Below, piece after piece: positions 1-64,000 of a DNA stretch of 64,000 nucleotides. The stretch comes from Candidatus Bathyarchaeota archaeon (lineage in GTDB: Archaea; Thermoproteota; Bathyarchaeia; 40CM-2-53-6). Each line of letters opens with the position of its first letter. Position 1 is the first letter of the stretch. A program made the translations under genes and the position numbers. Location: positions 96,001 through 160,000 of the forward strand of contig CAVTBR010000001.1 of the NCBI GenBank assembly GCA_963733055.1, in the 5' to 3' direction. Below the pieces are notes generated by a model. It searched no databases and had not been told where the DNA came from. It saw only the letters and a list, made by a program, of their open reading frames with translations.

Positions 1-1302
1 TCCAAACGATTCGTAATCGAATGGGTTAATCAGATACCCGTACGACCCGGGTTCTGCTATTTGAGGAATTCCGCCCCCAAGCCAAAGAAGACAGGTATCG
101 CTGCCGGGTCGATTCCAATAGTACCATTCGGCATCACCAATCTTCACGATTGAGGCCCGAGGTTGTGAAGGCATTTGGGCATGAACAGCGGGAAACGTCA
201 TAGAAACGATAAGCAGAAACAATCCCAAGCCGATAAGTCTGGTCGTAGATCCAGCACGTTGAATTGGAGAACGCGACCCGCTGTCTCGGTGCCGATACCG
301 AACGAAGGCTATTCGGGCACCCAACAGTAGGCAGCCTAGCAGGAGAAGGTCGACTAGGACAGTTTGGTCAATTCGGGTGCTGTCCTCGATCCAGTTGGCG
401 TTGATCTGCTTTGGGGTATTCATTGTTAGGGTTAAGATGTAGCTTGTTGAACTGCTGTCCCCAGACCAGCCGTTGAACCGATATTCACCGGTCAACCCGA
501 GGAAAGATGGGACACTGATGGTTGGAGTAATGGCAACCGTGGCCTGTGCGCCTTTTTCGTACCATCCTTTGCCGACCACTTGCCCCTTATCCGACTGGGC
601 GGACAAGTAATATTCAATCCTATACAGGGCGGTTAACGTGGTGGGTTGTGTCAGGAATATTTGGTGTGGATCTGAGTTAACACTGTCACTCCAACCGACG
701 AAGACATACCTTACTCCAGCATCACCCTGCACAATCAATGGTGCCCGCAACGAATGCGGTCCCCGTTGAATTGTGAGTGGTGTAAACGATCCGTTTTGAA
801 TCTGGTAAGAAGCGTTGTCAACCATGATCTGCGCACTGGTAATAACAGAGCCCAGCGTTAGTGTCACATTGTTTGACGGGTTCTCCACCGATACCGTGAA
901 AGGACTGGACCCTCCGTTAGGATCTTCATACCATGCATCTTGCCACCAGACACGATTAATGGCGATTAGATTCCATTGTCCACTTGTCGACGGAGCGGTC
1001 AAGGAAAGCTGGAATGTTACGTTGCCTGGGCCAGTAAACTGGCTGATGAGCGTAAAGCTCTGAACCATCAACCCCGCTGCTGCATCCCAGATGCCAACGT
1101 CCGCCAAGAATTTGTCAGAATATTCGGCGTGAATATTCACTTGGAATGGCGAACCTGGGGAAACGAGTTGCGGATAGGCAACTGAAGTTACTTTTGCAGT
1201 TGGGTAAGTCGTCGCTTCGGCGATAGGGATTTGACTATTGGCGCAACATAGCACGGCCGCACTTGCCACAATTAGTACCAATGTTCTGAAGTTACGGCGC
1301 AT
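1..1302 (-). CDS. Secreted/membrane surface protein, 3' part runs off window (not in ORF track)
   Basis: Hand translation from ATG 1302 is open to position 1: signal peptide MRRNFRTLVLIVASAAVLCCA, beta-rich repeats (RYVFVGWSD, GKGWYEKG, YRFNGWSGD), a TM helix, a second signal-like helix (LIGLGLFLLIVSMTFPAVHAQ), then DTCLLWLGGG. Confidence 0.8.
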   Translation of the reverse strand, partial: MRRNFRTLVLIVASAAVLCCANSQIPIAEATTYPTAKVTSVAYPQLVSPGSPFQVNIHAEYSDKFLADVGIWDAAAGLMVQSFTLISQFTGPGNVTFQLSLTAPSTSGQWNLIAINRVWWQDAWYEDPNGGSSPFTVSVENPSNNVTLTLGSVITSAQIMVDNASYQIQNGSFTPLTIQRGPHSLRAPLIVQGDAGVRYVFVGWSDSVNSDPHQIFLTQPTTLTALYRIEYYLSAQSDKGQVVGKGWYEKGAQATVAITPTISVPSFLGLTGEYRFNGWSGDSSSTSYILTLTMNTPKQINANWIEDSTRIDQTVLVDLLLLGCLLLGARIAFVRYRHRDSGSRSPIQRAGSTTRLIGLGLFLLIVSMTFPAVHAQMPSQPRASIVKIGDAEWYYWNRPGSDTCLLWLGGGIPQIAEPGSYGYLINPFDYESFG

Positions 1303-1442
1303 GCAGACTTCGTTTCATACCTAGAGAGGGTTTTATTCAAAGCCACCGCCCCCAGGCCGCGATCAGTCACCGTTCTATTCAATTCGTCGCTCCGAACAGA
1401 ACTCTATTTTATGAGAGGGGAGTTGACTCTAGCGGCCGGTGT

Positions 1443-1591
1443 GCCGGGGTAGCCAAGAGATCCTAACCCTGATCTGGCAACCTGGTATGGCGTCGGATTG
1501 CTAATCCGATGACCGCAAGGTCTCGTGGGTTCAAATCCAGCCGAGGGGTATTTCGGATACACCCCCGGTGGTGAAAATCCCACCCCCGGCG
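1443..1591 (+). tRNA. tRNA-Ser(GCT) with two non-canonical introns (1458-1480 in D-loop, 1536-1577 in T-loop)
   Basis: Spliced sequence GCCGGGGTAGCCAAG|CCTGGTATGGCG-TCGGA-TTGCTAA-TCCGA-long variable arm-GTGGGTTCAAA|TCCCAC-CCCCGGC-G. Both introns form bulge-helix-bulge motifs (GCCA/TGGC; TTCA/TGAA). Confidence 0.93.
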
Positions 1592-1711
1592 CCTCACAAA
1601 TCCAGTGCACTCTGCGCAAGTCGGAAAGAACATGACATCCTATGGGAATTCTGGGTTCAGTAAATGTAAATAGCTCAATTCAGTGGACTCATCAATTAGG
1701 CATCTCGCAAC

Positions 1712-4700
1712 TTGACAAGCACTGAAGCGTCAGCTAGTCCCAGTGTTCGCGCAAAGGTTTCCACGGGTTACAATATGTTAGATGAGGCTCTGCAAGGCGG
1801 CTTCCTAGCTGGAGCAGCAATCGTCCTTAGTGCTCCCGCAAGTGATGAGGTACCGCTTCTTATCGGAAACTTCCTCAGAGCCCCCAAGGAACAAGGCCTC
1901 TTAGTATGTCGCACGCTTTCCTCCGCCGAAATGATCACGCAGAATATGGGTGAGAATGTGAGGTCGCTGATTTGCAGCGATAAACCCGTCTCACCCTCGA
2001 GAACCATCCTACCCGGCAAGGGCATCGAGAACCTAACCGAGCTGAACCTGCAGATCGGTGAAGTAATCGCTTCAACTCAACCCAAACGTTTGGTCATAGA
2101 CATCCTTTCGGATATCCTACTCCGCCATAAGGCGTTGCAGACACGAAAATGGCTCACGGAACTACTTGAACGATTACGATCCAAAGAGATCACCACTCTA
2201 GCAGTAATCAACCCCCTCATGCATTCCGCCGAGGACGTCCAAGCCGTCATAGATTTATTCGATGGCAACTTGGAAATATTCGAAGACGAACTCGAGGGGA
2301 CGCTTAGAAAGCATCTTAGAATAAAATGGATGCACGGCATCGAAGTTTCCGAAAAGGAGGTTCAGTTGCACGACCTAGCTCCAGAAACTTCCCCACAGCC
2401 AGCCACCGCACCGGTTCCCGCTTCTTCGAGGGAGCCCCGCTGGCTCACTCCACTCGTGAGTCGAACCGAAGAGCTTTCCCGGCTCAAATCCGCTTTCGAC
2501 GACGCACTCGCCAAAAAATCGACCGTCGTTGCCATTCATGGTGAACCGGGCGTTGGAAAGACTCGACTGATGCAGGAACTAGCGGTCTACGCTGGGACGA
2601 AAAAAACTGTCGTCCTGTCAGGTAGCGCCTCCGAGCACGGAATCGCCTATGGGCCTTGGATTGAAGTTGCGAGGCAATATGTGTCGCAAGCTCCGGGTGA
2701 ACTGCTCCGTAGAATGCTCGTAGGAGCGCAGATATCCGAATTTGCAAGATTGGTTCCCGACATTGCCGTTAAGCTGGGGACCATTCCTCCTTCAAAATCG
2801 CTAGGTGACCAACAGCTAGACAAGATGCGACTCTTTGAAGCCGTCACACAATTCTTCAGGTCAATATCCAGTGAAGCCCCGTTACTCGTGTTGCTTGACG
2901 ACATGCAACTAGCCGACCAGGCATCATTGGACCTCTTGGACTACTTCGTAAGGGGCACAGGCAACCTTCCTATCCTCACTATATGTTCGTTGCCGGCGGA
3001 ACGTGACATCGACGCCACCAGCCCCCTTGAGCAGACATTCATGAAGCTTAACAAGCAGCGTTTACTCGAAAAGATACCCCTCAGGAACCTTAGTAGGATA
3101 GAGACGACTGAGCTGATCAAGCAGATATTCGGGGAACAGACTCTTTCCGCGGATTTCGCTGACCTGATCTACAAGGTGACGGATGGCAACCCATTCTTCG
3201 TAGAGGAAGTTCTCCGCTCATTAGTCGACGACGGGACCATCTTCCGAACCGAGAAGGGATGGGATAGGAAACCGATACAGGAACTCGTTGTGCCAAAGAG
3301 CGTGAAGGCCACCCTAAGGTCTAGGTTGAAGTTCCTCGACCAAGAATCTCTTAACATTCTAACTTGGGCAGCTGTAATTGGAGGCGAATTCGACTACGAG
3401 GTTCTAAAAGAAGCAACAGAACTGCCGGAGGAAACGTTGCTCGAGAAGCTTGAGAGCGTCCATAATGCAGGCCTAGTGGTCGAAGCTCCGGGAAGCAAGA
3501 CAGTATTCCGCTTCGCCGATAACAGGATCAGAGAACTCCTACTAGACGACATAATTCGCATCAGACGAACTAGATATCACCTGAAAATTGCAGAAGCAAT
3601 GGAGAAAGTATTCGCTGGGAAACTTGATCGACATGCCGAATCAATGGCGCATCATTTTTCCGAAGCAGGCGACACAAAACGAGCCATCCACTATTCTATC
3701 ATGGCTGGAGACTTCAGCCAATCTATCCACGCCTACGACCACGCGGCGGACAACTACAAGCGGGCCGTGGCCCTAATGGACATGGAAAGTGGTGATGGCC
3801 AGGAGAAGGCGATTGTGCTGGAGAAACTGGCTGGGGCATACTATTACTCAAACCGAGCGACCGAGAGTACTAAATGCTATAGCCAGTCTCTTGAAATCTT
3901 CGAAAAGCTGCACGACGGTAAGTCTTGCGCCAGATTATGCGCAAGCTTAGCAAAGGCGACATATGAAATTAAGTTTGACCTCTCAAAGGCCTCCGAAGTT
4001 CCACAGATCCTAAAGAGAGGGCTAGGATATATCGAAAACGAGTCGGAAAGTTTTGAGGCTGCTTCGATTTACGCTACCCTTGGTGATTATTATGAACTCT
4101 TGGACCAATACGACGAAGCCAACCCGTTCATTGAGAAAGCCATACAGATTGGCGAAAAGACAGGAAATTTCGGTGCATTCGCTACCGCGCTACTAGGTCA
4201 AGGTTATTCTTTAGCGGATTCGGGGAACGTAGATGACGGGCTGCCTCTGATGGAACGTGCCCTTGACGTAGCACTGAAACACGAACAAAACAGTGTCACA
4301 GTTTTTTGCTTGATGAACTTGAGCGCTTACACTTACCCCAGGAATCTCGCGAAGTCCAGGGAGTATTCTCTTCGTCTTCTTGAGTTTAGCAAACGTATGG
4401 GAGCGGTGTTTGGAGAGGTCAGAGGGTTGGGTTGTCTGTGGTTCGCTGACTGGATGTTGGGAAACTGGGAGGCAGCGGGAAAGGAGTTCAGTGACGGATT
4501 AGCTCTTAAAGAACGCATCGGAACAACAACGACCAGGCTTGTTGAGGGAATGAGGGTATGGTTCTCACTTAGCACGGGTGATTTGGACGCGGCGGAAAGA
4601 TACCTTCACGCTGCTTTGGCCAGCGAGGATTCAAAGATAACTCACATCGTAATCAATAATCTTCCCGCAGCGCTGTTACGATTGGAACAAGGCAAAGAGG

Positions 4701-5170
4701 ATGAGGCAAGGGCACATCTTGAAACCTGCGTAAACGCCTTCAAGAATTCAGAATTCACCACAGATCCCCTCCTCCATGTCGAAACCCTCCTCCATCTAAC
4801 CAGCCTTTACGCTCGGAGTGGAGAGTTTGAGAAGGCGGCCAACATGTCTCAGTGGGCGAGGAGGCTGGCGGAGAAACTCCATAGTGATGCGGGGCTTGCG
4901 ATGGCAGCTCAGGCCGAAGCCTCTCTCTTCTTGGCTCAAGGTAACCAGATAGGGGCTGAAGGGGCTTACGTTAAGTCCTTGGATTTGTGGGAGAAGGCTG
5001 GTTGGCCGTATTACAAGGCCAAGGCGTTAGTAGCTTATTCGCATGCGATCGCTCAGTCAAATCCCCAAGAATTCAGGAAGATGTTGCTTGAAGCCGTGGA
5101 GATATTCAGAAAACTAGGCGCAAGACATGACCTGGAAAAAGCCGAAGCTAAACTCTCGGCTAAAGCGTAG
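1712..5170 (+). CDS. KaiC/RAD55-like (degenerate) domain fused to STAND-class AAA ATPase and TPR-like repeats
   Basis: N-term STGYNMLDEALQGG (KaiC/RecA-like) with Walker A lost; LVSRTEEL, GEPGVGKT, LLVLLDDMQLAD, TDGNPFF; helical C-terminal repeats. Confidence 0.85.
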   Translation: MTSTEASASPSVRAKVSTGYNMLDEALQGGFLAGAAIVLSAPASDEVPLLIGNFLRAPKEQGLLVCRTLSSAEMITQNMGENVRSLICSDKPVSPSRTILPGKGIENLTELNLQIGEVIASTQPKRLVIDILSDILLRHKALQTRKWLTELLERLRSKEITTLAVINPLMHSAEDVQAVIDLFDGNLEIFEDELEGTLRKHLRIKWMHGIEVSEKEVQLHDLAPETSPQPATAPVPASSREPRWLTPLVSRTEELSRLKSAFDDALAKKSTVVAIHGEPGVGKTRLMQELAVYAGTKKTVVLSGSASEHGIAYGPWIEVARQYVSQAPGELLRRMLVGAQISEFARLVPDIAVKLGTIPPSKSLGDQQLDKMRLFEAVTQFFRSISSEAPLLVLLDDMQLADQASLDLLDYFVRGTGNLPILTICSLPAERDIDATSPLEQTFMKLNKQRLLEKIPLRNLSRIETTELIKQIFGEQTLSADFADLIYKVTDGNPFFVEEVLRSLVDDGTIFRTEKGWDRKPIQELVVPKSVKATLRSRLKFLDQESLNILTWAAVIGGEFDYEVLKEATELPEETLLEKLESVHNAGLVVEAPGSKTVFRFADNRIRELLLDDIIRIRRTRYHLKIAEAMEKVFAGKLDRHAESMAHHFSEAGDTKRAIHYSIMAGDFSQSIHAYDHAADNYKRAVALMDMESGDGQEKAIVLEKLAGAYYYSNRATESTKCYSQSLEIFEKLHDGKSCARLCASLAKATYEIKFDLSKASEVPQILKRGLGYIENESESFEAASIYATLGDYYELLDQYDEANPFIEKAIQIGEKTGNFGAFATALLGQGYSLADSGNVDDGLPLMERALDVALKHEQNSVTVFCLMNLSAYTYPRNLAKSREYSLRLLEFSKRMGAVFGEVRGLGCLWFADWMLGNWEAAGKEFSDGLALKERIGTTTTRLVEGMRVWFSLSTGDLDAAERYLHAALASEDSKITHIVINNLPAALLRLEQGKEDEARAHLETCVNAFKNSEFTTDPLLHVETLLHLTSLYARSGEFEKAANMSQWARRLAEKLHSDAGLAMAAQAEASLFLAQGNQIGAEGAYVKSLDLWEKAGWPYYKAKALVAYSHAIAQSNPQEFRKMLLEAVEIFRKLGARHDLEKAEAKLSAKA

Positions 5171-5281
5171 TCGGATTTCGTTCACTGATGGATGTCGACC
5201 TAAGAGTTTAGTGTGAGACAGGCAATATGTGTGAACGAGACCTGATATGTCCGACGAGAGACAGTCTTCCTCCAACGAATT

Positions 5282-5341
5282 TCGTGGGTTCATCCAGTCA
5301 AGCACGGAAAAACGCGGAGGTTCAAATCCCACCCCCGGCGC
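5282..5341 (+). repeat. Degenerate copy of tRNA-Ser 3' end (att-like remnant)
   Basis: AAATCCCACCCCCGGCGC at 5324-5341 is identical to 1575-1592; 5319-5341 matches the spliced tRNA over 23 nt; TCGTGGGTTCA at 5282-5292 equals 1523-1533. Confidence 0.8.
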
Positions 5342-5584
5342 TTTCAATTCATCTTAGCAAATTTGGCCTCGAAATCAATTTCGACTCCTCCCAACTGACA
5401 ATCCGAAGAACTTCAAGAGATACTCAACGCCAGAGGAAATCGCCATAATCCGTCGCATGCTCAGAGAGAAAGACAGCGGCTTCCGATGAATGAAGAATCC
5501 CTAGGAGGCCGAGACGCGAACTTACTACTACCGTTAATATACTGACACCATTCACCAGACGCACCTGTTAAAGGAGAATCGGGT

Positions 5585-6298
5585 ATGGCTACATTCGTCC
5601 TCGTGCCGGGAGCTTGGTTAGGAGGGTGGGCCTGGAAGAAAGTCGTCCCACTGCTCGAGAAGAAGGGGCACGAAGTCCATGCCGTCACTTTGACAGGGAC
5701 CGGGGAAAGAGTACATCTCTCATCCAGGGAAGTTGGCATTGAAACCGCAGTTCAAGACGTTCTGAACGTGATCAAATACAACGACCTTGACGATTTCGTG
5801 CTAGTAGGTCACAGTTTTGCGGGAAAGGTAGTGGCAGCTGTGGCAGACCGGGCACCTGAAAAGGTGAAGACGCTTCTCTACCTCGACGCGTTTCGGCCCC
5901 AGAAGGTCAGGACACCGCAGGGAAGCTTCGATCCTACCAGCGAGTTTGGAAGTCTCAAGCCAGGTGAATGGGCGATTCCTCTAACTGAAGAAATCCTTGA
6001 CAATATCGGCAAAGATGTCAAGGGTCCAGATCGAAAGTGGATGCTAGCTAAGGCGACGCTATGGCCCATGAAGCACGCAAGCGAACCAGTGATCCTCTCA
6101 AAGAATTTTGATTCGGTGAAGAGCGCCTACATATTCTGCACGGGCGGCGGTGACTCCGTCGACGAAATCCTGAAAGAAAAGTGGGGAAAGCTGGACGGCC
6201 CCTACAAAGTCATCGATTCAGGGCACTGGCCGATGATAACGAAACCCGATGAGCTAGTCGAAGACATGGTCTTTCTCGCCGGCAACTCCACGCGATAA
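5585..6298 (+). CDS. Alpha/beta hydrolase (methylesterase-like)
   Basis: FVLVPGAWLGGWAW, nucleophile elbow VGHSFAG, C-terminal SGHWPM. Confidence 0.9.
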   Translation: MATFVLVPGAWLGGWAWKKVVPLLEKKGHEVHAVTLTGTGERVHLSSREVGIETAVQDVLNVIKYNDLDDFVLVGHSFAGKVVAAVADRAPEKVKTLLYLDAFRPQKVRTPQGSFDPTSEFGSLKPGEWAIPLTEEILDNIGKDVKGPDRKWMLAKATLWPMKHASEPVILSKNFDSVKSAYIFCTGGGDSVDEILKEKWGKLDGPYKVIDSGHWPMITKPDELVEDMVFLAGNSTR

Positions 6299-6351
6299 TT
6301 TCCAACTCTCATGTCTGAGGAAATGATAGCGCCTACAGGGACTGAGCTAGC

Positions 6352-6370
6352 TCTCCTGGGTGCAAATCCA
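6352..6370 (+). repeat. Second, more degenerate tRNA-Ser T-arm remnant
   Basis: TCTCCTGGGTGCAAATCCA versus tRNA 1521-1539 TCTCGTGGGTTCAAATCCA, 17/19 identical, intergenic. Confidence 0.5.
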
Positions 6371-6444
6371 ATCAAAATTTAATTGCGCAACGCAAATAAA
6401 ACAAAGGCCATCAGGGTTCATCGTAGGCTCAGAAGGGTAATTCG

Positions 6445-7152
6445 TTGAATTCCCAAGAACCCGACGGATCAATTCGACTCTTCCAGGAAATCAGAAACGG
6501 TGACATGGAGGCTGTTCAGGCAATCATAGATAAAGAACCCAAACTCGTGAACGCTCGCGATGAGAAAGGCCTAAGTCCCGTAATTGTGGCCCTTTACTGC
6601 GGCAGAAAGGACATTGCCGACTGCCTCATCGCGCAAGGGGCTGTCTTGGACATTTTCGAGGCTTCAGCTGCGGGCCGATCGGATCGAATCAGGGAACTGC
6701 TGAAACAGAATCCAAGTCTGATTAATCGTTTCTCATCAGACGGGTTTAACCCGCTGCACTTGGCAGCATTTTTCGGAAACTACGACACTGCCCGATTGCT
6801 GTTGGAACAGGGTGCGATAGTCAACGCCCAGTCACACAATCCCATGAAGGTAACGTCTCTTCATTCAGCCGTGGCCGGGAACCAGACAGAGGTTGCGATC
6901 ATCTTGATTGAGAAAGGTGCCGACGTCAATGCAAATCAGGAAGGCGGGTTCACTCCGCTGCACTCCGAGGCTCAGAACGGGAACTTGGAGCTAACGGAAT
7001 CTCTCCTGAAGCATGGGGCGAGCATCAATGCAAGGACGGTGGACGGAAAAACCCCTCTTGGACTAACAAAGGAGGAAAGCAACGAAGCGGGACCGAAAGA
7101 ACTGCGCGTTCAAGTCGCTCAGCTGCTCATGAAGTCCGGAGCGGTTGAGTAA
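6445..7152 (+). CDS. Ankyrin repeat protein
   Basis: Repeated GFNPLHLAA, TSLHSAV, GFTPLHSEA, GKTPL and LLxxGAxVN motifs. Confidence 0.92.
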   Translation: MNSQEPDGSIRLFQEIRNGDMEAVQAIIDKEPKLVNARDEKGLSPVIVALYCGRKDIADCLIAQGAVLDIFEASAAGRSDRIRELLKQNPSLINRFSSDGFNPLHLAAFFGNYDTARLLLEQGAIVNAQSHNPMKVTSLHSAVAGNQTEVAIILIEKGADVNANQEGGFTPLHSEAQNGNLELTESLLKHGASINARTVDGKTPLGLTKEESNEAGPKELRVQVAQLLMKSGAVE

Positions 7153-7319
7153 TTAGCGGTCGTGTGTGCGAGGATCTCTAGTGCGAGTAGAGCGAACATC
7201 TACTTGCGCAGCAGTAGGAAACCAGTCGCTAGGCCCCATATGCCGAAGATCGCAATTGCGACAACGGCGAGGATTCGACGCGGGCAAATCTAATATTTCA
7301 GTTTCCCGCGATCCCTGGT

Positions 7320-7604
7320 GTGAATCGGATGTTAGCTAGCGAGCTCAATGGGCTTAAGGTGTATGCGGCGGGTATGAAGATCGTGGGCAACGTTGTTGAT
7401 GAAGTCATTGACCCTCAGGCGTACAATCTAACTGACCTCCAGCTGAAACTTGAGAAGAGCGCCGCGAGAATGATTTTTGGTGAGAAGTTCACCTTCGGAA
7501 GCCCCAATGTCCGTGTTCCAGTGTCAGCAATCGACAAGATCGGCGACGCGGTGATCCTGAAGTTCGCCATAGATCAGTTGAAGGAACACGTCCAGAAGAT
7601 CTGA
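7320..7604 (+). CDS. PRC-barrel domain protein
   Basis: ASELNGLKVY...VGNVVD...VPVSAIDKIGDAVIL. Confidence 0.85.
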   Translation: MNRMLASELNGLKVYAAGMKIVGNVVDEVIDPQAYNLTDLQLKLEKSAARMIFGEKFTFGSPNVRVPVSAIDKIGDAVILKFAIDQLKEHVQKI

Positions 7605-7726
7605 CACTACTCAAGTGTGGCGCACGTACCCAGCCCCCCGTCCCGTTGAAGTAAACAGGCAGTTGCCTCGCTTTGTAGCAATAACCATGTTAGGGAGCGT
7701 TTCAGTATTGATGTCCGGCGCGAGGT

Positions 7727-8278
7727 ATGTTCGAGACTCCTGTCACGAAGAAGACTGTGGTCAGAGCCATCCGTATCACGGAAGAATTGGACCGAATTCT
7801 GAGAGAGGAAGCAGAGGCTAAGAACATTAGCGTCGCCTCATTGGTCCAGAGCATATTCACAAGGCACGCTGAGTGGGATAGGTATACAGCGAAGTTTGTC
7901 TACTACTCGCTCCCCTCCGATGGTTTCAAGGCGATCATTGACGCCGCCAACGAAGAAACGATGCTGAGAAACGTTGATGAAGAGTCTCCCAAAGCAGTGA
8001 AAGCCTTCTCGCTGTACTGGTTCAAAGAATTCAACGTCGATTCCTTCCTTAGAATCTTAGCACTCAACAGTAAATACGGTCGGCACTATGATTGCCAGAT
8101 ATCGAACGATGGAAAGCGGACTAGGATCAGTATCCACCACGAACTCGGCAAGAAATGGTCAAATATGCTTTCAAAGCAGTTCGGTGGAACACTGAAAATG
8201 CTGGGGATAATCCCACAATTTGACTCGATAACCGAGGAATCAGTCGTATTCGGGTTCCCTTACACGCCCAAAAGGTGA
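7727..8278 (+). CDS. Ribbon-helix-helix regulator with C-terminal ligand-binding-like domain
   Basis: VRAIRITEELDRILREEAEAKNISVASLV fits the RHH/CopG pattern. Confidence 0.7.
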   Translation: MFETPVTKKTVVRAIRITEELDRILREEAEAKNISVASLVQSIFTRHAEWDRYTAKFVYYSLPSDGFKAIIDAANEETMLRNVDEESPKAVKAFSLYWFKEFNVDSFLRILALNSKYGRHYDCQISNDGKRTRISIHHELGKKWSNMLSKQFGGTLKMLGIIPQFDSITEESVVFGFPYTPKR

Positions 8279-8348
8279 TCCGTCAGGATTCACAAGTCCG
8301 ACCGCGAGCATTACCTCAAACGATCCGTATCGTGATGGCGAACTCAAA

Positions 8349-8756
8349 TCATTCGTCAAGCATGTACAGATAGAGTTCTTCCTGCTTCTTCAATTTAGTT
8401 CGAACAACTTCGAGAAGGTCTTTCATGCGCACTGGTTTCAATAAGTAGGCGTCGGCGCCGTTGTTCACGGCTTCCACAGCATTCTGGAGAGTAGGGTAGC
8501 CTGTCAGAATTATTGTGCTCATCTCCGGCCTACCTTGCTTCATTCCCGTAAGGAGCTTCGTTCCTTCCATATCTGGAAGTCGAATGTCTAGTAGAGCTAA
8601 ATCGAAAACGGTCGTCTTTGACTTCTCGAAAGCCTCACTGCCGTCTTTTGCAGTGTCCACTAGATATCCTGCATCCTGCAGTCCCGTCGAAATGACCTCC
8701 AGGATGTTCTCATCATCGTCTACAATGAGAATTCGCTGAGTCCTTTTCCTAGTCAT
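8349..8756 (-). CDS. Stand-alone response regulator (receiver domain)
   Basis: ILIVDDD, DLALLDIRLPDMEG, IILTG, YLLKP. Confidence 0.95.
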   Translation of the reverse strand: MTRKRTQRILIVDDDENILEVISTGLQDAGYLVDTAKDGSEAFEKSKTTVFDLALLDIRLPDMEGTKLLTGMKQGRPEMSTIILTGYPTLQNAVEAVNNGADAYLLKPVRMKDLLEVVRTKLKKQEELYLYMLDE

Positions 8757-11526
8757 CGATATCGGCCTCCTTTCGATTCGGGTTGATCGGAATCTTCAGC
8801 CTGATGCATGAACCTTCACCGACCTTGCTTTCTACTGAGATTGACCCCCCATGCGCTTCAATTATCCTTCTGCTAATCGCCAGTCCTAGTCCTATGCCCT
8901 TTGCCTTCGTCGTAAAGAGGGGGGTGAAGATCTTCTCGAGAACATCTTCCGTCATCCCAATTCCTGTGTCAGTAATCACAAATTCAACTTCGCTACCTAC
9001 GGGTTTGCTTGAGATCGTCACTTCCCCACCGCCAGGCATGGCTTGAATAGCGTTTTCGATAACATGCTGTAGGGCCCTTCGCATTTTTCCTCGGTCGATG
9101 TTCACGATGGGTCTCTCTTCGGTTCGGTCCGAGACTTTGATATTCGCGGGAACAACTAGATGCGCGATTGTCTCTCTGACAATTGCTTGAGGTGTCGATC
9201 TGGAGAGTTCCAATCGCAACTCTCTTGAGAAATCCAGCAAATCATTAATTATCTGATTCGAATAGTCAACGCCGTCCTTGATGATTGCTAGCATCTTGCT
9301 AGTTTGCGTATTCGATGGGTCCAACCTCGTTTCTAGGTTGTCTGTAGCACCAATTATGCTCTGTAACGGGTTACGTATGTCATGACCCAGCATAGCAGCC
9401 ATCTCCCCAATTGCAGCCATTCGCTCCACTTTCACAAGGCGATCATTAACCTCCTTTAGTTCTCTTACCTTCGAATCGACGAGCTCTTCCAAGTGCTCGG
9501 AGTGAAGTCGAAGTTGTTCCTCCAATCTTTTGCGTTCACCGATGTCGATGGCTATTCCGACAAGGCATGGCTTTCCTTCAAATTCAACTCGCAATGCTGT
9601 CACTATGTGGGGCAACCTCGTTCCATTCTTAGTGACGAAAGTGCCCTCGCTTGTCGCGCTTCCCTTTTCAAAAGCTTCTTGTGCTTTTTGTTGGATGAGT
9701 GCTTTGTCCTCTTCAGCCCAGAAGAATCCCCATTCGTTTACTCGTTTGATTTCATCCGCCGAATAGCCACTAAGACTTTCGAGGTTCTTGTTCCATCGCA
9801 AGAACTTGCCTGTAGCGTCCTTTAAATAAACTACTCCCGGAAGACTCTCCAAGAGTGATGCGGAGAAGTTCTTCTCCCTTCTGATGGCTTCCTCGCTCTT
9901 TCTGCGTTCGGTGATATCCCTGGTGACGAGCATAATGGCCCTATTACCTTCATGGTCGACCAGCCTGCCGCGAACTTCTAAGTCTCGAATCACCCCCTCC
10001 TTGCCTATGCTTTTGACTTCGAATGAAGCAGAACCTTCGTCCACTATCATTTTGATTCTTTCAGGAAACCTTGCTACGGTTTCCTGATCGGCTAATTGTT
10101 TGAGATTCATATGCAGTAGTTCCTCTCTACCGTGTCCCGTTCTCGTTTCCATAGCTGAGTTTGCATCAAGTATGTTCCCTTCAAGATCGGACACGATGAT
10201 AGTGTCAGGCTGGAGGTCGAAGAGTTCTCTGTATCTTCGTTCACTAGCCTGCAAAGAACTAAAGGACGCGTCCAGATGTTCAGCCATGTGGTTGAATGAA
10301 CTGGCTAATTCGCCCACCTCGTCACGGCGGTCGATCACGACCTTCTGAGTCCAATCGCCATTCGCCAATGCTTTCGCGGATTGATTCAGGCGTGAGAGTG
10401 GTTTTGTGACCCAGCGGGCCGTCATTGAGGTGACCATGACCGCGCATGCAAGTAAGGACACGACTACGATTAATCCAGTGTTGACATTGCTGGCGTTTAT
10501 TTGTGACATGTAGTCTGATTCAGGGGTGACGACCATGATCAACCAGTTCAGCCCATACTTGTCCTGATATGGAAGCACTTCCGCAAGTTGTTGTTCCCCT
10601 GCTGCGGAAAAATAGAACTGGTCGCTGCCCTTGATATTGGAAAGATTTCCGAATTGTTGTCTTAGATCCTGAACCGTCGCTCGAATAAGTGTGTTGTTGG
10701 AATCAAAGGCAGAGAACCGATTGTACGCACTTCCCGACGTTGTGTAAGGTTTGATTGATGATGACGCGACCAAGAGTCCAGAGGGTTCGACGATCATTAT
10801 CTGTTCGCGGTCTGTGGCATTCAAGGTCTGTAGGAAGTCGCTTATACTATTCAGCGTCAGTGAAGTGTCAAGGACCCCGGCCAGTTTTCCCTCCTTGTAA
10901 ACCGGGACAACTGCGTCAAGGCCAATGTCAGTAGAATTTGTCCAGATGTAAATTGGAGTCCACGTCTCGATGCCTGCTTGGACAGCGGCCTGATACCAAG
11001 GACGAGATCTTACATCATACCCTTGGGCAGATCCCCCAAGATATGCCAACCTATTCCCATGACTGTCAATCCCGTACACTTCCAATCGATGGTTAGTCCC
11101 ATTGTTGGAAATACCAAGTACGAGATTTTCACCGAGAACGTTACGAACAGGCCCGATGTAGTCATTTTGTTCGTTAGCAAAAGCGATCGATTTTACGGAA
11201 TCAAACCTTAACATTTGGGCCAAGAAGTGCTGCTGCAGCACGTTGAAGTCACTCACGTTCAATTGGCCGGAGTTAATCTCGTCCAGGTTCAGTTGATTGA
11301 TGACAAGGGCGGTACTCAGATAGCTATCCAAACGCTGCTCCGCACTGACCGTGACCTCTCTGTGAAGTTGGCTGGCCAGAACATTGACCGCTCCTTGACC
11401 GTTTAGATAACCAAGATAACCCGTCAGTCCCACAGTGGTTACGATAATAATCACGAAGGGGACCGTAAAGACCGTCTTGAGTGAAACCCATTTCTTCCTG
11501 CGCATCGGGCTTTTCATCATTCTCAC
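8749..11526 (-). CDS. Membrane sensor histidine kinase (Cache-HAMP-PAS-PAS-HisKA-HATPase)
   Basis: Two TM helices, YDVRSRPWY Cache motif, HAMP DEVGELASSFN, PAS RDITER, H-box GHDIRNPL, DTGIG, GIGLGL. Confidence 0.95.
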   Translation of the reverse strand: MRMMKSPMRRKKWVSLKTVFTVPFVIIIVTTVGLTGYLGYLNGQGAVNVLASQLHREVTVSAEQRLDSYLSTALVINQLNLDEINSGQLNVSDFNVLQQHFLAQMLRFDSVKSIAFANEQNDYIGPVRNVLGENLVLGISNNGTNHRLEVYGIDSHGNRLAYLGGSAQGYDVRSRPWYQAAVQAGIETWTPIYIWTNSTDIGLDAVVPVYKEGKLAGVLDTSLTLNSISDFLQTLNATDREQIMIVEPSGLLVASSSIKPYTTSGSAYNRFSAFDSNNTLIRATVQDLRQQFGNLSNIKGSDQFYFSAAGEQQLAEVLPYQDKYGLNWLIMVVTPESDYMSQINASNVNTGLIVVVSLLACAVMVTSMTARWVTKPLSRLNQSAKALANGDWTQKVVIDRRDEVGELASSFNHMAEHLDASFSSLQASERRYRELFDLQPDTIIVSDLEGNILDANSAMETRTGHGREELLHMNLKQLADQETVARFPERIKMIVDEGSASFEVKSIGKEGVIRDLEVRGRLVDHEGNRAIMLVTRDITERRKSEEAIRREKNFSASLLESLPGVVYLKDATGKFLRWNKNLESLSGYSADEIKRVNEWGFFWAEEDKALIQQKAQEAFEKGSATSEGTFVTKNGTRLPHIVTALRVEFEGKPCLVGIAIDIGERKRLEEQLRLHSEHLEELVDSKVRELKEVNDRLVKVERMAAIGEMAAMLGHDIRNPLQSIIGATDNLETRLDPSNTQTSKMLAIIKDGVDYSNQIINDLLDFSRELRLELSRSTPQAIVRETIAHLVVPANIKVSDRTEERPIVNIDRGKMRRALQHVIENAIQAMPGGGEVTISSKPVGSEVEFVITDTGIGMTEDVLEKIFTPLFTTKAKGIGLGLAISRRIIEAHGGSISVESKVGEGSCIRLKIPINPNRKEADIDD

Positions 11527-11580
11527 GGTTCGAGGAGGAAGCTCAGTTGATCTCTATGTCCAACCGTGAATAAAGTGTGA

Positions 11581-11617
11581 GTTTACGAAGTTTACATCGT
11601 AAACGTTGTTCACAACG
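11581..11617. promoter_or_regulatory. Two adjacent perfect inverted repeats in a divergent promoter (putative operators)
   Basis: GTTTACGA-N8-TCGTAAAC (11581-11604) and CGTTGT-TC-ACAACG (11604-11617). Confidence 0.4.
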
Positions 11618-11687
11618 CAAACGTCCCACTTATTTCACAATCTACGCAACGGGAGATTATGAGAATGATTTGGTGAGATGAACTCGA

Positions 11688-12164
11688 TTGACTGAGGATT
11701 TCTCCTGGGATACGGATAAGGGTGAACTCCGGATCTTAGGCCAACGACACACGGCAATAGATGCCCAGAGCCTCTGCAATTTCCTTGATTCTCTGGTGGG
11801 GGTCCAAGTTGGAGAGGTAATAATGCATAACCTTGAATTTCGATTGGGCAAGTTGGATGGTGCCAAACTCAAAAGTGAAAGACCTGGTGCCACGCTAAGC
11901 GAGCACGTTGAACATCTGGCCAAATCAGACCGTCTATCTGGGATAGGGATAACAAATGTTTCTTTGTCTGAGAAGCCATCGGAATCGATACAAATCGAGA
12001 CCCTTAATCCAAGCGTTAAGGGTTCAGCCGGAGCGGCTAAGTCGTTTGTCTTCGCGTGGTGGGCTGGCGCGCTGACCTCGCTCGTCGGTAGGGAGCTTGA
12101 TGTAAACGGCGTTGAGTACTCTGAAAGTAAGAACTTGATCAAGTGCCGAATCGTACCAAGGTGA
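11688..12164 (+). CDS. V4R-like small-molecule-binding protein
   Basis: KGELRILGQR N-terminus, FRLGKLDG, LSGIG, WWAGALTSLVG and a C-terminal Cys resemble the archaeal V4R layout. Confidence 0.6.
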   Translation: MTEDFSWDTDKGELRILGQRHTAIDAQSLCNFLDSLVGVQVGEVIMHNLEFRLGKLDGAKLKSERPGATLSEHVEHLAKSDRLSGIGITNVSLSEKPSESIQIETLNPSVKGSAGAAKSFVFAWWAGALTSLVGRELDVNGVEYSESKNLIKCRIVPR

Positions 12165-12172
12165 TTGTGAAC

Positions 12173-12553
12173 ATGAGTAACAAGACGCTCGCTGTCGTCA
12201 GTGCTGAGGAGATTTTCGCCATAGACAAGAACGTTAGGTGGGTGGGTTTAATCTCCGTTAGGGGAGACATCATACTCAATAAGATGCGCCCTAGCATCAA
12301 ATCATCTTCTCCGCCAGATTTTGATGCAGAATTTCTGAGACTCGGTCCATTGACTATGCTAGGCGTGGCGGAGAAGTACTCCCCATACTTGCTTGAACTG
12401 GAAGCGGTCGTAGTATGGTATGGCCTCATGGCCCTAGTCTATTCAAGGCTAGGCTCGCAAATTGTTGCCATCTCCGTAGAAAACCGCAAAGACACGCTTT
12501 CAATAGTCAGAAGCTGGCTAAAGAAAAGGAAAATAGAACTTAGAAAGAACTGA
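12173..12553 (+). CDS. Roadblock/profilin-like protein (DUF6659-like, TACK)
   Basis: IFAIDKNVRWVGLISVRGDII...KMRP; SD AGGTGA 8 nt before ATG 12173. Confidence 0.55.
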   Translation: MSNKTLAVVSAEEIFAIDKNVRWVGLISVRGDIILNKMRPSIKSSSPPDFDAEFLRLGPLTMLGVAEKYSPYLLELEAVVVWYGLMALVYSRLGSQIVAISVENRKDTLSIVRSWLKKRKIELRKN

Positions 12554-12656
12554 ATCACAGACTCCAGTGTTTTCGGAGAGGCGTGCAACGACGGAGCGCT
12601 TACGCCATTGATAGTCGAAAGACTACTGGGCACTCAAACGAGACCGCGTGCGCTTG

Positions 12657-13022
12657 TCAGTTGTTCCTCCGAACAGGGTCAACTTCGATTATGACGCGTC
12701 CTCTTCCATGGAGATGATTTAGTAACCAAAATTGGAGGCCGTATTTCTTTCTAATTAGCCCAGTAGGTTGCATAGAGTCGCCAGGATTAAGGAACCGGGC
12801 TTTAGCTTCGACCCATTCACCCTTTGGCTTGCCGCTAGCTGATGAGGGGGTGACGCGAACCTCGGAACCATTTCGAATGCGTTTGGCTTTTCCAGAGTTA
12901 GTAAGAGTCCAGATGTACAACTTGGCGCTATCCTCAATGAACCAGACAGTTGTCTTGACTCCTTGCCCATTTCGCTTGAAAGTTTCGAGAGTGATGTATC
13001 GTTGCCCCTCGAATTGAGTCAA
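12657..13022 (-). CDS. PPOX-class F420-dependent oxidoreductase
   Basis: YITLETFKRNGQGVKTTVWF, SGKAKRIRN, IRKKYG; start reassigned to TTG 13022. Confidence 0.85.
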   Translation of the reverse strand: MTQFEGQRYITLETFKRNGQGVKTTVWFIEDSAKLYIWTLTNSGKAKRIRNGSEVRVTPSSASGKPKGEWVEAKARFLNPGDSMQPTGLIRKKYGLQFWLLNHLHGRGRVIIEVDPVRRNN

Positions 13023-13057
13023 GAAAACTCGAGCACTCCATGGAGGAATCGGTTGGG

Positions 13058-13270
13058 TCACTGTTGAGAAACTGTCTTTCGTCCCTTGACACCCGTCACG
13101 ACCAGTGCCGCACCAAGAATTACAGTAAGGCCGCCCGCTACGGCCCAGAATGTTGAGCCGGTCATAATGCTGCCCGGAAGAATTCCGATGCCTTGAAGGA
13201 ACCAAATTAGACCCATGAATAGGATAACTGCGCCGACCGGAATTGCGACTACTCTGAAGCGCATTGTCAA
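13058..13270 (-). CDS. Small two-TM membrane protein
   Basis: GLIWFLQGIGILPGSIMTGSTFW hairpin with a basic tail. Confidence 0.7.
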   Translation of the reverse strand: MTMRFRVVAIPVGAVILFMGLIWFLQGIGILPGSIMTGSTFWAVAGGLTVILGAALVVTGVKGRKTVSQQ

Positions 13271-13333
13271 TTCCTCAATTATTGTTGCCCACGATCATGC
13301 CCGTTCTACTCTCTGCCTCTTCCAAGTACCTAC

Positions 13334-13744
13334 TCACATACCGCGCAGCTTGGCCGGTGTGACACGGATCAGAGTGCTGTATGAGGCGGCCAAGGATTCA
13401 GGCGTGAGACCAATTTTAGGAATGTGCTCGCGGTACTTCTCGATATATCTTGAGTCGTGCTCTGGAGGCTTCTTGTCTATCGAGGCGTCACCCGTAAGAA
13501 CAATAAAATCAACACCTTCATCGTTTGCCTGAAAATTAACCGACACCTTCGGGCTGCGAGCGATATTCCCAACCTTGTGAGCCGCAGGCTGGCTGTAGAT
13601 GAGAAGCGACTTTCCGTCCCAATAAAACCAGACAGGATTAGGTTGCGGAGTTCCATCCGGCGACGTAGTAGTTAACCAGATGATGTAGTCTTCTTTAAGC
13701 CTCTTGGCGGCCTGAACCCCTAGCTCGGTGGTTAGGTCAATCAT
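13334..13744 (-). CDS. PPOX-class F420-dependent oxidoreductase (Rv3369-like)
   Basis: IIWLTTTSPDGTPQPNPVWFYWDG, KVGNIARSPKVS, YIEKY. Confidence 0.88.
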   Translation of the reverse strand: MIDLTTELGVQAAKRLKEDYIIWLTTTSPDGTPQPNPVWFYWDGKSLLIYSQPAAHKVGNIARSPKVSVNFQANDEGVDFIVLTGDASIDKKPPEHDSRYIEKYREHIPKIGLTPESLAASYSTLIRVTPAKLRGM

Positions 13745-13762
13745 CTTTCATCTTCCCGAGTT

Positions 13763-15205
13763 ATGGCCCTCCCGAGTAATAGTGCTTCTGGGAATAGCCA
13801 TCCAGATCTGCACGCCTGCGTTTGGCCTGATTCGCCGCCGATAGGCTTGCATAGAAAACAAAACAAGGCGGTCCATGCTACCTTGCCTGCTTGGCGTAGA
13901 GTATTGGAAGAGGAGTATGATGGTTTCAAGTTCAGGGTGCTCTTCAACAAGTATGGATACAGCCCCCATCATGCCGAGCATTTCGTTGAGAACGGATTCG
14001 AAAAACTGCTCATGGCGGATCCGCACATCCGCCGATCGGTTATCATCTACAACATAGACAAGAAAGAGATAGAGTGGGAATATCCGGTCAAGGGTGATGC
14101 GACCTCCGCCAACCCACATGTCGTAAGAATCTTGCCCCAAGACATACCTGAGATTGGCGCCTCACAAGGGAGCATAATGTTCGCGGATCGCAATAACGAA
14201 TGGAACTTCGTTCAAATAAGCTCGGGCAATGTACAGTGCAAAGTAACCATGCCCGAAGTGAAATGGGCTCATGATATTCTTCTATCGAAGAACGGGGATG
14301 GCTTCATTGTCACAGACTACTCAGCGCAGTTCCTCAGCAAGATAAACTTCAAGGGAAACATAATCTGGCGACACGGGGATTTCGGTCCAATGGCCAAACT
14401 ATCACTGATAGAAGGAAAGACACCGAGTGGCGTTCATTCAAACACTCTCGGGGGTGACTACCTGGCAGTGCGCAACTCAATACCTTACGGGGTTTTTGAG
14501 ATAAAGGATGAGGATGGAACAGTTGTGGAAAGCATACCTCGCGGCCGAGGAACCCTAAACAACTTCTGGTGTTACGCACCCCACTCCGCGTTCAGAAAAG
14601 GGATTGTTGAAGCCAACGGGCACTTGACCGTGGTGGGCTTTGAAGCAGGAGGCGGCATCGTGGGGCTGGATCAATGGCAAAGGCCCAGGTGGGGCGTGAT
14701 GAAAGGCTTCACAGACGTAGGTGGCCCAAGGTATATTCCGTCACGTTACGGCCTGACCGAGACGACCCATGTTTTCCCTACCCTATCCGGAGGCGTTGGA
14801 GCCATAGACTGGTCGGGCACTTACTCTTCGCGCGTAATTGAGATTCTAAAATGGCCAAGATCCAACCTGAGCTTCATGCTTGCTTGGGAATACGACCCAG
14901 GCGAAGGTTCCTTCCTCGATCCACCATTAGATGTCATGGAATACAATGAAATTTCCATCAGCCTAACGAATACGGGCGAGGCCGCGGTCACCGGAACGCT
15001 GTATGAAACCGCGTTGCCAATCATCTTCGCCAGTGATGTGAGAGGCAGTGGATGGACCCCCATATTGCCGTCACTGGACGTGGGGCCGGGAGAAACCAGG
15101 AGGATAGAAATGCCGACCAGAGGGCGCAGCTTCCTAAGACTGTTTCTGAAGCGATCTGACTTGCAAAAAGCCACTACCGTAAACGTTGTCGCGTCCTACC
15201 AATGA
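13763..15205 (+). CDS. Hypothetical beta-propeller protein (arylsulfotransferase-like repeats) with C-terminal beta-sandwich
   Basis: 480-aa ORF with repeated K-I/V-x-W strands and PH/AH motifs (ANPHVV, WAHDI, APHSA). Confidence 0.55.
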   Translation: MALPSNSASGNSHPDLHACVWPDSPPIGLHRKQNKAVHATLPAWRRVLEEEYDGFKFRVLFNKYGYSPHHAEHFVENGFEKLLMADPHIRRSVIIYNIDKKEIEWEYPVKGDATSANPHVVRILPQDIPEIGASQGSIMFADRNNEWNFVQISSGNVQCKVTMPEVKWAHDILLSKNGDGFIVTDYSAQFLSKINFKGNIIWRHGDFGPMAKLSLIEGKTPSGVHSNTLGGDYLAVRNSIPYGVFEIKDEDGTVVESIPRGRGTLNNFWCYAPHSAFRKGIVEANGHLTVVGFEAGGGIVGLDQWQRPRWGVMKGFTDVGGPRYIPSRYGLTETTHVFPTLSGGVGAIDWSGTYSSRVIEILKWPRSNLSFMLAWEYDPGEGSFLDPPLDVMEYNEISISLTNTGEAAVTGTLYETALPIIFASDVRGSGWTPILPSLDVGPGETRRIEMPTRGRSFLRLFLKRSDLQKATTVNVVASYQ

Positions 15206-15329
15206 AGCAACCCCTGCTCTAAGCTTCCTAGAGCATGCTTCCCTAAGGCTAGGCTTTGGAGAATAGAGTCCCAGAACTGGGGCTATACGGAGGGAAAGGG
15301 TTGACCAAAGTCAATGGGTATTTTTAGAG

Positions 15330-15452
15330 TTAGAGTTCGAAGCCGCAGTCTGGGTTGGTGCATTTCCAAGTACCGCTTCCAACCGGAAGTAGGACACCCG
15401 ACTCACATTTCTTGCACTGCGGAAATCCACTTACGCTTATGTTCACTGCCAA
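15330..15452 (-). CDS. 40-aa zinc-ribbon microprotein (not in ORF track)
   Basis: SD GAGGTGA 5 nt before TTG; MAVNISVSGFPQCKKCESGVLLPVGSGTWKCTNPDCGFEL. Confidence 0.8.
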   Translation of the reverse strand: MAVNISVSGFPQCKKCESGVLLPVGSGTWKCTNPDCGFEL

Positions 15453-15472
15453 TCAGCTCACCTCTGCAGCTC

Positions 15473-15724
15473 TTACTCATAGATCATCAAGCAGTTGCCC
15501 GCAAGGATTTCCCCGCGGAAACGAGCGGTGGATATAGGAATTAGCGGGTGGTTTGAAGGAGTTACCCTGCTCGGCCAATAGGGGTCATAAGTGAACTCAT
15601 GAGTCGGAAGAGGAATCACAATTGGAATTGGAGCTGGAGCCGGATACGCATACGGGACCGCTTCGGGGTAAGGGTTGTACATTGCTTCTTGGTAGGGGTT
15701 GTACATTTGTTGGCATTGACACAT
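15473..15724 (-). CDS. 83-aa Pro/Tyr-rich low-complexity protein
   Basis: MCQCQQ-MYNPYQEA-MYNPYPEA-VPYAYPAPAPIP...; ends 20 nt before the Zn-ribbon gene. Confidence 0.65.
   Translation of the reverse strand: MCQCQQMYNPYQEAMYNPYPEAVPYAYPAPAPIPIVIPLPTHEFTYDPYWPSRVTPSNHPLIPISTARFRGEILAGNCLMIYE
15660..15707. repeat. 24-bp imperfect tandem repeat encoding MYNPY(Q/P)EA
   Basis: GCTTCGGGGTAAGGGTTGTACATT / GCTTCTTGGTAGGGGTTGTACATT. Confidence 0.8.
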
Positions 15725-15888
15725 AATCTATCGCCTAACGTGAACTCTTTAGATAATGTGCAATTAAGCGTATGTGGTGGATCACGTCGCCATTTCGTTA
15801 CCTATGCTCAACAATGCGACAGTGGACGCTCGCATTTGCACATCTCGATACATCCAAGAACTACGCAATTACACTTCCTAGGTCAACA

Positions 15889-15926
15889 GGAAACAAAGAA
15901 GGGTAGGGAGAGGGATCTCCTCTCTC
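15889..15926 (-). terminator. Putative terminator after the 39-aa peptide gene
   Basis: GAGAGG-AGATC-CCTCTC stem followed by pyrimidine tract CCTACCCTTCTTTGTTTCC on the minus strand. Confidence 0.45.
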
Positions 15927-15958
15927 AACGTCTCGCTTCACTTATCGGTTCAATACGC

Positions 15959-16078
15959 TTAGTATTCCCAGACGTAGTAGCCGTACCATGGGTAGTAGTA
16001 CGGGTAGGTAGGGGCGTAGTATGGAAACGCCGCATAGCCCGGATACCAGTCGGGAACTTTCATTTTCACAGTTTTCAT
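15959..16078 (-). CDS. 39-aa Tyr/Pro/Trp-rich micropeptide (not in ORF track)
   Basis: Strong SD GGAGGTGA 9 nt before ATG; MKTVKMKVPDWYPGYAAFPYYAPTYPYYYPWYGYYVWEY (12 Tyr, 6 Pro, 3 Trp). Confidence 0.7.
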   Translation of the reverse strand: MKTVKMKVPDWYPGYAAFPYYAPTYPYYYPWYGYYVWEY

Positions 16079-16170
16079 CGCGGTATTTCACCTCCTCCAA
16101 TCTACACCTCAGTTTTCTCTCTGCACCTCAACGAGGCGTGCGGAGGTTGGTCCCCGAGCTCCGTTAACGG

Positions 16171-16230
16171 TTAGTAGAAGAAGTAGAACCCCGAACCCAC
16201 TAGTGCCGGAGGCACGTTCAAGTCAGGCAC
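16171..16230 (-). other. Possible 19-aa leader peptide/uORF ending in FYFFY
   Basis: GTG-start ORF VPDLNVPPALVGSGFYFFY*; no SD, possibly leaderless. Confidence 0.35.
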
Positions 16231-16284
16231 TCAGGGTCCAGATGAAATGGAGCAAGTTCATATGAGCTTCAAGAGATACTCAGC

Positions 16285-17035
16285 GTGACTATGCTAATTG
16301 TTCAGGTTTCTGACATTCACGTCGGCCCCGAATTTCAGGAAGAGATCTTTCAGAAAGGAGTTGAAGAAGTCAACGGTCTGAAGCCGGATGTGCTCTTGGT
16401 TACCGGTGATTTGACCGAGAACGGCCTCCTTTCGCAGTATCAGCGAGCGTCGGAATTGATGAAGGGTTTCACTTGTCGTTCTAAGATTTACACCAGCGGG
16501 AACCACGATTACCGGAATACGGGATACTTGCTGTTCAAGCACTTCTTTCCATCCAAGCCAGTGGCCCGGAAGAAGGGAGTGACGATCACGGTGGTGAGCA
16601 CGGCTCGGCCCGAGCGAAATGATGGAGAGGCGGGATACCGACAGATCGTCTGGCTTGAGAAAGCCCTTGCACATGAGAAGGGTCTCAAGCTGATAATGAT
16701 GCACCACCACCTAGTTCCCGTGCCGGATACGGGACCGAATACCATTCCGATCCTAGATGCAGGAGACGTTCTTCGAGCTCTGGGCCGATCGAAACCAGAC
16801 CTAATTGTGTGCGGGCACCGTCACAGACCCTGGAAGTGGACCATAAACCACATCCCAATAGTTCACGCCGGAAGCTTCTCATCAGAACGCTTGCGCAGGC
16901 TTCTTCTCCAACTCCTACAACGTAGTCAAGGCGGGCGATGGAAAATTCGATGCTTGGCTAAAGATAATCGACGGCCCACGTCTTGAATTCGACAAAATTA
17001 CGAAGGGAGAATCGGGTCTTTCAAACCTTCCCTGA
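16285..17035 (+). CDS. Calcineurin-like metallophosphoesterase (Icc/CpdA-like) with a +1 frameshift near 16897
   Basis: SDIH, TGDLT, GNHD, MHHH, CGHRH; C-terminus GFFSNSYNVV...NLP* continues in the +1 frame after TTGCGC-A-GGC. Confidence 0.85.
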
Positions 17036-17061
17036 TCCTCCTCAAACGGGAGTAGATCAAC

Positions 17062-18036
17062 TTAGAAATAGTGTTCAATGATTTCGCGTACGTTGGCTTC
17101 GTAGCCCCCGAATGGTGATGGGGCTATGAATACGTCGTCGACACCGGACGTGTGATATTCTTTTACTCGCTCCCTTAGATCTTGGATCGTGCCAAGAACA
17201 GTCAGTCTCTTCACCATCTCAGGAGATACGACTTTTTTCACCGCACTCCGATCCTTAGCCTTCCAACCGTCCATCATCGCTTTCGCCTCTGATCCGTAGC
17301 CGAGGCTTGTGAATAGGGTGGAGTAGGCGGGGGCGCTTGCATAGAATGCGACGAGTTCCTTTCCCGCGTCAATCCCTTTCTCGTTGTCTCCGAGGACGTA
17401 TGAGTATAGCATCACTGAGAGGTTGGGACGTGCTTTCCCTCCCGCCTCACGGCAAGCTTCATTGATAATTGATAGGTCACGTTCGATCCGGTCAGGCGGA
17501 TGCAGATTCAGAATTATCCTGTCTGCAACCTGCGCAGCTTTCGCCATCATTCGGTCGTTCAGGGCGGCTAGAGCAATCTTCGGAGGAAAACCGGTCTTCA
17601 TCCTAGCCCCTTTCGGTGTCGAGTACTCGCCGTTATAGATGACTTTCTCTCCAGAGAAATATTGGCGTAGGAGTTTGACCGTCTCGTCTAGCCTGTGATT
17701 TGGTTTCTGAAAATGTTGCCCGTGCCAGTTCTCCACTATCGCAGCCGTGCTCACACCTAGGCCCAAAGTGAACCGACCCGCACTGAATTCGTTAAGGGTC
17801 GCGGCGAGTAATGCGAGTTGACTTGGCGTTCTTGTGAAGACGTTTAGAATCGATGTACCGAGCTGAATCTTCTTAGTTGCACCTGCGGCAAGCGTTGCGA
17901 GTATGGATGCGTCGCGTAGGGTGGTTTCACCGAACCAGAGGCCGTCAAAGCCGCGCTGTTCTGCTTGCTGGCTGATCTGGGGAACGCGTTGGGAAGAAAG
18001 CTCGCCGTTTCCGCTCAATATTATGCTAGTATACAT
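17062..18036 (-). CDS. LLM-class (Mer-like, probably F420-dependent) oxidoreductase
   Basis: AEQRGFDGLWFGE, IQLGTSILNVFTRTP, GRFTLGLG. Confidence 0.9.
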   Translation of the reverse strand: MYTSIILSGNGELSSQRVPQISQQAEQRGFDGLWFGETTLRDASILATLAAGATKKIQLGTSILNVFTRTPSQLALLAATLNEFSAGRFTLGLGVSTAAIVENWHGQHFQKPNHRLDETVKLLRQYFSGEKVIYNGEYSTPKGARMKTGFPPKIALAALNDRMMAKAAQVADRIILNLHPPDRIERDLSIINEACREAGGKARPNLSVMLYSYVLGDNEKGIDAGKELVAFYASAPAYSTLFTSLGYGSEAKAMMDGWKAKDRSAVKKVVSPEMVKRLTVLGTIQDLRERVKEYHTSGVDDVFIAPSPFGGYEANVREIIEHYF

Positions 18037-18197
18037 TGCAAACGCTACGACTTCACCAGTGTGGATAAAAGGCTAAAGAACATTCGTATGCGACGAGTAA
18101 TCGATTCAAGCCAAACTCTTATGTCACAATAAAACGAGTACGCCACAGAAGAAAGGCACAGGCAAACCGCTCGTTAACACCGCAGTGTTGAAAGCAA

Positions 18198-19814
18198 TTG
18201 AATGAGATTGAAATCAGCAACCTCTCGTTTACATACGAAAATCGAAATGACCGTGCCTTAGACGAAATCAATCTTCAGATAAGAAACAAGGATTTTCTAC
18301 TTCTTGCTGGAGCGAGTGGCTCAGGCAAGTCTACTCTGATAAAATGCATTAACGGCCTCATACCCCACAGGTATGTAGGTGAATATTCAGGGGATGTTAA
18401 GATCAGAGGGCAGCCCGTACCCGAAGCGCACTTCCTTCAACTGTCCCTCACAGTCGGCACTGTGCTGCAAGAAGCCGACAAGCAGCTCGTCTCGTCAATC
18501 GTAGAGGACGATGTAGCCTTCGGACCCGGCAACCTCGCATTGCCACGAATAGAGATTGACCGACGAGTCAAACAGGGACTGGCCGCGATGGATATTCTGG
18601 GATTACGTGAAAGATCCATTTTTGGAATTTCTGGCGGTCAAAGACAGAGAGTCGCTATCTCTGACGTCCTCGCGATGGAACCGGACATCCTTCTCTTCGA
18701 CGAGCCGCTTGCCAACCTCGATTCAAATGGCGTCCGCCTAATGCAGAGCATTTTCCGAACGCTTCACGAGTCTGGTAAGACCGTTATCGTTAGCGAGCAC
18801 AGAACTGAGGAGGTCCTCCGAGCTAACCCGACTAGAGTGGCAGTGATCGAGAAGGGACGGCTAATAGCTGAAAGCGAGGATCCCAAAATCCTGGGCAAAT
18901 TCCGAGACGTTCTAAAGGTCCCCGCGGAATATTTCCTAGGAAACAACCTGGAAACGACCGGTGCCTCAACCAACCCCACATTCGCTCCCTACGTCCCGTC
19001 GACAGAAGAGCTCGTACAAGTCAAAGATGTGAGCTTCGAGTATTCTGGCGGGATCAAAGCGCTCCAACACATCAACTTAACAATCCACGCCGGAGAAAGA
19101 ATCGCTCTCCTCGGAAACAATGGAGCAGGAAAATCAACACTCGCCCTCAGCCTTGTAGCCCTCCTGAAACCAACCACCGGACATGTCATCGTGCATGGGA
19201 AAGACACTAAAGACCTGTCCACTTCAGAAATCGCACGAACGCTCTGTCTAGTATTTCAGAGCCCGTTCTCCATGCTCTTCGCCAAGACAGTGCGCGACGA
19301 ACTGAGCTTCGGCCCAAAGAACCTGGGATTCACGGCTGAGGAGATTTCGAAGATTGTGCCTGAGACGGCGAGTAGGTGCTCGATCGCCCATCTGCTTGAC
19401 AAATCTCCTTTCGCATCAAGTTTCGGGGAGAAGAAGCGAATTTGCGTAGCGTCCGTGCTTACGATGCAACCGGAATGCATCATCCTAGATGAACCTACTG
19501 CGGGGCAAGATTACAGAAGTTACTCGAACTTCATGAACTTCATCTGTTCGCTAAGGGAACGTGTGAAGTCATTCATAGTAATCACGCACGATCCAGACCT
19601 TGCGATTGAGTATACAGACAGGGCGATCGTTCTCAATGATGGAAAAATAATCGCCGACGGACCCACACACAAAGTGCTGGCGGATCACACTATTCTCAAG
19701 GAAGGAGCGATCCGCGAAACATCTCTAATCGAACTCTCCTTAAAGGCGACTCAAGGCAAGGAAGTGTGTAGCCTAGAGCAACTGGAAAGGTTGGATCGTA
19801 TTGCTAGCTCTTAA
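18198..19814 (+). CDS. ECF transporter duplicated ATPase (A-A')
   Basis: Two ABC domains: GASGSGKS/SGGQRQR/DEP and GNNGAGKS/SFGEKKR/DEP. Confidence 0.93.
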   Translation: MNEIEISNLSFTYENRNDRALDEINLQIRNKDFLLLAGASGSGKSTLIKCINGLIPHRYVGEYSGDVKIRGQPVPEAHFLQLSLTVGTVLQEADKQLVSSIVEDDVAFGPGNLALPRIEIDRRVKQGLAAMDILGLRERSIFGISGGQRQRVAISDVLAMEPDILLFDEPLANLDSNGVRLMQSIFRTLHESGKTVIVSEHRTEEVLRANPTRVAVIEKGRLIAESEDPKILGKFRDVLKVPAEYFLGNNLETTGASTNPTFAPYVPSTEELVQVKDVSFEYSGGIKALQHINLTIHAGERIALLGNNGAGKSTLALSLVALLKPTTGHVIVHGKDTKDLSTSEIARTLCLVFQSPFSMLFAKTVRDELSFGPKNLGFTAEEISKIVPETASRCSIAHLLDKSPFASSFGEKKRICVASVLTMQPECIILDEPTAGQDYRSYSNFMNFICSLRERVKSFIVITHDPDLAIEYTDRAIVLNDGKIIADGPTHKVLADHTILKEGAIRETSLIELSLKATQGKEVCSLEQLERLDRIASS

Positions 19815-19851
19815 ATACTAAGAACCCGCCAACCAACGAGCAGGGAAAAAC

Positions 19852-20424
19852 ATGAGCAAAAAAGGAATGAAGGAATCATTCTTCTCAGCAAAACAAATTG
19901 TAGCTATGGCAGTTGGAACCGCACTCTACGCAGCCCTCACGATCCCGTTCAACATATTCCAAATACCCGGTGCCGGCGGCCTAATCGCAATCAGACCAAC
20001 CGTAGCTATTCCAATGCTATTCGGAATCGTTTTCGGACCCATCACAGGATTCGTTACAGGACTACTCGGCAACATAATCTCTGACGGCGTGTCCTTCGGC
20101 GGATTCTACTGGAACTGGGACATCGGCAACGGACTACTTGGTGCAGTTCCTGGAATCGCGTACTTTGTGATCAAGAGAACAGACTGGACCAAAGCAAAGA
20201 CTCTAGCGATAACCGCCGGTCTAGCGGTAGTCGCCGCAATTGTCGGAATCGGATTCGCAGCAATGACAGATCTAGCCTTCCAAATCGGCCTCAGCACGAT
20301 GGACGCAGCATTAGCCGAATTCTATTCCGCTGCAGGAACCGACGCAATTAACGGTGCAATACTCACGCCCATACTGCTCTACGCATACGCTACCGCCACA
20401 GCCGGAAGAGCTCGGCGAGTCTAA
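19852..20424 (+). CDS. ECF transporter S component (UPF0397/DUF1393-like)
   Basis: IVAMAVGTALY, IRPTVA, FGPITGFVTGLLGN; multiple TM helices. Confidence 0.88.
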   Translation: MSKKGMKESFFSAKQIVAMAVGTALYAALTIPFNIFQIPGAGGLIAIRPTVAIPMLFGIVFGPITGFVTGLLGNIISDGVSFGGFYWNWDIGNGLLGAVPGIAYFVIKRTDWTKAKTLAITAGLAVVAAIVGIGFAAMTDLAFQIGLSTMDAALAEFYSAAGTDAINGAILTPILLYAYATATAGRARRV

Positions 20425-20435
20425 CAAGAGAGTCA

Positions 20436-21245
20436 ATGATTCGGATCAAATACTTTCCCGGGAACACCCTACTTCATAGGTTGGACCCGAGAACAAAATT
20501 TCTACTTGTTGTTTTATTCATCTTCATCGAAGTAGCCTTCCTAGACATCAGACTACTCCTCTTCCCATTCGTAGCCTCAATCCTCCTCTACCTTTCAGCT
20601 AGGATACCATTCAAAGAAGTAAAGGGAACATGGAAATTTCTTCTCACAATCATCGTACTCATAACCTCAGTCAACACTTTCTTTACGCTTCTAGGTACAA
20701 ACGTCCCACACCCACACATCATTGCGCAGTTCTGGGTCTTCAAAGCCACCACAGAAGGAATATCCTTGGCGGCGGGAGCGATGATGCGATTCCTGTCCTT
20801 AGCCGTGGTATCAATGTGCCTGGTCAACACCACCGATCCGGGCCTCTACGCGCCAGCCCTTGCGAAACTCAAAATGCCATACAAGGGCGCTTTCGTAGTA
20901 GACCTCGCGATGCGGTACCTTCCCGTGTACGTTGAGGAGTTAGAGACAACAATGAACGCACAAATGGCCAGAGGATACAAGGTGAAAGTCAGGGGCGGCT
21001 TCTTCGCCCGCATACTCAACACTGTACCCCTAATCGTACCGGTCGCGATGAACGCGATGTTGAGCATTTATGATGTAGCCGATGCGATGGAACTGCGCGC
21101 GTTCGGCGCTGAGAAGACACGAACCTGGTATAGGACAGTAAATTTCAAGAAGATAGACTACGCTTCCGTCGCCATTCTCTTCACTATGCTCGCCGTCGCC
21201 ATCTTTCTGAGAACCAAGTTCACTACCTATTGGATTCCAGCGTAG
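20436..21245 (+). CDS. ecfT: ECF transporter T component
   Basis: LHRLDPRTK, AQMARG and AMELRAF motifs. Confidence 0.92.
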   Translation: MIRIKYFPGNTLLHRLDPRTKFLLVVLFIFIEVAFLDIRLLLFPFVASILLYLSARIPFKEVKGTWKFLLTIIVLITSVNTFFTLLGTNVPHPHIIAQFWVFKATTEGISLAAGAMMRFLSLAVVSMCLVNTTDPGLYAPALAKLKMPYKGAFVVDLAMRYLPVYVEELETTMNAQMARGYKVKVRGGFFARILNTVPLIVPVAMNAMLSIYDVADAMELRAFGAEKTRTWYRTVNFKKIDYASVAILFTMLAVAIFLRTKFTTYWIPA

Positions 21246-21314
21246 CGGGTTCGGCCCCGTAGGGGAATCCCCAGGCGTTGAACTCGTCATGTTATGTTTG
21301 AAGGGTTTTACGTC

Positions 21315-22304
21315 TCATCGGTTCAGTAATTGCATAGTTGCCTCAGGGTAGCGTTCACCGGCAAATGTCCCTCGGGGCAACGCTTCTTCTATGCGTCGGA
21401 GATCGTTCGCTGTTAATTTCACTTCTAGTGAAGCGACGTTTTCTTCGAGATACCTTCTCCTTTTCGTGCCGACGATGGGGACGATATGTTCTCCTTGTGC
21501 CAAGACCCATGCCAACGCGAGTTGAGCAGGGGCGCATCCTTTCTCTTTTGCAATCGCTTCAAATCGGCGAAGAGCCTCGAGATTTTTCTTGAGGTTATCG
21601 CCTTGGAAGCGCGGTGCCGCCTGCCGCCAGTCGCTTTGAGGCAATTCAGTCATATTCTTGATTTGGCCCGTTAGGAAGCCACGACCGAGTGGGCTGTAGG
21701 CGACGAAACCAATACCCAGCTTTTTACAGGTGGCTAACAGTTCGTCTTCAGGGTCCCTGGTCCAGAGCGAGTATTCGGTCTGCAACGCCGCGATTGGATG
21801 TACTGCGTGCGCACGGCGCAGTGTTTGTGGTGAAGCCTCCGAAAGCCCTAGGTACCTTACCTTACCCTCCTTGACTAATTGGGCCATCGCCCCAACGGTC
21901 TCTTCGATCGGAGTGTTTGGGTCAACTCGATGTTGATAGTAGAGGTCGATCGTGTCTACACCGAGTCGGCGGAGGCTTTCTTCGCAGCAGGAGCGAACAT
22001 ACTCGGGTTTCCCATTCACTCCTCGGCGCTTCGGATTCGCATCGTCCCGCACAATTCCGAACTTAGTGGCCACAACAACCTCGTCGCGTCGATCGCGAAT
22101 GGCGCGGCCGACTAGCTCTTCATTAGTATATGGTCCGCATATGTTCGAAGTATCGAGGAAGTTAACACCCAAGTCGAGGGCTCGATGAATGGTCGCGATG
22201 GACTCTTCGTCATCGCGTTTTCCATAGAATTCGGACATGCCCATGCAACCCAAACCAATCGCTGAAACCTTCAGTCCAGTCTTACCTAACTCTCGCATCA
22301 ACAT
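21315..22304 (-). CDS. Aldo/keto reductase
   Basis: [34 protein letters not shown]. Confidence 0.95.
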
Positions 22305-22449
22305 GTTCTAGACCATCCAATCGCAGCGATTCAGAGGGATATCATGCTTTTGTCTTCTTGCCCTTCGCCGCCTGGTTTGAGGAAGCGTTTTTATGAGTCG
22401 AGCTTCTCTCAGCCATATACAATCCATACGTAATAAAAGGCGCTAGAAA

Positions 22450-22836
22450 ATGGCCACAGTAATGGAATCCCAACCACAGCTCGAGTTCACAGCGAAGGCA
22501 CTGGAGAGAGCCAAGGCCATACTCCAAAAACCTGAGAATTCCGGGAAGGCGCTTCGAGTTTTCGTTTTCGGCGGTGGTTGCGCTGGCCTCAATTATGGTA
22601 TGGCGATGGGGTTTGTGAAGCCGGACGATTTCGTGCTTGAAAGCGACGGGTACAAGATTGTCGTTGATCCGAAGAGTATGGAGCTATTGAAGGGGATGAA
22701 TGTGGATTACTATGAGAGCATACAATCCTCAGGGTTCAAGTTCAACAACCCCAACGCAATAGCAAGCTGCGGCTGCGGCCTATCCTTCAAGACAGCCCAG
22801 AAGACCGACATGGCGCAGACGAAACCCTGCCACTAG
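22450..22836 (+). CDS. HesB/IscA family A-type Fe-S carrier
   Basis: GGGCAGLNY and NPNAIASCGCGLSF. Confidence 0.95.
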   Translation: MATVMESQPQLEFTAKALERAKAILQKPENSGKALRVFVFGGGCAGLNYGMAMGFVKPDDFVLESDGYKIVVDPKSMELLKGMNVDYYESIQSSGFKFNNPNAIASCGCGLSFKTAQKTDMAQTKPCH

Positions 22837-22845
22837 AACGAGCAC

Positions 22846-23067
22846 TTACTCGGCGGGTAGTCTCTTGATTGCGAGCTGGATGTCCTGAGCTTTCACGGTT
22901 TTTCTGCCCGCGTGTCGAGCTAGCCCCGTAGCTTCTTTACCGACCTTGATCGCGTACTCCTCGAGTACCTTGCCAAGTTCTTCCACGGCGTCGTCGCCGA
23001 CCCTGTCTGCTCCTGCCATCTCGATAAGTCGTCGGACTGCGGCTGTAGAAAGCTCATCGGGCGGCAA
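22846..23067 (-). CDS. Archaeal histone (HMf family)
   Basis: ELSTAAVRRLIEMAGADRV...ARHAGRKTVKAQDI. Confidence 0.95.
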   Translation of the reverse strand: MPPDELSTAAVRRLIEMAGADRVGDDAVEELGKVLEEYAIKVGKEATGLARHAGRKTVKAQDIQLAIKRLPAE

Positions 23068-23280
23068 GAAAAACCACGATTTCTAATCGCGTGCCCTTGG
23101 AAGCTATTAAAATTTCCCCAGTCGGCTGAACTGGGCTCGATAGAGAGATGTTTTGATTTGATTAGCCTACATTGGGCGAAACGAACAGTTTTGTTGCAAA
23201 AAACGCCCCGCCCACCTGCCTCATCAGGCTAGAACGAGCTATCACTCACCTTAAGCAATCTGATTCCACTGGTTCGAGCC

Positions 23281-24051
23281 ATGAGTTTTGTCGACGCCCA
23301 CATCCACCTAGCCGACCCAGGCTACGCAGGGAAGGTTGAAGAGGTGGTTGAAAACGCAAACCAACACAACGTTTCCAGTATGCTCTCTAACGCCACAGAC
23401 TACGAAACCTCACTAGCAACCATAAGCCTAGCCAAACAGTATCCAACCAGAGTCCTTGCGGCCGTAGGCGTTCACCCATTCACAGCCACCCAAACCACAG
23501 TCTTTCACCTGGACAAGTTCGCTCCTCTCCTCGAGGAGAACCGAGACTGCGTTAGGGCTGTGGGCGAGATAGGGCTCGACGGAAAGTACACGCAAGATGA
23601 ACGGATCAAGAAGCGTCAGCAAGAGATTTTCCGATACTGCCTAAACCTGGCGGAAGAACGAAATCTCCCTGCAGTCGTGCACTCACGGCAAGCGTTGCCA
23701 GAGATACTGGACACGTTAGCTGACTTCAAAGCTCTGAAGATCCTATTCCATTGGTACGACGGGCCGATCGAAAACCTTCAACTCTTCAAGGAACGAGGAT
23801 ACTCGATTTCAATCGGCCCGGCCATATTGTACTCACGCCGAATTAGCGAAATTGCACGCGCCGCTGATATCAACATAATTCTGAGCGAGACTGACGGACC
23901 CGTGAACTATCGCGGTCTCTTCGGGGGCAAACTTACGCAACCGTCGTTCGTAATCGATGTGGTTCGAAAAATCGCCGAAACAAAAGCAATGAATACCGAG
24001 TCGGTACGAGACCAAATCCTCTCCAACTTTCAGAGGTTCACATCGGCCTGA
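23281..24051 (+). CDS. tatD: TatD family nuclease/hydrolase
   Basis: DAHIHL, GVHP, VGEIGLD, VHSR, FHW, ETDGP. Confidence 0.95.
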   Translation: MSFVDAHIHLADPGYAGKVEEVVENANQHNVSSMLSNATDYETSLATISLAKQYPTRVLAAVGVHPFTATQTTVFHLDKFAPLLEENRDCVRAVGEIGLDGKYTQDERIKKRQQEIFRYCLNLAEERNLPAVVHSRQALPEILDTLADFKALKILFHWYDGPIENLQLFKERGYSISIGPAILYSRRISEIARAADINIILSETDGPVNYRGLFGGKLTQPSFVIDVVRKIAETKAMNTESVRDQILSNFQRFTSA

Positions 24052-24155
24052 TGACCTCCTCATTAATTGGCAGAACCCCCGTCGGAATCAAAGTTGAGGG
24101 AGAAAATAAGTGGAGAACTCTAATCGAAAATGTGAGCAAGAAGGAGTGAGAGGTC

Positions 24156-24821
24156 GTGTCCAAGGTAGTATGTAATTTCCATCAGAATATGGTTCTCTGC
24201 AAGAGAAATGAGGGAGCTACATATTGGGACGCTTTTGGATTCCTAGGTGCAGGCTGGACGGGCAAGAGTTCAACCAGTTTTATTCTGGCTAGACTTTTGG
24301 TAGAAAAGGATGGGTTCATAGTCAAAAAGGGAACTTCGCTCAAGGTAATCGACGATAACTTCCGTCTTGAGAATGGAGTAGTTTCAAGTAATGATTGGGG
24401 GGGAGACAAGTCAGGCAAATGTTGCGAGTTCGTAGAATGCCTAGAGAAACATGGGCACTCGCATCAAGAGGCTCGTCCAAATGACCAAGAATTCAAGTTA
24501 GGGAGTTTCATCGGTTGGCTCATGGTTTCTGATGATGTACCGACGTATGTTATTGAGAAGAGTAATCGGGATGAATTCATGAACAAGTTACTGCGCCTAA
24601 ATCCATGCCATCGCCCTAGTCAAGACGAGATAAATGCTAACCCAGAATTGAGAGAGCAGATTCGGAACCGATTTAACCCGTCATGGGAATACTCGATTAC
24701 AAGAAGAAGAAATACACAAAGTGCAGAAGATAACCCTCTCTTAGAAAATCTAGGGCAGAAAGCCTACGATGTGTGGCACTTACACCCGACGATTTTTGAC
24801 AGCGAAAAGGAAGGGCAGTAA
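24156..24821 (+). CDS. Hypothetical protein (contains GxxxxGKS)
   Basis: 221-aa ORF in AT-richer DNA; GAGWTGKSS motif. Confidence 0.55.
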   Translation: MSKVVCNFHQNMVLCKRNEGATYWDAFGFLGAGWTGKSSTSFILARLLVEKDGFIVKKGTSLKVIDDNFRLENGVVSSNDWGGDKSGKCCEFVECLEKHGHSHQEARPNDQEFKLGSFIGWLMVSDDVPTYVIEKSNRDEFMNKLLRLNPCHRPSQDEINANPELREQIRNRFNPSWEYSITRRRNTQSAEDNPLLENLGQKAYDVWHLHPTIFDSEKEGQ

Positions 24822-25086
24822 CCGATGGAGACTTTACATAACCCTGATTAGGGTTCTGTCAAAGGTAAGGGACATGCTCTAAGTTTTCTGGACTGTCAAG
24901 TCGAGGGACATGTTGTCGGTATATCTATAGCTCAAGGAGCAGGATACTCTCGTATGCACAGGATTACTGACAAAGGGCTTCTAATGAGACTAGAGGAAAA
25001 GTGTTTACTGATGACGCTCTTGGAAGTGCAATGCTCAAAATCACTGGTCAAGGACTACTAGCGTTAAGGGAACTCCTCGCCAAAAC

Positions 25087-25734
25087 GTGGAAGTGAGAGA
25101 ACAGAAACCGCGTCGGGTTAAAACTGAGAACAGATTAATCAAAGAAAGGCAGAGAACCCAAATGACCGTTAATCAGTTCGACATCGCAACAATCCTGAAT
25201 CTGCTCACGGCCATAGCAGCGTTATCTGCCGTTATACTTGCGATTCTCTCTGAGAATAGAGCGCAGAAAAGATACAAACAAGATATTGAACGTCAGGAGA
25301 AACTAGCGGCTGCCAGTGTTAGACCTGCGTTGACTATCGACAAGGACCGCATTTTCACGACAACGCAGATCTTTTTGAGGAATCAAGGGCTAGGTACCGC
25401 TAAGAGTATCGATTTCACATTCACCAAAAACGGACGTCAATCGAAATGTCGCATAATCGACGTCTTTGACCCGACATATGCCGATCCTTTTGACAGTGTC
25501 ATGAGTTTTTACGACAAAGAACAAAATCATCTAAGACCCGGTGGCGAATACGTTCTTTTCAAAATAACGAGAGAGAACCTAGAGAAACAAGGAATCACCC
25601 CAGAGGGTATCGGCAGAATCTTCGCAGAGCTTGATAAGCAGATTCAGGGACTAACAATAGTGGTAAACTACGAGGATGTGCTTGGAAACCAGCAGAAGGA
25701 GTTCCGTATAACTTTAACATCGGTCGATGTTTAG
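25087..25734 (+). CDS. Hypothetical membrane-anchored protein (probable start ATG 25162)
   Basis: TM helix IATILNLLTAIAALSAVILAI, then RPALT...LRNQGLGTA...YEDVLGN. Confidence 0.7.
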   Translation: MEVREQKPRRVKTENRLIKERQRTQMTVNQFDIATILNLLTAIAALSAVILAILSENRAQKRYKQDIERQEKLAAASVRPALTIDKDRIFTTTQIFLRNQGLGTAKSIDFTFTKNGRQSKCRIIDVFDPTYADPFDSVMSFYDKEQNHLRPGGEYVLFKITRENLEKQGITPEGIGRIFAELDKQIQGLTIVVNYEDVLGNQQKEFRITLTSVDV

Positions 25735-25933
25735 CAGACGATTTTCTACAGGCACATGAAGCCTGCGTGTTAGACGAGGACGTTACGTTAACTTACAAAT
25801 GAGCCGCCAGTTAACGCCCCGAAAACGTGACCACCAAATTCGGTCGTGAGCCGTGAACTTAACAGAACCCTGATTAGCAAAGTTTATGTTGAATGCGACT
25901 TGCATGTCGATTTCCGCATCAGGGCTGTTAGAG

Positions 25934-26191
25934 TTGGGTAAGGTTCGAATTGACGTCGTAAAGCGGACGTCCCGGGAGTTGCTCAGGAAGTACCCTGAGC
26001 GTTTTTCCGGCGAATTCGAATCAGACAAGCAAGCTGTAAATGAGCTTGTAATTACACCATCGAAACGGTTGCGAAATCGTATTGCAGGCTATGTAACTCG
26101 CCTGAAGGTTGTTGAAGCGGAGCGTGCGGCTGCGACGGAAGTAACCGAAGTGGAACCCGAGCCTAGCGATCCCGGCATCGACGAAGAGTAA
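25934..26191 (+). CDS. rps17e: 30S ribosomal protein S17e
   Basis: MGKVRIDVVKRTSRELLRKYP...SKRLRNRIAGYVTR; TTG start at 25934. Confidence 0.96.
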   Translation: MGKVRIDVVKRTSRELLRKYPERFSGEFESDKQAVNELVITPSKRLRNRIAGYVTRLKVVEAERAAATEVTEVEPEPSDPGIDEE

Positions 26192-26340
26192 AACCTCCCA
26201 CTCAGAACTGTCCAGCCTCCATTTACTAAAGCACTAGACCGAAAATTTCGGCAGTGAGTCGTTGCGGGAAATGCTAAAAGGTCACGTTGTAGACCACGCC
26301 TAAATCGAATTCAAGAATACCCGCGAAGGGTCGAGACTCA

Positions 26341-28221
26341 TTGCATATTGTCGTCTGCGTCAAACATGTCCCTGATGCAACCGACATCCGTTTCGACCCC
26401 ATCACCCTCAACCTAATCCGCGAAGGTGTTCCTTCGATCGTCAACCCCTTCTGCCTAAACGCCATCGAAGAAGCCGTCAGGATGAAAGAGAAGCTAGGGG
26501 CTACGATTACAGCTGTCGCGATGGGACCTCTTCAAGCACAAGAAGGCCTACGGGAAGCACTAGCGATGGGCGTGGACAAGGCGGTTATGGTTTCTGATAG
26601 AGAGATGGCGGGGGCAGATACGCTAGCCACCTCCTACACACTGTGGAAGAGTATCGAGACGATCGCGCGTGCGAACCCATTCGACCTGATCCTAACCGGA
26701 AAGGTCGCCATCGACGGTGAAACCGGCCAGGTCCCACCAGGCTTAGCCGTCAGGTTCAATATTCCTATCATATCCAACGTAACGAAAATCGAAAAAATTG
26801 ACCCTCAATCCAAAACAGTAGTTGTGAAGCATCGCTTCGATGATGGCATCGAAACGGTCCAAGCGAAACTTCCCGCGGTCCTCACCATCACCGAGGAGGC
26901 GAACAAACCTAGAAGGTTCACGATAGAGGGCATGCTGAAGGCGGAGCGTACAAAAATTGAGGTTTGGAATAAAGACAAAATCCAAGCAGACCCAAACCTG
27001 CTCGGCCTAAAGGGTTCTCCAACAATCGTAAAGAAAGTCTTCCCACCCCCCGGCAGAAAACAGGGAGAGATGTTCGACGGAACAAATGACCCACAAGCGG
27101 CCGCAAGGTGGCTAACTCAGAAACTAATGGGAGTCCATGTCCTAGAAAAGGGCCGGCAAGAATCATCCACGCCCGTGCCCCCGATAGCGAACAACAATGT
27201 CACTACCCAATCGACGGGTAATGGGAAGTTTGGTGAAGTATGGGTTTTCGTAGAACATTTGCACGGTAAGTCAATTCAGGTTCCTTGGGAACTGTTGGGG
27301 GAAGGAAGGCGTCTAGCGAATATTTACGGCACTAAATTGGGCGCTTTGGTGATCGGACATAATGTTGGGCACCTGGCCAAGGAGGCTTTCGTGCACGGTG
27401 CGGACAAGGTGTACTTGGTTGAAGATGAGAGGCTTGAGCACTATCGCACGCAACCCTACGCGGTAGCGATGGAGGATGCGGTTAGGAAGTTCAAGCCCGA
27501 AGCGCTATTGGTGGGCGGCACGGTGAGGGGACGCGACCTTGCGGGATCGGCCGCGACCTTTCTCGAAACCGGTCTTATCGCCGATTGTACTGGATTGGAT
27601 GTTGACATGGAAACTGGGACGTTCATGGGTACAAGGCCGGATTACGGTGGTAATCTCATGTCGACCATAATCTGTCCCAAACAAAGGCCGACTATGGCGA
27701 GCGTTCGTCCCAGGGTTATGAAGAGCCTACCCGTTGACGCGGAACGAGACGGCGAAATAGTGAGGCTGGAACCGAACCTGAAACCCGACGACCTGAATAC
27801 AGAAGTGATTGAATTCGTCCCAATCGAACGGTTCGGCGTCCGCCTCGAAGACGCACAGATCATCGTGTCTGGCGGAAGAGGATTGGGTTCCGCGAAGAAC
27901 TTGGCATTAGTCGAAGAACTCGCGAACATTCTGCATGCTCAAGTTGGGGCGTCTAGAGCTGCCGTACGGGCGGGGTGGATCGGCCCTGATCACCAGGTGG
28001 GTCAGACCGGTTTCACGGTGAGGCCGCGCTTGTACATTGCGGTTGGAATTTCGGGGGCAATTCAACACATCGTCGGAATCATGAACGTCGACTACATTGT
28101 CGCCATAAACCGTGACCCTGAAGCGTCAATCTTCAAAATGGCAAACTTCGGAGTGGTCGGAGACCTATTCAAAATTGTTCCAGCGTTCATTGAAGAATTG
28201 AAGAAAAGCTGGCTTAGCTGA
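26341..28221 (+). CDS. fixAB: Fused electron transfer flavoprotein beta-alpha (FixA-FixB)
   Basis: Beta: VCVKHVPD, GADTLATS, DGETGQV, GSPT. Alpha: GLIADCT, SGGRG, QVGQTG, GISGAIQH. Confidence 0.93.
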   Translation: MHIVVCVKHVPDATDIRFDPITLNLIREGVPSIVNPFCLNAIEEAVRMKEKLGATITAVAMGPLQAQEGLREALAMGVDKAVMVSDREMAGADTLATSYTLWKSIETIARANPFDLILTGKVAIDGETGQVPPGLAVRFNIPIISNVTKIEKIDPQSKTVVVKHRFDDGIETVQAKLPAVLTITEEANKPRRFTIEGMLKAERTKIEVWNKDKIQADPNLLGLKGSPTIVKKVFPPPGRKQGEMFDGTNDPQAAARWLTQKLMGVHVLEKGRQESSTPVPPIANNNVTTQSTGNGKFGEVWVFVEHLHGKSIQVPWELLGEGRRLANIYGTKLGALVIGHNVGHLAKEAFVHGADKVYLVEDERLEHYRTQPYAVAMEDAVRKFKPEALLVGGTVRGRDLAGSAATFLETGLIADCTGLDVDMETGTFMGTRPDYGGNLMSTIICPKQRPTMASVRPRVMKSLPVDAERDGEIVRLEPNLKPDDLNTEVIEFVPIERFGVRLEDAQIIVSGGRGLGSAKNLALVEELANILHAQVGASRAAVRAGWIGPDHQVGQTGFTVRPRLYIAVGISGAIQHIVGIMNVDYIVAINRDPEASIFKMANFGVVGDLFKIVPAFIEELKKSWLS

Positions 28222-28230
28222 GTCGGCGAC

Positions 28231-29511
28231 ATGACAGAGAAGTTCGACTCAATAGTCGTGGGAGCAGGACCCGCCGGGATAGCCGCAGCCTACACGATGG
28301 CGAAGGGTGGGCTGAATGTCCTCGTTCTTGAAAAGGGGGAGAAACCCGGCGCAAAGAACATGTTCGGCGGCGTCATCTTCAGGCACCATACCGAGAAGCT
28401 AGCACCAGAATTTTGGAAAACGGCACCCGTCGAAAGACACGTCGTCGAATACCAATACTGGTTTCTCTCCAAAGACTCCCACCTCCTCGTAAGCCATAGA
28501 AACCAGAAGTTCAACGGCCAATACAACGCATTCACGGTTCATCGAGCAAAATTCGATCCTTGGTTCGCAAAAATCGCAGAAGACGCGGGCGCCGTACTCA
28601 TCAACAGAACCACCGTAGACGACGTCCTGAAAGAGGATGGAAGGGTCGTCGGAGTCAAAACTGAACGCGGAGACGTCATGGCTGATGTTGTAATCGCCGC
28701 GGACGGCGTCAACTCGATGCTCGCGAAACAAGCGGGCATTAGAGAAGAAATACCTGAGAACGCAGTCGTGCTTGCCGTAAAGGAAGTGATTGCACTTCCT
28801 AAACAGAGAATCGAGGAACGCTTCAACCTCGGCCCCGACGAAGGGGTCGCGGCCTTGCTCGTTGGCTGCGGTCCTGGGATGCATGCTGGTTTCATGTACA
28901 CAAACCGAGACACCATCTCCCTCGGAATCGGCATAAGCATGCGCGACCTTGACAAGAGCAAGCAACGGCCAAACGATTTGTTCGAACAATTCAAGAACCA
29001 TCCCTCCATCGCGCCGCTCGTGAAAGACGGAGAACTCAAGGAATACTCAGCCCACCTAATCCCCGAAGGTGGTTACGATTATGTCTCCAAAGTTTGCACC
29101 GACGGAATGTTAGTCGCAGGGGACGCCGCGATGCTGGTAAACGCCATAAACTGGGAAGGCACCAACCTCGCAATGACCTCGGGCATTCTAGCTGGCCAGA
29201 CGGCGATCGAAGCCAAGAAAAGAAACGACTTCTCCACAAAGACCTTGTTCAGGTATCGGCAGCGATTAGAGGACAGCTTTGTCTTGAGGGACCTGAAGAA
29301 ATACCGGGATGTTCCGAACTTCTTCTCTTCGAACCCACACTTCTTCACAACCTACCCAGAGGCAATGAACGAACTCGCTTACACGTGGCACATCGTAGAC
29401 GACGAATTGAAAGCGGATAGGATCAAGAGAATGAAGTCTATGCTCTTCAAGCGAAGATCCAAGCTTGGCCTCCTGAAGGACGCTTACCACTTGTGGAGGC
29501 TTTTCTCATGA
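28231..29511 (+). CDS. fixC: ETF:quinone oxidoreductase FixC
   Basis: VGAGPAG, GAKNMFGG, ADGVNS, EYSAHLIPEGG, AGDAA, EGTNLAMTSG. Confidence 0.93.
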   Translation: MTEKFDSIVVGAGPAGIAAAYTMAKGGLNVLVLEKGEKPGAKNMFGGVIFRHHTEKLAPEFWKTAPVERHVVEYQYWFLSKDSHLLVSHRNQKFNGQYNAFTVHRAKFDPWFAKIAEDAGAVLINRTTVDDVLKEDGRVVGVKTERGDVMADVVIAADGVNSMLAKQAGIREEIPENAVVLAVKEVIALPKQRIEERFNLGPDEGVAALLVGCGPGMHAGFMYTNRDTISLGIGISMRDLDKSKQRPNDLFEQFKNHPSIAPLVKDGELKEYSAHLIPEGGYDYVSKVCTDGMLVAGDAAMLVNAINWEGTNLAMTSGILAGQTAIEAKKRNDFSTKTLFRYRQRLEDSFVLRDLKKYRDVPNFFSSNPHFFTTYPEAMNELAYTWHIVDDELKADRIKRMKSMLFKRRSKLGLLKDAYHLWRLFS

Positions 29512-29795
29512 GCACCCAAAAAACACTGACGATTACGGACAAGCTATACCGGAACAGGTACAAAGTCGACGAAGACTCACACCTGTGGATCAAGGATCCC
29601 AAAATGTGCGTGAAATGCCCCTTCGATTTCGCCTGCATTCGAGTCTGTCCCACGGACGTATACAAGTGGGAGGAGAGTAAAATCACAATTACCTACGACG
29701 CCTGCGTGGAGTGTGGGGCGTGCAGAATCGCGTGCTACGATGTGGGTTGGAAGAACCCTAAGGGCGGGTTTGGGATCTCATACAAGTACGGCTAA
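29508..29795 (+). CDS. fixX: Ferredoxin-like FixX
   Basis: CVKC...CIRVCP...CVECGACRIAC...PKGGFGISYKYG; overlaps fixC stop (ATGA). Confidence 0.93.
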   Translation: MSTQKTLTITDKLYRNRYKVDEDSHLWIKDPKMCVKCPFDFACIRVCPTDVYKWEESKITITYDACVECGACRIACYDVGWKNPKGGFGISYKYG

Positions 29796-29798
29796 GCG

Positions 29799-30890
29799 CT
29801 ACAGTTTCGTAGATTCGTAACTTATCCGCAGGCCTCCGTTTGTATTGCTCCAGTGAAACTCAGGCACGTGCCTTCGGAGTCGTTTGAACCGTTGGCTAAG
29901 GCCGTGAGCGACGATGGGTAGAGCGATGGTTGCGTCCGTGAAACACTGAACCATCCTCGACTGTCGGTTATACTTCCCCCAGCTTTGCGCCTCCTCGAAC
30001 GTGGAACCACTCAACCCGCCCCATTGCGGAACGTCGGTGGTGAATTGTATGGCAAAGTCATGCGTATGGTCATGTCGGGTCTGATAGCTCGCAATTACGG
30101 CGGTTTGTTGTATGAAGTTCTTAGGAACCCCTCCTCCGACCACGATCACAGCCGTGTGGCGGGCTTTCTCAGTTATCCTCGAGCTTTCGTCAACATCGCG
30201 CATGTGATCGACTATGACACGCCGCTTCCTGCGGCGATTGGCGAACATTAGGGAGAATCCGAGACCACTGTCGCAGAATGCAGGTACGAAGACGGGGACA
30301 CCCATTTCGTACGCGGCCACGCATATTCCGTCTCGATCCTTCTTCTTCTCGCTAATCCACTTTCCAAATTCATGCATTATCTCCCTCGAGGAATAAGGCC
30401 TGTTAGATTGGAAGCGGTTAGAGAATTCCTTCTCAATCATGACATCCAAATGATAGAACTTGTTCTCATCTGCGTAGACATCATAAACTCGGTCGATCCG
30501 GTGCCGACGCAGCATCACGTTATCTATGACGTCAGTTCCCAGAAAGTGCTTCCCGCCGATGGTCTCGTAGGCGTCATGGTAGAGCGTTGCGCCTGTAGTG
30601 ACAAGTACGTCGACCATTCGCCGCCTAACCAGATAGGTGATTAATTCTCGCATGCCGGCCGGAACCATCGCCCCCGCCAAACCCATCCAGATTACAATCT
30701 CACGTTTCTTCAGCATCGCCGTCCATACATCGGCCGCCTCGCCGAGCTTCCTGCCCTGAAAGCCAGTGAGCGCCATTTCACTAAGCAATTGGCTAATGGT
30801 CTTATCAGGCTCAACCTCAACAGGACGCGTCGGACGCCGTAGTACCTGCTCTCTTGTCTGCAAAGTCCCCACCAAATAGTATGTTTTCAC
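29799..30890 (-). CDS. dys: Deoxyhypusine synthase family protein
   Basis: GFQGRKL, VTTGA, GGGVPKNF, GGLSGSTFEEAQSWGK with the catalytic Lys. Confidence 0.9.
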   Translation of the reverse strand: MKTYYLVGTLQTREQVLRRPTRPVEVEPDKTISQLLSEMALTGFQGRKLGEAADVWTAMLKKREIVIWMGLAGAMVPAGMRELITYLVRRRMVDVLVTTGATLYHDAYETIGGKHFLGTDVIDNVMLRRHRIDRVYDVYADENKFYHLDVMIEKEFSNRFQSNRPYSSREIMHEFGKWISEKKKDRDGICVAAYEMGVPVFVPAFCDSGLGFSLMFANRRRKRRVIVDHMRDVDESSRITEKARHTAVIVVGGGVPKNFIQQTAVIASYQTRHDHTHDFAIQFTTDVPQWGGLSGSTFEEAQSWGKYNRQSRMVQCFTDATIALPIVAHGLSQRFKRLRRHVPEFHWSNTNGGLRISYESTKL

Positions 30891-30940
30891 GTCAAATAAA
30901 ACATGCGAAAGTTGGATTTTTCAAAGAATATTGGTGGCGA

Positions 30941-31141
30941 CTAGGATTTTCCGAGAATTTGGTCAATCAAATCGCCTTCGGATTTGGCGGTTTTGTAATT
31001 CTTCCAGTGTTTCTCAAATCGATTAATTACCGCCAATACATCACTTAGCGGAACCCAGTTCGAAGTTATTGGATACATTTTCTCGGCCGCAGGAGCTTTT
31101 CCGAGATTCTCAATCTCTTTCTTCATCTGTCCAACGTTCAC
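30941..31141 (-). CDS. Small hypothetical protein
   Basis: 66-aa ORF filling the gap between tgtA and dys, with an AGGT SD-like sequence upstream. Confidence 0.6.
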   Translation of the reverse strand: MNVGQMKKEIENLGKAPAAEKMYPITSNWVPLSDVLAVINRFEKHWKNYKTAKSEGDLIDQILGKS

Positions 31142-31208
31142 TACCTAAACGCCCCAACCAAACAGCCTCCTGATCGCGATTTAGGCTCTTCTAAACGATT
31201 CTCTGGCA

Positions 31209-32795
31209 TTATTTCAGGGCCTTCAAAACTATCCCGGAGGCCTTAGCGTCAAGAGAATCCACCTTTACTATCTGCACTCTGACTTTTCCTCTAAATTTCC
31301 TCTTGATCGATTCAGCTATTCGTTCTTGCCATGTTACATGCACGACCATGACGCAACGGGAGTATCGGAACCTCTTGAGGTAGTTCTCCATACGTACGCG
31401 TGTGAGCTTAATCGCCGCGGGTGAAGCTGTGAGGGCGGTCTCTGTTTGCGATAGGGGGTATACGTCGAGCAATTCCTGCGGAACGATAGCGTATGTGAGG
31501 CCATAGGAGCAGAGGTGAACGTCCCTTCGTCGTTCCAGTCTTTCAATCGGGCCTCCATCTCCTAAAATTTCGCGGAACGGCCTAAGATGTTCTTCAGGTA
31601 GGAGGAGGAGCTTCTTCACTCTGTGCGGAGGTTGATATCTCTCCAACAACCGCTGTTGGTGCCGGATGACCTCGGGTCGGGAGAGCGATTCTTCCGACAA
31701 AATAAACGGACCTTTCCTCTTTCGAATAGGGGTCTCAAGTTCGAATTTGTCGGAATATGCAAGCATACGCTGGAACGCTGCCCGGAGAGTTGGGTGGTTT
31801 CGCGATCTGGTCTCGATGAGTTCCCACAACCTTCCATCTAAAATAGCCTGTTTGATTGTTTGAAGTTCCGCGTGGCAGGCGTAGAGGTTGTGGGCGGCTA
31901 GGAAGCGTTCACGTTCCATGAGCAATAATCTTCTTACCTTCTCGGGCGTCTTCTTATCGCACGCCGGGCAGCTGCAAGGGAAATACTCTAGCTCGTCAAT
32001 CTTCGCGGTGCCTTGCGAAGTCATGTACCGGCCGTTTCTCGCGAACAACGCGTACGAAGCCGAATCGAATATGTCGCAACCAAGCGCTACGGCGAAAGCG
32101 AACATCATCGGATGTCCGGCCCCAAAGAGGTGAAGAGGCTTGTCTGGAGGGAGCTGCAATTTTGCCGCCATTATCATATCTACGAGGATATCGAAGCGAT
32201 ACTGTTGCATGACCGGCGTAGGGCTCCCGAGGGCGTAGATTGAGAAATTCCGTTTCGCCATTTCTCGGGCAGAGTAGGACACTAGGTCCGGGAAGGCACC
32301 TCCTTGGACCGGCCCGACCCAGAGAATATCCTCTCTGCTCACCAGCTTCAACGACTGGTCGGCTCTTCGAAGGGTTTCGTCGACAGTCCATTTTGCTCGT
32401 TCTTTCGATGCCTCCTCTCCTGTGGGTACATCCAGGATTACTGCAATGTCGCTTCCCAGTCGTTCTTGGAATCGAATAATCTCACTCGGTTGAACCTCCA
32501 CATCCCCGTACTGGAGAATCTGGTAGGCTCCCGAATCTGTTTCAATCACACCATTGAACCCTATCAGATCATGTATCTTCGGGACTTCCTTGTCTTCGCG
32601 ATGCTTCCGCCATACCAAGTATGAGTTTGTGATAATCGCATCGAAGGAAAATGTATCCCGCAGTTGCTGAGGAGGGACCGTCTGTGAGTTTGGGTTAACG
32701 ACAGGTAACAGTAGAGGAGTTTCTACAGAGCCGCTCTTGGTTCTGAGGTAACCTACCCTTCCAAGAAGGTCTTTGTGGCGAATCTCAAAGGACAA
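31209..32795 (-). CDS. tgtA: Archaeosine tRNA-guanine(15) transglycosylase
   Basis: ETPLLLPVVNP, TDSGAYQILQYG, GPVQGG, HLFGAGHP, DIFDSASY, CSCPAC, HNL. Confidence 0.95.
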   Translation of the reverse strand: MSFEIRHKDLLGRVGYLRTKSGSVETPLLLPVVNPNSQTVPPQQLRDTFSFDAIITNSYLVWRKHREDKEVPKIHDLIGFNGVIETDSGAYQILQYGDVEVQPSEIIRFQERLGSDIAVILDVPTGEEASKERAKWTVDETLRRADQSLKLVSREDILWVGPVQGGAFPDLVSYSAREMAKRNFSIYALGSPTPVMQQYRFDILVDMIMAAKLQLPPDKPLHLFGAGHPMMFAFAVALGCDIFDSASYALFARNGRYMTSQGTAKIDELEYFPCSCPACDKKTPEKVRRLLLMERERFLAAHNLYACHAELQTIKQAILDGRLWELIETRSRNHPTLRAAFQRMLAYSDKFELETPIRKRKGPFILSEESLSRPEVIRHQQRLLERYQPPHRVKKLLLLPEEHLRPFREILGDGGPIERLERRRDVHLCSYGLTYAIVPQELLDVYPLSQTETALTASPAAIKLTRVRMENYLKRFRYSRCVMVVHVTWQERIAESIKRKFRGKVRVQIVKVDSLDAKASGIVLKALK

Positions 32796-32847
32796 TTGAC
32801 AGTCAAGCTTCGACCGAACACACTCAGAAACACGATTCTAGTTTTCT

Positions 32848-33291
32848 TCAGGGTTGTGCAGCTGCGCGAGTGAATTCATCGTAAACTTTCTGAACTCTTT
32901 CCGCCGCGGGTCCCGTTCCTTCGAGAATTCCCTTTTCCGAAACCCGTATTCGGTCCATCACGACGATTACGCCCGCACCTTCACTTACCTTCACCATGCG
33001 TGGAAAGACTCGTTCAAGCCTATCCGCTAAGGCTTGGAGGTTGAAGGGTTTCTCGGAGCTTGATATTTGTGCAACTTTGTTGCCGCTTAAGAAGAGTTTG
33101 TGAACAAGATGCCCGGACTCGTCCTTAACATCTGATAAGCAGACGCTCAGGGAGTGAGAGTCTAAGCCGGATAGGACTCCTGTGTAATTCTTTCCGTCGG
33201 TGGTCGAGATTGTGACCACTTTCTGCAAGAGTCCGCTGAGCTCTTCTAAGAATCTACGATCTGGTAATGAGGACATGGAATTTCGTCCCAC
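32848..33291 (-). CDS. Lsm/Sm-like RNA-binding protein with C-terminal extension (SmAP3-like)
   Basis: Sm fold (DGKNYTGVLSGLD...LSD) plus GVIVVMDRIRVSEKG domain. Confidence 0.85.
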   Translation of the reverse strand: MGRNSMSSLPDRRFLEELSGLLQKVVTISTTDGKNYTGVLSGLDSHSLSVCLSDVKDESGHLVHKLFLSGNKVAQISSSEKPFNLQALADRLERVFPRMVKVSEGAGVIVVMDRIRVSEKGILEGTGPAAERVQKVYDEFTRAAAQP

Positions 33292-33551
33292 CCATGGTTG
33301 CTGAGGTTAGTAACATTATCGGCTGTTCTACGGCTTGCAGGTTTCTTCTGTTGGTCTTGTGTTTTTGCTTCCTGCAGCACACGCCTCGCCTCTTTCGGAT
33401 CTTCAGATCGAGCGATAACCCTTGCCTCCGCCGCTTTCACACGTTTACCACAGTAAGGGCACGTACGAGTTTCCTTGTCCGACGCACCTAGAAGGTAGCG
33501 ACCGCAATTCGTGCAAGCCAACACCAGATAATGCTTCTTGGGCTTCTGCAA
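33246..33551 (-). CDS. DUF1922-like zinc-ribbon protein
   Basis: CTNCGRY...TRTCPYCGK. Confidence 0.75.
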   Translation of the reverse strand: MQKPKKHYLVLACTNCGRYLLGASDKETRTCPYCGKRVKAAEARVIARSEDPKEARRVLQEAKTQDQQKKPASRRTADNVTNLSNHGWDEIPCPHYQIVDS

Positions 33552-33558
33552 TCGTCGA

Positions 33559-34155
33559 TTACTCCAGATATTTTTCCAAACCGTGTTCTCGCTTTAGGGT
33601 GGCGATCCAATTGATCGTAACGCTCTCGCTAGTCTGCTGCAGCACAATCTTCCTCGCTAATGCCACACATTTCTCGAGCCTTCGACTCGAAGTATCGAGC
33701 TGAAACACCTTTTTCGCTCCATAGTAGCTGATTGCGATCATGAAGCACGCATCAAGCATCTCGGCCAAGACGTTCTCACGCACCTTGTTCGCGCTCCAGC
33801 CTTTCCTTCGCAGCCTAGATTCGAGAATATTGGGGTGGCATCGTAGAACGATGACTCGTCGAGTGCGTTCCCTCGGAATACTATCCGCAACGTGCGTATC
33901 GACAATAATCATTTCGCCTCTCGAGGTTAGGTTCCTTAGGCTCTTCCTTGTTCTCTCTATGTCTACAATCTTCGAACTTCTTTCCCGATCAATTCCGCTG
34001 TACAGACTTTTTGCGGTAACGAAACGGGTTAGTGATAGGTAGTCAGCGTGAATGGCTTTGGCGATGGCTTTCGCGATTGTCGTTTTGCCTGTTCCAGGAG
34101 TTCCTGTAATGACAATCATATTGCGCCGCGAAGGCTGTCTGGAGATTGGTTTCAT
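33559..34155 (-). CDS. Adenylate kinase, AK6/Fap7 family
   Basis: ITGTPGTGKTT, VDTH, VLRCHP...RL..KGW...KVRENV.AE. Confidence 0.92.
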   Translation of the reverse strand: MKPISRQPSRRNMIVITGTPGTGKTTIAKAIAKAIHADYLSLTRFVTAKSLYSGIDRERSSKIVDIERTRKSLRNLTSRGEMIIVDTHVADSIPRERTRRVIVLRCHPNILESRLRRKGWSANKVRENVLAEMLDACFMIAISYYGAKKVFQLDTSSRRLEKCVALARKIVLQQTSESVTINWIATLKREHGLEKYLE

Positions 34156-34382
34156 TTCTTGGGGTTACCTCTCGTTTGCGTCATGTATTCCTGTATACCC
34201 TCTCTCACGATCTTGTAAAGTTCCGAATAGGCTACGGTTTGCGCATCCTTCTGTTCCTTCTTTGCAACGTATTTTCTGATGAACTCTTGAAAGCTCGGAT
34301 CCTCGGGGTTGATGTTGGCAGAGTAGTGTTCAAACATTCTGACTATGCGTGCGGTCACATGATCGAGGTAGGGTTCGGGCAA
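34152..34382 (-). CDS. Small hypothetical protein
   Basis: 76-aa ORF with SD GAGGCG; its stop overlaps the AK6 start. Confidence 0.6.
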   Translation of the reverse strand: MPEPYLDHVTARIVRMFEHYSANINPEDPSFQEFIRKYVAKKEQKDAQTVAYSELYKIVREGIQEYMTQTRGNPKK

Positions 34383-34408
34383 TGAGATGCGCCTCTTGGA
34401 GGATTGTG

Positions 34409-35248
34409 TTAGCTGAAGGTTTCACTAAGTTCGTCCTGATCTTCTTTGCTTAGTGTCCACCCCACAGCCGCAGCATTCTCCTTGACATGTTGTAAGTTCC
34501 CCGCCTTGGGTATTGCTATAATCTGCTCTTTGACGATCAACCAGTTCAGTGCAACTTGTGTTCTGGTCTTGTTATACTTCTCAGCGATTTTGTCGAGGGC
34601 CCGCCACCGCTTGTCACGTCCGCCCGAAGCAATGTTCCCATGCCCAACGGGGCTGTAAGCAATTACGGTAACGTGCTCTTTTGCGCAGTAAGGGAGCACG
34701 TCTTCTTCAATTGACCTCTCCACGAGGCTATACTCGACTTGATTGGAAACTAAACGTATCTTCGACAAAGCCTGTTGAGCGTCACGAGTTTGTTTTGCAG
34801 AGAAGTTGCTGACGCCCACATTCCGAACTTTCCCTTCTGCCACCAAGTTCTCCATAGCCCTCATCGTGTCTCGTATGGGGACTCGGGGGTTCGGCCAATG
34901 GACTTGGTAGAGATCAACGTAATTCGTTTTCAACCGCCTTAGACTTGACTCGCATGCGTGCAACACTCCGTCGTAGGATAGGTTCTCAGCTGAAACTTTG
35001 GTTGCGATGAAAACACTCTCACGCTCATCGCCTACCGCCCTTGCAACTATCTCCTCCGAATGCCCGCTCGCATACACCTCGGCCGTGTCGATGAAGCTCA
35101 TACCCAACTTCAAGCCCAGGCGAAGAGCTTCCACATCGCCCTCGTCTCCGCCGCCAAGGCGTCTGCTACTAAATCCACCCATTCCCCAAGTACCCAAACC
35201 TAGTACGGGGACCTCCACCTTGCTGTTTCCAAGCTTCTTGAAGTCCAT
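34409..35248 (-). CDS. Aldo/keto reductase
   Basis: LGLGTWGMGG, IDTAEVY, ATKV, DLYQVHWP, GVSNF, AIPKA. Confidence 0.95.
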   Translation of the reverse strand: MDFKKLGNSKVEVPVLGLGTWGMGGFSSRRLGGGDEGDVEALRLGLKLGMSFIDTAEVYASGHSEEIVARAVGDERESVFIATKVSAENLSYDGVLHACESSLRRLKTNYVDLYQVHWPNPRVPIRDTMRAMENLVAEGKVRNVGVSNFSAKQTRDAQQALSKIRLVSNQVEYSLVERSIEEDVLPYCAKEHVTVIAYSPVGHGNIASGGRDKRWRALDKIAEKYNKTRTQVALNWLIVKEQIIAIPKAGNLQHVKENAAAVGWTLSKEDQDELSETFS

Positions 35249-35253
35249 ACGCT

Positions 35254-36174
35254 TCAGCTTCGCGTCCTACCTATTCGTTCGAGTATCCATTCAGCGCGCC
35301 TTTCTATTTGCTTTGACGACCCGAAATTTGCAGGGCCAAATCGTTCAACAACAAAGGACGCCACAGCAGAGCCCACCGAACTTGACCATAACAAATCGCC
35401 TGTTCTGATCCAAGTAACCAGGAACCCTCCCACGAAAGCGTCGCCGGCGCCTGTTGGATCCCGGATTCGAGTCGCATAAGCCGGGATTCTGAACGCCCCT
35501 TCATCTCTAGACCAGACCGCTGTTCCCTTTTCCCCTTGTGTAACAAGGATCATGCGTGGACCGAGCTTCGCAAGGTGTCGAGTCGCGACCTTCTGCACTC
35601 CCATGGCGCGAAGTTCCGGTTCTGAGACCTTCAGCACTTCCAAACGCTTCAGGAGGGCGGCATTGTTCCATCTCTTCCGACTTACGCGTCCCGAACCGTC
35701 CAACTTGCGCGTATAACCTTGAGCCTCCAGGCTCAGGACAGAGTCTCGGTCCGCTAGCTCCAAGGCGAGTTTCTCTGGAAAGTCGTCCAAGACAAGACCA
35801 ATGTGGATCGCTGACGCCTCAGGAAGGGATCGTAGGTCGTTGGCCGCGAGTGGTTCGCATCTTTGAGTAACTTTCATTGTCCTTCCAGCATCGCGATAGT
35901 CGATTCTGAAGCAGGTCGTTGGAAAGGAGGATGTACGAATTCTGTTGACCGCTATGCCGCGTTTGGCGATCCAAGCAAACTCGTTTCGTGTGAAATCTTC
36001 GCCCACCCGGCTGACCACGAGAACTGAGGCGTCAAGAGCGCGTGCGGCGAGGCTTGAGTAGATGCATGGACCACCGAGGCTCGGGCCTCGAACTCTCCCT
36101 CGGCGGGAGATATAATCTCGAACTATGTGACCAACTACTGCTAGGTCATATTTCACGGTTGAAAACCTGCTCAA
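35254..36174 (-). CDS. PfkB family carbohydrate/nucleoside kinase
   Basis: GG near N-terminus, VTQGEKG, DPTGAGDAFVGG. Confidence 0.92.
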   Translation of the reverse strand: MSRFSTVKYDLAVVGHIVRDYISRRGRVRGPSLGGPCIYSSLAARALDASVLVVSRVGEDFTRNEFAWIAKRGIAVNRIRTSSFPTTCFRIDYRDAGRTMKVTQRCEPLAANDLRSLPEASAIHIGLVLDDFPEKLALELADRDSVLSLEAQGYTRKLDGSGRVSRKRWNNAALLKRLEVLKVSEPELRAMGVQKVATRHLAKLGPRMILVTQGEKGTAVWSRDEGAFRIPAYATRIRDPTGAGDAFVGGFLVTWIRTGDLLWSSSVGSAVASFVVERFGPANFGSSKQIERRAEWILERIGRTRS

Positions 36175-36203
36175 TTGGCTTGATGGTAGAGGCTGCTATC
36201 GTG

Positions 36204-36962
36204 CTAGAACATGGCCTCGCCGCCATTGATATGTATCGTCTGACCGGTTATGAAACTCGCCTTCTCTGAAGCGAGAAAGACTGCGACGTATCCAATTTCT
36301 TTAGGTTGTCCCATCCTGCCTAACGGAATTTCCTCCAAGGCTTTCTTTCGCTCTTCGCCCACTGTTCCTGAGGTCATATCTGTTTCAAACCATCCAGGCG
36401 CGATCGTATTGACTGTGATGTTGTAAGGCGCGAACTCTAATGCCAAGGACTTTGTGAGTCCAAGCAACGCGGCCTTAGATGTTCCGTAGTGAGCCTCATG
36501 GTCGGTTCCGATAAACGCGTCGCTTGAGGAGATGTTGATTACTCTACCCCACTTTTTGATCCTCATCTCAGGGGTGAACGCCTTTGTGCAAAGGAATACG
36601 CCATCGACGTTTACAGCCATGATACGTCTCCATTCATCATCGTCAATTTCCCAAAATTTGAGATGATGGTGAATTCCAGCATTGTTGACTAGAATGTCTA
36701 CGCCCCTCTTGTATTGGGACATAATGGTTTGCCGCATCGCGAGAACCTCTTTGTGATTCGAGACATCGGCTCTAACAATCAAGCTGCGTCGTCCTAGCGC
36801 TTCGATGTCGCGTGCGACCTCAGCGGCTTTCTCCTTCTGGGTCGCGTAGTTCACTACCACATCAGCCCCTTCCCGTGCCAACTCCAAAGCGATTCCCCTT
36901 CCGATCCCTCTCGAAGCTCCGGTAATGAGCGCTAGTTTCTCCGAGAGAGACATTAGCGTCAA
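36204..36962 (-). CDS. Short-chain dehydrogenase (FabG-like)
   Basis: TGASRGIG, NNAGI, YGTSK, ITGQTIHINGG. Confidence 0.93.
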   Translation of the reverse strand: MTLMSLSEKLALITGASRGIGRGIALELAREGADVVVNYATQKEKAAEVARDIEALGRRSLIVRADVSNHKEVLAMRQTIMSQYKRGVDILVNNAGIHHHLKFWEIDDDEWRRIMAVNVDGVFLCTKAFTPEMRIKKWGRVINISSSDAFIGTDHEAHYGTSKAALLGLTKSLALEFAPYNITVNTIAPGWFETDMTSGTVGEERKKALEEIPLGRMGQPKEIGYVAVFLASEKASFITGQTIHINGGEAMF

Positions 36963-37022
36963 CTCAGGTCGAAAATTTTACTGGGATGAGGCGGGAGACA
37001 ACATTCGTTTCATGGTCATGAG

Positions 37023-38348
37023 TCAGGACTTGAAATGTGCGACGGCATCCTTAACGCCGCGAAGGAACATGCCAATTTCCTCGACCGTGTTGAAGTGGAC
37101 TGGACTTGCACGGATCGCAATTGATTTTCCATACGTATTGAGGGTTTTGGAATAGAAGCCCCCGTGGTTTTCGGCTAGTACGGCTATCGCATGTTTTTCC
37201 CAAAGGAATTTGGCGACCTCCAGGGGGTTAGCGCCAACGATATTGAATGTGAAGGTTGGGACGCGGGCGTGAGCTTGTGCCAAGTCGGTTATTCCATAGA
37301 TTTCGACGTCAGGAATATTGCATAGTCCTTCAGCGCCTGAGGTACCTCTCAACATGGCAATTGACAAGGCATACTCGTAACTCTCAATCCAAGTGAGTGC
37401 CGCTTTCAAGAGGCGACCGCGACCTGCGTAATCGCCGATTCTTTCTCTTACTTGCGGCTCGACTCTGCTCCCCAACCAGGCGAGGTATTCCATGACTGCG
37501 CTTATCGAGGCGAAGAGTGATTGATCGCGGGTGCCCATCTCCCAGTTCGCGGGTGGGTCCTCCGGCGCGGGCACAACCTTGTACGGCTTAAGGGACCTGA
37601 GAAGTTCCTCGCGTCCGTACATGAAGCTGCCCCGTCTACTGAAGAGTTTGTACGCAGAGAAAACTACGAAATCGAAGGGTGTCTTTTGAATGTCCAGTGG
37701 AGTATGGGCAACGGTGTGCACTGCGTCTAGGACGGTGTAGGCGGACGCCCCTTTCGCGACCTGCAAGACCTGATCTAGAGGCGTCTTTGAGCCAAGAACA
37801 TTGGAGGCTCCAGCCACCGAAATTACTCTTGTATTCTCATCGACGAGGCTTTCGAGATGAGACAAGTCCAGCATTGCGGTTTTAGGGTTGAATCTTGCGA
37901 ACCTTACCTCCTTAACGAGACCTCGGCGTTTGAGTTCTAGCCATGGGCTTATGTTCGCATAATGCTCGTAATCGGTCGTAACTATGTTCTCTTTTCCTGA
38001 CAGTTCCTTCCCGATTGCGTAACTGAGTTGGAAGATTAGGCTGGTCGCTGATTCGCCGGAGACGATGCAGTTGGAGTTAGGTGCGTTCAGAAGATCGCTG
38101 ACCGCTTGTCTTCCTTCAGATATCACTTCTTCGTTTCTCTTGGATTCCCATGAAGGGCCATCAACATTTGCCGAACAGTCTATTCGCGCTTTTGCCTCGG
38201 CATCCACAGCACGTTTCAAAACCAGCGAACCGGCGGCGTTCTCGAAGAAGACTCTGCGTCTTCCATTCGCATCAGTGTCGGCTCGAGGAAACTCCTTCCG
38301 TATCAGCCGTAGGAGTTCGGATTGGCTTTCAATGCTCTGCAGAATCAA
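37023..38348 (-). CDS. Class V PLP enzyme, cysteine-desulfurase-like
   Basis: FFENAAGS, EHYANISPW, ASNVLG, DAVH, FSAYK; lacks the RxGxxC catalytic Cys of SufS/IscS. Confidence 0.85.
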   Translation of the reverse strand: MILQSIESQSELLRLIRKEFPRADTDANGRRRVFFENAAGSLVLKRAVDAEAKARIDCSANVDGPSWESKRNEEVISEGRQAVSDLLNAPNSNCIVSGESATSLIFQLSYAIGKELSGKENIVTTDYEHYANISPWLELKRRGLVKEVRFARFNPKTAMLDLSHLESLVDENTRVISVAGASNVLGSKTPLDQVLQVAKGASAYTVLDAVHTVAHTPLDIQKTPFDFVVFSAYKLFSRRGSFMYGREELLRSLKPYKVVPAPEDPPANWEMGTRDQSLFASISAVMEYLAWLGSRVEPQVRERIGDYAGRGRLLKAALTWIESYEYALSIAMLRGTSGAEGLCNIPDVEIYGITDLAQAHARVPTFTFNIVGANPLEVAKFLWEKHAIAVLAENHGGFYSKTLNTYGKSIAIRASPVHFNTVEEIGMFLRGVKDAVAHFKS

Positions 38349-38455
38349 CGGTATATCGCGTCAGACACACCTAGCTCACTATAATCAGTTCCGGCAAATT
38401 CCTAACCGCTGTAACGAGTTTTGATGGCCCAAGTATCCCAGAAAGGTCGAGCATG

Positions 38456-39214
38456 CTACTCTGCCATATCGTCGGGCAACTTGTACCAGGGAACTTTTTC
38501 TCCGACCCTTGCACGCGCTTTCCAACCCATGCTCTTCGGTTCTTGTTCGATCATGTCGGAAATTCGCTTCATTCGTCCTCTCACAAGTTCTTTGTCGGCA
38601 GATGTCAACTCAAACCGCTCAAGCATGGAGGCGGTCTTGTCGAGAACGAGTGTGAAGGTCTTATACATTCCCCAATCCTTTGAACAAAGCTCCGCTAATC
38701 GCTTCCCGTTGATAGCCACGGGTTTGTCTGAATCCGCGACTTCGTGGTCCAGCAACATTGCCGTGATATCTTTGAAGTCTTTCTCGTTGGTTTTGAAGAT
38801 CTGTAATTTTGTCGCTAGGAGGTCTGCCATGGTCAGGGTTAATGGGTCTAGCGTTAATCTGTCTCTGAGGTCGATCTTGTGGCACATTTCGAAGTAGTCT
38901 AGGAATAGGTCGACTCTTCGCTTATTTGGCAGGTCGAAGAACATTAACCGAGTTGCACTGCGTAAGGCGTTGAAAATCTCGTTTGGGGAATAACCAAGCT
39001 TTGTAAATAATTCTCGAATCTTACGAGACTCCTTTCTGTACCCGACTAGGTCTATGTCCGGATACTTTCTTGAAACACTAGGCCTCTTTGCGCTCGGGCA
39101 TCTGAAGCCAATCGCCGTGCCTCCGAGCAAGCGCAGAGTGATCCCGTTATCTGCGGCGGTTGAGATAAGTCTGTTAGCTTCTCTCAAGATGTCGGATTCG
39201 GTTGTTACAGCCAA
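38456..39214 (-). CDS. Uncharacterised nucleotidyltransferase-fold protein
   Basis: LRLLGGTAIG...RKYPDIDL...VDLF...LLATKLQI...NEKDFKD (Pol-beta-like GG...DxD). Confidence 0.7.
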   Translation of the reverse strand: MAVTTESDILREANRLISTAADNGITLRLLGGTAIGFRCPSAKRPSVSRKYPDIDLVGYRKESRKIRELFTKLGYSPNEIFNALRSATRLMFFDLPNKRRVDLFLDYFEMCHKIDLRDRLTLDPLTLTMADLLATKLQIFKTNEKDFKDITAMLLDHEVADSDKPVAINGKRLAELCSKDWGMYKTFTLVLDKTASMLERFELTSADKELVRGRMKRISDMIEQEPKSMGWKARARVGEKVPWYKLPDDMAE

Positions 39215-39274
39215 GGCTAATCAGATCAATAAAAAAGAGAGGAGGGGAGTTGCGCTTAAGGTCTTTGACAGGGT

Positions 39275-40888
39275 CTAGGGTGGTGGAATCTCGCCGTAGA
39301 TCTGCGTTATTTTGATGCCGCGTTTCTCGTTCTTGGCGACGAAGATGATGAAGACTAGGACGCCGACTGCCATCCAGAGGACTGAAACGTTCCATGCGAG
39401 CAGTGAGATTCCTACTGTGCTGAGTGCCAGTATCCAGAACATGCCGACTACGCCAGCGGCACCGATTAGGCTCATTACTGGAATGCCGAACAACTTAGTC
39501 TTCATGCCTTTCTCCCAGATGTCAGGCCGTTTGAATGGGAGTACTGTGGCGGTGAATGCGACGATCAAGTAGGCGAAGGCGTACCAGAACGAGCTGTTGG
39601 CTGCAGCCGCAAGGAAGCCGTAGGAGGTTAGGGTTAGGAGTGCCACGATTATTCCGCCTATCATGCATGCGATGGTTGCTGGGACTGGCGTGTGCATTCT
39701 CTCGGACACTTTGCCGAATACCGCCGGGAACATTCGATCGAATGACATTCCGAACATGCACCTAGTTCCGGCCAGGTAAGTTACGATCACTGATGTGATA
39801 GGGTAAAACCACCAGGCCGCAAAAAATAGAACAATAGTCGAACCGGCTAAACTCGCTGAGAACAGAGGCATCGATGGAAGCAACATGTACGGAGCAACGT
39901 GTGCAGCGTCCGTCGCATTTAGTGTCCCGGCGCTATAGAGGTTGTAGACGTAGTTATACTGGAGTATGAAGCCGCCGTAGGCGTTGTAGGCCAGCCAAGT
40001 TACGAGACTGTACCATATTACGGTGCCAATCATGCCCGCCGTGAAGAAGTACATGAATGAGGAACGAGGATTCCTCAATTCTCCACCAACGTAGGCGTTG
40101 ACTTCGTAGCCTGTTAGTGCCCAGAAAATGTACGCAACAATCGCAAGGGTGTCGTTCCATGAGCCCGCCGAGACCCTTGAGACATACCCGGCCAGATTGT
40201 ATTTCGTGGCAAGGCTAGCTATCATCTCGAACGCGCCCGGACCCCACACGTGGTCCCATGCAGCGGGGACGGAACCTGGATTGTTTGTAGCGAAGAGTAT
40301 GGCCGATACGATTAAGCCGAGGGTGTTAAGGCCCCAGATCACCATCATGATCTTCATGTAATGTTTGATTTCGATCATAGCCAGCAATCCGAGGATGATG
40401 ATGATTAGAATGGTGAACTCCACTTGTGGTAGGGTACTGCTGAGCCACGAGCCGAACGAAGTGAGTGCAGGCATGTTGAAGGCGTTACCCCACATTGTAA
40501 ATATGGTTGAGCTTACTGCTCCCATAACGGATGCGACGAGGCCGATTGAGAATATTTGCGCTAACCAGTAAATCCATCCCGTCCCAATCCACCCTACGAA
40601 TGGGTCGACAAAACGGGATCCCCACACGTACGCACCCGCTGCTCTTGGAGTTGTAACGCCAAGCAATGCAAATGTGAAGACGCTGATGATTGTTGGTATG
40701 CCTACTAGTAGGAAAGCGCCGGGTACGCTTCCCATGGGATAGTTGTAGATGACTTCAATCGCGTAGAGCGTTATTCCACTGCCAGCCATAGAGGCCCACG
40801 GTAGCACGAATGAACCGACAGGTCCGATTTCCTTGACGAGCCCTGTAGATTTGCGCAGAAAAAGTTCTACTTTGAATTCTTCGGTCAA
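39275..40888 (-). CDS. APC-family amino acid permease
   Basis: FLRKSTGLVKE, PRAAGAYVWGSR, GGELRNP, RCMFGMSFDR; about 14 hydrophobic segments. Confidence 0.92.
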   Translation of the reverse strand: MTEEFKVELFLRKSTGLVKEIGPVGSFVLPWASMAGSGITLYAIEVIYNYPMGSVPGAFLLVGIPTIISVFTFALLGVTTPRAAGAYVWGSRFVDPFVGWIGTGWIYWLAQIFSIGLVASVMGAVSSTIFTMWGNAFNMPALTSFGSWLSSTLPQVEFTILIIIILGLLAMIEIKHYMKIMMVIWGLNTLGLIVSAILFATNNPGSVPAAWDHVWGPGAFEMIASLATKYNLAGYVSRVSAGSWNDTLAIVAYIFWALTGYEVNAYVGGELRNPRSSFMYFFTAGMIGTVIWYSLVTWLAYNAYGGFILQYNYVYNLYSAGTLNATDAAHVAPYMLLPSMPLFSASLAGSTIVLFFAAWWFYPITSVIVTYLAGTRCMFGMSFDRMFPAVFGKVSERMHTPVPATIACMIGGIIVALLTLTSYGFLAAAANSSFWYAFAYLIVAFTATVLPFKRPDIWEKGMKTKLFGIPVMSLIGAAGVVGMFWILALSTVGISLLAWNVSVLWMAVGVLVFIIFVAKNEKRGIKITQIYGEIPPP

Positions 40889-41095
40889 AGCAATTGACCG
40901 GAGGGAGGGTACAAGATAGTACGTTTATTAAACTAACTATGCTGGACCGGTCAAATATTACGACGGAAGAGCAACTATAGAGAATAACTGCGACTACTTA
41001 CCGCCTTGTTAGTTCTCGTGAAAGGCAAATTTGAAGCTTCATGCTTAACCGATTCATTTAACTTCAATTCGCCTACTACCCGAAACCGACGCGAT

Positions 41096-42043
41096 TTGTC
41101 TGAAACCAAGATTCTCTTCGCCACCGATCTTCACGGCGGAGATACATACTTTCTGAAGGTCCTGTCCCTAGCGAACAGTTCCAAAGTCAATATAGTGATG
41201 ATGTGCGGCGATCTTACAGGAAAGGCGATTGTGCCAATCGTTAAACTAAATGACGACCTATTCGTCACGAATTTCTTTAACACAGACTATCGGTTGAAAA
41301 AAGAAGAACTGCCGAAGATGGAGAAGGATATTCGGCAGGTTGGCTACTACTATTATCATTGCAGCAGAACCGAGTATGAGGAGTTCAAGAGTAAACCGGA
41401 TCGGCTAACAGAGTTATTCGATAAGCTGATGCAGCAAACAATCGAAAACTGGCTGATCAAGATCGACGAAATCCTCCCGAAGGACGTTCGTGTTTTGATG
41501 AACCCTGGCAACGACGACACATTCGCCATCGACGAAGTATTGAAGAAGTCTAACCGTGTTGAGTACACTCTGGAAAAGTGCGTCGAATTAGACGATAAGC
41601 ACTCGCTTGTAGCGTGTGATTGGGTCAACCCAACACCTTGGGACTCCCCGCGCGAGTGCAGTGAGCGTGAGTTGGAGAAACGTTTACGGACTGAACTTGG
41701 GCGGGCGTCTTCGATGGCGAACGTGGTTTGTGACTTTCATACGCCTGGGTACAATACCCCGCTGGACCTTGCACCACGACTTGGCAAAGACCTACGACCG
41801 AAGTACTTCATGGGCCAACCCATAATGGACCATGTCGGGAGCACCGCGGTTAGAAAAGTTCTAGAGGAGTTTCAACCGAAACTTGCCTTGCATGGACACA
41901 TCCATGAGTCACCTGGAGTTTGTAATATCAAGAGAACAACCTGCATAAACCCGGGTTCTGAGTATGTCGAAGGAATAATGCACGGCTGCTTCGTTACATT
42001 AAAACCGGAGGGTCTTGAACACCAACTAATATCCGGCGGTTAA
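41096..42043 (+). CDS. Calcineurin-like metallophosphoesterase
   Basis: ATDLHG, GDLTGK, PGNDD, FHTP, HGHIHES, NPGSEY; start reassigned to TTG 41096. Confidence 0.9.
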   Translation: MSETKILFATDLHGGDTYFLKVLSLANSSKVNIVMMCGDLTGKAIVPIVKLNDDLFVTNFFNTDYRLKKEELPKMEKDIRQVGYYYYHCSRTEYEEFKSKPDRLTELFDKLMQQTIENWLIKIDEILPKDVRVLMNPGNDDTFAIDEVLKKSNRVEYTLEKCVELDDKHSLVACDWVNPTPWDSPRECSERELEKRLRTELGRASSMANVVCDFHTPGYNTPLDLAPRLGKDLRPKYFMGQPIMDHVGSTAVRKVLEEFQPKLALHGHIHESPGVCNIKRTTCINPGSEYVEGIMHGCFVTLKPEGLEHQLISGG

Positions 42044-42140
42044 GGAAGAGCGAACCAAGACCTATGAGCGAACTTTCGTCAACTTCATTTGAACTTAATC
42101 CTGATATGGATTGGCCGGACAAGTTACGTCCGCTACATTA

Positions 42141-43262
42141 TCAGAACAAGCACTGGCCATAATTAGGCCAGACGACTTCAACAACGCCATCCCTAATTCC
42201 ATAGTAACACGGATGAAGCTTTGCAGTCGTATCAGAATGCGCCGGGATAACCTCAAACGCATCGCCCACCTTTACATCATCTCTCGGTTGGTCAAATACG
42301 ACTAGTGCGAGCTCCTCACGTTCTGTTACACTTTCGACGCCATCTAGATCCTTGAAAAACGACCCTACTACCTTGTGATAATCCTCGCCGCACTCGTCTG
42401 AAGAGGAGTTCATTCCGAAATCAAACATCGCTTCGCCGGGTTTCGGTCTGCTGATGCATCTTGTCAGAACCGTGAGAGCGCAATCGAAGGCGTCGATCCC
42501 TTCAATGTGATTATGAGAGCACCAATCACTGAAAACGTAGCTACCCGCCTGTACCAGAACATCCTTCAGGCTATGCTCCGGGGTGATATTCCAAGTGCAG
42601 GTATAACCTGCGCTAAGAAATCGAACCTCGGTACCCGCATCTTCGATCTCATCCTTTATTCTCGACATTTCATCAAGCGTTTTGAAATGTACGATTTTTC
42701 TCTCAGCAAACTTGAGGATGCTGGACTCTTGACCGTGGTGCCAGAAGCCTTCGAATTGGACGCCCCGATATGCGCTCAACTCCTTCACGAAGTCTTTCAT
42801 CTTTGAGAATTCGACGCCGCAACTCGACCTTCCTGCGTATAATTCTGGCGCTACCTTGATCACCGTCTTGTTTTCAAGTGCCGTCTCAGAAAGTTGACGT
42901 ACGTTTTCGAGATTATCCACGCTAACTGTTATGTTGGCTTGCCTAGCCAATCCACACAGTTTGTCTATCTTTCTCTTTCCGTAAATTTCAGAGGTGATGA
43001 ATATGTTATCGATTCCTGATTGAACGTAGTATTCAGCCAGTCCTAGAGAGGTCATGGATACGCCTCTGGCCCCTCCCTCTAACTGCTTCTTCGCCACTAT
43101 GGGCAACCGGTGACCTTTCTGGTGAGGGATTATCCCCGCGTTCTTCCTCCCCCTATAATATTCACTCATCGTCCGTATGTTCTTCTCTAACGCGTCGAGG
43201 TCGATTAACAGGGCTGGGGTGATTAGCTCCTCCTTTCTCAATCCAACATAGTCGACCAACAT
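42141..43262 (-). CDS. Fold-type III PLP enzyme (D-threonine aldolase / D-serine dehydratase family)
   Basis: TPALLIDLD, PHQKGH PLP-Lys, AGSYVFSD, CALTVLTRCISRP, IPAH. Confidence 0.85.
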   Translation of the reverse strand: MLVDYVGLRKEELITPALLIDLDALEKNIRTMSEYYRGRKNAGIIPHQKGHRLPIVAKKQLEGGARGVSMTSLGLAEYYVQSGIDNIFITSEIYGKRKIDKLCGLARQANITVSVDNLENVRQLSETALENKTVIKVAPELYAGRSSCGVEFSKMKDFVKELSAYRGVQFEGFWHHGQESSILKFAERKIVHFKTLDEMSRIKDEIEDAGTEVRFLSAGYTCTWNITPEHSLKDVLVQAGSYVFSDWCSHNHIEGIDAFDCALTVLTRCISRPKPGEAMFDFGMNSSSDECGEDYHKVVGSFFKDLDGVESVTEREELALVVFDQPRDDVKVGDAFEVIPAHSDTTAKLHPCYYGIRDGVVEVVWPNYGQCLF

Positions 43263-43290
43263 ACTGCCATCCTTACCGTGTTGCAGCTGT

Positions 43291-44268
43291 TCACTTTTCT
43301 GATGTCAATATCCCTTGGAAAACCGCGTCGTCTATGTTTCCACCAGTGATTACTGCGACCGTTTGTTTTCCAGCGAAGCGTTTTGGTGTTTCAACAATTG
43401 GCGCTATGGAAATTGCTCCTGAAGCTTCGACGACTTGCCGCTCCTTCTCCCAGAGGAGCCTTATCATTCTCCTAATCGTGTCCTCATTGAAGAGCAGGAT
43501 TTCATTCACGTATCTTTGGACCAGTTCGAATGTTATGCAGCCTTGTTCGATGTTGCCATCCAAGCCATCAGCTATAGTATGCTTCATTTCCATGTTAATG
43601 ATCTTCCCCGCCTTCAAACAGTAGTACATAGCTGCAACATTCTCTGGTTGTGCTCCCAAGATTTCGATGCCCGGTTTGATACTCTTGGCTGCGACCGCAA
43701 CGCCCGACAATACACTTCCTCCACTTACGGGCACGATGATTGAATCAACGGTGGGTAAGTCCTCAAGGATTTCGAGTCCGACAGTCCCCTGTCCCGCTAC
43801 AACAAATGGATCATTGTATGATGAGATGAACGTTGCGCCCCTTTCTTTGGCTAACTTGTGAGCATACAGCTCAGCATAATCGTACTTTTCCCCATGCAGG
43901 ATCAATTCGACCTTGTGTTTTCCGATTTTCTCGACCTTTATTCTTGGAGTGGTCTCAGGGACGACTACTGTCGCAGTCAAATTGAGTTTCTCTGCGCCTA
44001 CAGCTACCGCTTGAGCGTGGTTGCCCGAAGAAGCGGCTACAACGCCGCGTGCCTTTTCCTCAGATGTGAGGTTCATCATCCGGTTGAGCGCGCCTCTGAT
44101 CTTGAAAGCGTTGGTTACTTGCAGGTTCTCGAGTTTGAGATAGACATCCGAACCGCATAGGCCCGAGAGATACTTAGAACGCACTAAGGGAGTCTTGTTT
44201 ATCTCATTTCGAATCAGTTTTCTTGCATCCTGAATTTCGCGTAGACCAATCATAATGAAACCACTCAC
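43291..44268 (-). CDS. Threonine/serine dehydratase (catabolic type, no ACT domain)
   Basis: KLENLQVTNAFKIRGA, ASSGNHAQ, AGQGT, TIADG, TGGNID. Confidence 0.93.
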   Translation of the reverse strand: MSGFIMIGLREIQDARKLIRNEINKTPLVRSKYLSGLCGSDVYLKLENLQVTNAFKIRGALNRMMNLTSEEKARGVVAASSGNHAQAVAVGAEKLNLTATVVVPETTPRIKVEKIGKHKVELILHGEKYDYAELYAHKLAKERGATFISSYNDPFVVAGQGTVGLEILEDLPTVDSIIVPVSGGSVLSGVAVAAKSIKPGIEILGAQPENVAAMYYCLKAGKIINMEMKHTIADGLDGNIEQGCITFELVQRYVNEILLFNEDTIRRMIRLLWEKERQVVEASGAISIAPIVETPKRFAGKQTVAVITGGNIDDAVFQGILTSEK

Positions 44269-44536
44269 CGAATCTTACGGCACGCGCTTTGCCTGAACCG
44301 CGCCAGATACTAAACTGTTAGCCGAACAAACCATCTTTGGTTTTCTTTGTCGAACGTCCAACGAGACAAGACCGATCAGGATGCTTCTGCTTTCTGAAAA
44401 TCTCACTATGACCTGGTTCGCCGGAATCCTTCGAACGCCATCATGAAGCATTCTCGTTGGTAAGTGTGCTCCAACGGTAAGAATCGTTATGCTTTAAGCG
44501 GCTACTTCATCAATCGACCATCAAAGGTGGTTACCC

Positions 44537-45610
44537 ACGCCCACTATCACAAGCCGGCAACTAACACTCATTTCCCAGAAACTTTTGAAAGCGGCAGGCG
44601 CTTCGGACGAAGAGGCGGAGGTCGTCACTAGGTTTCTCGTCAACGCGAATTTGGCAGGAGTTGATTCACATGGTGTTGCTCCGAACCTGGTTATTTACCT
44701 TCAAGGTATCCGAAGCGGCACCATCAAGCTACGAGCAAAGATTGAGGTTAAAGCGGACAGCCCCTCCACCGCGCTTATTGATGGAAATTGGGGCTTCGGT
44801 CAAATGGCTTGTTCAAAGGCGATGGAGGTTGCTATCGACAAGGCGGGTAAAACCGGGGTCGGGGCGGTTGGCGTTTTCGATTGCAATCACATAGGAAGAC
44901 TGGCGGAGTACAGCCAAATTGCAGCCAATAACGGCATGATAGGCTTCATCACTGCCAACTGCGAACCCTACGTCGCACCATTTGGAGGTAGAACGCCGGT
45001 TTTGGGCACAAACCCGATCTCTTACGCCATACCAGCGGGACAGGAGAAGACCCTCGTTGTCGATTACGCGACCAGTGCCGCAGCAGAAGGGAAAGTCCGG
45101 GCAGTTCTCCTCAAGGGGGAACAATTGCCATCTGGGTGGATCGTTGACTCTCACGGTCACCCCTCCACAAACCCCGCCGACCTCTACGAACCGCCCCTTC
45201 CTCCTGAGCGGATCAAATTGGCGGGCGCCTTGCTGCCATTTGGAGGTTACAAGGGGTATGGTCTAGGTTTGATGGTTGACATGTTGGCTGGCCTCCTTAC
45301 GGGAGCGGGCAGCAGTCAAGATATGACGTCGGGATGGTTGACAAATGGAGTATTCATGATGGCCCTGAAGATCGACAACTTCGTTCCGTTAGAGCAGTTC
45401 AAGCATCAAGCCGACAAGCTTGTAAAATCCGTTAAGAATTCCCCGAAAGCTGAAGGCTTCAAGGAAATTCTGATCCCGGGTGAACCGGAAAGTAACGAGC
45501 GAGAAAGAAGATTAAGAGACGGCATACCGATTTCTGAGAAGGCCTGGCATCCCCTAATGCAGGCTTGCAAAGAGCACGGAGTCGATGTTGAGAGCATTAT
45601 GCGAGTTTGA
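44537..45610 (+). CDS. Ldh_2 family 2-hydroxyacid dehydrogenase (ComC/AllD/YiaK-like), apparent ACG start
   Basis: GVDSHG, NHIGRL, GTNPIS, DYATS, GGYKGYGL, IPGEPE; N-terminal helix TPTITSRQLTLISQKLL begins at ACG 44537 after SD AGGTGG. Confidence 0.88.
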   Translation, partial: TPTITSRQLTLISQKLLKAAGASDEEAEVVTRFLVNANLAGVDSHGVAPNLVIYLQGIRSGTIKLRAKIEVKADSPSTALIDGNWGFGQMACSKAMEVAIDKAGKTGVGAVGVFDCNHIGRLAEYSQIAANNGMIGFITANCEPYVAPFGGRTPVLGTNPISYAIPAGQEKTLVVDYATSAAAEGKVRAVLLKGEQLPSGWIVDSHGHPSTNPADLYEPPLPPERIKLAGALLPFGGYKGYGLGLMVDMLAGLLTGAGSSQDMTSGWLTNGVFMMALKIDNFVPLEQFKHQADKLVKSVKNSPKAEGFKEILIPGEPESNERERRLRDGIPISEKAWHPLMQACKEHGVDVESIMRV

Positions 45611-45645
45611 TTTTAATTCTCTCGATTCGGAACCGACGGGCGCAG

Positions 45646-46695
45646 TTACTTCTTTTTTCTGATTTTCTCTGCGGTTGTTTGCATGACTTCCAAGGTGTAT
45701 TCTATGTCGTCTTTCTCGATTCCGCGATGAGTGACCATCCGTACTCTACTCCCTTCAAGGGCCCCTGCCTTTACTCCGGAATCGTTCAGTTTCGTAATCC
45801 ATGTTCCCCCGTCAATCCCTAGGCGGGAGACGTCGTAAACGACGATATTAGTTTGAACTTGTGATGGATCGATGGATATTCCTTCGATCGAGGTTAATCC
45901 TTTCGAGAGCATCTGTGCGTTTGAATGATCGTCTTTGAGACGATCAACCATTTTCTCGATTGCGACGATTCCTGCCGCGGCTATTACTCCTGCCTGCCGC
46001 ATGCCTCCTCCAAGCATCTTTCTGTAACGCCTCGCACTGTCAACGAATTCACGGTCTCCGACCGCGAGAGACCCGATTGGTGCACTGAGGCCTTTGGATA
46101 GGCAGAACATCATTGAATCAACGAACTTGGTCAGTTCCTTCACATCTATGTTCTGGGCTATGGCGGCGTTGAATATTCTGGCTCCGTCCATGTGCACCTT
46201 CAAACCTCTCCCATGCGCGAACTCATAGCCAGCCCTAGTTTGAGAAGGTGTCCACACTGTTCCTCCCGCACGGTTGTGAGTATTCTCGATGCAAACCAAG
46301 CTCGTTGGCGGAAAGTGAATGTTCGGAGGCCTAAGGGCGGATTCGATATCCTTCGGGGTCAACACCCCACGTTGCCCTTTCACTAATCTCGGGATGAGCC
46401 CGCCAAGAACTGAGAATGCGCCTACCTCATAGTAGTACATGTGCGCTTCAGCTTCTAGAATTACTTCCTCGCCCCGCTTTGTTTGACTTAGCACGCTTAC
46501 GAGGTTAGCTTGTGTTCCGCTAGTTGTGAGGAGGGCCGCCTCTTTGCCCATCTTCTTGGCGGCAATTTCCTCCAGACGATTGACAGTAGGATCCTCACCG
46601 TAGACGTCATCGCCGAGTGGAGCTGATCGCATAGCATCCAGCATCTCCGTCGTGGGAAGGGTTACTGTATCGCTTCTGAGATCTACGACTCGCAT
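45646..46695 (-). CDS. ltaE: Low-specificity L-threonine aldolase
   Basis: DLRSDTVT, GDDVYGEDPT, ENTHN, HMDGAR, CLSKGLSAP, GGGMRQAG. Confidence 0.95.
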   Translation of the reverse strand: MRVVDLRSDTVTLPTTEMLDAMRSAPLGDDVYGEDPTVNRLEEIAAKKMGKEAALLTTSGTQANLVSVLSQTKRGEEVILEAEAHMYYYEVGAFSVLGGLIPRLVKGQRGVLTPKDIESALRPPNIHFPPTSLVCIENTHNRAGGTVWTPSQTRAGYEFAHGRGLKVHMDGARIFNAAIAQNIDVKELTKFVDSMMFCLSKGLSAPIGSLAVGDREFVDSARRYRKMLGGGMRQAGVIAAAGIVAIEKMVDRLKDDHSNAQMLSKGLTSIEGISIDPSQVQTNIVVYDVSRLGIDGGTWITKLNDSGVKAGALEGSRVRMVTHRGIEKDDIEYTLEVMQTTAEKIRKKK

Positions 46696-46838
46696 CTACG
46701 ACCACGGAAGGTGAGCCATGAATCGATAACATATAGGCAGTATGGATGCAAGCTTCCCCGTATTATCTGGGTCAACGAGAAACATTCATGGTCTAGGAAT
46801 ATTCGGAATTGATCCAACGGCTGATTGGCATGCCTCAG

Positions 46839-48218
46839 TTAACCGCCGGCACGATCGAGAATTTTTCCGCATTGGTCGCAAAAATCAGCGCCTGATTCCA
46901 ACTCTCTACCACAATTTGTGCAATTAACCCGGGCTGAACTTCGGCGGCTGTCTGGCTTGCCGGTAGAGGTCACCTGATCGGAATCGAGTTTCGTGTTCTT
47001 GGGATTAAGAAGGCGTCCTAGTTTTGGCTTTAGGACCTCGCTAGACTTGGCTTCTCCCACACCTAGGCTCAATTCTTTAGCGCGAGCTTCAGTTACCGTC
47101 TTTTGTCCGTTCAGTTGTCGCGACATCTTTTGAATCGCCTCAGTTACCGCAGACGTGACGTCCCGATCCTCAACCTCTGCGCGAGTAGGCGGATTGTCAC
47201 GTTCTGAAATCTGCGGCTGTTCTTTCCCTTGCAGCAACGCTGGAATCTTCTTCGTGACTTCGATCTGATCCGCGCCTTCGATCACTTGGATACCGTATAG
47301 GCTAGCAACCTTCAATCCCTCCCGATTCATCTTTGGAATGGCCACGACAAATGACCTTTCGACCTCAGCGTCGAACTTTTTCGCGAACAAGGTCGCGACA
47401 ACGTCTTGGTTCACTTCGGTCGCGTTGGTAGCGATTGCGAACACGAAATTCTTGTCACCCTCCCTTGCTACTATGTCGAAGTCTTGCTCGATACCGGATT
47501 GACCTTTGATGAAGCCTGGAGATTGCACATTGAACCCCATTTCTCTCAAACGATTCACAATAGGAAACTGGACCACGCAGTTGGAGACCACTTCCTGTCT
47601 AAAGGCTTCATTGAACTCATAAATGTAAACCGGCGATAGTTTCGCGTTTTCGTAACTGAATTTGATCTTGCAGTTGAGGCAACGATGGATTATGCTCGGC
47701 GCCGAGAAGCTTCTATTGCATTTTTCACAACGAAAGGTATCTCGGATCTTGCTATAATCGGTGCCAATCAAGCGAAGTACGGACCTGCATTTCGGGCAGA
47801 TTAGATTGTCTGCCTGTGCAAATTCGTCCATTAATCCAACGTGACCGCATTTGTAGTGTTCGAGAAGGGTTCCGCGTTTTAACGTCGGTGACTTGCAAAA
47901 CGGACATGCATAGGAATCGTGGATGGTCATGCGAGATGCGCACTCGGGACAAGCGGCTTCCACGTCAACCGTTGTGCGTCGGAAGAGGCGGTGTTGTGAA
48001 ACCTCTTCCAGTAAAGATGAGCTTTCCAAGATCCTTAGTAGCCTATTGATCTCTGGATAGGTATAGCCCTCGCTCGTAACTGTTGGCGGTATCTCTTCGT
48101 GCCCATTGACAACATAGTCAAGCAACGCTCGAACGTCGGGGCGTTTGTATAATCTGAGCCTAGTCTCCGTTGCCGCTTCAGCGGTGGGATCCGCTTCCCT
48201 TCCAGACGAACCTAACAT
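46839..48218 (-). CDS. TackOD1-like multi-Zn domain plus PD-(D/E)xK-like domain and C-terminal zinc ribbon
   Basis: CPEC, CPFC, EHYKCG, CPKC...LIGTDY, CEKC, CLNC; GQSGIEQDFDIVA; CTNCG...FCDQCG. Confidence 0.75.
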   Translation of the reverse strand: MLGSSGREADPTAEAATETRLRLYKRPDVRALLDYVVNGHEEIPPTVTSEGYTYPEINRLLRILESSSLLEEVSQHRLFRRTTVDVEAACPECASRMTIHDSYACPFCKSPTLKRGTLLEHYKCGHVGLMDEFAQADNLICPKCRSVLRLIGTDYSKIRDTFRCEKCNRSFSAPSIIHRCLNCKIKFSYENAKLSPVYIYEFNEAFRQEVVSNCVVQFPIVNRLREMGFNVQSPGFIKGQSGIEQDFDIVAREGDKNFVFAIATNATEVNQDVVATLFAKKFDAEVERSFVVAIPKMNREGLKVASLYGIQVIEGADQIEVTKKIPALLQGKEQPQISERDNPPTRAEVEDRDVTSAVTEAIQKMSRQLNGQKTVTEARAKELSLGVGEAKSSEVLKPKLGRLLNPKNTKLDSDQVTSTGKPDSRRSSARVNCTNCGRELESGADFCDQCGKILDRAGG

Positions 48219-48324
48219 TCCGGATATTACCTGCCTGTCTTCCTAGTTGGTACTTTACTTAGGTCTATATGCGTGCTTGAGGCATTAGCGAATTGGAAAG
48301 CGTGCACGCATTTAGAAATGTGCT

Positions 48325-49818
48325 TTGGGAGACTCAATATTGACGTCTAGGTTGCAACGCCGTTACCGCGACCCTCATCTGCTTGCCATTCAACTAACTT
48401 CGTGGGTTCTGACTATAGTCTTCTTTTACCTGCTGTATTTGTTTCTTTACCCAAACCTGAGATTAGCGTCTCCTTCTGGAAATGTTACTTCTCCCATCTC
48501 GGGCAATGGTAACGGAAGCCCACCGTCTTCATCAGCCTACTCGTTTTTCGTCGTATTTCTGGGACAGGTTAACGATTTTGCTAGACTGTTGGTTACTTTT
48601 TACATGTCATCAACCGGGGTCGCTCTCTTTTACATCATCGTGCTGGCCGCTGCGTTCCTTAATGAAATGGCATATCTACCTCTGGCGGTCTACCATGCTA
48701 GAATCGATAAAATCCGTGATCGACGAGCGGCGACGATTAGGTCATATCCTCTCGTCTCAGTCATAGTGCCGGCACACAACGAAGAGAAGACCATCGAGAC
48801 AACGATTCTCACCCTACGAGAATCAGATTATCCGAATTTGGAAATCGTGGTGGTGAACGACGGCAGCACGGATGGAACAAGGGAGGTTGTAGAACCTTTC
48901 GCTCAGCGCAGAGAGGTCCTACTCGTGAACAGGCCTCAGGCAGGTGGAAAGGCCGTGGCGTTCAATACTGGCTTGGCCGTTGCCGGGGGCGACATTCTCC
49001 TCATGATCGATGCTGACGTGGCGTTGGCTCGAGACGCGATAAGGAGGTTGCTGGTACACTTCGAGGACGCCCAAGTCGGCGCGGCATCAGGTAACGTTAA
49101 AGTCGGTAACCGAGTGAACACACTCACCAGACTTCAGGCCTTAGAGTACATTCGAGACCTTAGCATCAGAAGACGCGCTCTGGAACTGCTTCATTCGATA
49201 ATAGTCGTTCCTGGAGCTTGTGGCGCCTTCCGGAAGCAATCGTTGAGTCGAACTGGGACAATGGATCGAGATACCGTCGTCGAGGACATGGACGCGACTA
49301 TTAGATTGGTCAAGGCCGGTGAGGATATTCGCTACGAGCCCCACAGCCTAGCATACACCGAAGCACCCGAGACTCTCTCGGCGTGGGTAAGACAGCGAAA
49401 GCGTTGGTATGGTGGAAGCTGGCAGACGCTTTCCAAACATCGAAAGAACTGGTGGAAGTTCGGTCCGCTTAGCGCGTTCGGTTATCCTAGCCTCGTATTG
49501 GCCATGATCTTTACGCCAGTTGTCGAGCTGGTTACTGCGTCAATGCTATTCCTGTATCTATACACCGGATTGTTCTACGGCGTCCTGTTGGCATTCGCGA
49601 TAATCCTAGTGATTGAGTTTTTCATGGCCTCTTTCGCTATAGTAATCGATCACGAAGATCTCCGGCTCCTTCTCTATGTTCCGATTTACATCATTATTTA
49701 TCGGATAATGGTCGACGTGGTGAGGATTCAAGGCTACGTTCTTGCCGCCACCGGAAGATTGGGTTGGTACCGCACCGGACGTTATGGCGGGATGCTGGGA
49801 AGAATAAAGAAGGCCTAG
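48325..49818 (+). CDS. Processive GT2 glycosyltransferase (PgaC/IcaA/cellulose synthase-like)
   Basis: PAHNEE, NDGSTD, GKA, DAD, ED, QRKRW, N- and C-terminal TM helices. Confidence 0.92.
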   Translation: MGDSILTSRLQRRYRDPHLLAIQLTSWVLTIVFFYLLYLFLYPNLRLASPSGNVTSPISGNGNGSPPSSSAYSFFVVFLGQVNDFARLLVTFYMSSTGVALFYIIVLAAAFLNEMAYLPLAVYHARIDKIRDRRAATIRSYPLVSVIVPAHNEEKTIETTILTLRESDYPNLEIVVVNDGSTDGTREVVEPFAQRREVLLVNRPQAGGKAVAFNTGLAVAGGDILLMIDADVALARDAIRRLLVHFEDAQVGAASGNVKVGNRVNTLTRLQALEYIRDLSIRRRALELLHSIIVVPGACGAFRKQSLSRTGTMDRDTVVEDMDATIRLVKAGEDIRYEPHSLAYTEAPETLSAWVRQRKRWYGGSWQTLSKHRKNWWKFGPLSAFGYPSLVLAMIFTPVVELVTASMLFLYLYTGLFYGVLLAFAIILVIEFFMASFAIVIDHEDLRLLLYVPIYIIIYRIMVDVVRIQGYVLAATGRLGWYRTGRYGGMLGRIKKA

Positions 49819-49837
49819 ACCCAGTTTCTGCTGCCCG

Positions 49838-51695
49838 TTATTTCTTGCAGCGCCTCGCTAGCGCTAGCACCACTAAGCCCAGTATAAGCCCCGCAATTAT
49901 GGACTCCCAGGGGAACCCTGGGATCGGAGTCAGCGTCAACTGTGGAGGGACCGTTGATATCTGCGATGCTTGAAATGCGCTTGTCGTCGATTCTATCGTG
50001 CTGAAGACGGAGACGGTTGACGACGTCAGCGATGATGTAGTCAAGGTTGCAATTGACGATGTTGACATTGAAGTCGAAGTGACATTGACCGATTGGGCCT
50101 GTAGATTCAAGACGATACTTCCCGGGCCATTAATGGTCAGGGAGGCTGCATTTGATGTAGATGAGCAAACTAGTCCGCCGGTACAGTTCCAGCTGAGGAA
50201 TGTGTAGCCTGGTGGTAAATTGCACGCCGAGACCGTGGTGGCGCCGAATGTTGTGGTATAGAACGACCCCCCGTACCCCATCCCAAGCGAGCATGAACCA
50301 AGCGTGATTAGCGCGGATGACGTTGGATTCGTTGTGGCATTGATCAGAGTAGCGTATACGGCTATCAAGACTCCCCCCGAGTTGATGGCCGAACAACCTA
50401 CGGGGTTTGCGGTGTCGCTTGAGCAAGCCACTCCTCCCGCCCAACTCCAATGGTCGAACCTCCAACCGGTTGATGGGCTGGGTAGATTCGCCGTAGCTCC
50501 AAAGCTCACGTTGCAAGCGGCCGCTGATTGAGAATTCGTGAATGTGTTCCCGCAAGCGGTGATGGTGCCCGGAGAGGTTGCATCTGCGAAGTTTGTTGGT
50601 GCAGACTGGAACGTTACGAGTTGCAGTAACGGTGCAGTCGTGGATGAGGAAGAGGTCTGGGTCACTGTTTGGAATGAGGTTTGCGTCGTCGATGTCGTCG
50701 TTTGAACTAGTTGGTTTGTCGTTTGGGTTTGTGTAGTCGACTGAGATGTTGTTTGCGTGTAGGGCTCGGAAGTCGTGGTTAGGAGCGATGAGCCTTGAGG
50801 TGTGAAGTCTATTTTGATGTTGGTGCCCGTGAGTGTGATTGTCTTGGTGATTGGACCGAAACCAGCCCCTGAGGCGGTAACCGTGATTGTTCCGGATGTT
50901 CCGATTGGGATGGCGTAGCCTCCCGAGGAGGATGAGATCGTAGTAGCTCCCGGCACTTGGCGTGATGGTTACGCCGGCTATGCCTTCGCCGATGTCGTAG
51001 AAGTTGTTGCCGTTTGCGTCGTTATAGACCACACCCGTTAAGAATGGAACTGTGTTGACGTCTGTACCGAAATCTTGCGTAATAAACGCCTGACCGTTAG
51101 GGCCCTGATAGTAGCCAACTCCCATCTCATAGTAGGCTGGGGGTGGATAGGGGAAGATGTCGAGAAGATTGATCCTATGGCCGCGGCATCCGTATCCCGG
51201 ATCAGTCATCAGGAGGTCCTCCAAGGCGGTAGCGGTCATGTCCGTGCCGGCGCCTATGTTTTCACCCACGCTACCGTAGTTATAGCCAGCATTTGAGATG
51301 CGTTGGAACGCCGAGGTTCCGTTCGGATCGCTGTGAGAGAAGTAGTTTTGGGTGTACATGTCCTCACTATGTGCTCGTGCCGTCCCAAGCAGGATAGGGT
51401 TCATGGCTAACGGAGGTCGGACTCCAACATATTCCGGCCCATAACAGCCGTTCTGGGGATCATCCTGCAATCCCTCGTGGATATCGATACCCAACCGTTG
51501 ACCCTCCGCGATTGGATTTGCTCTGGCACGGTTGATGTATTCCAGCACTAGCTGCTCCGCCGGGGTTGGATCACCTGAATTATAGAGGGAAAGAGCTCTA
51601 GCGCTAGGGCTGAGGGAAATCAGAGAGAGAAACGAGATGGTCAGAATTAGTATAATGAAAGCGAGAGAGAGCCGACGGCGAGATTTCAAAACCAT
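49838..51695 (-). CDS. Secreted CAP(SCP)-domain surface protein with PGF-type C-terminal anchor; frameshift near 50940
   Basis: Signal peptide, INRARANP, HSEDM, GENI, GHR.NLL, TQDFG, TGVVYND; continues in another frame as ISSSSGGYAIP, Thr-rich linkers, IPGFPWESIIAGLILG-TM-RR. Confidence 0.82.
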
Positions 51696-51922
51696 GCTCA
51701 GCTTCCTCTCCCTTTCAGATGAAATCGCAGTTGTGTATCGGGTTTCGATTAGACCCGTTCGGATAAGGGTTCGTTGAGGGATGACTAGATGTATGAAAAT
51801 GGGTTTGGAGGGGGATGGGTTAAAATGACATTTTTTTGTGGGGTGCGAAAATTGAACATTCTAGAACTGTGACGGCGCCATAGCTTACAGGTTCACTTCG
51901 TTCCACCTCTTCTTCTGAATCC

Positions 51923-52513
51923 CTAACCGCTGCTCTTCTTACCGTTGTCCACGTCCTCCAAGCTCTCCTCAACTCTATCCAACAAATCGTCGACCTGCGC
52001 CTTGTCCATGTCGGCGAGGATTGCACGCTCAGTCCGCGCCAGATTTGCGACGACCTCCAAGACGCGGAGCCGAGCCTTTGCATTTGCAGCTGCCTCTTCC
52101 GTCTGAAAAAACTCGTAAGCTCGCAGGAAAGCCTCCCAAGTTCTTCCCTCTAGTTCAGCTCGTTTAGGATTCCCAACTAGACCTCCAGCAACCCCCACCT
52201 CGCCGGGCTTCAAACCGCCTAGACCCTCAGCCTCCTTGCCTTCCTTCAAAGCGTCTTGAGTCGCACCCGCCTTGTACAGGAGGATGAATTCCTTCACAGC
52301 TAGGGTGAAGCTTCGCAGAGCCTGCTCTCCTTGTTTGAAAACGGCACCTTTTTCCCGGAAAGCGGTGCCGTTTTCGGCTATGTGGCGATTGAGAACGTGA
52401 CGTATGCATTCCGCTACCGGCATGTCAGAGCTAGCCGCTAGAACCCTCAACATGGCTCTGTAAGACTGGGGTATGCGAACAACCAACCGAGTCCCGACAC
52501 GTTCACGGGGCAG
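51923..52513 (-). CDS. RHH-domain hypothetical protein (possible mobile-element relic)
   Basis: LVVRIPQSYRAMLRVLAASSDMPVAECIRHVL RHH pattern; GGAGG 10 nt before in-frame CTG 52513 (track start TTG 52486). Confidence 0.55.
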   Translation of the reverse strand: MPRERVGTRLVVRIPQSYRAMLRVLAASSDMPVAECIRHVLNRHIAENGTAFREKGAVFKQGEQALRSFTLAVKEFILLYKAGATQDALKEGKEAEGLGGLKPGEVGVAGGLVGNPKRAELEGRTWEAFLRAYEFFQTEEAAANAKARLRVLEVVANLARTERAILADMDKAQVDDLLDRVEESLEDVDNGKKSSG

Positions 52514-52762
52514 AGTCTACTGTCCTCCAACTTGAACTAGAAACGGTGTCATCTAGATTCACGGAATAGGTCAAGGGACGCAGGAAGTTAGTCAGTAAGG
52601 TTAGAGCGGCTAAGGGGCTGTGTTAGCTGAAACTGCTCGGGCTCCGAATGATTGTTGGCCCTCAAACTTTGCTCATCCCTTAGTTTATTGAGCAAGTGCG
52701 ATCAAATCTAGTCAGAGAGTTATGCCGCGTTTCAAACTGAGAAATGGGCGAGGTCAAGTTGC

Positions 52763-53254
52763 TTGCCGAGAAGGCAGTTCGCAGCGCTGAGTATAGCGAT
52801 TATAGCAGCCGTAGCGTTAGTTGCGGTAGGATTTGTTTTCTACGGCAATCTGATTCCGACTAATCCGAATGAAGTAGTTGTAGTCATTGTTAATGGGGCC
52901 AGCGTGAACGCGAGTTTGGGATTCGAACCGTCGAGCATCACGATAGTGATTGGAGTCAACAATACAGTGGTCTGGAAGAACGAGGACTCGGATGGGCATA
53001 CGGTCACAAGCGACATTCCCGAGTTTGACTCTGGTATGGTTCCACCAGGCGGCACGTTCACCCATACGTTTCTGCGGGCTGGAACTTACCCCTATCACTG
53101 CGACCCACACCCATGGATGACTGGAGTGGTTATTGTGAAGGCCGCTACAACGACGGGCATAGTAACAAACGGGATGTCCGAACCAGGGCAGCAGCTTACC
53201 CTCACATCCTTGAACACGATATGCGTCGAGGAATTGGGAGATAGAATTACATAA
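52763..53254 (+). CDS. Membrane-anchored cupredoxin (plastocyanin/azurin family)
   Basis: N-terminal TM helix, FEPSSITI, GHTVT, YHCDPHPWM type-1 Cu ligands. Confidence 0.92.
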   Translation: MPRRQFAALSIAIIAAVALVAVGFVFYGNLIPTNPNEVVVVIVNGASVNASLGFEPSSITIVIGVNNTVVWKNEDSDGHTVTSDIPEFDSGMVPPGGTFTHTFLRAGTYPYHCDPHPWMTGVVIVKAATTTGIVTNGMSEPGQQLTLTSLNTICVEELGDRIT

Positions 53255-53287
53255 AGCTCCGAGCGATAAACTCCCTCCAGTGAGAAC

Positions 53288-53629
53288 GTGCGCGACGAAG
53301 AGATCGACAAGAAGCGATTACCGTCAACTCTCCAAGAATTCATCGAGAGATATCCAAAGGTATGGTCTGCCCATGAGAATCTAGGATTGGAGTGCAAACA
53401 AGCGGGTCCGTTGAGCGAGAAACAGATTCAACTCATCAAGATTGCCATTACTGGAACTCTGGCGCTCGAAACGGCATTCAAAACGCACGTGAAGAAAGCG
53501 GTGGAGACTGGTGCGTCGAAGGATGAAATCGAACACGCAATAATCCAATTACTACCAATTCTTGGAATGGGCCGGACGATGATGGCAATGAAGTGGTATC
53601 AGGAATCACTCCGCCGAAAACCAACCTAA
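53288..53629 (+). CDS. Carboxymuconolactone decarboxylase (CMD/AhpD-like) family protein
   Basis: GPLSEKQIQLIKIAI...KTHVKKAVETGASKDEI. Confidence 0.88.
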   Translation: MRDEEIDKKRLPSTLQEFIERYPKVWSAHENLGLECKQAGPLSEKQIQLIKIAITGTLALETAFKTHVKKAVETGASKDEIEHAIIQLLPILGMGRTMMAMKWYQESLRRKPT

Positions 53630-53656
53630 TACTCCCATCCTGGTTGCCGCTTCGAC

Positions 53657-54538
53657 ATGCAGAGAAAAAACCCTGTAACGATCTTCGTACTCGGGACGAG
53701 TGGTTCCGGCAAAACTACTACAATCGAGTACCTAACGGCACGCCTTACGAACCTAGGCATTCATGTTGGCGTCATCAAGCACATTCACAAGGGCGGTCTA
53801 ACCCTGGACACCCAAGGAAAGGACACATGGCGGCATGCAAAAGCAGGGGCAGAAATTGTTGTTGCCGTAGCCCCCAGGGAAGTTATGGCATTCAAGAGGA
53901 CATCGGCTGAAAATAACCTTGCCAATGCAATCAAGAGTTCGCTTACCGAGCCCATTGATGTTCTCTTCCTGGAAGGGTTCTCAACTGAAGCAACAAAACA
54001 CTCTTACAAGATCGTCACAGCACGCGACGCCACCGACCTCAAGTTTACGTTACGTAAGACCCCGCCTCCAATTCTCGCTGTGACTGGACTCGTGGCGCGA
54101 AGTTCGAACCGGAGACTCATGGCACTTGATCTACCCTCCCAAGGTGCCACGCTAACCTCCATCATCCGCCGCCTGCTCAGACCTTCTGAGTTGCAACGGT
54201 CATTGATGGGGGCGTCGAAAGACCACGGAGGTAAATGTGTAGGACTGGCAGTAGGGATGCGAGCCAGCTATCTGGCATCAAACATTCTCGGCGACCTATC
54301 CTCAAGCGGGGGCACGTTCGGAACAAAACACTGCATCGTGGACGCGTTTAGGTACATGTATCCGAAACTGAGGATCAAAGTGCCGAACAAACGGAACGAG
54401 ACGATCACAATTAAGAAGGAAGACGTTACTCTGTCAATCCGGTTGGCGCCCAAAAAGGAATACAAACGCCCTGAAGAGGTCCTAGACGTCCCGGACGACG
54501 AGTTATTTGAATCCGTAATAATCGTTCAGAGACACTAA
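53657..54538 (+). CDS. mobB: MobB fused to FmdE-like domain
   Basis: GTSGSGKTT, IKH, DTQGKDTWRH, LEGF; C-terminal HGGKCVGLAVGMRA...CIVDA...VPDDELF. Confidence 0.85.
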   Translation: MQRKNPVTIFVLGTSGSGKTTTIEYLTARLTNLGIHVGVIKHIHKGGLTLDTQGKDTWRHAKAGAEIVVAVAPREVMAFKRTSAENNLANAIKSSLTEPIDVLFLEGFSTEATKHSYKIVTARDATDLKFTLRKTPPPILAVTGLVARSSNRRLMALDLPSQGATLTSIIRRLLRPSELQRSLMGASKDHGGKCVGLAVGMRASYLASNILGDLSSSGGTFGTKHCIVDAFRYMYPKLRIKVPNKRNETITIKKEDVTLSIRLAPKKEYKRPEEVLDVPDDELFESVIIVQRH

Positions 54539-54543
54539 GTAGA

Positions 54544-54833
54544 TCAGTCTCTGATATCTTTGACGATTTCCGCTTTTGTCTTGCCTTCGGTGCTTATTCC
54601 CAACGATCTTGCGGCGACTATTAGCGGCTCAGGAGAAGACGCCCCGGTTCTGGCGTTGATGTTGATGGTAGAAGGTAACTGGAAGGTGAAGCCATTCCTT
54701 TGGAGGCCTTTTCGAACTCGCGCTTCGCCAAAGCCACTGATCTAGCCATCTCAGGAAGCTTTTGGGGCCCCCATAGGAATACGACTACTATTACGACCGC
54801 AACGGCGATTGCTTCGAATCCTACTAAGGCCAT
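54544..54833 (-). CDS. tatA: Twin-arginine translocase TatA, frameshifted near 54642
   Basis: TM-WGPQKLPEMARSVALAKREF; the archaeal tail LIVAARSLGISTEGKTKAEIV lies in the -1 frame after a GGGG run. Confidence 0.85.
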
Positions 54834-54842
54834 GTTCACAAC

Positions 54843-56259
54843 TCACGCGGTCGATGGTGGCGCGCTGTTGAAGATTTGTTCATAAATTTCAGCCTGCCTA
54901 CACTTCGGACAGAGCCTGATCACATCTTCGCTGCTTTCGATCATGCCAGAAACCTTCTTGAACATTTTCATGGAGATGTATGGAGTCTTGCATCTCGTAC
55001 AAGGAACCAGTTCATCTTTGTAGACAGTTTTTGTTGATAGCATGATTGGCCCATCCATTTGGGACAGCGTTATGGCATGTTCCGGACAGATTCTTGCGCA
55101 ATATCCACATCCTGTGCACTCTTCCGATGTGAAATCAAGTCTATCCTGTTGGATTGCGAGGGCTCGGTGGGGGCAGGATTCTACACACGCGTAACAGAGT
55201 GTGCATGAGTCGGCTATGTCCATCGTTGTTAGTTCCAAGCCTGATGCTTGTGCTTGCCTCTTTGATATCGATTCTAGAGAGACGACATAATCCTTCCACG
55301 CACTTCCCGTTGGGCTAAATGACGTGTCACGGGCTCGAACGGATTTGTGAATCTCGTTCATCTTCTCCAGCGTCAAGCGTTCCCTCGACGTAGGCCACGA
55401 TGGGCCCGTGTTCATCTAGAATTGATGAGACCTGGTTTGCTGCACGCTTTGCGTTTTCTTTGGCAGCGCACAATCCATCTGCGCAATGGACTAACACCGC
55501 ATCCAGTGAGGAATTCGCAGCCAACGCGAGTTGCCTGACACCCATGACTCCAACTCCTGGCACCTCTTCTACAACAGTCCACGGAGGCGGTGTTATGCTT
55601 CGTTTGTCACAGGTTACTATGAGCGTTTTCGTAGGCGCCGAAGAGGACCGTATTGCCGTTAGCAAGCCACGATAGGCGTCTTCTGAGAATTGTGGAATCT
55701 GGATAGCTGCCACCGGGCAGACACCCGCGCATAACCCGCACCTTATGCAGGCCTCACTCGAAACAGTTACCGAATCAGATTCGATCTTCAGAGCACCGGG
55801 CGCTGGACATGCATCAACGCACTTCGAGCAGCCGAACTTAGCTTCGCACGACTCGTCTACTACGATCGGTGTGTCGCTTGGGCTTGGAGAGTTGCCCCGC
55901 AATGGTAGGAAAAGAAGTTCTCGTCTTGAGATAACTTGCTTGCGCGGAGCCTCTCTCTTCGCGAATACCTTGTCTGACTTCGTGAGTCTGCCCAACTTTG
56001 CATCTACTAAGAAGAGTGCCTCCTCTAACGTAGCCGTCCTCTGCACCACGATTGTTTCCTTTAGAGGTGCATCTATCTCCCGTGTCGACGGTGACGCGTT
56101 TCTTATCAGGAGCACGGCTTGGGGGTCAGTGTCTGAGGAGAAATTGATGTTGTTGGTTTCGTCGTAGACGACTGCTTCGCTCCAATTGGAACGAATGTGC
56201 GCCGCTATATTCTCTCTGAGTGCCGGTTCCAAATCAGTAATGTAAACGGTCGCCCTCAT
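54843..56259 (-). CDS. Multi-[4Fe-4S] polyferredoxin-like maturation protein, frameshift near 55375
   Basis: ISRRELL, CSKCVDACP, CIRCGLCAGVCP in one ORF; CTLCYACVESCP, CTGCGYCARICP, CTRC, CPKC in the overlapping ORF. Confidence 0.8.
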
Positions 56260-56897
56260 TCGGAGCTGCTTCCCAGGTAATCTGATTCATTCTTGAGGAA
56301 TGATTCCAATAATCCTGCTGCTGCACGGTAGAAGGATGAATTTGTCGATTTAAGAACGCAGTCTGCAAACCTATCAACCCAATTTTCGAGGTGTTCCTTT
56401 AGAAATTCCTGTTCCATCTTCCTTCTTCTTGCGGATTCTTGCGGGTTACCTTGCTGAATGGATTTGAGTTCCTCCGCGCAAAGAAAATGCATGAATTCCA
56501 TCTCGACGGCTATGTGGTCTGGCAAATCGCTGAAATTCTTGGGAAGTACAAGGCCCGCTTCTGCATACTTGTGTCGTACGTCGGCGGCCGACGGACCCAT
56601 TACCAGCCCCTTCTCCATTATCGGCCTGTCCTGCCGGTATACGGATTCGTATGGAGGACATGGAACCTTTCCTGGGCCGACGAACAATCTAAGATGTTCT
56701 TTGCTGAGGTTCTCTGTGGGCAGGTCCGGCTCTTTGGGAGCGGGCTGGTCGTTTAGGTGCAGCGAATGGTATGCTTCTAAGACAGCCTCGTATAGCCGTC
56801 CGGATTCCGTTCTTGGAGTAGAGAAGGCAAGGGTGAGTATACCGTACACGTTAGCTCTGAACTCGCTCTCTTCGGTTACTTTAAGACTCATCGTCAC
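56256..56897 (-). CDS. TorD/DmsD family molybdoenzyme chaperone
   Basis: LFVGP...PPYESVY...PDHIAVEMEFM...FLKEHL..W. Confidence 0.93.
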   Translation of the reverse strand: MTMSLKVTEESEFRANVYGILTLAFSTPRTESGRLYEAVLEAYHSLHLNDQPAPKEPDLPTENLSKEHLRLFVGPGKVPCPPYESVYRQDRPIMEKGLVMGPSAADVRHKYAEAGLVLPKNFSDLPDHIAVEMEFMHFLCAEELKSIQQGNPQESARRRKMEQEFLKEHLENWVDRFADCVLKSTNSSFYRAAAGLLESFLKNESDYLGSSSE

Positions 56898-56933
56898 CCT
56901 GCCCCCTGTTTCTACGATAATGTAACCCGTGGG

Positions 56934-57230
56934 TTACGGTAGTATAAGCGAGCCTATGGATGTTATCACGACGAAGACAGCGAGGTAGCCAACTATGAGC
57001 AACACCAACCATATGACGTAGTTCTTGAGGTGTAGCGTGTTTGCGAGCGCTGCCGAGAGCAGCACAATTATTCCCAACAACCAGAGTAGCGGTGCCCAAA
57101 GCACTCCTGTGCTTGCGAGTGGGATTGTCACTACGGGATTCGTTGAGTCTCCCAAGACCCAAAGCGCGACGCCAGCAATTACCAACAGCAGACCGAGGAG
57201 GCCGATTGCGATGGTCCTACCACTTGTCAA
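56934..57230 (-). CDS. Small three-TM membrane protein in the molybdoenzyme operon
   Basis: 98 aa, almost entirely hydrophobic; starts 4 nt after the NrfD stop. Confidence 0.75.
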   Translation of the reverse strand: MTSGRTIAIGLLGLLLVIAGVALWVLGDSTNPVVTIPLASTGVLWAPLLWLLGIIVLLSAALANTLHLKNYVIWLVLLIVGYLAVFVVITSIGSLILP

Positions 57231-57233
57231 CTT

Positions 57234-58553
57234 CTATTCCCTCACAACATCCAATTCGATGATTGGAAACATTTTGACGAATAACACATACAGTAGAGCT
57301 GCCATCCAGAAAGTACCCAAGATGATGGATGCTTCGGTTACCGTTGGAATGTAAATGCCGGTTTGATACAGTGGTGGATTGAGTAGCGAGGGTACTACAA
57401 TTGTGAATCGTTTTATCCAGAAAGCGATGTTCAGAATTATTGATGCAACAAAGGTTAGCGTGGCGCTGAATGTTCGTTTCGCGAAGACCGGTTTGAGCAG
57501 GATTATTGCAGGTATTCCAAATCCTATAATTGCCATCGGCCAGAAGATTATGGCGTAGGGGCCGCTCCACAAGAAGTCGGAGACTTTCAGTTCGTCAGAT
57601 GGGCCCATGTAGCTTGTCGTTAGTACTTCCGCGATCCAGAGGTAGATGTATATGATTAGCACATTTCTGAGAGCCCACGAGATTCCTCTCAGGACTTCAT
57701 CAGTGATCAATGACTGCCATTTGTAGAGCCATCTGAATATCCACGCCAATGAGTAAACTGCAGCGACACCGCTAACGATTGCGCCGACTACGAAGTAGAT
57801 CGCGAATATCGTGGAGTACCAGCCTGATCTTGCAACCATTAGGCCGAAGACGAAGGAAACGACGCTGTGTACGGTGACCATTATTGGGATGATGGCGATT
57901 GCAAGCCACCACAAGGTCTGCGTGTGTCTCGCTTTGTCGGTTTCAGTTCCTTCGTAGTGCATGGCTAGGCGTTTGTAGAACCATTCCCGTTTCGGTAGCT
58001 TGTGAGCTAACTCGTCTATGTCGCCTCGTAAGCTGAGGTAGAGGTAGACGATTGTTGCCATGAAATATGTTGTAATTGCCGAGAGGTCCCATAGTAGGGG
58101 AGCTTGGAATCTGCCGAACTGTAGCAGGTTGAACAACCTATCTGGCCGTCCTACGTCAAAGACGATTGATAGTGCCGCCATCGGTAGTGCTACTAGAGTT
58201 AGAACTTCAGCCATTCGCACGACGACCTTGTACTTGTTTAAGCTCATGAGCCTGACGGAAGCTGAGATTGCTATTCCGGCGTGGCTTATTCCTATCCAGA
58301 AGATGAATGTGGTAACGTAGATGCCCCAAGGCGAACCACCGGCAACCCCATATGCCATGTAGTTGGGTGCGTTGTACACGCTACGCATACCAGTCACTAT
58401 GAGTCCTTCGCTTAGTTGTAGGTACCAGCAGTACAGGAACCACCCGGTTAACACCAGCAGGGCCCCGACGAAGACGTAAAATGCCGTACCTGTCGTGAGA
58501 AGCGGCTGTAGAAGCGACTTTTCGTCGACTTTCACGATGGAACCCTTCTTCAA
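57234..58553 (-). CDS. NrfD/PsrC family membrane anchor
   Basis: WGIYVTTFIFWIGISHAG, RMAE, DVGRPDR, APLLWD, VHSV. Confidence 0.93.
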   Translation of the reverse strand: MKKGSIVKVDEKSLLQPLLTTGTAFYVFVGALLVLTGWFLYCWYLQLSEGLIVTGMRSVYNAPNYMAYGVAGGSPWGIYVTTFIFWIGISHAGIAISASVRLMSLNKYKVVVRMAEVLTLVALPMAALSIVFDVGRPDRLFNLLQFGRFQAPLLWDLSAITTYFMATIVYLYLSLRGDIDELAHKLPKREWFYKRLAMHYEGTETDKARHTQTLWWLAIAIIPIMVTVHSVVSFVFGLMVARSGWYSTIFAIYFVVGAIVSGVAAVYSLAWIFRWLYKWQSLITDEVLRGISWALRNVLIIYIYLWIAEVLTTSYMGPSDELKVSDFLWSGPYAIIFWPMAIIGFGIPAIILLKPVFAKRTFSATLTFVASIILNIAFWIKRFTIVVPSLLNPPLYQTGIYIPTVTEASIILGTFWMAALLYVLFVKMFPIIELDVVRE

Positions 58554-59218
58554 GTAGCGCTTACCTCCTGAGGCCTCGTAGGATTACGAGGTGGAATGTA
58601 ATACACGGAAGGCTCTGTGCCTAACTCTTCGCGAAGCCTGGTTGTGGGTCTCGTTTGGATTATTTGTGAGACTTGGCTGTTCGGGTCGTCGAGGTCGCCG
58701 AAGAAACGTGCGCCCGCAGGACAAACTTCTATGCAAGCGGGTGTGAGGTTCCCTACGTCGACTCTCTGGAAGCAGAACGTACACTTTTCGGCAACGCCAA
58801 CTGGTCTCACGGGAACCGCTGGATTTCCTAGCTGGAATTGGGAGTTGGGTGGGGCTTGGACTGGAGGCTTCCAGTTGAACGCGGGGATACCGTATGGGCA
58901 GGCGACTAGGCAGTAACGGCAACCGATGCACCTGTCCCAATCAAGGAACACAATCGCATCGTCGCGTTTTCGAAGGGCGCCTACTGGGCATACCTTAACA
59001 CAAGGCGCGTTGTCGCAGTGTTGACAATTGATCGGCAGATAGGTCATTCTTACATCCGGATAAGTGCCCGAAGGCGTGTCCATCTCTTTACCACCGGTAG
59101 TTAAGATACGGTTCCACCATATCCCGATGGGCTCGTTGTTCTCCGCTTTACAGCCGAGGGCGCATGTCCAGCAACCTAAGCATCTGCTCAGGTCGATTAC
59201 CATCGTTAGTTTTGTCAT
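58550..59218 (-). CDS. Four-cluster Fe-S subunit (DmsB/NrfC/PsrB family)
   Basis: CLGCWTCALGC, CQHCDNAPCVKVCP, CIGCRYCLVACPY, KCTFC, PACIEVCP. Confidence 0.95.
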   Translation of the reverse strand: MTKLTMVIDLSRCLGCWTCALGCKAENNEPIGIWWNRILTTGGKEMDTPSGTYPDVRMTYLPINCQHCDNAPCVKVCPVGALRKRDDAIVFLDWDRCIGCRYCLVACPYGIPAFNWKPPVQAPPNSQFQLGNPAVPVRPVGVAEKCTFCFQRVDVGNLTPACIEVCPAGARFFGDLDDPNSQVSQIIQTRPTTRLREELGTEPSVYYIPPRNPTRPQEVSAT

Positions 59219-59229
59219 TTCATCTCACC

Positions 59230-61725
59230 TTATGATTTTTTCACTTCTGCCAGACAATCGTAATATGCGGTGTTAGATTGGAAGAGGAACACGACGGATT
59301 GTGCGGGGTTAATTTTCTGGTGCGTGAGCATGTTTACTGTAGCGGTAGGGAATTCTTGCCAATCGCCTTGGTATGCGTTGATAACCCCAGGTCTGATACC
59401 ACTGGTTACTCGAGCTAGGATCTGAATTGAACCACGATCGTTGAACACCGTCACCGTATCGCCGTCATTGATTCCCCTAGCTTGAGCGTCAATCGGGTTT
59501 ATTTCAACAAAGGACTTGGGAATGATTTCTCGGAGCCATGGTAAGTTGTCCCATTGAGTGTGAGTTCTGAACTTTGTATGCGCCGTCAGGAAGACGAGCG
59601 GATATTTTTGGTAGAGTGGATTAGTCGGCGAAGCTTCAATCGGTTCATTGTAGATTGGGAGAGGCATTGAGTAAGGGACGAGGGATTCAGTGTAGAATTC
59701 TATTCTTCCTGACGGGGTAGGGAAGTGTTGTTGGTAGTACGGGACGTATGGAAGCGTGATGGGTTGGAATGAAGCGGTTCCAAAGTCTTTGGGTGTCAAT
59801 GCGACGACTCCTTCGCTCTTCAACGTATCCAACGTTAAGCCGGATGGAAGGCCGCTGAGCAATAGGCTAAGGTAGTCGTCGGGGGTTTTGTCGAAGTAGT
59901 TCCCCTGTCCCATCTTCTGGGCGACCTCGGCGAACATGTCAAGGTCGGATTTGCATTCCCAGAGTGGGTCGATTATTTTCGGCATGTACTGGAAGTAGTA
60001 GTTGCCTCCAGGGAGCATGTCCTCTCTCTCGTATTGCGTGGCGCATGGGAGAACTATGTCGGCGTACTGAGCCGTCGGACTCAGGAACATGTCTGAGACT
60101 ACGACGAAATCAAGCGCCTTTAGCGCCGCGATCGTGCGATTGGTATCTCCCTGTTGGTTGACGAAATTGTCTACTGGGAACCAAGCGGCTTTGATCGGGA
60201 ATGGTTTGCCTGTTTCCACCGTGGCGCAGAACGAAAGTGGAGGAAGGTACGTGTACGCCTTCTTGTCGGGGTTCAACCAGTCAGGAAGATCTAAGGCAGC
60301 ATCGAGAAGAGCGCCGTTGTAAGTTGTGACGCCTCCGCCATGTATTCCTATGTAGCCGCATATGGCGGAGAGTGTTATCATGGCCCTGTAGGTCAAGTCG
60401 CCGTAGTACCAATGTGATATTCCTCCGAAACCCGCTTTGATTGCCGCGGGAGACCTGGTCGCGAATTCCTTCGCGAGGTTCTCGATTGTGGACGCAGGGA
60501 TCCCCGTTATTTTCTCCGCTTCCGAAGGGGGGTACTGGCTCACCAAGTCGACGAGCAATTGAAAGGCGGGTTTGCACGTGGTTCCCGCAGCGGTGAATGA
60601 GCCTGCAAGAGCGGGGGTTATGCCGCTTTGATCATAAGGTACAATTGATTTGCTATTCGAATCATATACCATGTACTTAGTTGAGCTTCCGGCCGTCACC
60701 ACGTCTTTTTGCCTGAGAAAGAGCTGCGTATCTTGACGAACCAAGAATGGAGCAACGGTGTAGTTCGTCACATAATCTACATTGTGGAGCTGCTCGTTTA
60801 TGATCACATTAATCATGCTGAGCGCTAGCGCCCCGTCGGTTCCGGGACGAATGGAAATCCACTGGTCGGAGAGAGTTGCGGTAGAGGTGAATCTTGGGTC
60901 GATGTTGACTACTTTCGCTGTTGTGCCGTTCGGGTTCAGCTGGGTTACTCCTTCGGAGGTAATGGTGCCTTCTCGTGCGTCGAGGACGAATCGCATGTCC
61001 GGCACGTCAGTTTCTGCTAGATTGTTCCCCCAGAGGATGATCATACGTGAATTTCGTAAATCTGAGAGATCGTGACCGTCGAACGATCCTAAGATCTCAT
61101 TTGCGCCACACGGGCTAGCCGAGTCACCCTCATTGTCTCCTTCAAAGTCCCCGGCGCTCGCGCCTATCACACTCGCGAACCTGTAACCGGCGCCGATTAC
61201 CCCGTTTAACGCGGAGAGGCTTCCCGTGTAAGGTGCGATGTAGACCGCCGTCGGACCATACTTCTGGGCGGTTTCCATGAATTTGGTTGCGATCGTGGTT
61301 GTTGCTTCATCCCACGATATCTGTTCCCACTGCCCACTTCCGCGTGGGCCGACGCTTTTCATGGGATACTTCAGTCGGTCCGGGTGGTAGACGTATTGAA
61401 TGTTAGAGATCCCGCGCAAGCACACTCTTGGCGGAAAATTGGGGTCGTTGAATGTCGCGTTACTTATCCTCGTAATGTTACCGTCAATCACCGTAACCGA
61501 TAACCCGCAGGACCCGTCGCAATTGTTGCAGTGCGCGGTTCTGAAAATCTGAGGTATACTGCTCGCGTTGGCGAGCGGAATCTTGGACGACACTCGCTGT
61601 AAAGCGTTCAGAACAATACCGTCTGAAGATACTGAGCCGTATGCAAATAGCCCGCCCGTGATTGCAGATAGTTTGAGAAAGTCTCGTCGATCCAGTCTAG
61701 GTCCTGAATTCCTAGGTTTAGCCAA
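59230..61725 (-). CDS. Tat-exported Mo/W-bisPGD oxidoreductase catalytic subunit (DMSO reductase superfamily)
   Basis: DRRDFLK, AHCNNCDGSC...VCLRG, DRLKYPM, ISWDEA, RPGTDGA, ADIVLP, TPSGRIEF, DAQARGINDGD. Confidence 0.95.
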   Translation of the reverse strand: MAKPRNSGPRLDRRDFLKLSAITGGLFAYGSVSSDGIVLNALQRVSSKIPLANASSIPQIFRTAHCNNCDGSCGLSVTVIDGNITRISNATFNDPNFPPRVCLRGISNIQYVYHPDRLKYPMKSVGPRGSGQWEQISWDEATTTIATKFMETAQKYGPTAVYIAPYTGSLSALNGVIGAGYRFASVIGASAGDFEGDNEGDSASPCGANEILGSFDGHDLSDLRNSRMIILWGNNLAETDVPDMRFVLDAREGTITSEGVTQLNPNGTTAKVVNIDPRFTSTATLSDQWISIRPGTDGALALSMINVIINEQLHNVDYVTNYTVAPFLVRQDTQLFLRQKDVVTAGSSTKYMVYDSNSKSIVPYDQSGITPALAGSFTAAGTTCKPAFQLLVDLVSQYPPSEAEKITGIPASTIENLAKEFATRSPAAIKAGFGGISHWYYGDLTYRAMITLSAICGYIGIHGGGVTTYNGALLDAALDLPDWLNPDKKAYTYLPPLSFCATVETGKPFPIKAAWFPVDNFVNQQGDTNRTIAALKALDFVVVSDMFLSPTAQYADIVLPCATQYEREDMLPGGNYYFQYMPKIIDPLWECKSDLDMFAEVAQKMGQGNYFDKTPDDYLSLLLSGLPSGLTLDTLKSEGVVALTPKDFGTASFQPITLPYVPYYQQHFPTPSGRIEFYTESLVPYSMPLPIYNEPIEASPTNPLYQKYPLVFLTAHTKFRTHTQWDNLPWLREIIPKSFVEINPIDAQARGINDGDTVTVFNDRGSIQILARVTSGIRPGVINAYQGDWQEFPTATVNMLTHQKINPAQSVVFLFQSNTAYYDCLAEVKKS

Positions 61726-61990
61726 CGCGAATACCTAACCCGAAGGGACGCGGAGAATGCGTTAAGAGACCTCTGCACTCATTCTACATACGACTATGTT
61801 CTAGTACCGACGGTAACACAACCCATACGAATTTGTTGTGCAATTTGTTTGAAATAGTTACCGCGTGGAAGCGCACACAACGGCAACCGAATCGTAGTCG
61901 GCCCGCAACTTGAACTCTCGAGAAAAATAGAAGAAGCCGTATCTTGAATGAAACTATGATGACCTCGTCACCGCCAGGCAGGCACGGAGT

Positions 61991-62614
61991 ATGAGTTCAC
62001 CCCACAAAATAGGCGAAGGGCTAGGGGCAGTAATCCTCGCGGGCGGCAAAGCAACTCGGCTTCCCAACAAATGCTTGAGGTCAGTTGGCGGGAAGGAACT
62101 CGTTCTCCACGTTTTCGAGAGAGTCTCAATGGCAGTTTCGGAAATTGTGGTAGTCGGAAAAACCGTCCAGGACGTTATCCGCCTTCAGCAAGTCCTCCCC
62201 GCCGGTCAAATTATTCACGATGACTCGTTGGCCCAGAGCCCTTTGGTAGGCTTACTCTGCGGATTGCGCGCACTTCGGACCGAGTATGTGTTCGCAGCTG
62301 GTTGCGACATGCCTTTGCTAGAGCCGCAAATCATTCGCTCTCTTCACGCCAAAGCCTTAGGACAAGACGCCGCCATTCCATACTCGAACGGAAAACTCGA
62401 ACCATTATGCGCCGTCTACAAACGAGCTAGCGCTGTGAATGCTGCTTCAAACTGTCTACAAGGTAAACGTACGAGCATCCTAGAGATGGTCAGAGAGCTG
62501 AGGGACATCATCCGGGTTAGCAAGGAGGATCTTCGAAATCATGACCCCCGCCTCCTGAGCTTCATTAACATAAATACCGAGGATGACCTGAAAAATGCGG
62601 AAGCGTTCCTATAG
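61991..62614 (+). CDS. mobA: Molybdenum cofactor guanylyltransferase
   Basis: ILAGGKATR, SPLVG, GCDMP, EPLCAVY, NINT.DD. Confidence 0.93.
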   Translation: MSSPHKIGEGLGAVILAGGKATRLPNKCLRSVGGKELVLHVFERVSMAVSEIVVVGKTVQDVIRLQQVLPAGQIIHDDSLAQSPLVGLLCGLRALRTEYVFAAGCDMPLLEPQIIRSLHAKALGQDAAIPYSNGKLEPLCAVYKRASAVNAASNCLQGKRTSILEMVRELRDIIRVSKEDLRNHDPRLLSFININTEDDLKNAEAFL

Positions 62615-62632
62615 CAACGCGATCCACAGCAG

Positions 62633-63127
62633 CTAGCGAAAAATCTCTCTCCCTGTCTTTTTGTTGGGTAAATTTAGGTTCAAGTACCAAAAGAGTACGT
62701 TCTCCTCTCTTGAAAAATGTCCATGCAACAACAGATTCAGCTTCAGGATAGCGCTTTTCTCGCCGTGGCTGATTTGATCGAACACCTGCCGCATTAGATC
62801 TCTGATCTCTTCGTGCTCTAACCTTATCCCTTCAGACACGCAGGCATCTAGGTAACGTTGCAGAAGAGGAAACAAAACACGCTCCTCTATTGTGCGATGT
62901 TGAATAAACAGCTCTTCAAGACGATTGACGTGTTCGAGTAGCTTCGGATTACTTCTGAACCCAACATGCTTGGAGGCATTCGTCAGTAGATCCATTTGTC
63001 GTCTCATGTCATCGTGATCGCTTTGAAGCTCGAAGAGTACCCTGCGATTCTCATCGCAGTCGGCTCTCAAATTCCTCTCTACGCCAAGACGATTCTTGGA
63101 ATTCGGTAAGTCACTTAGACCTTTCAA
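62633..63127 (-). CDS. Hemerythrin/HHE cation-binding domain protein
   Basis: DH, HRTIEERVLFP, EH, HFSREENVLF. Confidence 0.85.
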   Translation of the reverse strand: MKGLSDLPNSKNRLGVERNLRADCDENRRVLFELQSDHDDMRRQMDLLTNASKHVGFRSNPKLLEHVNRLEELFIQHRTIEERVLFPLLQRYLDACVSEGIRLEHEEIRDLMRQVFDQISHGEKSAILKLNLLLHGHFSREENVLFWYLNLNLPNKKTGREIFR

Positions 63128-63255
63128 GCAACCCAGATTCTCCAGCCGTTGGAGTCTGTTTACGGAATTTCCGGCTTAGGACTTGCCCCTAACGGGTTCG
63201 GGCATACCCAAGAAATCCTATACGTTCGAATACGATTCTTCCTCTTGAATCAGTA

Positions 63256-63924
63256 ATGTTAGAAGCGGTTGTCAGCATCACCCCACCACACAGTTGGATT
63301 AAACGACTCACCAGCGAGTTTCCCGCTGTCATACGTGTATTGGACTGTCGAAGCCTACCTCACGGGAAAGGGGTTCAGGAGCTCTTCGAAATATCTAGCG
63401 CTCCCGAGAATTCAGAGAGGATTGTGGAACATCTTCGAGCGGACGCTTACGTGTACGACGTTGATATTGTGAAGGGCGAGCGCGGAAGAGTCGTTGGATC
63501 CCTCAAGACCCGTAAGTGTACCGCGTGTCGAACTTTCGCGGGTGCGAATTGCTTCCTAATCTCTGCCGCGAGTAAACCCGATGGGAGACTCGAATGGACA
63601 GTTCTAGGCAATGATACGGTAGTAAAGTCGTTAATGCACGAATTAGAGAAAGAAAACGTAACCGGAGAGGTCGTCAAGGTTTCGAAGTTAGAAGACGAGA
63701 AGCAGTTAACCGCGAGACAGGAGAATATTCTGCAGATTGCGCTGGAGAAGGGCTATTTTGAGTTTCCGAAGAAAATCACACTCCGCGAATTAGCGAAGAC
63801 GCTTGAAATCGCCCCCGCAACATTAACCGAGATCCTGAGGCGCGGACAGAAACGTGTGTTACAGGACCACTTCAAAGGCCACCCTTCGGTGCTGGGAAAA
63901 AGAACTTCCTCACACCTTTCTTGA
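63256..63924 (+). CDS. Bat-family (HTH_10) transcriptional regulator with Cys-containing N-terminal domain (DmsR-like)
   Basis: LTARQENILQIALEKGYFEFPKKITLRELAKTL...LRRG; LDC, CTAC, NC. Confidence 0.9.
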   Translation: MLEAVVSITPPHSWIKRLTSEFPAVIRVLDCRSLPHGKGVQELFEISSAPENSERIVEHLRADAYVYDVDIVKGERGRVVGSLKTRKCTACRTFAGANCFLISAASKPDGRLEWTVLGNDTVVKSLMHELEKENVTGEVVKVSKLEDEKQLTARQENILQIALEKGYFEFPKKITLRELAKTLEIAPATLTEILRRGQKRVLQDHFKGHPSVLGKRTSSHLS

Positions 63925-64000
63925 TTATCAGGACGGGTAATGACCTAACAAGTTAGGGTATATCGCTATTCGAAACCATGGAGAGACTCCCTTCCCGTGA

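Follow-up and report, generated by a model that had tools for sequence, protein, structure and literature searches.

Aromatic cross-linked RiPPs include biaryl and cyclophane peptides made by P450 or radical SAM enzymes. The Zn ribbon of Thermoplasma acidophilum Ta0289 is another point of comparison for the locus described here, and it reportedly binds iron. CotC and CotU of Bacillus are Lys/Asp-rich proteins that are deposited on the spore. Both of these Tyr-rich proteins assemble into high-mass forms in Bacillus spore coats (PMC7944565). For archaea, one-domain zinc-finger micro-proteins of <70 aa with one Cys4 site are described from Haloferax volcanii; swarming, biofilm formation or adaptation to stress depends on several of them, and Halobacterium Brz is described as a regulator of its neighbouring gene (PMC6562870, PMC10716476, PMC11241148, PMC2253796).

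The window analysed here is a stretch of 64,000 nucleotides from contig CAVTBR010000001.1 of a Candidatus Bathyarchaeota archaeon. The host group comprises abundant, uncultured Bathyarchaeia of soil and peat. The locus encodes three small proteins, p39, p83 and p40 (Table 1). In their small size and very high Tyr content p39 and p83 are like Bacillus subtilis CotC and CotU (PMC7944565). By Pfam, which has no family matching p39 or p83, no sequence relation was found. Unlike the locus of the coat proteins, that of p39 and p83 has no sporulation context and no export signal visible by eye, and its products show a fixed-position pattern rich in Pro and Trp. The third protein, p40, is like the Haloferax micro-proteins and Brz in being archaeal, below 70 aa (40 aa) and equipped with a single Cys4 site. 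However, the Haloferax set is defined by two C(P)XCG motifs, whereas p40 carries CKKC-E/D and C-T/S-NPDC instead. Phylum and habitat differ as well, and the likeness is descriptive and does not denote homology.

In Pfam and NCBIfam, all three proteins stayed below the curated cut-offs. Searches of PHROGs and PADLOC returned no match. Literature searches for a prior description of the families, with supplements outside their scope, yielded nothing relevant. On this basis, p39 and p83 appear to belong to undescribed families.

Conservation of the small reading frames

An earlier note on this DNA had proposed four co-oriented small ORFs. The genome under study (G000) was compared with its nearest relative (G019) and with two further relatives (G016 and G022). 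By this comparison three of the four ORFs, p39, p83 and p40, are real minus-strand genes. Their frames, in-frame indels and start contexts were preserved across related Bathyarchaeia genomes, and dN/dS was 0.06-0.22 in pairs with unsaturated dS, with the exception of one p40 pair. Purifying selection acts on all three frames. The synonymous-biased conservation that had been suggested as a check was thus found, with frames and SDs kept in relatives and a low dN/dS. The fourth ORF, of 19 codons, was rejected. In G019 its frame has an upstream TAA and is without ATG, GTG or TTG, and conservation is limited to the 3′ part, which overlaps the promoter-like block 16161-16190.

The longest ORF of the region, a 191-aa frame on the plus strand, was also rejected as a gene. 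It is 46% identical to its counterpart in G019, whereas p39 and p83 on the same DNA reach 92% and 76%, and a Pfam scan of its translation gave no match. Longest-ORF calling would favour this spurious antisense frame and overlook the three real genes; annotation of archaeal metagenome-assembled genomes routinely passes over small proteins.

The probability that the ORFs are chance frames or conserved non-coding DNA is next to negligible. They are indeed very short and of low complexity, but substitutions are biased to synonymous sites, where dS is saturated, indels preserve the frame, SD sequences are retained, the ORFs remain conserved beside diverging spacers, and dozens of relatives of the same length occur in databases. 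An origin by chance is contradicted for p39, p83 and p40 and holds for the 19-codon ORF only. A search of the DNA against Rfam gave one sub-threshold chance match, outside the locus, and no tRNA. When a 985-nt stretch was compared with read sets, no RNA set was listed, and the best DNA sets contained ≤0.14 of the sampled words.

Table 1. Positions of genes, rejected ORFs and sequence elements at the p39-p83-p40 locus
Feature	Position	Strand	Description
p39	15959-16078	-	39-aa Tyr/Pro/Trp-rich microprotein, ATG start
p83	15473-15724	-	83-aa Tyr/Pro-rich protein, ATG start
p40	15330-15452	-	40-aa Cys4 zinc-ribbon microprotein, TTG start
19-codon ORF	16171-16230	-	GTG start; unsupported as gene
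191-aa shadow ORF	15599-16174	+	Antisense; not a gene
Tandem duplication in p83	15659-15706	-	24 nt, two copies of the 8-codon unit MYNPY(Q/P)EA
Promoter-like block	16161-16190	-	T-rich box, then TTAAC-containing box
SD-like GGAGGTGA	16088-16095	-	9 nt before p39 ATG
Terminator-like element	15891-15924	-	GAGAGG/CCTCTC stem, 5-nt loop, then T-rich tract; 3′ of p39
Conserved block CACATAnGCTTAATTG	15761-15776	-	16 nt, 37-52 nt upstream of p83 ATG
SD-like GAGGTGA	15458-15464	-	5 nt before p40 TTG; conserved in G019

Promoter-like, Shine-Dalgarno and terminator-like elements

p39 and a metallophosphoesterase gene diverge from a common intergenic region, and the promoter-like block lies there, ~85-112 nt ahead of the p39 ATG, and includes a 10-bp palindrome (16161-16170). 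It was nearly invariant in 22/22 aligned loci. These came from G000, from 3 contigs of other genomes and from 18 metagenome contigs, with several near-duplicates among them; another two loci were missed by the start-finding pattern and excluded. We infer that the block serves as the p39 promoter. The p39 leader is ~85-110 nt long. The two strong SDs described earlier were recovered before p39 and p40. That of p39, GGAGGTGA, is part of a conserved leader stretch of ~30 nt and was kept in all 22 loci, in one of them with two substitutions.

The terminator-like stem placed 3′ of p39 in the earlier note is present, with 6 GC-rich base pairs followed by the T-rich tract. Its fold is weak (z-score only -1.94; 9 of 200 shuffles fold as well). 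The element was kept in G019, while G016 has a T8 run and G022 a different hairpin with a T-rich tail. We infer that it acts as a terminator. Between p39 and p83, the CACATAnGCTTAATTG block was invariant bar one position in 4/4 genomes and the remaining spacer diverged. Its DNA was read in frame in four of six over-extended database ORF calls. The block is probably a BRE/TATA-type promoter for p83-p40, where the p83 stop and the p40 start are 20 nt apart.

A single four-ORF unit, as originally proposed, did not hold: the promoter-like element of p39 appears to be distinct from that of p83-p40, the 19-mer is no gene, p40 is also found solitary, and p39-like peptides occur in unrelated contexts. 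What stood of the proposed undescribed system are conserved genes for small proteins that had escaped annotation and whose families are undescribed.

In 4/4 genomes p39 has a hairpin or T-tract behind it, p83 invariably comes after p39 in evaluable loci, and the p39 frame is densely set with Tyr codons right to its end. These features would be expected of a cis-acting leader or stalling peptide whose translation sets terminator read-through into p83-p40, either by sensing the supply of aromatic aminoacyl-tRNA or by stalling at the Pro-containing end. Such a role is highly improbable. Unlike at an attenuator-type leader, no operon for the same amino acid lies downstream, the genes there being p83 and p40 and none of aromatic amino-acid biosynthesis, and the spacer between p39 and p83 holds a conserved promoter-like block of its own. 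Purifying selection acts at every p39 position, including non-aromatic ones, paralogue 3a has no co-oriented gene downstream, the type-2 peptide gene precedes an unrelated GH130 gene, and the hairpin fold is weak.

p39 and its peptide family

The 39 residues of p39 include 12 Tyr, 3 Trp, 1 Phe and 6 Pro, and neither Cys nor His. Its Tyr fraction of 31% was rank 3 among the 29,402 genome ORFs of ≥30 aa, compared with 3.2% Tyr in the long ORFs of the genome. Identity was 79% to G016 and 72% to G022, with indels in frame, and the dN/dS values of p39 spanned 0.06-0.22. Between G000 and G016, 13.5 of 20.2 synonymous and 8.5 of 87.8 non-synonymous sites were changed. Relatives of p39 formed 26 clusters among 5.8 billion proteins.

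Sequence comparison places p39, as type 1, in a multi-copy family of Tyr/Pro/Trp-rich peptides of 32-41 aa that is specific to this lineage and has four copies in G000. An alignment of 25 sequences showed fixed YP...Y...Y...PW-x-GYY positions with 8 invariant and 5 nearly invariant columns, and 0/25 members matched Pfam at E 0.01. Shuffled peptides were scored with an HMM built from type-1 sequences only. For 9/11 test peptides ≤1/500 shuffles reached the score of the peptide (0/500 for seven, 1/500 each for type 3a and P0025); type 3b had 27/500. The type-2, G020 and G010 peptides outscored 500/500 of their own shuffles, indicating that residue order is conserved and not composition alone. 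For the type-2 peptide, dN/dS between G000 and G019 was 0.59, on only 10 differences. A class-wide search matched 6/401 genomes; its negatives are weak, because two G000 training sequences and a G010 copy were missed. A 50-aa Tyr-rich ORF at G000:C1:1280677 was rejected as a family member, as it was not found in 5 relatives.

The p39-type ORFs are like the precursors of aromatic cross-linked RiPPs in being short and aromatic-dense and in having paralogues with a common N-terminal segment. One explanation is that they, and perhaps p83, are made on the ribosome as precursors and are then cross-linked or otherwise modified at their aromatic residues by an enzyme whose gene lies elsewhere in the genome. 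This is unlikely. There are several paralogues per genome, with a common short M-K/R-T-x-K..VP segment and an aromatic part that varies more between them, the genome encodes one SPASM-domain radical SAM protein, and the conserved C-terminus and variable N-terminus of p83 recall follower-type precursors. However, the co-located maturase that defines such systems was missing at every locus examined. No maturase, RRE, peptidase or transporter was found beside the peptide in 20 metagenome loci and four paralogue contexts. The scanned window ORFs likewise held no maturase, none was apparent in the listed flanks of the genome loci, and the type-2 and type-3 contexts contained no modifying enzyme, RRE or protease. 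The statement in the earlier note that no radical SAM, P450 or peptidase gene is adjacent was borne out by Pfam on 13 neighbouring window ORFs (8.7-22.8 kb), of which 4 had no match at all. The SPASM gene is located ~780 kb from the locus on the same contig, and a search of the genome for P450s found none. Moreover, orthologues keep the aromatic part, which would be the core, just as strongly as the N-terminal segment, which would be the leader and spans only ~10 residues. The main text of an archaeal RiPP survey contains no mention of Bathyarchaeia, tyrosine or aromatic.

p83 and the p89 family

p83 consists of an N-terminal MCQC, a variable Tyr/Pro-rich middle and a conserved C-terminal part of 40 residues (YDPYWPSR ... 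RFRGE..GNCLMIYE). It was 51% identical to its counterpart in G022 and 50% to that in G016, with indel lengths in multiples of three, and dN/dS against G019 was 0.09. Only 6 representative clusters among 1.84 billion contained relatives. The in-frame MYNPY(Q/P)EA duplication reported earlier within p83 was found as a tandem repeat (Table 1), and the G019 protein has a single copy of the unit, corresponding to a 24-nt gap. The Cys residues vary: Trp replaces the C-terminal Cys in 2/10 relatives, and one relative is without the N-terminal Cys pair.

From profile and motif comparison, p83 is assigned as a divergent paralogue of the p89 family, a near-genus-wide group of Tyr/Pro(/Gly)-rich proteins of 70-110 aa. 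Members of this family carry the C-terminal motif RGE-x3-G-N/R-C-L-M-I and often an MCxxC at the N-terminus. Their Cys motifs occur at both ends, as CxxC at the N-terminus and as C-x3-C close to an E-H/Y at the C-terminus; these motifs are missing throughout one subfamily. p83 has the C-terminal RGE-x3-G-N/R-C-L-x-I/V motif by which the family is recognized, and alignment of the p83 and p89 profiles with hhalign gave a probability of 90% (E 1.6e-6) over 16 columns. It is like the p89 family (PRGE-H/Y-x-V/L-G-N/R-C-L-M-I-C(Q) end) in its Cys-containing N-terminus, Tyr/Pro-rich middle and RGE...GNCLMI. Unlike that family, it has IYE at its end where the family has ICQ, and it carries YDPYWPSR as an additional conserved block. 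In searches of G000, the p89-family HMM retrieved p89 only and not p83, and the p83 HMM did not retrieve p89 at E 10 or better. The p89 family comprised 84 database clusters and was present in 20/22 other genus genomes and 6/10 sister-genus genomes. p83 was confined to 4/23 genus genomes, against 21/23 for p89. None of 13 p89-family members matched Pfam at E 0.01, and p83 matched no Pfam family. Queries of the ESM Atlas with one relative each of p83 and p89 gave no usable match. In G002, the remnant of a p40-like ribbon, without a start codon, lies behind a p89-family gene.

p40, a probable zinc ribbon

The Zn ribbon noted earlier among the ORFs was corroborated in p40 by its Cys4 pattern and by a profile match. 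p40 orthologues were 60-90% identical in 5 genomes. The Cys pattern is CxxC ... CxxxxC, and C13, C16, C31 and C36 were invariant in 6/6 aligned orthologues. In 5/6 pairs with unsaturated dS, dN/dS was 0.06-0.18 (0.09 against G019); the sixth pair had 0.48, on only 6 differences. Among the three proteins only p40 matched a solved structure: its profile hit the Ta0289 entries 1pvm/2qh1 in the PDB at E 3e-4, with residues 13-38 aligned to chain residues 152-183. Against Pfam PF09151 (DUF1936) it scored 15.2 bits, below the cut-off of 25. Judged from these matches, p40 is probably a Cys4 zinc ribbon that forms a protein by itself and is similar to the C-terminal Ta0289 domain (DUF1936). Both share a CxxC...C-x-N-P-x-C pattern; p40 differs in being a free-standing protein of 40 aa with no CBS-domain fusion and with a shorter inter-knuckle loop.

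A further explanation is that the proteins are small metal-binding or redox-buffering proteins based on Tyr, Cys and His. p83- and p89-type proteins would then hold a metal between terminal Cys, His or Glu residues, p40 would form a rubredoxin-like Fe/Zn site and the Tyr peptides would scavenge radicals or metals. We consider this decidedly unlikely. The N-terminal CxxC and C-terminal C-x3-C of p89 with the nearby E-H/Y, the match of p40 to the Ta0289 ribbon, and the redox enzymes among the neighbours, a luciferase-like (LLM) oxidoreductase and a PNPOx-like protein, are in its favour. However, the Cys motifs are lost in a whole p89 subfamily and variable in the p83 relatives, p39 has no Cys or His at all, and the synteny with redox genes does not extend beyond close kin and breaks down in contig L057.

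Gene order

p39 was followed by p83 in 18/18 evaluable type-1 metagenome contigs and in 4/4 genomes, and p83 by p40 in 13/17 contigs and 3/4 genomes. p83 occurred without p40 in G016 and 4/17 contigs, and p40 without p83 in at least 7 genomes. Since each also occurs without the other, a p83-p40 complex is not obligatory. The conserved gene order is weak evidence of functional linkage because the relatives are all close kin. In contig L057, the trio and the upstream block are found in a different upstream context.

Possible role of the proteins

The very high Tyr content could point to extracellular or envelope material cross-linked via tyrosines, such as a coat, cyst or amyloid. The high-mass assembly of CotC and CotU in Bacillus would be an analogue (PMC7944565), and the genome also encodes a 227-aa Tyr/Ser-rich protein and one multicopper oxidase. 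An envelope role is nevertheless improbable, as p39, p83 and p40 have no signal peptide, TM segment or sorting motif by eye and no P450 was found in the genome. The oxidase was rejected as a partner: it is encoded 48 kb away and occurs in 11/23 genus genomes without tracking the peptides, which are found without the oxidase in G016, G013 and G020, while G005, G012 and G014 have the oxidase and no detected peptide. The RiPP, dityrosine-coat and leader-peptide readings have little support, and of the functions first proposed for the locus neither a dityrosine coat nor amino-acid storage nor a RiPP modified in trans gained any.

p39, p83 and p40 are three genuine small-protein genes of one Bathyarchaeia genus. 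Our preferred, still tentative reading, which we rate somewhat below an even chance, is that their products are non-enzymatic, association-driven aromatic microproteins. The three proteins would be cytoplasmic, considering that no signal peptide or TM segment was seen by eye, and would act through direct association. The dense, position-specific aromatic residues and prolines could form multivalent contact surfaces for self-assembly or partner binding. In p83, the conserved motif at the C-terminus, which includes a Cys, may be a docking or metal-binding end that possibly works together with the zinc ribbon. Structural or scaffolding microproteins would be likelier than precursors of modified peptides. 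This association mechanism is drawn from composition and conservation and is proposed with low confidence.

A bolder and unlikely extension is that the Tyr/Trp/Pro peptides, of which a genome has four, constitute together with the RGE...GNCLMI proteins a previously unseen archaeal class of aromatic microproteins. One option is that the fixed aromatic positions of the peptides are cross-linked by a distantly encoded enzyme, as a new archaeal RiPP class. In another, aromatic stacking would drive self-assembly into a material or condensates, with p83-type proteins as nuclei and a zinc ribbon as cap. If true, either option would be new biology for uncultured soil and peat Bathyarchaeia.

The comparison defines two putatively undescribed, lineage-restricted families, one of fixed-position peptides with ~40% aromatic residues and one of Tyr/Pro-rich proteins with a common C-terminal motif, the latter nearly universal in one Bathyarchaeia genus, and provides a testable anatomy of promoter, SD and terminator. 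Assembly, metal binding or modification of the peptides, if it occurs, would offer a new handle on the cell biology of the group; otherwise, the peptides remain useful markers and a caution for annotation.

Candidate partners and origin

The 19 type-1 metagenome contigs showed only LLM, metallophosphoesterase, p39, p83, p40 and a 480-aa protein without assigned function. The 480-aa neighbour was rejected as part of a module, being found in only 10/19 of these contigs; among the genomes, G016 has it, G019 has just a remnant, and it went undetected in G022. A viral origin was rejected, as viral contigs contained no relatives of either undescribed family, and an origin in viruses or defence likewise, as PHROGs and PADLOC gave no match for p39, p83, p40 or p89. 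The neighbouring metallophosphoesterase showed only sub-threshold similarity to anti-phage phosphoesterases. An obligate pairing of Tyr peptides with small zinc fingers was discarded, with only 5/30 finger loci carrying a Tyr-rich ORF. The family of the 62-aa finger beside the type-2 peptides is found in 22/22 genus genomes, each with 1-6 copies.

Conservation of the minus-strand ORFs

The minus-strand region flanked by a convergent 480-aa gene and a divergent metallophosphoesterase gene encodes a 39-aa Tyr/Pro/Trp-rich peptide (p39), an 83-aa Tyr/Pro-rich protein (p83), and a 40-aa Cys4 zinc ribbon (p40). The ORFs described in the earlier note were recovered in the stretch it names, and its account of their surroundings was borne out. 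Shine-Dalgarno sequences precede p39 (GGAGGTGA, 9 nt ahead of the ATG) and p40 (GAGGTGA, 5 nt ahead of the TTG), a 24-nt tandem duplication lies in frame within p83, and a short GC stem with a T-tract follows p39. The fold of this stem was weakly better than that of shuffled sequences (z -1.94). Rfam and tRNA scans gave no match in the locus.

Features of the locus (window positions)
Feature	Position	Strand	Remark
480-aa gene	13763-15205	plus	convergent with the minus-strand ORFs
p40	15330-15452	minus	TTG start
p83	15473-15724	minus	ORF
191-aa ORF	15599-16174	plus	antisense to p39 and the p83 N terminus
Second block	15761-15776		CACATAnGCTTAATTG
MCKC micro-ORF	15838-15870	minus	in the p39-p83 spacer
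p39	15959-16078	minus	ORF
Palindrome	16161-16170		CCGTTAACGG
First block	16161-16190		T-rich box, then TTAAC box
19-codon ORF	16171-16230	minus	GTG start
Metallophosphoesterase gene	16285-16986	plus	divergent from the minus-strand ORFs

When 40 relatives were searched at the DNA level, six matched, all from the same genus, and the three ORFs were retained in the loci of matching relatives. Relative to the source genome (G000), p39 was 92, 79, and 72% identical in G019, G016, and G022 with one- and two-codon indels, and p83 was 76, 50, and 51% identical with indels in multiples of three. For p40, identities were 90% (G019), 68% (G022), 65% (G014), and 60% (G004 and G015); it was not found in G016. 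The check for synonymous-biased conservation proposed previously was performed, and substitutions were strongly skewed to synonymous changes. Between G000 and G016, 13.5 of 20.2 synonymous sites in p39 had changed compared with 8.5 of 87.8 non-synonymous sites (dN/dS 0.06). Further dN/dS values were 0.22 (G019) and 0.17 (G022) for p39, 0.09 (G019) for p83, and 0.06-0.18 for p40 in five of six pairs with unsaturated dS. Values were less favorable where differences were very few, as in the p40 pair G014/G015 (0.48 on 6 differences) and the G000/G019 pair of the type-2 p39 paralogue (0.59 on 10 differences). The p39-p83 spacer has diverged in G016 and G022, where the ORFs stay conserved.

That p39, p83, and p40 are genuine genes with family relations is well supported, and the idea that the ORFs are non-genes, which has next to no probability for the set, holds for the 19-codon ORF only. 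The latter had been proposed as a fourth coding sequence; in G019 this frame lacks a start codon and is closed by a stop lying upstream. Its 3' half is conserved because it overlaps the first block in the table. The 191-aa ORF, the longest of the region, was rejected as an antisense shadow on its 46% identity to G019 over the same DNA and is prone to being mis-called as a gene. The micro-ORF in the p39-p83 spacer opens with MCKC, much as p83 opens with MCQC; G019 has it (4 codons), G016 has part of it, and G022 lacks it.

Gene order and putative regulatory elements

Gene order was counted on 19 metagenome contigs carrying type-1 p39, the type found in the window. p83 followed p39 on all 18 evaluable contigs and p40 followed p83 on 13 of 17, with the metallophosphoesterase upstream on 18/19 and the 480-aa gene downstream on 10/19. 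On contig L057, p39-p83-p40 and the upstream block lie behind an aldehyde dehydrogenase instead of the phosphoesterase, and genomes without p39 and p83 retain the phosphoesterase in a different context. Because all these genomes are close kin, the order lends weak support to functional linkage. By record title the hosts are Bathyarchaeia MAGs. One contig (L015, DATIYC010000007.1) is titled Acidiferrales bacterium yet carries a Bathyarchaeia-type LLM, metallophosphoesterase, and p83 block; this MAG is probably mislabelled or mis-binned. The 480-aa protein is conserved and matched nothing in Pfam, NCBIfam, PHROGs, or PADLOC. The sole multicopper oxidase domain of the genome lies just past the window end (G000:C1:160255-160572), inside a 551-aa ORF 48 kb from the locus.

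The first block, which precedes the p39 ATG by approximately 85-112 nt, was nearly invariant in all 22 aligned loci (G000, 3 genome contigs, and 18 metagenome contigs, several of them near-duplicates; two loci whose start was missed by the start pattern were omitted). Its TTAAC box includes CCGTTAACGG, a 10-bp perfect palindrome that stands in the intergenic region of the divergent p39 and metallophosphoesterase genes and might bind a regulator; some relatives lack the palindrome itself. Also conserved are the ~30 nt preceding the p39 ATG, including the Shine-Dalgarno sequence. Every genome has a terminator-like feature 3' of p39, either a hairpin with T-tract or a T8 run, and the second block, 37-52 nt ahead of the p83 ATG, is conserved in 4/4 genomes. 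From sequence, the arrangement is read as two predicted transcription units, p39 alone and p83-p40.

The p39 family

Among 5.8 billion proteins searched (43 candidates scored), the p39 family comprised 26 clusters of 32-63 aa, with no database name beyond "hypothetical protein." G000 has further copies on contigs C2 (type 2) and C3 (types 3a and 3b), and its four p39-like copies rank 1, 3, 4, and 5 in Tyr content among the 29,402 ORFs that reach 30 aa. Type 2 recurs in G019, G022, and G013 and is invariably flanked by a 62-aa zinc-finger-like gene on one side and a GH130 gene on the other. Conserved type-3 peptides occur in G010, in G019, and, as two copies, in G013, with a DNA match in G022. 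The genome search under-detects low-complexity Tyr peptides and missed known copies, so that their spread within and beyond the genus may exceed these counts. Scored with an HMM trained exclusively on type-1 peptides, the type-2, G020, and G010 peptides outscored 500/500 of their own shuffles, and the score was reached by 1/500 shuffles for type 3a, 1/500 for the peptide P0025, and 27/500 for type 3b. The types are therefore related by residue order, not just composition, the relation to type 1 being weakest for type 3b.

The zinc-finger-like protein adjoining type 2 (CxxC-x12-CxxxC; G000:C2:103543-103728, L041:1240-1428) has 1-6 family members in each of 22/22 genus genomes and a weak, sub-threshold match to Pfam DUF7128. 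In G013, 236 nt (C17:8065-8300, L125) are 99% identical to the G000 type-3a locus, a level well beyond that of other shared stretches; recent transfer or a bin mix-up may be the cause. G000 also encodes a 227-aa protein, an extended part of which is Tyr/Ser-rich (C1:1033048-1033731, L073:1549-2232) and Tyr-rich micro-ORFs at C1:1276553, C1:1034541, and C1:1280677, the last not found in five relatives.

The p83 and p89 families

p83 is restricted to six representative clusters (1.84 billion proteins searched) and to 4/59 genomes of the taxonomic family, all within one genus. The Tyr scan uncovered an 89-aa paralogue, p89 (G000:C1:864862-865131, L071:2863-3132, minus strand), which is Tyr/Pro-rich, ends in a GNCLMICQ motif, and shares the architecture and C-terminal motif of p83 (hhalign 90% over 16 columns). 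Its family, defined here by the C-terminal RGE...GNCLMI motif, numbered 84 database clusters (3,669 candidates scored), all "hypothetical" and Bathyarchaeia where named, except for one titled Acidoferrales and one with a JGI label of cytochrome oxidase subunit. It occurred in 27/401 genomes sampled across the class (G000, 20/22 others of the genus, and 6/10 of the sister genus) and in none of 368 genomes outside these two genera. An MFS transporter gene follows the p89-family gene on the same strand in 6/15 loci.

Possible role

The fixed Tyr/Trp/Pro spacing and the conserved non-aromatic N terminus of p39 point to a defined surface for binding or assembly. They disfavor a mere amino-acid store or codon-counting leader, and a cis-acting leader or stalling peptide is very improbable. 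By eye, neither an export signal nor a transmembrane segment was seen in p39, p83, or p40, and no enzyme was linked to them. Because of these two results and the aromatic/Pro spacing, we tentatively favor, with less than even confidence in the statement as a whole, non-enzymatic microproteins that would act by association, with p83 docking, or holding metal, through its C-terminal motif and the zinc ribbon serving as an optional partner. Confidence in the association mechanism taken singly is lower.

RiPP precursors modified in trans are an unlikely alternative. Among 13 neighboring window ORFs (4/13 unmatched), Pfam assigned histidine kinase, PNPOx-like, metallophosphoesterase, luciferase-like oxidoreductase, ECF transporter, aldo/keto reductase, and Fe-S assembly domains; as the earlier note had said, radical SAM enzymes, P450s, and peptidases were absent from this set. 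The main text of an archaeal RiPP survey mentions neither Bathyarchaeia nor tyrosine. Cross-linked extracellular material is improbable for proteins with no export signal seen. Other Tyr-rich low-complexity proteins are similar in composition to p39 and p83. So are the Tyr-rich coat proteins CotC and CotU, as described in PMC7944565. The likeness is one of composition, and neither homology nor a common context backs it. p39 and p83 matched nothing in Pfam, NCBIfam, PHROGs, PADLOC, or PDB, and the literature searched, supplements excluded, held no description of such Tyr-rich peptides in Bathyarchaeia.

The p40 zinc ribbon

For p40 the closest likeness was the Ta0289 zinc ribbon (E 3e-4); Pfam DUF1936 scored below cut-off. 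In function it is closest to the archaeal zinc-finger micro-proteins (PMC6562870, PMC10716476, PMC11241148, PMC2253796), but these are defined by C(P)XCG, which p40 lacks. A reading of the set as metal or redox proteins is rather unlikely next to the association-driven one, in which the ribbon would be optional. The family has four database clusters. Of 105 genomes examined in the order, 10 gave strong matches, each of them belonging to the genus, and there were five weak matches besides. In G014, p40 is flanked by unrelated genes, and in G002 a p40-like ribbon remnant without a start codon (L081:1716-1829, G002:C8) directly follows a p89-family gene.
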